Below are positions 1 to 22,090 of a stretch of DNA of 22,090 nucleotides, one piece after another. Position 1 is the first letter of the stretch, and each line of letters starts with the position of its first letter. The position numbers and the translations under genes are program-made. Source of the DNA: Candidatus Krumholzibacteriia bacterium. GTDB taxonomy: Bacteria; Krumholzibacteriota; Krumholzibacteriia; WVZY01. The notes under the pieces are model-generated. The model was given only the letters and a program-made list of their open reading frames with translations. It ran no database searches and was not told the origin of the DNA. Where the stretch lies: contig JAZGDW010000016.1 in assembly GCA_036478295.1 (NCBI GenBank), positions 1-22,090 on the forward strand, given 5' to 3'.

Positions 1-790
1 CCTGGCGAGCCGGGAGAAGAAACCGGAAACCGTGTACAAATCACGGAAGCGCGCGCTTCTTCGGGCTTTTCCGGCGGGAAGGGAAAGAGAGACGGCGTTG
101 TCGCACGTGGATATGCTGCCGGGCCGGTACCTTCTCACCATGAACGCATCCCAGGTGAAGCGTCACCTGAAGCTTGTGGATACATTGGAGAAGCGAAAGT
201 TTGTCGTCGGTTCCAAACGCGGCAAGCGTTCCACGGAATTTACGTTCTGCACCATGGACAAGCCGTTCCGATTGTCGCAGCTTTGCGGCGTGCTGACGCT
301 GAACGACTGCAACATTCTTTTTGCTCATGCGTTCACGAGAATCGACGGAAAGGTGCTCGATATTTTTCGTGTCGAGGACGTGACCGGTACGATGCCCATC
401 GATGACGTGCGGACGGAGAAGATTCGCAACGACCTGGACTCGGTTCTCAGCGGCAAGCTTGCCATCCAGGCCGCGCTCACCGAGCATCTCGCCAAATGGA
501 AGCGGCGCAAAAACGACGTGATACCCGTTCCGCTCGAGGTCGAGTTCGATAACGACACGTCGGCTGATGTCACTATCATCGATATTTTCACGCTGGACCG
601 GCCGGGACTGCTCTTCAAGATAACCCGTGCGTTGTCGGAAGCGGGGCTGACCATTCACCGGGCGAGGATCTCCACGGAGGCCAATCGTGCCATCGACTCG
701 TTCGACGTGCAGGATAAGAGGGGCGAAAAGGTCACGGGGACGCACGGACTTCGGAGCATCCGCCGGCGCCTGGAGGAAGCGCTCCTCTAG
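1..790 (+). CDS. glnD: [Protein-PII] uridylyltransferase/uridylyl-removing enzyme, C-terminal fragment (5'-truncated by window edge)
   Basis: Frame is open from base 2. Two tandem ACT domains typical of the GlnD C-terminus: TEFTFCTMDKPFRLSQLCGVL...NILFAHAFTRIDGKVLDIF and VEFDNDTSADVTIIDIFTLDRPGLLFKITRAL...IHRARISTEANRAIDSFDV. Adjacent to glnE and glnB. Confidence 0.9.
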   Translation, partial: LASREKKPETVYKSRKRALLRAFPAGRERETALSHVDMLPGRYLLTMNASQVKRHLKLVDTLEKRKFVVGSKRGKRSTEFTFCTMDKPFRLSQLCGVLTLNDCNILFAHAFTRIDGKVLDIFRVEDVTGTMPIDDVRTEKIRNDLDSVLSGKLAIQAALTEHLAKWKRRKNDVIPVPLEVEFDNDTSADVTIIDIFTLDRPGLLFKITRALSEAGLTIHRARISTEANRAIDSFDVQDKRGEKVTGTHGLRSIRRRLEEALL

Positions 791-3777
791 GCGAGTCCCT
801 TCAGAAACTCCTCGTAGTGCCCACGGACCGCCGCCTTGTGGACGCGCAGTTCCGTCTCGAGCGCCGTTTTTCCTCTCATGCCCAGAAGTTCCGACGTCAC
901 CTCGAGGAACCGGATTATCTCGTCGCGTTTCGCGGCGTTGGTGGGTGGCGAAAAACCCTGCAGTTCGATCAGGTAGTCTATCCGCGCGTAGAAGGCGAGC
1001 GCGTCCTCGAGCGCGACGAGGGCTCGCCTGGATATGACGTCATCTGCGGCCAGCAGTGCCAGGCGCGCGCCGGTGCCGCCGTCCAGCGGAAAATCCTTGC
1101 CGCGCATGGCCAGCCCGATCGCGCAGAGATATTCGATGTCGTAGCGGCCGCCGGCGGAGCGCTTCGTATCGAGGAGCACCGCGTCCTTCGCGACCAGTCC
1201 TTCCAGTTTGCGGCGTGTCTCGACCAGCGTGGCGAGCCGCTTCGCGTCTGGCGTCGCGACGAGGTGGGGTCGCAGGATCTTGTGAAACTCGCCGACAGCC
1301 GCCTCGTCGCCGCTCCAGTGGGCGCACTTCGCGAACGCCACCGTTTCCCACGGCGACACGCGGCTTGCGAAATAGTGCCTGTAATAATCCACATCCTGGA
1401 CGAGCGGCGCGTTGGCGCCTTCGCCCCGCAGGCGATAGTCCAGTCTTAGAACATTCCCTTCGGACAACGCGCGGTTCACGAGCTGCAGCGCCCGTGTGAC
1501 GGGTTCACGCGATCCCCCCCGGGTAACCACGAGCAGGTCCACGTCGCTGCCGAGCCTTGGTTCACCTACGGCGTACGAGCCCATTGCGAACAGCGCCGCG
1601 CCCTCGGTGCCTCCGACACAATCGAGAGCGGCGGTGAGCAACTGTTTCGCCGATCGCGTCAAGGTTTCCGCAATCTTTGCGGGGAAGGTGCTGGCTTTCA
1701 TATCCTCGAACCACGCCGCTACCACCCTGCGATCGAGCGCGGCCACGACATTGCGGCGGTTCCGTTGTCGGTCGACCTCCTGCCGTTCCTCGAGCAATGC
1801 CTCGATGGGCGCGTCTTCGGTGATGGATGTACTCAGGATGACGGCGGGATCCTCGAACAAGGAATCCAGAATCTCGAAGTTAGCGCACAGTTTGCCGACA
1901 AGAAGGGTCGACGTGCCCGCCAGGTCCCGCAGCAGTGTGCGCGAAGCCGCCGACTCGCGGAGAAAATCGTAGAACGAGCCGACGTTCTTGCTAGCCACCG
2001 CGAGTTTCGAAAAGTTGACCAGCGCCGCGTTGGGATCGGCGGTCGGTGAGAGTTCTTCGAGTAGCGTGGGCAGCAGCTTTTGAAACGCGCCACGCGTGTT
2101 GCGGTCGACTAGGTCCGGGAACGAGCCGTAAGCGAGCGACTGCAGTACCCTTCGCGCCTGCTTGGGATCGCGAAAGTTGAAACCGGAGAGCGTCTCATGC
2201 GCCGCGTCGTCCTCCGGCAGGAGGAGCAGCAGTGCCGCCTCGGGCACGGTGTCCGCGCCGAAAAAGCTGTCGCTCAGCAGGCGGACCTCGTTGAGATGTT
2301 TGGAGAGAGTCGAGAGGAAGGTACGCTGCGTATACTTTCCCAGCGGTCCGTTGGCAACCCGTCGCGCGAGCAGCTGTATTTCCGGCGCCGAACTCGGGAT
2401 CGAGTGTGTCTTGAGCTGGTGCATCATTTGCAGGCGGTGCTCGACCACTCGAAAGAAGCGGTACGCCTTGATCAACGTCTGCTGCTCGATCTTCTTGATG
2501 AGCTTTCGCTTGTACGCCAGGTCAATGCCCTGCAATGTGTTGGTCACCCGGAGCTCCGGGTACTTGTTTCCGTAGAGAAGCTGCAGGGTCTGTATGATAA
2601 ATTCGATGTCGCGGATACCGCCCTCCATCAGCTTGATATTGAACGAGCGGTCCTTTGTCGAGATGTTTTCCCTTATTCGTTGGCGCATAAGGCCGATCGT
2701 CTCGACTGGTGAGTAGGACAACGTGGGATTGAACGCGAGACCTGCCACCCGGCTGAGAAAGGTTTCACCCACGGCCTTCGCGCCCGCGATCACCCGCGCC
2801 TTGAGCAGCGCCTGAAACTCCCACGGGCGCCCGCGGTTCTCGTAGTAAATTCTCATGGCGGTGAGCGAATTCACCAGCGGGCCGGTGGCACCGTCAGGCC
2901 GGAGCCGCAAATCGACGCGGTAGAAATACCCTTCGGCGGTGGCCTCCGAGAGTGTCGAAGTAACCTTTGTCGCTAGCCGGTGATAGAAGTCAAAACTCTG
3001 CTCGTCTACGTCCTCGCAAACGAAGATAAGATCGATGTCCGAACTGTAGTTCAACTCGCGCCCGCCCAGTTTGCCGAGCGCGAGCACGGCCAGACCGGAA
3101 AGCGGCGGGGGAGCCGCCGGTGTCGCCATCTCACTCCACACCATTTCGAGCACACAGTGCACAACGGCAGCGGCCAGGCTGCTGAGGCATGCGGTGGTTT
3201 CCTCAACCGTCTGCAGTCCCAGGAGATCCTTTACCCCTATTTTCAAGAGCATTCTTCTGTGGCATCTCCGGGTGGCGTCGAGCCGGGCGTGGAGCGAATG
3301 GAGCCTGGCTGCGTCCGTCTCGAGTTCCGACAGGTAGGTGGCGGTGGATTCCTGTCTGTCCCAGGTATGCTTCTCGATCAGCCAATAGAGGTACCCTGGG
3401 TTACGGATGATGATGTCCGCCATGTACTGGCTGGAGCCGAAGATCGTCGCCAGGATTTCGCGCATTGGCTTGCCACCGGCCGCGGTGTTCAGAAAAGCGC
3501 TCGAGGTTCCGGAGATATCCAGGAAGCGCAGGAAGTTTATCATCGCACCGGTGGGGGAAGGTGATTCGAGGAGTTCCTTGATGACGCTGGCGAGTGGGGC
3601 GGGAGAAGCATAACCGAATCTCGCCGACATTCCGTGCAGGGCATCGACGAGTTCGGGATCGGCCGGGAACTCCATTGCCGCCAATCGTGCCCCCGTGTTG
3701 CTCGTAGCGGGGTCATGCACGATGTCAGTAACAAGTTTCTGAAGTTCGAGCTGGATGGATTTCGGCTTGCGACCCAT
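787..3777 (-). CDS. glnE: Bifunctional glutamine synthetase adenylyltransferase/adenylyl-removing enzyme (996 aa)
   Basis: Two nucleotidyltransferase repeats. N-terminal: LGKLGGRELNYSSDIDL...RVDLRLRPDGATGPLV...WEFQALLKAR...NIKLMEGGIRDIEF...EHRLQM. C-terminal and divergent: MGSYAVGEPRLGSDVDL...DYRLRGEG...GGRYDIEY. Confidence 0.93.
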   Translation of the reverse strand: MGRKPKSIQLELQKLVTDIVHDPATSNTGARLAAMEFPADPELVDALHGMSARFGYASPAPLASVIKELLESPSPTGAMINFLRFLDISGTSSAFLNTAAGGKPMREILATIFGSSQYMADIIIRNPGYLYWLIEKHTWDRQESTATYLSELETDAARLHSLHARLDATRRCHRRMLLKIGVKDLLGLQTVEETTACLSSLAAAVVHCVLEMVWSEMATPAAPPPLSGLAVLALGKLGGRELNYSSDIDLIFVCEDVDEQSFDFYHRLATKVTSTLSEATAEGYFYRVDLRLRPDGATGPLVNSLTAMRIYYENRGRPWEFQALLKARVIAGAKAVGETFLSRVAGLAFNPTLSYSPVETIGLMRQRIRENISTKDRSFNIKLMEGGIRDIEFIIQTLQLLYGNKYPELRVTNTLQGIDLAYKRKLIKKIEQQTLIKAYRFFRVVEHRLQMMHQLKTHSIPSSAPEIQLLARRVANGPLGKYTQRTFLSTLSKHLNEVRLLSDSFFGADTVPEAALLLLLPEDDAAHETLSGFNFRDPKQARRVLQSLAYGSFPDLVDRNTRGAFQKLLPTLLEELSPTADPNAALVNFSKLAVASKNVGSFYDFLRESAASRTLLRDLAGTSTLLVGKLCANFEILDSLFEDPAVILSTSITEDAPIEALLEERQEVDRQRNRRNVVAALDRRVVAAWFEDMKASTFPAKIAETLTRSAKQLLTAALDCVGGTEGAALFAMGSYAVGEPRLGSDVDLLVVTRGGSREPVTRALQLVNRALSEGNVLRLDYRLRGEGANAPLVQDVDYYRHYFASRVSPWETVAFAKCAHWSGDEAAVGEFHKILRPHLVATPDAKRLATLVETRRKLEGLVAKDAVLLDTKRSAGGRYDIEYLCAIGLAMRGKDFPLDGGTGARLALLAADDVISRRALVALEDALAFYARIDYLIELQGFSPPTNAAKRDEIIRFLEVTSELLGMRGKTALETELRVHKAAVRGHYEEFLKGLA

Positions 3778-3784
3778 ACCGGCA

Positions 3785-3807
3785 ATAGTAGCTTATCAGC
3801 ATTCTTC

Positions 3808-3813
<6 letters not shown>
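3785..3813 (-). promoter_or_regulatory. Putative glnE promoter: -10 TACTAT 7 nt before the ATG (leaderless geometry), weak -35 TGGCAA
   Basis: Minus strand reads TGGCAA-N17-TACTAT-TGCCGGT-ATG. There is no Shine-Dalgarno sequence before the ATG at 3777. Confidence 0.5.
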
Positions 3814-4220
<407 letters not shown>

Positions 4221-4221
4221 T

Positions 4222-5229
4222 TTGAACGTTCTGGGGATAGAAACCTCCTGTGACGACACTTCCCTGGCGCTGTTCTCCACGGAGCGGGGCGTCATCGCCA
4301 ATCTCACGGCCAACCAACTTATCCACGACAAGTACGGTGGCGTGGTACCCGAGTTAGCGTCGCGCGCCCATATCAAGAATCTGCTGCCCGTGTACCGGGC
4401 GCTGCTGGCCGAATCGGGGATGAAGGCGGAAGATCTCGACGGGATTGGGGTCAGCAACGGTCCCGGCCTCATCGGCTCACTGTTGGTCGGTGTCAGTTTC
4501 GCCAAAGCGCTGGCCTACGCGCTCAAGCTTCCGCTGGTGGGCGTTCACCACATAGAGGCCCACATTCACGCGAACGAGCTCGAAGGCGAAACGCTGCAAA
4601 CGCCCGCGGTAGTGCTCGTCGTGTCCGGCGGGCATACGTGCCTGTACCACATTCCGTTGCCCGGGCGTTACGACCTGGTAGGCAACACGCGGGATGACGC
4701 CGCGGGAGAGTCCTTCGACAAGATCGCCAAGCTGCTCGGGCTGGGTTTCCCGGGCGGACCCGCCATCGAAAACGCCGCAAAACAAGGCGACGGCGACGCC
4801 ATCCAGTTTCCGCGAGCGATGATGAAAAAAGATAATCTGGAATTCAGTTTCTCCGGGCTCAAGACGGCGGTCATGCTTCACGTCGAACGCCAGGGTCGTT
4901 TGCAGCCGAAGGCCGTGTCGGACATCGGCGCGTCGGCCCAGCGCGCCATCGTTGATGTTCTTATAGAAAAAACCATGATGTGTGCATCTCGCCACAAGGT
5001 AGACCACATTTACCTCGCCGGCGGCGTGGCGGCAAATCAACTGCTTCGGGAAGAACTTGCCGGATCCTGTGCTGGCAAGGGACTTCATTATCACGCCCCG
5101 TTGCTCCAGTATTGTACCGACAACGGAGCCATGGTTGCCTGCACCGCCGCTGGGTACCTGGACCGCGGGCACGACGACACGCTGCATCTCGACGTGTTCG
5201 CCCGGGGACCGGTTTCTTCCTGGGCGTAG
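4222..5229 (+). CDS. tsaD: tRNA N6-adenosine threonylcarbamoyltransferase (start TTG 4222; in-frame GTGs at 4204 and 4210 are alternatives)
   Basis: VLGIETSCDDT, GGVVPELASRAH, GPGLIGSLLVG, metal-binding HHIEAH, VSGGHT, DDAAGESFDK, FSFSGLKTA, AGGVAAN, CTDNGAM. Confidence 0.96.
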   Translation: MNVLGIETSCDDTSLALFSTERGVIANLTANQLIHDKYGGVVPELASRAHIKNLLPVYRALLAESGMKAEDLDGIGVSNGPGLIGSLLVGVSFAKALAYALKLPLVGVHHIEAHIHANELEGETLQTPAVVLVVSGGHTCLYHIPLPGRYDLVGNTRDDAAGESFDKIAKLLGLGFPGGPAIENAAKQGDGDAIQFPRAMMKKDNLEFSFSGLKTAVMLHVERQGRLQPKAVSDIGASAQRAIVDVLIEKTMMCASRHKVDHIYLAGGVAANQLLREELAGSCAGKGLHYHAPLLQYCTDNGAMVACTAAGYLDRGHDDTLHLDVFARGPVSSWA

Positions 5230-5499
5230 TCGTTCCCCGACCTTCCTCTTTGTTTCCATACGTGCATCCACATCACCGACCGCCGTGCAACCGTCGACGG
5301 GCTGCGGGCGCCGATGCGTAACGGGTTCCACAAACCAGAGTGATGCAAGGACACCCCGCTCGAGCTCTTGTTCTCGGCGCATAATGCATACTTGCAGCGG
5401 CCCTCAAGCGGCCGATTTCAGGATTGCTCCCATGACCGTAATATCCTGTTACTAAATGAGTTCATAAATATTCCAGTTCCCGGTTCAGGCCCCCGCCCC

Positions 5500-5516
5500 T
5501 TGGCATATTTATTGCC
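5500..5516 (+). promoter_or_regulatory. Sigma54 (RpoN) -24/-12 promoter for the signalling operon
   Basis: TTGGCAT-ATTTA-TTGCC matches TGGCAC-N5-TTGC with exact GG/GC spacing. It lies 44 nt before the ATG at 5561, with an AT-rich tract (~5438-5472) upstream where an IHF site would be expected. Confidence 0.7.
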
Positions 5517-5560
5517 AAATTCGATGTAAATAACAGAAATCGCTAAAGGTGGAACAGCGC

Positions 5561-6541
5561 ATGTTAACCCAGGATGTGACGCCGTACAGAATTCTCGTCG
5601 TCGACGACGAGCCGCACATCGTCCAGATTCTCAAGTTCACACTGGAGAAAGCGGGCTATCAGGTCTTCACCGCGAACAACGGTAAGGTGGCCCTCGACCG
5701 CATTCCCGAAATCGCCCCCAATCTCGTCATCCTCGACATCATGATGCCGGTGCTGGACGGCTATGAGGTATGTCGCAGAATGCGAGAAGACTTCAAGATG
5801 AACCAGATTCCCATCATCATGTTGTCCGCCAAAGGAGGCCTGGACGAGCGTGTCAAGGGGTTGACGCAGGGCGCCAACGATTACTTGATCAAGCCCTACT
5901 CGAACGACGAGCTGCTCCTGCGAGTGAAGAACGTTCTCGAGTGGAACATCGCGCAAAAAGAGGCCAACCCGCTGACCGGGCTGCCCGGCAACACGGCGAT
6001 CGAACGTGAACTCAAAATCCGTATCAACCGTAGCCTTCCCTTCGCGTTCCTCTACATCGACATCGACAATTTCAAGGGTCTCAACGATTACTACGGCTAC
6101 CAAAAGGGAGACGAAATAATCAGTTTCCTCGCGGGCATTCTCACAAAGACAATCGAGAAACTCGGTACCAAAGACGATTTCATCGGCCACATCGGTGGTG
6201 ACGATTTCGTGATGGTGACGGATCCAACCCGGGCGGAGTTCCTGGCCAAGCACATCATCGATGAATACGACAAGGGGGCTCTCTTCTTGCTGAGCGAGGA
6301 AGACGTTAAGAGGGGCTATTTCGAAGTGCGCAACCGGCAGGGCGAGATTGCCAGGATATCGCTCATGTCCATCACGGTCGCCCTGGTCGTCAGCACGGAC
6401 AACAGGATCAAGCACTTCGCGGAGATCAATGATATCGCCAGTGGCCTCAAGAAGTACGGCAAGAATATGAAGGGGAGTGTCGTCATCAAAGAGAGGCGGA
6501 TGGACGCCATGCCGAGTCCTCAAAGTGTTGACGAAACCTGA
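5561..6541 (+). CDS. Response-regulator diguanylate cyclase (REC-GGDEF, GGDDF variant); alternative GTG start at 5549
   Basis: REC: ILVVDDE, phospho-Asp LDIMMP (5735-5737), MLSAK, DYLIKP. GGDEF: ANPLTGLPGN, DIDNFKGLNDYYG...GDE, GHIGGDDF (GGDDF at 6194-6208). GGTGG SD-like sequence at 5548-5552. Confidence 0.92.
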   Translation: MLTQDVTPYRILVVDDEPHIVQILKFTLEKAGYQVFTANNGKVALDRIPEIAPNLVILDIMMPVLDGYEVCRRMREDFKMNQIPIIMLSAKGGLDERVKGLTQGANDYLIKPYSNDELLLRVKNVLEWNIAQKEANPLTGLPGNTAIERELKIRINRSLPFAFLYIDIDNFKGLNDYYGYQKGDEIISFLAGILTKTIEKLGTKDDFIGHIGGDDFVMVTDPTRAEFLAKHIIDEYDKGALFLLSEEDVKRGYFEVRNRQGEIARISLMSITVALVVSTDNRIKHFAEINDIASGLKKYGKNMKGSVVIKERRMDAMPSPQSVDET

Positions 6542-6571
6542 TCCAATTGCAGTGGATAACGGAGTGACAAG

Positions 6572-7402
6572 ATGGAAATAGACGTTGGATTGGAAAAAGA
6601 GCAGGCGCTCAAGAGTCTTCTGAACGAAGCAAGGGCCGAGGCGGATGCGCTGAGTCGGCGCGTGGAAAAACTCGAAAAGATCATTCTGTCCACGCGGCTG
6701 CTCATGGGTCACGAGATCAAGAAACCGACGACCGCAATCACGGGATTTCTGGAACTCGCGGTGGAAGAGCTGGATGAAGACGAGCACCGCGACATCGTCG
6801 CATACGTTACCAAAGCACGTAACGCCTGCCAGCTGTTGAACGAGTTGAACTTGTTCTTCATAGAACTACTGGAGGTTGACGTGCGGCCGGGGACGGTCCA
6901 GAGCGGCGAGGTTTCGATCCGGAGATTCGTCGATGAGACCCTGAACCATATCCCCGAACATTTGAACGCAAAAGCCCGCGTAAAAACACGGATTTCACCG
7001 GATGTGCAGAAGTTCAACCTGAACCCAGACGCGTTCAAAGTAATCCTGACCAACCTTCTCGAGAATGCCCTTAGTTACTCGACGGCAGACAAGCCCGTGC
7101 ACATCGAAATCCAGAGGGACCGCGAAAAGCGCGGGGTCGGTGGAGAACACCTGCTGAAGCTCAAAGTTGTCGATCAGGGTGAGGGAATCCCCAAGTCCTT
7201 CATCAAGAAAATATTCTGGCCGTTTGTGAGGCTGCATGACGATGACATCGAAGGAACGGGGCTTGGATTGACGCTGGTGCGAAGCCTGGTCGAACTGAAT
7301 GGTGGCCAGATACATATCCGGAGCAAGAAAGGTGAAGGAACCACAGTGTACGTGACCCTGCCGGAACTCACGGAAAATCCGAAACTCGAGCACAAGTCAT
7401 GA
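6572..7402 (+). CDS. Cytoplasmic histidine kinase without a sensor domain (coiled coil-HisKA-HATPase_c, 276 aa)
   Basis: H-box MGHEIKKPTTAI, N-box ILTNLLENALSY, G1 DQGEGIP, F-box IFWPF, G2 GTGLGLTLV. SD GGAG at 6561-6564. Confidence 0.88.
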   Translation: MEIDVGLEKEQALKSLLNEARAEADALSRRVEKLEKIILSTRLLMGHEIKKPTTAITGFLELAVEELDEDEHRDIVAYVTKARNACQLLNELNLFFIELLEVDVRPGTVQSGEVSIRRFVDETLNHIPEHLNAKARVKTRISPDVQKFNLNPDAFKVILTNLLENALSYSTADKPVHIEIQRDREKRGVGGEHLLKLKVVDQGEGIPKSFIKKIFWPFVRLHDDDIEGTGLGLTLVRSLVELNGGQIHIRSKKGEGTTVYVTLPELTENPKLEHKS

Positions 7403-10400
7403 TCAAACACGCCGGAAGATTTGTCGAAGACACGCACGGCGGTGCCGGGACGATGTCGGAGTTGCTCCATCTGAGAATGGTGGAGTTGTTCTCCTTTTTC
7501 ATAATCGTCTTTGCGACAGGCCGGATCGCCGGGTTCGTGTACGAGTTGGGCGCTTTCCTCCTGCTTTTTGTTTGCGCGACCTTTCTCCAGTTCGTCACCA
7601 GCATAATGTGGAGTTTCACAGGCCGGAGGCTTGGATGGCGCGGTGACCGGATTGACTTGGCGATGCGCTGGTATTCGGGGGTGCTGGACTTCTTCGTCGT
7701 CTTCGGCATCATATATCTCACCGGTTCGATCGAGAGTCCTTTCCTGTTCCTGCTGGTAATACCCCTCTTTTTCGCCAGTCACATCTTTTCTCTCAGGGTG
7801 ACGTTGGGCGTGTTTCTTGCCGGTACCGTGGCCGCCGTGGGTGTGCTGGGATATCTCGAGCTGACGGGAATGGTAGCGCACCATAGCTGCTACGCTTTCG
7901 AAAATAAAGTGTACCTGGATCCCGACTACTACATGGCGTCGTTGCTCGTCCTCGCAGGATTTCTCGGATTGATCGTATTCCTGTCCCACGCATTTCAGAA
8001 TCATTTCCATAGCTCCATCTCGACGCTGCACGAACAGGATCAACAGACACAAGACAAGATCAGCGAACTGGCGAAGCTGTACGACATCAGCCTGGGGATC
8101 AACACAGTAATGACCGTGGAAACGCTGCTCAAGATGGTGGCAAAGGAGGCCACTATTCTCCTGGCACAACCGTGGGCGGCCATCATCCTGTTCAACCAGC
8201 AGCAGGAGATCACACACTCGGCCATCGTCGGCATACCGGAAACGTTTCACTCCAATCTGGGCTCGAAGATGCGAAAAGGCGGGGTCACCGAATGGTTGTG
8301 GAAGAACAATCAACCGGTCGTCGTCGAGGACGTCCTGGCTGACAAGCGGGCCAGCGCCGGGGAGTTCCTGATGGCAACGAAAATCCGGTCACTGATCGGG
8401 CTGCCGTTGAGCACGGGGCACCAGGTGATTGGGGTCATCTACGTCGGCGATTTTGTCACTAAGAGGTTCGAGGATAACCACCTGCGCCTGCTGGCAGTCA
8501 TGAGCGATCAACTGGCTATCGCGATTGCCAAGAGCAAGCTATACGAGTCAATCCAGCGAAAACTCCACATGTACGAACAGAAAGTGGAAACCCTCGAAAG
8601 AACGAACGTTCTCAAATCAGAATACGTATCTCATGCGTCCCACGAACTACGGACGCCCCTGACCTCGATCAAAGCCTACATGGAAACGTTACGCAACCAC
8701 ATTGACGATCCATCTTTCACCGAGAAAAAGGACTTTGTTGAGATCGTGTCCAAAGAAACTGACCGGCTCATTCGCATCGTCAACGACATTCTGGACGTGT
8801 CCAACATCGAGTTCGGACAGAGGGCGCCGAAGCGGGAAGCTTTCCAGATAGAGGATACGATAAAGCAAGTGACCTCGATGATACAGCCGAAGCTGTCCGA
8901 CAAGAACATCACACTCAAAACTGACCTGCCGGGAAACCTGCCAAAGGTCGACGCGGACAAAGATCTCATGACGCAGGTCTTCATTAACCTGATTACCAAC
9001 GCTGTCAAGTATTCGCCGGAGGGGACAACGGTAACCATCACAGCGCGGGAGGATGCCGTTGACGTGATTATATCCATCGAAGACCAGGGCATCGGGATTC
9101 CCCGGGCGCAGGTGGAAAATATCTTCGATAAGTACTTCCGCGTCAAATCGGAGGAGTCGCGTCAGTATGACGGCATTGGACTGGGACTGGCCATCGTCAA
9201 GAATATCATAGAGCAGCACGGCGGCACTATTACAGTAACGAGCAAGGAGCGCGTTGGCAGCAGATTCATTTTTACTATACCCAAAGAACACTGCGTAAAC
9301 GAGTTGCTGGGATACATCTCGGAGGGTGTGAGTTCACAGACCGAACTGCACGAGATGTTGAAGGTCATCGTGCGTATGATTGCGGAACTACTGGGCGCCA
9401 AGATCGTGTCGTTGATGTTACTCGATCAGAACCGCACGGAGCTCTTTATCAAGGTGTCCTACGGGTTGGATGAGTGGATTGTCGACCAGGCCCGCGTGAA
9501 GCTCGGAGAGGGAATAGCGGGCAAGGTGGCTGAGACGGGGCTGCCGCTGCTCATCGACAACATAGAGGAGAACGAATTTTATAACTCACCCAACAATCCG
9601 CAGTACGAAACGATGTCCCTTCTGAGCGTTCCACTGAGGGTCGGAAAAGTCGTTGTGGGGGTCATCAATGTAAACAACAAGACGTCCGGCAAGCCGTTCG
9701 ACCAGGATGACATGAATCTGCTCATGTCGTTCGGGGAAAGGATTGCGAAGGCGTTGGAACGCATGCGGACCGCCGACAAGAGCCAATTGTACCTCGCGGA
9801 TACCGTCGAGGCTTTCAAGAAGATGCTCGCCAAGCAGATCCAGACCCAGGGAATCGAGAAAATCGTGGGTATGGCCGTCAAGGTTTCACGCAGGCTCAAC
9901 CTCAGCGCCAAGGATACCAAGGTTATCCAGTACGTCGCGAGCGTACACGATATCGGCATGACCCGGATCAGCGACGAAATACTGAACAAGACTTTCAACC
10001 TTACGCCGGAAGAACTGGAACAGATCCGATCGCACCCGCAGGTTGGTACGGAACTCATGCGACCCCTGGAGTTCGTCGAACTCGTCAGCAACATCATTCT
10101 CTATCATCACGAGCGTGTGGACGGTTTGGGCTATCCGATCGGGCTAAAAGGGGAGGAAATTCCAATCGGCTCACGCATCTTGGCAGTAATAGACGCGTAC
10201 CAGTCGATAACGGACGATCGTCCGTACCGTGAAAAACAGAGACCAACAGTCGCCACGCAGGAACTGGTAGATTGCGCGGGCAAGCAGTTCGATATCGAGG
10301 TCGTGCGATGCTTCATCGAAGTGCTCAAGGATGAAGGGACACTTTCCGAAGAGAAGGCGAAGGATTTCAAGAAAGCGCTGCGGGCAGCGGTCCCCAGCAC

Positions 10401-10407
10401 TTATTAA
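7399..10407 (+). CDS. Membrane hybrid signalling protein 1: multi-TM, GAF, HisKA-HATPase_c, GAF, HD-GYP-like (1002 aa)
   Basis: Hydrophobic N-terminal helices. GAF (SLIGLPLSTGHQVIGVIYV...F). H-box SHELRTPLTSIKAY (His at 8641), NLITNAVKY, DQGIGIP, GIGLGLAIVK. Second GAF (GEGIAGKVA...SLLSVPL...VVGVINV). VHDIG (HD at 9946-9951), HHERVDGLGYP, RPYR. ATGA overlap with the upstream kinase gene. Confidence 0.9.
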   Translation: MIKHAGRFVEDTHGGAGTMSELLHLRMVELFSFFIIVFATGRIAGFVYELGAFLLLFVCATFLQFVTSIMWSFTGRRLGWRGDRIDLAMRWYSGVLDFFVVFGIIYLTGSIESPFLFLLVIPLFFASHIFSLRVTLGVFLAGTVAAVGVLGYLELTGMVAHHSCYAFENKVYLDPDYYMASLLVLAGFLGLIVFLSHAFQNHFHSSISTLHEQDQQTQDKISELAKLYDISLGINTVMTVETLLKMVAKEATILLAQPWAAIILFNQQQEITHSAIVGIPETFHSNLGSKMRKGGVTEWLWKNNQPVVVEDVLADKRASAGEFLMATKIRSLIGLPLSTGHQVIGVIYVGDFVTKRFEDNHLRLLAVMSDQLAIAIAKSKLYESIQRKLHMYEQKVETLERTNVLKSEYVSHASHELRTPLTSIKAYMETLRNHIDDPSFTEKKDFVEIVSKETDRLIRIVNDILDVSNIEFGQRAPKREAFQIEDTIKQVTSMIQPKLSDKNITLKTDLPGNLPKVDADKDLMTQVFINLITNAVKYSPEGTTVTITAREDAVDVIISIEDQGIGIPRAQVENIFDKYFRVKSEESRQYDGIGLGLAIVKNIIEQHGGTITVTSKERVGSRFIFTIPKEHCVNELLGYISEGVSSQTELHEMLKVIVRMIAELLGAKIVSLMLLDQNRTELFIKVSYGLDEWIVDQARVKLGEGIAGKVAETGLPLLIDNIEENEFYNSPNNPQYETMSLLSVPLRVGKVVVGVINVNNKTSGKPFDQDDMNLLMSFGERIAKALERMRTADKSQLYLADTVEAFKKMLAKQIQTQGIEKIVGMAVKVSRRLNLSAKDTKVIQYVASVHDIGMTRISDEILNKTFNLTPEELEQIRSHPQVGTELMRPLEFVELVSNIILYHHERVDGLGYPIGLKGEEIPIGSRILAVIDAYQSITDDRPYREKQRPTVATQELVDCAGKQFDIEVVRCFIEVLKDEGTLSEEKAKDFKKALRAAVPSTY

Positions 10408-10419
10408 CAGGGGTCGACA

Positions 10420-13400
10420 ATGGATTTGATCACAAATAGCCTTTTGGCAAGCGGCGGCGCCGATACGGCCTACATCGTCGCCACGGCCATCCTGGGCGCG
10501 TTCGTGATCTTTGCGGTTTGGAGGGGTCGCGTGCTGACCGGCGAGGGCGTGGTCCCACCCCTCTATTTCGCGCTGATCGCGTTTCTAGCCAGCCGGGTTT
10601 TGATACTCGATTCGTACCTATCGCCCGCGGGCATCAGACAGTCGGATCATGTGTTGTTTTCCTTGCTCTGCCTGGGAAGCTTCTACGTGTTGAACAGAAC
10701 CCTGCGCCGGCTTGTATGGTACGAAAGCGGGAATCCGCCGGGGGACCGGGACAACCCGGCCCTGGCGGCTGAGCGGACGCCGGTCCGCATACTGAAGCAG
10801 TCCACCTACTTCGGGCTCTTTGCCGGCTTTGTGTATCTGCTCAAATCGCCTTCCGTTACCATGGCTACCTTTGCCCTGGACCTCGTGAACTACTCGCTCG
10901 TTGCGGCGACCATTCCGATGGTCACCTTCGTTTTTGTATGGATAAGCCGGGTTCCCCGGGCACTCAAGGGGAGCGTCCTCGCCAGTGTCATTCTCATTAG
11001 TATGTCGTGGGGCCTCTTTCAAGTTGCAATGCTGACGAACGCACCCTGGAGTCCTTGGGCCATCGCGACCGCACGGGTAGGGGACATCGTGGGACTGTTT
11101 GTCCTCCTTATAACGCTGGTCTCTAATTACGTGCGCCTCGGCGCTTATTACCAGTCGCTTGCGGCCAAGAGCAAGGTCGACGTGAAGCGCGCGAAGAGCG
11201 AGCTCGATAAACTGAATGAGATCGCCTCCAATATTTATGAAGATAGCGCGAACCTCATCAAGAAGCAGAAACAGCAGACGATGGTCTACGTACGCAAGGT
11301 CGAAAGTCTCGAAAAGATCCTGCAAATCGGCATCTTGATTCAGCAGCGGCACCGCCTCGAAGAATTACTGCAGATGATCGTGGAACTGGTGAGAGACAAC
11401 CTGGGTTTCAAAACGGTGACACTGCGGCTGCTCAACAAGAAGGCGCAGACATTCGAAACCAGAGCGCATGTCGGTTTGAGCGACGAAATCCGGGAGACAG
11501 TCGCGAGTTACCGAATTCCCCTCGCAGAGTACAACAAAATGATCGAGCCCCGCTTTCGAATCAGCAACAGCTATTTCATCAAGCACAATAACCCATGGTA
11601 CGGCGATGAGCTGGAGGGCAACGAGACGGTACTCGTCGAAAACACATGGGATGACATCGACATGCTGTTGGTGCCTTTGGCGAGTGACGAAGAGGGGATA
11701 ATCGGATACCTGTCCGTCGAGAACCCCACCACACCCACTCTCGAGGTCGGCGACGTGATCGAAAACCTGGAAAACATTGCCTCCCTGGCGGTAACCACGA
11801 TACGAAACGCCAGATTCTTGAAGGAACTGGAACGGAAAAACCAGAAGCTCCGCCTTTACGCGGACAAACTGTCGGGTCTCAACAAGCTGAAATCGAATTT
11901 TGTCGCGACGATCTCGCACGAGTTCCGCACGCCGCTCACATCGATCAAGGCCTACTGTGACACGCTGCTGCAAAACGTGGAAAACGTCGACCGAGGCTTG
12001 TTGAAGCAGTTCCTCGTCGTCATCGATGAGGAGAGCAGGAGATTGATGGCGCTCATCGAGGACATTCTCGATTTCTCGCAAATGGAATCGGGCGCAATGC
12101 GATTCGAAAGGACACCGTGTAATCTGACGGATCTTTCCGCTGTCGCCGCGAAGGAGCTGGAGAAGAATTACGAGAGCAAGGGTTTGACACTCCACCGGAG
12201 GGTCCCGGACGAAAACGTTATGGTGCAGGGTGACAGGACCCTCCTCAAGCAATTGCTGGTAAGCCTCCTGCACAACGCGTCGAAATTCACCAGGCAGAGG
12301 GGCAACGTGTGGCTCACCATTGAGGATGCGACGGCGGCGGTCACCCTGGCGGTGGAGGATGAGGGTATCGGCATCCCTGACGATGAGCTGGAAAAGATAT
12401 TCGAGCAGTTTCACCAGGTCGATAGCACTACTACGCGAAAGCATGGCGGGTCGGGGCTGGGGCTCGCAATCTGTAAGAACATCGCGGAGTGGCACGAGGG
12501 CAGGATCTGGGTGGAAAACATTCCCGGGCGTGGAGCCAGATTCGTGGTCGTGCTGCCGAAGAAGCAGGCGGTGGTCAGAAGTCACGTCATCGGCATCCAC
12601 GGCGCCGTTCGTCGCTTCGAGGTGGAACGGTTGCTCGAACTTCTGGTGGAGAACATCGCCGAGTTCATGCAGGTACGTAAGGCGTCCATCATGCTGGTGG
12701 ACGAAAAGACCAAAGAACTCCGAATCGAGTGCGCCCTGGGTCTCGACGAGGAGATTGTAGAGGGTGCCAAGGTGAAGTTCGGGGAGGGTATCTCGGGACG
12801 GGTGGCCCAGGAAGCCCGGACGCTCCTCGTCACCAATATCGAAACCGACGAGCGTGTCTCCCAAAGCAATAATGAACTGCTGTACGGCTCAAAGTCGTTC
12901 TTGTCCGTTCCCATAATGAGCGGAGGCGAAGTAGTCGGGGTTGTCAATATTGCCAGCCCCATACACAAGCCGGTACTCGAAGAGTCGGACGGTCGCCTGC
13001 TGGAGATGCTGGTCGAGAGAGTGTCGACTGCGATAGAAAGATTGAAAGATTTTACCAAGGTATCGGGAAGGTACGAGCAGGTACGTGAAACGTTCAAGGC
13101 GATACTCGAAGCCAAGAGGTTCATAGACTCGGAGGACGACGACCTCACGGTGGAGATTGCCGTGAGGATTGCGCAAAAGCTCGGGCTCGACGCGGAAGAG
13201 GTCGCCCGGTTGCGTTACTCCCTGCATGTGTACGATTTGGGCCTGTCCAAGATCGGTTATCATATCATCAAAAAGCCCATGGAGTTGTCGCCGAGAGACC
13301 GCAAGGACATAGAGCGCCATACCAGCCTGGGCACGCAGATGCTGTCGGTGTTAGAGAACGACCCGGATGTGAGAAACGTCGTCCTGTACCATCACGAGAA

Positions 13401-13686
13401 CTTCGATGGTACCGGCTACCCCGGGCAGTTGAAAGGCGACGCCATCCCCATCGAAGCGCGAATTGTTCGCGTGACGGATTCGCTACGTGGCCTGATGTCG
13501 AGGCGACCCTACCAGAGACAGTACTCGCTCAGCGAGGCGATGGAAGTCATCAAACATCGTTCGGGAGACCTCTTTGATCCGGAGATCGTGGACGTCTGTA
13601 TTGAAGTCATAGAAGAATTTGAGGGTAAGGCCGCCCAGGACGGAACCGGAGTTCCGGGAGAAGCGACCGTCGAGGATCGATCTTAG
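10420..13686 (+). CDS. Membrane hybrid signalling protein 2: multi-TM, GAF, HisKA-HATPase_c, GAF, degenerate HD-GYP (YD-GYP) (1088 aa)
   Basis: About 6-7 hydrophobic segments. GAF (MLLVPL...IIGYLSV). H-box SHEFRTPLTSIKAY (His at 11917), LLHNASKF, DEGIGIP, GSGLGLAICK. Second GAF (GEGISGRVA...SFLSVPI...VVGVVNI). VYDLG (YD at 13231-13236), HHENFDGTGYP, RPYQ. Confidence 0.9.
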   Translation: MDLITNSLLASGGADTAYIVATAILGAFVIFAVWRGRVLTGEGVVPPLYFALIAFLASRVLILDSYLSPAGIRQSDHVLFSLLCLGSFYVLNRTLRRLVWYESGNPPGDRDNPALAAERTPVRILKQSTYFGLFAGFVYLLKSPSVTMATFALDLVNYSLVAATIPMVTFVFVWISRVPRALKGSVLASVILISMSWGLFQVAMLTNAPWSPWAIATARVGDIVGLFVLLITLVSNYVRLGAYYQSLAAKSKVDVKRAKSELDKLNEIASNIYEDSANLIKKQKQQTMVYVRKVESLEKILQIGILIQQRHRLEELLQMIVELVRDNLGFKTVTLRLLNKKAQTFETRAHVGLSDEIRETVASYRIPLAEYNKMIEPRFRISNSYFIKHNNPWYGDELEGNETVLVENTWDDIDMLLVPLASDEEGIIGYLSVENPTTPTLEVGDVIENLENIASLAVTTIRNARFLKELERKNQKLRLYADKLSGLNKLKSNFVATISHEFRTPLTSIKAYCDTLLQNVENVDRGLLKQFLVVIDEESRRLMALIEDILDFSQMESGAMRFERTPCNLTDLSAVAAKELEKNYESKGLTLHRRVPDENVMVQGDRTLLKQLLVSLLHNASKFTRQRGNVWLTIEDATAAVTLAVEDEGIGIPDDELEKIFEQFHQVDSTTTRKHGGSGLGLAICKNIAEWHEGRIWVENIPGRGARFVVVLPKKQAVVRSHVIGIHGAVRRFEVERLLELLVENIAEFMQVRKASIMLVDEKTKELRIECALGLDEEIVEGAKVKFGEGISGRVAQEARTLLVTNIETDERVSQSNNELLYGSKSFLSVPIMSGGEVVGVVNIASPIHKPVLEESDGRLLEMLVERVSTAIERLKDFTKVSGRYEQVRETFKAILEAKRFIDSEDDDLTVEIAVRIAQKLGLDAEEVARLRYSLHVYDLGLSKIGYHIIKKPMELSPRDRKDIERHTSLGTQMLSVLENDPDVRNVVLYHHENFDGTGYPGQLKGDAIPIEARIVRVTDSLRGLMSRRPYQRQYSLSEAMEVIKHRSGDLFDPEIVDVCIEVIEEFEGKAAQDGTGVPGEATVEDRS

Positions 13687-13714
13687 CAGTAGTATCCCTA
13701 GGGAGAGCGTAACG

Positions 13715-14092
13715 ATGCACAAAGGAAAAGTACTGGTGGTAGACGACGAGGTTTACATTCTTCACATCCTGGAGTTCAGCCTGGGCGCGGAAGGGTTCGA
13801 GGTTATTTCCGCAAGCAACGGAGAACTCGCCGTCGAAAAAGCAAAACAGGAAAAGCCCAACCTGATCGTGCTGGACATCATGATGCCTGTGCTGGACGGG
13901 TACGAAACGTGCAGGCGGCTGAAACAGGATCCGGAGACCAAGGACATTCCTGTTGTTCTTCTGACAGCCAAGGGGCGGGATGTCGACAAGCGCCTTGGCT
14001 TCGAAGTGGGCGCGATCGACTATATCGTAAAGCCCTTTAGCCCCAGCCGGCTGATCGAACGCATCGAAGAGATCATCGGGGTCAAAAAGTAA
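13715..14092 (+). CDS. Single-domain response regulator (stand-alone receiver, 125 aa)
   Basis: VLVVDDE, LDIMMPVLDG, LLTAK, DYIVKPF, with no output domain. SD GGGAG at 13701-13705 supports the ATG at 13715. Confidence 0.92.
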   Translation: MHKGKVLVVDDEVYILHILEFSLGAEGFEVISASNGELAVEKAKQEKPNLIVLDIMMPVLDGYETCRRLKQDPETKDIPVVLLTAKGRDVDKRLGFEVGAIDYIVKPFSPSRLIERIEEIIGVKK

Positions 14093-14131
14093 TGACGTCC
14101 TACACGCCACGACCCTCTCTCCCTGATCTCC

Positions 14132-14160
14132 TTGCGTCACTGTATCGGGCGGCCTATACT
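14132..14160 (+). promoter_or_regulatory. Sigma70-type promoter for priA (leaderless geometry)
   Basis: TTGCGT (14132-14137)-N17-TATACT (14155-14160), then 7 nt, then ATG at 14168. Confidence 0.7.
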
Positions 14161-14167
14161 CGGCTGG

Positions 14168-16399
14168 ATGCATCTGACGTCACGAGATTCTTCCGCTCGA
14201 TCTAGAACGTTCGCCAAGGTGGCGCTGCCGCTGCCCGTGGCGACCTACTTTACCTATCAAATACCAGAAGAACTGCGCGAAACAATTCTGCTCGGTGGCC
14301 GGGTGGAAGTGCCGTTCGGCAAACGAATCATGAGCGGCGTCGTCGTAGAGTTTTCAGACGCCAGCGACGTTGCGAAGATCAGACCAATCCGCCGGCTTTA
14401 CCAGACGTATCTCCCCGAACCGCTCTTGAAACTCACGCACTGGATCGCGTCGTACTACGGCTGCTCCGTTGGAGAAGCAGCCCAGGCCGTGTTGCCCCCG
14501 GTGCTAAAAAAATCACTGAGAAAGGACCGGGTGCGGGGGGTACTTCACCTGATAAAGCCGAAGGACGGAAGCAGCTACGATGAAATATTGAAGAGGGCGC
14601 CCAAACAACTGGCGCTGGTCAGCTTTCTCGCGCAGTCGGGGGGACGGGCGGCCGTCGGGACAGTCACCGGCGATGGGGGTTTCGAGACCGTGCAAATAAA
14701 CAGCCTGCAAGCGAAAGGCCTGGTCAAGCTCGAGGCCGGAACTCGCGTGTCCCCGCTTGCGCTCATAGAAGAGGAGGTGATGAATCTCAACGTGCATCAG
14801 AGCCGCGCACTGGACGGGATAAACCGGTGCCTGTCGGTCGGTGAGTTTGCCCCTGTGTTGTTGCACGGCGTGACGGGCAGCGGCAAGACCGAACTCTACC
14901 TGAGGGCCGCGCGGCGAGTGATTTCGGACGGCGGAGGGTGCATCGTGCTCGTGCCTGAAATCGGCCTGATTCCGCAGGCCACGGAACGATACCGGCGCTT
15001 TTTTGGAGAAGAGATCGCGATTCTGCACAGCCGCTTGACCGGGCCGGAGCGATTTTCCGTCTGGCGGCGAATCGAAAGCGGCGAGTGCCACATCGTCCTC
15101 GGTCCCCGTTCCGCCGTGTTCAGCCCGGTAAACAATCTGAAACTTATCATTGTGGACGAGGAGCAAGACGACTCTTACAAACAAGAAGACAAGCCCCGCT
15201 ACCATGCGCGAAGCGTTGCCCTCATGCGCGGCAAGAACGAGGCCCTTACCGTCGTCATGGGCTCGGCGACGCCTTCCCTGGAATCGTTTCACCGGGCCAA
15301 GCAGGGGCGTTACAGATACCTGTCACTACCGACGCGCGCCGGGGACGCGTCCCTGCCCGAGATAACCCTGGTGGATATGCGCGTGGCATCCCTGGAGGGC
15401 ACGTTTTTTTCATCGCAGCTCCTCGAGCGCCTCGAGGACAACGTCAACCAGGGATACCAGAGCATCCTCTTTCTTAACAAACGCGGGCACGCTCGGTTTG
15501 TTCAGTGCAACACCTGCGGTTGGGTGGCGCGGTGCAGAAACTGCGATATCTCGCTGACCTACCACCGGGTGACGAACAGCCTGAGGTGTCATTTCTGCGG
15601 CTATAATAGAGGGGCGGTCACGCGCTGTGCCGAATGTGGCGGCGCCCGGCTTTATTTTGCCGGCGCGGGAACCCAACGCATCGAGCTGGACCTGGGCGCG
15701 TTTTTTCCGGGAGCGGGAATCCTGCGCATGGACGCCGATACGACGGCGGGCAAGGAAGGTCACCGCCGCGTATTGGAGGAGTTCAGTACGGGCAACTACC
15801 CTTTCTTGATCGGCACCCAGATGGTGACCAAGGGGCACCATTTCCCGAAGGTGAACCTGGTCGGCGTGCTCTTCGCCGAGGAAAGTCTGAACTATCCGGA
15901 TTTTCGGTCGGCGGAGCGTACCTTCCGGCAACTCACCCAGGCCGCCGGCCGGGCAGGCCGCGTCGGCAAGAGTGGAGTCGTGGTGATTCAAACCTACGTG
16001 CCGGAGCATCACGTGTTCAAGCATCTCCAATCCCACGATTACGATGCATTCATGGCCGAAGAACTGCGTGTCCGCCGGCAACTCAAATACCCGCCGTTTT
16101 CCAGGATTATCCTTGCGACATGCAGCGCCCCCGGCCCGGCCGTGCTTGGGCGCGTGATCGGGTTGTGGGCCGCCACGGTTCGAAAACGGCTGGCTGGAAA
16201 AGCGGACGTGCTCGGCCCCGCGCCGCCGTTGGTGGCAAAAGTCAAGAACCGGTTTCGCGAGCAACTGATGATCAAGGGACGGTTGTCGAATTCGCAGAAG
16301 GCGATCCTCCTCGATGATTTCAGGAAGGTCAGCGAGCGGGTGCGCGGCGGCCGGACGGTACAGCTGAGATGGGACGTCGATCCGGAGACGTTCTATTGA
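14168..16399 (+). CDS. priA: Primosomal protein N' (replication restart helicase)
   Basis: N-terminal FTYQIP...RVEVPFG, Walker A LLHGVTGSGKTELY, LVPEIGL, IIVDEEQD...YKQ, GSATPSLES, four CxxC pairs (CNTC, CRNC, CHFC, CAEC), GTQMVTKGHHF, QAAGRAGR. Confidence 0.97.
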   Translation: MHLTSRDSSARSRTFAKVALPLPVATYFTYQIPEELRETILLGGRVEVPFGKRIMSGVVVEFSDASDVAKIRPIRRLYQTYLPEPLLKLTHWIASYYGCSVGEAAQAVLPPVLKKSLRKDRVRGVLHLIKPKDGSSYDEILKRAPKQLALVSFLAQSGGRAAVGTVTGDGGFETVQINSLQAKGLVKLEAGTRVSPLALIEEEVMNLNVHQSRALDGINRCLSVGEFAPVLLHGVTGSGKTELYLRAARRVISDGGGCIVLVPEIGLIPQATERYRRFFGEEIAILHSRLTGPERFSVWRRIESGECHIVLGPRSAVFSPVNNLKLIIVDEEQDDSYKQEDKPRYHARSVALMRGKNEALTVVMGSATPSLESFHRAKQGRYRYLSLPTRAGDASLPEITLVDMRVASLEGTFFSSQLLERLEDNVNQGYQSILFLNKRGHARFVQCNTCGWVARCRNCDISLTYHRVTNSLRCHFCGYNRGAVTRCAECGGARLYFAGAGTQRIELDLGAFFPGAGILRMDADTTAGKEGHRRVLEEFSTGNYPFLIGTQMVTKGHHFPKVNLVGVLFAEESLNYPDFRSAERTFRQLTQAAGRAGRVGKSGVVVIQTYVPEHHVFKHLQSHDYDAFMAEELRVRRQLKYPPFSRIILATCSAPGPAVLGRVIGLWAATVRKRLAGKADVLGPAPPLVAKVKNRFREQLMIKGRLSNSQKAILLDDFRKVSERVRGGRTVQLRWDVDPETFY

Positions 16400-16582
16400 G
16401 CGTCGAGCCGGCGATCCCTCCATTGCGCCTCGCGTGCGCACGGAACGCTCGCTGGCGGTATCGTGCGGGCGGCGATAACGTTCTTGTTGACAATGGATTA
16501 TTCCGGCGACCGGCATGCCGGCGACCCCGGCCACGGGGGCTCTCTGCACGAGGGGCAGGGGCGCCGCGACCCGTGAAAACCG

Positions 16583-16611
16583 TTGACAGCGGCCCCCCGC
16601 ATTCCTAAAAT
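16583..16611 (+). promoter_or_regulatory. Near-consensus sigma70 promoter P1
   Basis: TTGACA (16583-16588)-N17-TAAAAT (16606-16611). Confidence 0.75.
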
Positions 16612-16614
16612 ACC

Positions 16615-16645
16615 TTGACACTCGCCGAGAGAGTGATTATATAAA
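16615..16645 (+). promoter_or_regulatory. Tandem sigma70 promoter P2
   Basis: TTGACA (16615-16620)-N17-TATATA(AA) starting at 16638. Confidence 0.55.
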
Positions 16646-16647
16646 TG

Positions 16648-16829
16648 ACAGGCTTCCCCAACGAGTTGGAATTTCGGGACGCACCGGCCCCAGAAGAGGC
16701 ACCTTCCTTAGGTTGAAATTAATTCAGACGATCTTCAAAGGAATTGCGGGAAAGTAAGGCGGTACGCGAGAATGTTTTCGCGTGTCGAAGCCAAGATGAC
16801 AGCCGGATGAGGGGTTTGAGTATTCCTGT
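16648..16829 (+). ncRNA. Candidate ~180-nt structured RNA or structured leader (unclassified)
   Basis: Begins just after P2. Nested complementary segments found by eye: ACAGG/CCTGT, CCCC/GGGG, TTGG/CCAA, TTCG/CGAA, ACCG(G)CC/GGCGGT, TTCCT/AGGAA, TTGAA/TTCAA, plus a side hairpin ACGCGAGA/TTTCGCGT. Confidence 0.35.
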
Positions 16830-16842
16830 GCACGACGGATTC

Positions 16843-16872
16843 TGTATAATTATCGTTACACAATCATTGTAA
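16843..16872 (+). promoter_or_regulatory. Consensus -10 (TATAAT 16845-16850) with overlapping inverted repeats upstream of the TPR gene
   Basis: TGTATAATTATCGTTACA (TGT-N12-ACA) and TTACA-N7-TGTAA (16856-16872). No good -35 is seen. Strong SD GGGGAGGA follows. Confidence 0.45.
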
Positions 16873-16890
16873 TAGGGGAGGATCGACGCG

Positions 16891-17970
16891 ATGAAGCTAA
16901 TGAAGTTGGGGTTGTTCGGGTATGCGATAATGCTCGTCTTCTTCGCCGGTTGCAAGTCGAAGGAGACGACGAGCGCGATTCTTCACAACTCCGTAGGCAG
17001 GTACGATCTTGCGATCCAGACCGCCACGGAGGCTCTTGCTAAGGACCCCACCGATGCCGAAGCGCATTTTCAGCTGGGCATATCCTACAGCCACCTCGAC
17101 AGCACCGGCCTGGCATATGAGAATTTTATGAGGGCAGCCGAGCTGGACCCCAACCAGATCCGCAAGAAGAACGTCGAGAATAACATCCAGAGTAACTACG
17201 CAAAGCACTACAACCGCGCGTTGAAAGTGATGAAAGACGAGGACAAGACCGACGCGGTTGCGGAATTCATTAAGGCCACGCAGGCCGACCCGCGTGAAGC
17301 CAAGGCGTTTTTTCAACTCGCGAAAGTCTATTCAATGATGGGCGAATCCGAACCCAAGTACTACAACAACGCGATCGCGAATTTCGACAGGGTGCTCGAT
17401 CTGGCGACACCGGCGGACAAACACTATATCGACGCCCTGAGTCTTGCCGGAGAGGTTCTCGCCAAATCGGGCAGGCCGGAAGAAGCGGTGTCGCGTTTTG
17501 CCCGGCTGGTTGAGGAGGACCCGACGAATTACCGCGTCATCGAGAAGCTGGGATACAGCCGCCTGGACACAAAAGACTGGAAGGGTGCCGCGGTCTTTCT
17601 CGACCTGTCGGCCCAGGCCAGGTCAAAAATCGGGGCAGAGGATTTCAATCTCTACTACAACCTCGGCGTCGCCAATTTCCAGATGGGCAAGGAAGTACCG
17701 GATTTTCTGCCCAGGGCGGTGGATTATTACCAGAATGCGCTAAACCTCGAGCCCAACGAGCCCACGACTACGTACAATATCGTGGCCACCTATGTGGTGG
17801 GTGAGAACTGGGCCGAGGCGGTGACCTGGGGCGAGCGTTACGTCGATCTCAAACCAGATGATCCGAACGGCTGGAAGCTTCTCTCACGAAGCTATACGGA
17901 GTTAGGAGACCAGGAAAAAGGGCGCCAGTGCATGGCCCGGTACGCGGAACTCGTCAAGCAGTCTGACTAG
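16891..17970 (+). CDS. Tetratricopeptide-repeat lipoprotein (359 aa)
   Basis: Signal peptide with lipobox FAG|C (Cys21). Repeated TPR patterns: AEAHFQLGISY, AKAFFQLAKVY, LYYNLGVANF, ALNLEPNE, DPNGWKLLSRSY. Confidence 0.85.
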   Translation: MKLMKLGLFGYAIMLVFFAGCKSKETTSAILHNSVGRYDLAIQTATEALAKDPTDAEAHFQLGISYSHLDSTGLAYENFMRAAELDPNQIRKKNVENNIQSNYAKHYNRALKVMKDEDKTDAVAEFIKATQADPREAKAFFQLAKVYSMMGESEPKYYNNAIANFDRVLDLATPADKHYIDALSLAGEVLAKSGRPEEAVSRFARLVEEDPTNYRVIEKLGYSRLDTKDWKGAAVFLDLSAQARSKIGAEDFNLYYNLGVANFQMGKEVPDFLPRAVDYYQNALNLEPNEPTTTYNIVATYVVGENWAEAVTWGERYVDLKPDDPNGWKLLSRSYTELGDQEKGRQCMARYAELVKQSD

Positions 17971-18041
17971 ACCAGGAGTGCGGGGCGGCGGTTGATCACC
18001 CGGTAGACAACCCTTCAAAGATTGCCGATTCCGGGCGGTTT

Positions 18042-18058
18042 CTGGAATAGAAATTGCA
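18042..18058 (+). promoter_or_regulatory. Possible sigma54 -24/-12 motif upstream of rho
   Basis: CTGGAAT-AGAAA-TTGCA has exact GG-N10-GC spacing and lies ~280 nt upstream of rho. Confidence 0.4.
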
Positions 18059-18341
18059 AGATATTTGGGACATCATCCCAGGTGAACCTTCTTTTTGAAC
18101 AGTGAAAGCTTGATCGGCCGGTACGGCCGAATTGCAGGCACCCATAGAGCTTTTACGATCTTCTGACTCAGGCCCTCTAGCTGTAGATTTCGTGCAAACA
18201 GGCCGAAGGCATAAGACAGGTAAAACAAGGACGTGGCCCGCCTTTCGACCGGGCGCGTCGACAACGTCGCTCAAGCATTCAACCTTCTAAACTATGTTAC
18301 CCCAAACCAGGAGGAATCCCATTACTACCAAGAGCGAAGGC

Positions 18342-19589
18342 ATGGACATCGCGGTCTTGAAGGAGAAGAACGTTCCCCAGCTTCTCGAAGTCGCGAACAC
18401 CCTGCGCATCGAGGGCCCAGGGGGGATGCGTAAACAAGACCTGATATTCAAAATTCTCGAAGCCCAGACACACCAAAACGGGCTCATCTTCGCCGAAGGC
18501 GTGCTGCAAGTACTGCCCGAGGGATACGGTTTTCTCAGATCGCCGGATTATAATTATCTGCCGGGACCGGACGACATCTACGTGTCGCCGTCGCAAATCA
18601 AGAAGTTCGACCTCAGGACCGGGGATACAATCTCGGGTCAGATCCGGTCGCCCAAAGACTCCGAGCGGTATTTTGCTCTGCTCCGTGTCGAAGCGGTCAA
18701 TTTCGAGCATCCCGATGTGTCGAAGACCAAACCGTTTTATGACAACCTGACGCCTCTGTACCCGGAGGAGATGCTCGATCTCGAGCACGACCCTGAAGAT
18801 ATTGCCACGCGCTTGATCAATCTTCTCGTGCCCATCGGCAAGGGACAGCGGGCACTCATCGTCGCGCCGCCCAGGACAGGCAAGACGATCCTTCTGCAGA
18901 AAATCGCCAACGCGATTTCAACCAACCAGAAGGAAGTCTACTTGATTGTGCTGCTGATCGACGAGCGGCCCGAGGAAGTGACCGATATGCAACGGTCGGT
19001 AAAAGGAGAGGTCATCAGTTCGACGTTCGACGAACCGGCCGAACGCCATGTCCAGGTCGCCGACATGGTGATAGAGAAGGCTAAACGCCTGGTGGAACAC
19101 GGCAAGGACGTTGTTATCCTGCTGGATAGTATCACCCGTTTGGCGCGTGCGCACAATTCAGTGGTGCCGCACAGCGGCAAGATCCTTTCGGGAGGTGTTG
19201 ACTCGAACGCCCTGCAGAAGCCAAAACGGTTCTTTGGTGCAGCCCGCAACATCGAGGGCAACGGCAGCCTGAGCATTATTGCCACCGCATTGATCGAAAC
19301 GGGCAGTCGCATGGACGAGGTCATCTTCGAGGAATTCAAGGGAACGGGCAACATGGAGCTGGTCCTCGACCGGCGCCTGGCCGACAAACGCACCTATCCG
19401 GCCGTTGATATCTTTAAGTCGGGAACGCGTAAAGAGGAACTGCTGATCGACAAGAAGGACCTGCCCAAGATCTGGATCTTGAGGAAGTTCCTCAACGAAA
19501 AACCGCTGCCCGAAGCGATGGATTTTCTGCTCGATAAGCTTAGCAAGACGAAGACGAATGCGCTTTTCCTCAAGTCCATGAACACCTAG
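18342..19589 (+). CDS. rho: Transcription termination factor Rho (short form, ~415 aa; start uncertain: ATG 18342, ATT 18321 or ATG 18294)
   Basis: [37 protein letters not shown]-loop [52 protein letters not shown]. Confidence 0.98.
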
Positions 19590-19592
19590 TCC

Positions 19593-19633
19593 GCCCAAGG
19601 TCCGTAACCACCTTTCGGATTGGGGCTTGCTTT
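19593..19633 (+). terminator. Possible imperfect hairpin downstream of rho
   Basis: CCCAA..TCCG / CGGA-TTGGG interrupted stem followed by TTGCTTT. The loop is large and the U-tract weak. Confidence 0.25.
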
Positions 19634-19655
19634 GCCCGGCGTCACGGCTTATACT
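19627..19655 (+). promoter_or_regulatory. Sigma70-type promoter for rpmE-DUF1385-prfA
   Basis: TTGCTT (19627-19632)-N17-TATACT (19650-19655). Confidence 0.7.
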
Positions 19656-19725
19656 TTTTCCGAAGTGACAACGGCAACCCGCCCGCCCGAAGGACCGGCC
19701 CGTCGCGCGAGGTATGGAGAAACCG

Positions 19726-19935
19726 ATGAAGAAGAAAATCCATCCGAAATACGAGATGACGAAAATCACCTGTCTTTGCGGGAATGTTATCGAGACACGC
19801 TCGACCGTGGAGGACATTCACGTGGAAATCTGTTCGGCCTGCCACCCCTTTTTTACGGGGAAGCAGAAGCTGGTCGATTCCACCGGGCGGGTGGAGCGCT
19901 TCCGTAAGAAATACAACTATCAGGACTCCGACTAG
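19726..19935 (+). CDS. rpmE: 50S ribosomal protein L31 (zinc-binding type)
   Basis: [45 protein letters not shown] at 19716-19719. Confidence 0.97.
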
Positions 19936-19975
19936 AGTCTTCCCACCCGGGACGCCCGCCAGGGCCGTCTTTCCT

Positions 19976-20884
19976 ATGTCAGATATCCGTACCAGTATCG
20001 GAGGCCAGGCGGTAATTGAAGGCGTAATGATGCGCTCGCCTACGCAGTATGCGACGGCGGTGCGCACGCCGCAGGGACGGATCGTAATTCAGAAGATACC
20101 GTTCAAGAGCCTCATCCGGCGCGTCCGCATTTTGAACATCCCCGTTATACGCGGCGCGATTACGCTGATCGAGACACTGTACATTGGCGTGCAGTCGCTG
20201 ACTTATTCGGCGACACAAGCCGCCGAAGAGGATCAAACTCAGAAAACCAAAGGGAAGTTCGGCACGTGGCTCGCGCTGACCGGGTCGGTCGTGATGGCGC
20301 TTGGCATGGGTTTCTTGCTGTTTTTCTGGCTGCCGCTTCTCTTGACGGATCTTCTAGGTGTGGAAGGCGGCGTCCTTTACAACCTGGTGGACGGGTTCTT
20401 CCGGCTGAGTATCTTTCTTCTGTATATATTCGCCATTTCGAGGTGGAAGGAAATGAACCGTGTATTTCAGTATCACGGTGCGGAACATATGACGATATAC
20501 GCGTTCGAAGCGGGGGGAGACTTGTCGACGGAGACCGCCCGCGTGCAACCGCGGCTTCATCCCCGGTGCGGGACGAGCTTTCTGATTGTGGTCATGATGG
20601 TGAGTATCATCGTGTTCGTTTTCCTGGGAAAGCCCGAGGCGCTCGCGGACCGGATGCTTCGATTCGGCATGATCCCGCTGATTGGGGGCATTTCTTTCGA
20701 GTTCATCAAGCTCTCGGCGAGCAAGCGCTTCGGTAAGATTCTGAAACCGGCGATATGGCCGGGCCTGGCCTTGCAGAAGATTACCACCCAGCCGCCGACG
20801 GAAGACATGCTCGAGGTGGCCATTGCCGCCCTCGAGGCCTGTCTCGATCACCAGGCCGTTAAGCTGCAAATTCCCGCCGGCTAA
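19976..20884 (+). CDS. DUF1385 (YqhQ-like) membrane protein
   Basis: [49 protein letters not shown]...LEVAIAAL. Usual position between rpmE and prfA. Confidence 0.9.
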
Positions 20885-20910
20885 CCCATCATCCACACCG
20901 GATCGGTGCC

Positions 20911-21972
20911 ATGAAAACTCAATCGGAGAAGATTCTCTCGAAGTTCGAGCAGTTGACTGAACGTCTTGCGGACGAGACGGTCCTCGCCGACCCGAAGAAG
21001 TACCAGGAGGTCGCCAAGAAGCGGGCGGATTTGGAGAACGCGGCGGCGGTCGCCCGCCGGCTGCTGGAGACCTACGAGACGATCGAGGACGACCGGGCGG
21101 TCGTGGCGGCGGGCGACGACCCGGAGCTGGTCGAGCTCGCGCGCAGCGAGTTGGTGGAGCTGGAGCCGCGCAGCGAGGCGCTCGAGCAAGAACTCCGTAT
21201 CCTGCTCGTGCCCAAAGACCCCAGCGATTCCAAGAATACGATCATAGAGATCCGCGCGGGCACCGGTGGTGAGGAGGCCAACCTGTTCTGCGCGGACTTG
21301 TTTCGGATGTACACCCGATTCGCCGAGATCAAGGGGTGGAAGACGGAGGTTCTCTCCAGCAACCCCACAGGCATCGGGGGATTCAAGGAAGTGATTTTTC
21401 TGGTACAGGGCAAGGATATCTTTGGCATCCTGAAATACGAAAGTGGCGTGCACCGCGTGCAGCGTGTCCCGGCGACCGAGTCGAGCGGCCGCATACACAC
21501 CTCGGCGGTATCGGTGGCGGTTCTGCCCGAAGCCGAAGAGGTGGACGTCGATCTCAACGCCAAGGACCTCAAGATCGACGTGTTTCGTTCGAGCGGGCCG
21601 GGGGGACAGAGTGTCAACACGACCGACAGCGCGGTCCGCATCACGCACGTCCCGAGCGGGCTCGTCGTTACCTGCCAGGACGAGAAATCGCAACTCAAGA
21701 ACAAGGACAAGGCGATGAGGGTGCTGCGCGCACGGCTGCTCGAGAAGGCACAGAAGGAACAAGATGATAAGCTGTCGCAGGAACGAAAGATCCAGATCGG
21801 TTCCGGCGACCGGAGTGCAAAGATCCGCACCTACAATTTTCCCCAGCAGCGCGTAACCGACCACCGCATCAATCTGACTTCACATCGCCTCAACGAGATC
21901 CTGGGCGGAGACTTGAACGACGTCATCTCCGCGCTGGCGCAGGCCGACGTGGCCGAGAAAATAAAGGGATGA
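20911..21972 (+). CDS. prfA: Peptide chain release factor 1
   Basis: [28 protein letters not shown] (RF1 PxT motif), [29 protein letters not shown]. Confidence 0.98.
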
Positions 21973-21985
21973 GCCCGGATCGGCG

Positions 21986-22062
21986 GCGGCGCGCGACTAG
22001 TGGGTTCCGCCCCGCGCGCCGCTTCGCTCGGCTACCCACGGCTCGATGCGGGTGGCAGCGAA
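21986..22062. repeat. Tandem GC-rich inverted repeats downstream of prfA
   Basis: Perfect 10-bp stem GCGGCGCGCG (21986-21995)/CGCGCGCCGC (22013-22022). Second hairpin TTCGCT..GCTACCC (22023-22037)/GGGTGGC-AGCGAA (22050-22062). Confidence 0.55.
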
Positions 22063-22090
22063 CGGGCGCCCGGCCGCGCGCAGCCTGCGA

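Follow-up and report, generated by a model that had tools for sequence, protein, structure and literature searches.

A signalling operon conserved across an uncultured bacterial phylum, with degenerate HD-GYP domains on its kinases and a probable link to type IV pili

Genomes of an uncultured bacterial phylum share a conserved signalling operon. The example described here lies in a 22,090-nucleotide stretch, hereafter the window (contig JAZGDW010000016.1, positions 1 to 22,090; Candidatus Krumholzibacteriia assembly GCA_036478295.1), and encodes a receiver (REC)–GGDDF protein, three histidine kinases and a lone receiver. Judged from its residues and genome comparisons, the whole would best be explained as a sigma54 phosphorelay co-regulated with pili, in which c-di-GMP-binding pseudo-HD-GYP tails feed back on the kinases, a reading to which we give slightly less than an even chance. 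The features are:

4108..5229, + strand: tsaD, conserved upstream neighbour, outside the system
5501..5515, + strand: predicted promoter, a match to the sigma54 (-24/-12)-type motif, TGGCATATTTATTGC
5561..6541 (alternative GTG start at 5549), + strand: gene A, REC-GGDDF response regulator (Pfam REC and GGDEF)
6572..7402, + strand: gene B, soluble sensor-less histidine kinase (Pfam HATPase_c only)
7399..10407, + strand: gene C, 6TM-GAF-HisKA-HATPase-GAF-pseudo-HD-GYP protein (Pfam GAF-HisKA-HATPase_c-GAF-HD_5)
10420..13686, + strand: gene D, 5TM-GAF-HisKA-HATPase-GAF-pseudo-HD-GYP protein, paralog of C (Pfam GAF-HisKA-HATPase_c-GAF-HD_5)
13715..14092, + strand: gene E, single-domain receiver (Pfam REC only)
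14168..16399, + strand: priA, conserved downstream neighbour

Gene order and conservation of the locus

As originally predicted, the five open reading frames are co-directional on the + strand, with gaps of 30, -4, 12 and 28 nt; Pfam confirmed three kinases (B, C and D) and two receivers (A and E), and returned no DNA-binding domain in the five proteins. Loci across the phylum keep the order tsaD-[REC-GGDDF]-…-[lone REC]-priA, and the nearest relatives are Ca. Krumholzibacteriia. The description of the operon as 'self-contained' proved too strong: its invariant members are A and E only, with B, C and D varying by lineage, the specificity helix of B is unlike that of C and D, and the genome encodes other c-di-GMP proteins (four GGDEF and several canonical HD-GYP). 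The interval between E and priA holds no terminator-like match on the + strand, and a search for c-di-GMP-I riboswitches gave no matches, with the positive controls equally silent.

The literature yielded no characterised system of the same layout, in line with the original prediction, and no paper on a fusion of a histidine kinase to an HD-GYP tail. Among related loci in genomes and metagenomes, no kinase–tail fusion was found in 148 loci besides 10 close relatives. A search of representative proteins was dominated by multi-GAF proteins, with a kinase and tail together in 16 of the 150 matches listed, while plasmids yielded only distant relatives of the GGDDF clade.

The GGDDF protein

Gene A probably starts at ATG 5561, with GTG 5549 as the alternative, and its phospho-Asp motif is intact. 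It had been taken for a REC-GGDEF cyclase; both domains are present, but the motif (residues 216-220 of the 330-aa ORF) reads GGDDF rather than GG(D/E)EF. The GGDEF fold, DxDxFK, the N, the guanine-site D and the GG are all retained. HxGGDDF, with His where Arg is usual before GG, is found in 42 of the 43 parsed orthologs, the 43rd being a mis-parse. The protein has no RxxD inhibitory site (I-site) and carries a conserved inserted hairpin with an invariant Arg. The guanine-site position is Asp in 43/43 parsed orthologs, not Ser/Thr, and a Hypr GGDEF cGAMP synthase of the GacA, GSU1937 type was rejected on this residue; all four GGDEF domains read in this genome, out of five, likewise have Asp there. 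Precedents point both ways: GSU1937 is a GGDDF enzyme that can be active (PMC8835794), and the GGDDF protein PA3258 gave no cyclase phenotype. On these motifs, we consider the chances that A is an active cyclase to be evenly balanced.

Kinases and receivers

Hydropathy predicts no membrane segments for B, six at the N-terminus of C and five for D, those of D being poorly conserved and without a Pfam match. Many versions of C in families f3 and f6 lack the membrane domain. Both C and D have the intact motifs of bifunctional HisKA kinases, comprising the H-box His (phosphoacceptors H415 and H500, respectively) with Thr at H+4, and the N, G1 and G2 boxes. In B the His box, HEIKKP (H47), was read from the sequence, the N and G boxes are present and H+4 is Lys/Arg, not Thr/Asn; this gene was seen in one clade only (families f1, f2, f5, f8 and f9) and does not co-occur with an additional receiver gene. 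Compared with 16 other H-box kinases found in the genome, the DHp specificity helix of C is nearest to that of D, and among 20 receivers the alpha-1 helix of E is nearest to that of A.

The HD-GYP tails of C and D

The C-terminal domains of C and D had been described as HD-GYP domains; with the second GAF, the tails span roughly residues 645-980 of C and 730-1065 of D. The fold and the GYP motif (G284-Y285-P286) bear this out, the model of the C tail (pLDDT 88) having PmGH as its best structural match (4MCW, E 2e-16) and DvhD also among the best, ranked third, but neither tail is canonical; both are degenerate. We aligned 75 C-type and 80 D-type tails from phylum loci with 120 homologues of an Eisenbacteria protein and four canonical controls from this genome. 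The position of K225 is M/L/V/I in 275/275 tails (155/155 from the phylum) and K in all four controls, while a His within two columns of H189 occurs in only 3/75 C tails, 11/80 D tails and 3/120 homologues versus 4/4 controls. H221 is Tyr in 80/80 D tails, D308 is retained in 7/155 phylum tails, and the catalytic K225 (HDxGK) and D183 are absent. D222 and H250 are invariant across the tails, with H277 kept in 274/275 and R314 in 261/275. The metal-ligand set H189, H221, D222, H250, H276, H277 and D305 is incomplete, with H189 gone in C and D and H221 replaced by Tyr in D, and one set of metal ligands is retained. Also kept are the nucleotide-contact residues Y285, L239, R314, Y316 and K/R317. 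The C tail reads HDIGM and RPYR, the D tail YDLGL and RPYQ; where DvhD has its bridging-site Pro (P567), C has Ser and D has Gly.

In PmGH, H189A, H221A, D183A, D308A and K225A each abolish activity (PMC4159591, partial text). Degradation of c-di-GMP by the tails, as originally proposed, is not borne out by these residues, and the tails are very probably not c-di-GMP hydrolases. We rejected active phosphodiesterases on K225, H189, D308 and, in D, H221. That they are active but perhaps slow, in an operon that both makes and degrades c-di-GMP, is very unlikely: C does keep HD, H250, HH, D305 and GYP, and Xanthomonad RpfG lacks H189 with a Lysobacter homologue reported as active, but in C the losses of K225, H189 and usually D308 coincide, D lacks H221 as well, and every one of these residues is essential in PmGH. 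A quick tree also separates the tails from 27 free HD-GYP domains, 20 of them chosen for their HDxGK motif (SH-aLRT 100).

In crystals of PmGH, c-di-GMP was trapped uncleaved in the subunit with only the G-site iron (PMC4159591, partial text), and analogy suggests that the tails resemble this one-metal state. The idea that c-di-GMP acts back on the tails survives in part: by their residues they look like binders, though not degraders, and we somewhat favour binding of a cyclic dinucleotide. The inactive HD-GYP receptor DvhD binds with a Kd of 99 nM, upon which its stalks splay apart (PMC13090378, partial text). Similar tails occur in Nitrospirota on stand-alone, ATPase-degenerate kinases that lie outside this operon.

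The nucleotides read by the two tails might differ, with C (RxYR) sensing c-di-GMP and D (RxYQ) 3',3'-cGAMP or pGpG. RxxQ moves several HD-GYPs towards a cGAMP specificity (Galperin and Chou, partial text), and position 317 is Gln (RPYQ) in 18/18 D tails of this order. The other 62 of the 80 D tails, however, have R/K there, the four GGDEF domains read in the genome have Asp rather than the Hypr Ser/Thr, and a D308-to-Arg change in the RPYQ tails may compensate, so we regard such a split as highly improbable.

All three c-di-GMP domains of the operon have fixed non-canonical residues, which would also suit a pure phosphorelay scaffold in which the GGDDF domain and the tails are non-enzymatic and make protein contacts (between a tail and GGDDF, for example, or between the tails of C and D). 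HnoD and similar inactive HD-GYP proteins act by such contacts (Galperin and Chou preprint, partial text), and the conserved hairpin of A could serve in this way. But near-invariance of the R314/K317-type residues, Y285 and one metal site is not required of a scaffold, and A retains DxDxFK, N, D and GG; we think a scaffold unlikely.

Promoter motif and gene content point to a probable link with type IV pili

A sigma54 motif had been noted ahead of the operon, and it is indeed present (TGGCATATTTATTGC at 5501-5515, + strand), one base off the pilM motif and two bases off the pilA motif of the same genome, in which rpoN was found, along with 11 enhancer-binding proteins. This genome has the sequence TGGCATATTNNTTGC at three sites, ahead of A, pilA and pilM, where 0.045 would be expected; in 5/5 relatives it precedes both A and pilM. 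In a further 20 genomes a sigma54 motif stands before pilM in all 20 and before A in 18. Strict TGGC-N7-TTGC lies upstream of A in 16/18 ortholog loci (chance 0.0094 per 330 nt) and in 73/99 loci of a wider set. Spacer co-variation between the A and pilM motifs (3.6 versus 2.6 of 6) is inflated by kinship and could be sigma54's own preference.

Gene content follows a similar pattern. In 98 genomes, pili and C occur together in 72, both are missing from 23, and three with pili lack a tailed C; no genome carries C but not pili. C is gone together with pilM/pilT in both independent pilus-less lineages (23/23 genomes), which amounts to two independent events (sign test p 0.5, not significant). The sigma54 motif before A is kept in 19 of these 23 genomes, and because the f3 clade, though pilus-less, retains A, E, D and the motif, pili are not the whole role. 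The membrane domain of C weakly resembles PilS: 14 of 28 such domains reach E<=0.1 against Pfam 6TM_PilS, with 4.3e-6 as the best value, that of this genome giving E 0.027, below the Pfam cut-off, and an hhalign probability of 21%. The genome's own pilS-pilR adjoins pilB-pilT-pilC on another contig, and Pfam detected no sigma54 activator of the PilR type among the five operon genes. The MshEN domain of the genome's PilB departs from the RLG motif of c-di-GMP binding. Since both promoter and gene content track type IV pilus genes, the operon likely helps to control pili; on this comparative evidence, we consider the link itself probable.

A possible cell-cycle or polarity core

The core may alternatively be a general cell-cycle or polarity module like Caulobacter DivK/PleD, with A and E an essential pair and pili downstream via C. 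In the Caulobacter DivJ/PleC-DivK-PleD circuit, a lone receiver and a receiver–cyclase are reportedly served by two related kinases; PleD is a REC-REC-GGEEF protein with an I-site. Several observations fit. The GGDDF gene is matched in 128/128 near-complete genomes of the phylum, mostly in single copy, versus FliM in 83/128 and PilT in 106/128; a minimal locus, tsaD-A-E-priA, is found in four genomes; and no gene of the cluster is better conserved than E, at 80-96% identity within the order. The fixed place between tsaD and priA also suits a core gene. DmxA of Myxococcus (6TM-GAF-GAF-GGDEF) relies on its membrane domain for recruitment to the division site (PMC11255338, partial text). On the other hand, the locus has no cell-division gene or CtrA-like output, a priA neighbourhood does not equate to function, the promoter evidence favours pili specifically, and the DivK/PleD parallel is architectural only. 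We consider this module unlikely.

As to other roles for E, a flagellar CheY is unlikely, as FliM was not found in this genome and occurs in 0/7 of its family and 1/8 of the sister family. A link between the PilS and DmxA membrane domains had no occurrence in the available text of the DmxA paper and was not used.

Comparison with known systems and proposed mechanism

A close likeness is to SgmT/DigR of Myxococcus xanthus, where a histidine kinase with an N-terminal GAF carries a C-terminal receptor derived from a c-di-GMP enzyme, a degenerate GGDEF domain, and is tied to type IV pilus behaviour (PMC3509222, partial text). That receptor sits on a hybrid kinase whose partner DigR binds DNA, whereas the tails of C and D are GAF-HD-GYP, there are two membrane kinase paralogs, and the partners are a REC-GGDDF protein and a lone receiver. 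In CckA, c-di-GMP switches a bifunctional kinase by binding to the kinase core, not to an HD-GYP tail (PMC5026420, partial text). The Caulobacter circuit, a likeness of architecture with no orthology suggested, differs in that the parts described here are gathered in a single sigma54 operon. In DvhD of Desulfovibrio vulgaris (PDB 9RBZ/9RC0), a dead HD-GYP carried by a helical stalk responds to c-di-GMP binding with a conformational change; the protein has lost all metal binding (HD = SQ), carries PAS and dCache domains and acts in protease control (PMC13090378, partial text), while the operon's tails retain one metal-ligand set and follow a histidine kinase. PmGH of Persephonella marina (PDB 4MCW/4MDZ) has the same GAF-HD-GYP tandem and shares GYP, D222, H250, H276, H277, D305 and R314 with the tails, but is an active stand-alone phosphodiesterase (PMC4159591, partial text); the tails lack E185, H189, K225, D183 and mostly D308, plus H221 in D. 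With PilS/PilR the operon shares a kinase membrane domain of six helices, as predicted by hydropathy, and the sigma54-type promoter motif common to pilA (PMC6058289, partial text); it differs in that the genome has its own pilS-pilR, the match of C to 6TM_PilS is weak, and the operon has no enhancer-binding protein.

In the reading we prefer, the operon would be transcribed with sigma54 and work as a phosphorelay under common regulation with the type IV pilus genes. C and D would both add phosphate to A and E and remove it; once phosphorylated, A would make c-di-GMP, and E would act by protein contact. With one metal in place, the tails would bind c-di-GMP but leave it intact, and would act back on the kinases, either through a DvhD-like stalk movement passed via GAF2 to the kinase core or by relocating the kinase, as for SgmT. 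C would be the branch coupling the core to pilus state, possibly sensing pilin through its PilS-like membrane domain. A bolder version, which by analogy is conceivable but unlikely, would make this a phylum-wide core regulator, in which a new class of histidine kinases that sense c-di-GMP through a one-metal pseudo-HD-GYP receptor drives the pair of REC-GGDDF protein and lone receiver, one paralog reading pilin in the membrane in a feedback loop from pilus state to c-di-GMP for polarity or the cell cycle, as an independent counterpart of DivJ/PleC-DivK-PleD.

Significance

To our knowledge, kinases that read c-di-GMP are limited to those using either a degenerate GGDEF domain, as SgmT does, or the kinase core, as CckA does. 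Dead HD-GYP receptors date only from 2026, when DvhD, a protease-control protein, was shown to carry one, and the one-metal HD-GYP state has so far been seen only in EDTA-treated crystals. If the tails bind the messenger, they would add to the ways in which c-di-GMP enters two-component signalling and would represent the one-metal HD-GYP state in nature. The GGDDF gene of these bacteria also offers a clean test case of whether GGDDF domains are cyclases. Because c-di-GMP genes are usually patchy in distribution, the presence of this gene in every near-complete genome of the phylum, behind a promoter motif common to pilA and pilM, suggests a role in a core behaviour of these bacteria.

Organization and conservation of the operon

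The original prediction described five tightly packed genes, A to E, and this five-ORF layout was borne out, with the gaps of 30, -4, 12 and 28 nt re-read at the same values. Pfam matches agreed with the proposed domains: REC-GGDEF for A, HATPase for B, GAF-HisKA-HATPase-GAF-HD_5 for each of C and D, and a lone REC for E; no NCBIfam model at its cut-off was among the matches listed for the five ORFs. The window corresponds to contig C68 in a genome of 3.5 Mb and 91% completeness. Its nearest relatives are labelled Ca. Krumholzibacteriia or Latescibacteria, the two nearest Atlas clusters being Krumholzibacteriota. The genes preceding tsaD are as follows:

window:1-790 (+), final part of a glnD-like gene, convergent with glnE
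window:787-3777 (-), glnE, nitrogen-control cluster
window:3882-4220 (+), glnB (PII), divergent from glnE, with tsaD next

The glnE-glnB-tsaD order lies upstream of the operon in most loci of genome families f1 and f2 and not in several other families of the phylum. After priA, window:16891-22090 carries genes for a TPR protein, rho, DUF1385 and prfA, and the TPR-rho order is kept in many loci.

Of 41 related genomes, 39 gave a match to C at E<=1e-60, in most cases as part of a C/D pair. An alignment of the GGDDF domain of A gave matches in 128/128 genomes of the phylum with a completeness of 90% or more; the f4 matches and a few second copies among these appear paralog-like. In all, 106 loci were annotated, three of them second-copy loci. 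Synteny is conserved, with A-B-C-D-E-priA present in 23 of the 25 loci of families f1, f2, f5, f8 and f9, with tsaD upstream wherever the contig extends that far. One of the two exceptions lies at a contig end and the other, L020, comes from a genome 80% complete and lacks A before B. There (G012:C1:2519000-2537000), B-C-D-E-priA is preceded by 5.4 kb with no A or tsaD match, which could reflect either a rearrangement or an assembly problem.

The remaining families vary. In f3 and f7, B gives way to an additional receiver placed between C and D, and D with the extra receiver occurs without C in 19 f3 loci; f6 keeps C alone in 7/11 and only A and E in four loci; three f4 loci have a tail-less kinase or none at that place. 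Given this lineage-dependent presence of B, C and D, the invariant core consists of A and E, flanked by tsaD and priA. The extra single-domain receiver, with Asp/Lys intact, stands ahead of D wherever B is missing (L017:9416-9817, L019:10418-10807 and other f3/f7/f4 loci), and it was never found together with B in the loci read. A second REC-GGDDF paralog accompanies a receiver and two kinases in f4 (L124, L248 and L249), and many f3 genomes have second GGDDF matches.

Degenerate HD-GYP tails of kinases C and D

The C-terminal GAF2-HD-GYP tails (75 C-type, 80 D-type and 120 Eisenbacteria-type) were aligned using the numbering of PmGH from Persephonella marina, with four canonical domains from the same genome as controls; these were canonical at all 13 positions (4/4). 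None of the 275 tails has Lys at K225, H189 is almost always lost and D308 mostly altered across the three types, and H221 is Tyr in every one of the 80 D tails. D222, H250, E278 and D305 do not vary, apart from one Glu at D305; H276/H277 are almost invariant, and Y285 and R314 are largely retained. By elimination, we take the G site of PmGH to be H250/H276/H277 with D222. For the H site, H189 and H221 are named; alanine at H189, H221, D183, D308 or K225 abolishes PmGH activity, and its c-di-GMP complex was caught in a subunit with G-site iron only (PMC4159591, in part). The predicted structure of the C tail (pLDDT 88) has PmGH as its first match and DvhD next, and in DvhD a dead HD-GYP can serve as a 99 nM c-di-GMP switch (PMC13090378, in part). 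RpfG without H189 is reported to be active (Galperin and Chou preprint, in part), which counts against full inactivity of the tails; that case covers loss of H189, not of K225 as well. A quick tree built from 123 domains has one branch that splits 96/96 kinase-type tails from 27 free domains (SH-aLRT 100).

The second GAF of C (window:9340-9760) has a conserved NNK...F...DD motif, presumably the NKFDE motif of cyclic-nucleotide GAFs, and equals the kinase core in its degree of conservation; the cAMP-bound Lcd1 GAF is among its structural matches. A second nucleotide input via this domain is possible. Elsewhere in the genome, a further degenerate HD-GYP protein, with the motif RDIGM, is encoded at G000:C58:5993-7678; the gene immediately after it codes for a canonical REC-HD-GYP protein.

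The putative cyclase and predicted kinase-receiver pairing

A has a GGDEF fold with metal and guanine residues retained, an HxGGDDF motif, no RxxD, and Asp at the position where Hypr enzymes carry Ser. It is a putative cyclase, with precedents going both ways: GSU1937 is an active GGDDF enzyme, and for PA3258, also GGDDF, a cyclase phenotype was not seen (PMC8835794, in part). The His and ATP boxes are intact in B, C and D, and the H+4 Thr of bifunctional kinases is present in C and D and absent from B. When the 18 H-box kinases identified in this genome were compared, specificity helices scored 41 for C vs D, at most 26 for either against any other and 11-13 for B vs C/D, a C/D likeness partly expected anyway because they are paralogs. 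Among 20 receivers compared, the best match of E is A and the second best of A is E. These comparisons suggest that C and D have common targets and that B plays a different role.

Probable association with type IV pili

Of the genome's 201 sigma54-like sites, the one most similar to that of the operon precedes the major pilin gene, and the pilM site is one of the two next most similar. The sequence TGGCATATTNNTTGC occurs exactly three times in the genome (0.045 expected), at A, pilA and pilM. It recurs at A and pilM in 5/5 relatives, picked with the A motif known and the pilM motif not known, and nowhere else in four of the five. In 20 further genomes the sigma54 motif is at pilM in 20/20 and at A in 18. 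Spacer agreement between A and pilM within genomes was 3.6/6 positions vs 2.6 when shuffled (24 pairs, 0/2000 shuffles; inflated by kinship).

Either a PilM match at E<1e-24 or a PilT ortholog counted as presence of pili. By this rule, three genomes counted as piliated on a clear PilT although PilM was weak or missing, and two counted as pilus-less, since they have no strong PilM and their only PilT-like matches are weak (48% identity in one). The 98 genomes on the tree comprise 72 with pili and C (three C calls resting on contigs that end early), 23 with neither and three with pili and no tailed C, the count excluding four genomes outside the 90% set, two with truncated contigs and 28 of 128 without fetched loci. 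A whole-genome search in five of the 23 found no relocated C. As the 23 form two separate clades, the co-loss counts as two events, which is not statistically significant (p 0.5). The six-helix membrane domain of C weakly matches 6TM_PilS, and PilS contacts pilin through its six-helix domain (PMC6058289, in part). A tie between the operon and type IV pili is supported, not proven.

Genomes that lack pili still have A, D, E and the promoter, so the role of the core must extend beyond pili. The main rival is a polarity or cell-cycle role of the core, which is compatible with the mechanism proposed below. FliM was not found in this genome's family, which argues against E as a flagellar CheY, an unlikely role.

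Beyond the observed anatomy, residue pattern, promoter sharing and co-loss, every biochemical step of the following scheme, the most likely as a whole, is inferred. The operon would be switched on by sigma54 along with pilus genes; C and D would set phosphorylation of A and E; A would make c-di-GMP; and the tails, each holding one metal, would bind this c-di-GMP and shift the kinases or change their location. This would close a feedback loop, with C as the branch coupled to pili.

Relatives and known systems

Beyond the phylum, C-type proteins occur commonly in records under the name Ca. Eisenbacteria. Of 201 genomes from the phylum to which a Thermodesulfovibrionales record belongs, 25 matched a related protein of GAF-kinase-GAF form, which in some ends in a YD-type tail. 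It lies outside this operon in all 10 loci read, and one example has no Pfam ATPase match. In the Nitrospirota-type loci L221-L230, a protein made of a GAF domain, a degenerate kinase and a further GAF, either ending in a YD-type HD-GYP tail or lacking one, often adjoins a kinase and a ~450-aa receiver protein; it may be a version of the same receptor in which the kinase has become a pseudokinase.

The closest systems in logic are SgmT (PMC3509222), DvhD (PMC13090378) and CckA (PMC5026420). As first supposed, the arrangement is apparently not a characterised system: in literature searches, mostly outside subscription journals, no kinase-GAF-HD-GYP protein was found described, and none of the papers listed by one of these searches mentions Krumholzibacteriota. 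The main text of an HD-GYP architecture survey, apart from its Table 3 and supplements, does not mention HisKA. The operon is real and conserved, apparently without known characterization. It would represent a new variant of c-di-GMP-responsive kinase signalling, for which the receptor hypothesis can be tested.

Follow-up and report, generated by a model that had tools for sequence, protein, structure and literature searches.

Two adjacent histidine kinases of a Candidatus Krumholzibacteriia bacterium carry an HD-GYP module behind a complete kinase core, and the question raised by this locus is what such a tail does in a kinase. The window, i.e., the whole stretch of DNA analysed, was 22,090 nt long (assembly GCA_036478295.1, contig JAZGDW010000016.1, positions 1–22,090, forward strand). 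The two kinases, designated A and B, were members of a five-gene operon encoding a REC-GGDEF protein, a sensorless kinase, A, B, and a single receiver; the operon was flanked by tsaD upstream and priA downstream (Table 1). A preliminary description of the window had overlooked this operon and the tails without catalytic residues (YD for HD in B).

Table 1. Features of the window (nucleotide positions) and Pfam domains of the two kinases (residues)
Feature	Position	Strand	Length	Remark
tsaD ORF	3988..5229	+		Conserved upstream flank; true start probably later
REC-GGDEF protein	5549..6541	+		Pfam Response_reg and GGDEF; variant GGDDF motif; motifs conserved in the loci shown
Sensorless soluble histidine kinase (HK0)	6572..7402	+		
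Kinase A	7399..10407	+	1002 aa	HisKA 406-471, HATPase_c 520-630, HD_5 802-968
PilS-like (6TM_PilS, PF25323) membrane domain of A	7459..7998	+		HHalign; approximate bounds
C-terminal GAF and pseudo-HD-GYP module of A	9343..10302	+		PmGH-like
Kinase B	10420..13686	+	1088 aa	HisKA 491-558, HATPase_c 604-715, GAF 735-872, HD_5 895-1056
C-terminal GAF and pseudo-HD-GYP module of B	12622..13587	+		
Single-domain receiver	13715..14092	+	125 aa	
priA-like helicase ORF	14132..16399	+		Conserved downstream flank; named from its motifs

Pfam searches and alignment of A with B gave both proteins the layout membrane domain-GAF-HisKA-HATPase-GAF-HD-GYP, which confirmed the unusual order first proposed. Both C-terminal modules scored as HD-GYP (HD_5: 111.5 bits for A against a cut-off of 27.2, and 111.6 bits for B), and the objection named in advance, that they might not, did not arise. 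The GAF of A was found in two stretches (best 649–786), and the only signs of a first GAF in B were a second GAF_3 stretch and its alignment with the first GAF of A. A and B shared 31% identity over 829 columns (E 1e-107), and the motifs quoted earlier, including RTPLTSIKAY, KLGEGIAGKVA, and KFGEGISGRVA, were all found at the expected places. The H-box His and the N, G1, F, and G2 boxes of HisKA-type kinases were intact in both proteins in the loci shown, and both tails had the HHExxDGxGYP motif and the HD-GYP fold. The core of A resembled PhoR/WalK kinases, with scores below the cut-offs. No Pfam match to Response_reg was found in A or B, and the layout was not that of a hybrid kinase.

The single-domain receiver, with 81–96% identity within the order, is likely a shared phospho-target, and the REC-GGDDF protein is likely both a phospho-target and the messenger source. 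The GGDDF motif is usually termed degenerate, and one active example was found. In the loci shown this protein had Asp, not Ser, at the nucleobase-selecting position 348 (c-di-GMP type), which ruled out the operon cyclase as a source of cGAMP. HK0 was missing in families f3 and f7, which had a second receiver located between the two kinase genes or, in loci that had lost A, ahead of B. A promoter scan gave fewer sites than shuffled sequences (2 versus 4.6), and the + strand showed no telling terminator.

Of the 151 genomes sampled from the phylum, which homologue names indicate to be Krumholzibacteriota, 136 had kinases of this type, and the family comprised 1050 proteins at E 1e-100 among 7997 candidates scored. 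A scan of all genome contigs with patterns from one protein, which does not bound the range, gave long matches at only 12 of the 79 loci; their labels were Krumholzibacteria, Latescibacteria, uncultured, and, in one case, Chitinivibrionia. A and B formed separate clades across the phylum, and each clade contained proteins named Ca. Eisenbacteria (supports 0.92 and 0.97), which bears out the old duplication suggested in the preliminary description.

The best match of the tail was PmGH of Persephonella marina (PDB 4MCW), in sequence (E 7.7e-36) and as top fold match; DvhD of Desulfovibrio vulgaris (PDB 9RBZ) ranked second among the fold matches for both the A and the B tail models. Like PmGH, the module consists of a GAF, a long helix, and an HD-GYP domain with HHE, GYP, D305, and R314; unlike PmGH, a free-standing active enzyme, it follows a kinase core in the same protein, and several of the PmGH residues have no equivalent in it (PMC4159591). 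Residues were counted by alignment column, in PmGH numbering, in 98 tails (44 of A and 54 of B). The Lys225 column was K in none of the 98 (M in all 44 A tails), nor was it K in any of the 118, 41, and 114 database proteins compared. The His189 column was never H among the residues listed, with an H within two columns in 3/44 A and 6/54 B tails. The His221 column was Y in 53 of the 54 B tails, giving YD for HD, whereas the HD motif (H221, D222) was kept in every A tail. The tails were without equivalents of D183, E185, H189, K225, and D308, and B additionally without H221; in A the D183/E185/H189 region was not conserved, and the Asp308 equivalent was lost with RxxR kept. As a control, His189 and Lys225 were both present in four of five other scored HD-GYP domains of the genome.

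In PmGH, alanine at D183, H189, H221, or K225 abolishes activity, and the trapped c-di-GMP was seen with iron at the G-site only (PMC4159591). Across the A and B tails, D222, H250, H277, E278, G284, and P286 were invariant, and the nucleotide-contact residues Y285 (96/98), K235 (76/98), and R314 (81/98) were mostly kept. Because residues required for catalysis in PmGH were lost while the G-side metal and guanine-binding residues were kept, the tails appear to be pseudo-enzymes with a binding role. Judged from their residues, they are very probably non-catalytic, and it seems reasonably probable that they bind a cyclic dinucleotide. The phosphodiesterase output implied by the first reading was not supported, and the name 'phosphodiesterase' that databases often give to this family is likely wrong.

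The retention of H221, D222, H250, H276, H277, and D305 in all A tails, together with the reported activity of Lysobacter RpfG without the key His ligand, would fit A, with its intact HD, being a slow but real phosphodiesterase, that is, a bifunctional kinase clearing the messenger of the neighbouring cyclase. Position 225 as M throughout A and the unconserved D183/E185/H189 region, each needed in PmGH, make this very unlikely. Four to six metal ligands are invariant in the tails, in contrast to DvhD, and this could point to residual chemistry or to metal sensing. The near-invariance of D222, H250, H276/H277, and D305 in the 98 tails goes beyond the needs of a receptor, DvhD binds c-di-GMP without metal (PMC13090378), and R314 is G in 9/54 B tails; these points suit tails that act without a messenger, either as sensors in which one Fe/Mn ion senses O2, NO, or a metal, or as structural dimerisation modules. 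However, most tails retain Y285, K235, and Rxx(R/K/Q), a GGDEF-family protein is encoded in the operon, and mononuclear PmGH binds c-di-GMP (PMC4159591), so that a metal, redox, or structural role is unlikely. DvhD, an HD-GYP receptor already known, is likewise a non-catalytic HD-GYP ending the helical stalk of a membrane protein; its HD and HH ligands are gone, it carries dCache and PAS domains, and it controls a protease, whereas A and B keep HH and D222 in a histidine kinase (PMC13090378).

Regarding the ligand, a GAF-GGDEF protein on contig C228, outside the window, had Ser at the Hypr position 348 and a GGDEF motif, with 6D9M as best PDB match. It is a putative Hypr-type cGAMP synthase, like the Hypr GGDEF GacA, and the B tail shares RxxQ with PmxA, which is an active cGAMP hydrolase, whereas the B tail has no HD His (PMC6456294; 10.1101/600031). 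B carried RPYQ (RxxQ at R314/K317), as did 18/54 B tails, all of families f1 and f2, and the Rxx(Q/N) signature was absent from A. RxxQ was ruled out as the phylum-wide partner of the Hypr enzyme, since the B proteins of the Hypr-positive families f5, f7, f8, and f9 carry different residues. The Hypr-type GGDEF co-occurred with membrane-anchored A. One genome that appeared Hypr-positive without A (G091) was uninformative, the C-terminal end of A following an assembly gap of N. A search of the genome for the c-di-GMP-I riboswitch (RF01051) gave no match, and the control was also silent.

The preliminary description further proposed that A and B converge on the same targets, possibly as a heterodimer. 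The first proposal was plausible, on weak evidence: the A-B likeness of DHp helix 1 (0.64, versus 0.65 among A orthologues and 0.16–0.41 in other regions) speaks for it, and the similar H-box of an unrelated kinase on contig C310 weakens the argument. It is rather probable that A and B share targets. A heterodimer in which A and B make good each other's deficits, through half-dead tails or through kinase halves, would agree with the gene order (A upstream of B in 20/20 loci), the fixed complementary HD/YD states, and the alike DHp helix 1. Against it, B was alone in 19/19 loci read from one clade, a single A-like kinase was alone in f6, and the remainder of the DHp had an A-B likeness of 0.34. 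Because either kinase occurs alone, an obligate heterodimer is unlikely, and the proposal was not supported in that form. Complementation is also very doubtful given that the active site of PmGH lies within one subunit and its HD-GYP has no role in the dimer interface (PMC4159591). The sole apparent natural A-B fusion (P0297, 1628 aa) was a frame-shift artefact, with residues about 570–757 out of frame.

The membrane regions of A and B were unrelated, as had been stated (probability 0.6% when 32 N-termini of A were compared with 32 of B by HHalign). The membrane domain of A matched the PilS N-termini of the phylum (HHalign 96.4%, E 1.2e-9, 159 columns), whereas that of B did not (0.7%), so the different sensory inputs claimed for the two kinases were supported. 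The membrane domain of B varied between lineages and had no Pfam family, and the Atlas leads to MASE3/MASE4 were all under 0.9. On A, Pfam 6TM_PilS remained below the cut-off (26.6 versus 27 bits at best, and 14.8 in this protein). A profile of the pilC-linked PilS of the phylum ranked A second among the 14,725 reading frames of the genome (E 0.0015), and the reverse search, in which the profile was built on the N-termini of A, missed the PilS of this genome, a canonical one located next to pilC and a pilin gene on contig C250. PilS of P. aeruginosa senses pilin via six membrane segments (PMC6058289); A differs in its GAF domains, its pseudo-HD-GYP tail, and an operon that has no sigma-54 PilR and only REC and REC-GGDDF as regulators.

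PilM was present in 0/20 genomes of the B-only clade versus 38/40 other f3 genomes, and in f6 the single A-like kinase occurred in 6/6 PilM-positive and 0/4 PilM-negative genomes. PilM loss was always accompanied by loss of A in two separate lineages, counted as two events. Most f3 genomes kept pili and had A without the membrane domain, and f4 had PilM in 5/5 genomes with no match to A or B. PilT was over the cut-off in 146/151 genomes, and its presence alone was non-discriminating, unlike the PilT score split and PilM. Because the membrane domain of A is PilS-like and A is missing in pilus-lacking lineages, the A/B pair likely couples pilus status to second-messenger signalling.

That A reads pilin itself is a tentative suggestion from these comparisons. 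With the receptor tails as proposed, A may instead sense quinone redox, ammonia, or an exopolysaccharide intermediate, the pilus co-loss then reflecting a lost surface lifestyle. The genes upstream of the operon, which we take to be glnD, glnE, and glnB, would agree with this, as would the membrane domain of A, which follows the Hypr gene, adjoining nucleotide-sugar genes, more tightly than it follows PilM. GrtK, an ammonia sensor, and RegB also fall within PF25323 (PMC12918730). Since the PilS profile ranks A so high and A is absent wherever PilM is absent in two lineages, a cue other than pilin is possible but falls short of probable.

The best explanation, although it stays just below probable, is that the tails of A and B would serve as switches that bind cyclic dinucleotides, within a feedback circuit for which the PilS-like membrane domain of A is the likely link to type IV pili. 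This domain would respond, like PilS, to pilin that builds up in the inner membrane, and B would read a different, lineage-variable cue. The two kinases would then phosphorylate or dephosphorylate the single receiver and the REC-GGDDF protein of the operon and so set c-di-GMP output. The messenger would bind the tails, in which one metal side and the guanine-binding residues are kept, and binding would move the long helix that joins GAF and HD-GYP, as it does in DvhD, tuning the kinase/phosphatase balance or localisation. The predicted ligand of A, with Rxx(R/K), is c-di-GMP, and B of this order, with RxxQ, may prefer 3',3'-cGAMP made by the Hypr-type GGDEF protein on contig C228. The later steps are compatible with A sensing a cue other than pilin. 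A wider reading is distinctly unlikely, namely a two-messenger, phylum-wide surface-sensing hub of uncultured bacteria, convergent with Caulobacter PleC-PleD, in which A would combine pilin and c-di-GMP and B of this order would be a cGAMP-receptor histidine kinase.

PleC and DivJ with DivK and PleD are two kinases with a common lone receiver and cyclase, and the c-di-GMP-regulated kinases CckA, ShkA, RavS, and SgmT are already known. The proposed circuit would work like Caulobacter PleC-PleD, where an inner-membrane pilin activates the kinase and the REC-GGDEF protein (PMC7196804), and like Caulobacter CckA, which c-di-GMP switches; CckA binds it at its catalytic and PAS domains, whereas the proposed reader in A and B is a dedicated tail (PMC8534201). 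Scores for PleD, CckA, and DivK-type NCBIfam models were far below the cut-off or not listed, giving no indication of orthology. SgmT of Myxococcus xanthus, a histidine kinase with a GAF, also uses an enzyme domain of c-di-GMP metabolism at its C-terminus as a receptor; it has a GGDEF domain, a receiver, and a DNA-binding partner (PMC3509222), whereas A and B have an HD-GYP tail and no DNA-binding regulator in the operon.

No paper was found on a kinase reading a messenger via an HD-GYP tail; the tables of Galperin and Chou might list the architecture. The literature also gave no report of Hypr-type cGAMP synthesis or a pilus-linked signalling hub in this phylum, where both are now putatively placed. 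The tails provide a natural test of the function of a one-metal HD-GYP site, and of whether the Rxx(K/R)-to-RxxQ switch alters ligand choice in a receptor.

A and B, the tandem kinase genes, belong to a tight gene run that also encodes REC-GGDDF (a GGDEF-family protein with a variant motif), HK0 (a soluble, sensorless histidine kinase) and a lone receiver. The genes are separated, in order, by 30, -4, 12 and 28 bases, and the run is flanked by tsaD and a priA-like gene. The architecture reported for these paralogues in the preliminary description was real, with 31% identity between A and B over 829 columns, and their membrane regions were indeed unrelated (HHalign probability 0.6%). Positions 1-4220 contained a glnD-like end, a minus-strand glnE-like gene and a PII (glnB) gene close upstream of tsaD, names that we assigned from motifs. 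Among the families of the phylum sample (f1-f9), this neighbourhood was retained solely in f1, f2 and some f5 and f9 loci.

Genes of the run that contains the two kinases
Gene	Positions	Product	Place in run
REC-GGDDF	5549-6541	GGDEF-family protein	first
HK0	6572-7402	sensorless kinase	second
A	7399-10407	membrane domain-GAF-HisKA-HATPase-GAF-HD-GYP	third
B	10420-13686	membrane domain-GAF-HisKA-HATPase-GAF-HD-GYP	fourth
lone receiver	13715-14092	125 aa	last

At E 1e-60, 39 of 41 relatives and 136 of the 151 genomes sampled from the phylum had a match. Named homologues pointed to Ca. Krumholzibacteriota, and related proteins were labelled Ca. Eisenbacteria or Nitrospira sp. Of the 7997 candidates that a profile search scored, 1050 reached E 1e-100. 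A divergent group of 760-780 aa (P0173, P0288, P0168, P0188, P0197; one member named Nitrospira sp.) had the same architecture, with YD. In the first set of loci read, A preceded B and B preceded the receiver in 20/20, REC-GGDDF lay upstream in 19/20, and HK0 was present in 18/20; in the remaining 2, A and B were separated by a second receiver. HK0 occurred in f1, f2, f5, f8 and f9, while f3 and f7 had a second lone receiver before B instead; the two were never together in the loci read. The tree of 101 sequences, from which 3 without a matched H-box were dropped, placed A and B in separate clades, and a midpoint-rooted tree had Eisenbacteria-named proteins in both (supports 0.92 and 0.97). 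The old duplication proposed earlier was thereby supported, and it is probably older than the divergence of these phyla.

The H, N, G1, F and G2 boxes of A and B were intact (loci shown), and both operon receivers retained the acceptor Asp. In 43 genomes with both genes, the identity of DHp helix 1 was 0.64 between A and B, compared with 0.65 within the A set and 0.76 within the B set; the remaining regions of A and B shared only 0.16-0.41. This likeness fits shared targets, though weakly, because an unrelated kinase on contig C310 also has a similar H-box. Pairing of A with B as a heterodimer, raised as a possibility in the preliminary description, is very unlikely.

The membrane domain of A gave weak 6TM_PilS scores (26.6 bits in a homologue and 14.8 here; cut-off 27), and it had Atlas neighbours with this family (0.95). 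A profile of 30 pilC-linked PilS N-termini matched those of A at 96.4% (E 1.2e-9, 159 columns) versus 0.7% for those of B, and ranked A second among the 14,725 frames of the genome. The pairwise A-PilS match reached only E 0.007, and the reverse search with a profile of A N-termini did not find the genome's own PilS. Contig C250 of the source genome carried a type IV pilus cluster (L118, L119) of an MshEN-bearing gene, pilT, pilC, a PilS-like kinase, a sigma-54 regulator and a pilin, names taken in part from family hits. The membrane domain of B was repeatedly shortened or lost (forms of 796 to about 900 aa; L043, L044, L051 and many f3 loci), and these forms retained the core and the YD tail.

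In f3, B was found in 60/60 genomes. A single match was present in 20 genomes of seven genera, and A was missing from the operon in 19/19 loci read from this B-only group (all but G107); the eight genomes placed on a tsaD+priA tree formed one clade (0.994). PilM was found in 0/20 B-only genomes versus 38/40 other f3 genomes, the two misses being 88 and 89% complete, and PilT scores were weak or absent in 19/20 B-only genomes. A was found in 36 of the other 40 (23 by locus, 13 by second match); in the remaining 4 the locus ran into a contig break. In f6, an A-like kinase occurred singly in 6/6 PilM-positive and 0/4 PilM-negative genomes. There were two counter-cases: f4 had PilM in 5/5 genomes and no A or B match (two also queried with the f6 kinase), and most f3 genomes kept pili together with an A that lacks the membrane domain. 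The co-loss of A and PilM counts as two independent losses rather than as a statistic. PilS is described as detecting pilin via its membrane segments (PMC6058289), and its membrane family as also including RegB and GrtK, an ammonia sensor (PMC12918730); an input to A other than pilin is thus possible, and would be compatible with the circuit proposed below.

PmGH, a solved active GAF-HD-GYP phosphodiesterase, was the best solved relative across the entire C-terminal GAF-HD-GYP module (the tail), and AlphaFold models (mean pLDDT 87 and 92) matched PmGH first and DvhD, a pseudo-HD-GYP c-di-GMP receptor, next. When 44 A and 54 B tails were read at PmGH positions, K225 was never K (M in 44/44 A; L, M or V in B), and D183, E185 and H189 were unconserved, with no His at H189 among the residues listed. 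D308 was D in 2/44 A tails and absent among B's listed residues, and H221 was replaced by Y in 53/54 B tails; the G050 orthologue (L103:7318-10062) was the sole HD, the others being YD. D222, H250, H277, E278, G284 and P286 were invariant, and D305, H276 and Y285 varied in only a few tails; H250, H276 and H277 are ligands of the G-site iron. K at K225 was found in 0 of 118, 41 and 114 database proteins (out of 120, 149 and 115) in which kinase and HD-GYP motif were both locatable, and H189 and K225 were retained by 4/5 other scored HD-GYP domains of the genome. A second tandem HD-GYP pair (G000:C58:5993-9261; L042) consisted of a degenerate protein, with RD in place of HD, Met at the Lys225 position and no His189, immediately followed by a canonical REC-bearing one.

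In PmGH, alanine at D183, H189, H221 or K225 reportedly abolished activity; H189 binds metal at the H site, E185 forms a bridge between the M and H irons, and uncleaved c-di-GMP was captured when the G-site iron alone was bound (PMC4159591). With H-side residues lost and the G-side kept, the tails are therefore predicted to bind without cutting. An active RpfG without a key His has been reported (Galperin and Chou), which speaks against this prediction. A slow phosphodiesterase in the A tail is very unlikely. DvhD is described as requiring no metal (PMC13090378), so the kept metal ligands need explaining; metal or redox sensing by the tails would use them, and is unlikely.

On contig C228, a GAF-GGDEF gene (L041:2389-3447) had Ser at the position marking Hypr (GGDEF proteins making cGAMP) together with GGDEF, with GacA as best PDB hit; under the rule given in PMC6456294 it carries a cGAMP synthase signature, a putative cGAMP lead. 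The pattern was found in 76/151 phylum genomes (control 0): f1 8/9, f2 15/17, f5 31/33, f7 9/9, f8 6/6, f9 1/1, f3 4/60, f4 1/5 and f6 0/10. By protein search, an orthologue occurred in 3/60 f3 and 4/5 f4 genomes, and those three were the only f3 genomes read with a PilS-like domain on A. Membrane-anchored A was seen in 31 loci, with the pattern in 29/30 genomes tested (exception G012, 80% complete; G002 lay outside that sample). Nucleotide-sugar genes adjoined the Hypr gene in 30/30 loci; on C228 the neighbours were dehydrogenase and epimerase genes. RxxQ, described as giving PmxA cGAMP selectivity (10.1101/600031), was present in 18/54 B tails, every one in this order (f1, f2), and did not track the Hypr gene outside it; 43/44 A tails had R/K at the Q position. 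REC-GGDDF kept Asp at the Hypr position; a GGDDF motif like the one it carries is active in one reported case (PMC8835794).

In the literature searched, including passages of the reviews PMC10519070, PMC10333796 and PMC9239204 but few subscription papers, and Galperin and Chou without its Table 3 and supplements, no kinase was described as carrying HD-GYP at its C-terminus. The circuit proposed here would work like SgmT (PMC3509222) and the pilin-PleC-PleD route (PMC7196804), with tails as receptors like DvhD (PMC13090378); CckA and ShkA (PMC8534201) are comparable as kinases regulated by c-di-GMP. A and B scored under the cut-offs of the listed NCBIfam models and thus belong to none of the SgmT, DvhD or PleC-PleD types. 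Taken as a whole, a two-kinase circuit with cyclic-dinucleotide feedback is the most likely reading, with a nearly even chance of being correct. A and B would be active kinases with different membrane inputs, both acting on the shared lone receiver and the REC-GGDDF cyclase; the cyclic dinucleotide would feed back via the non-catalytic tails, and A would couple the circuit to pili.
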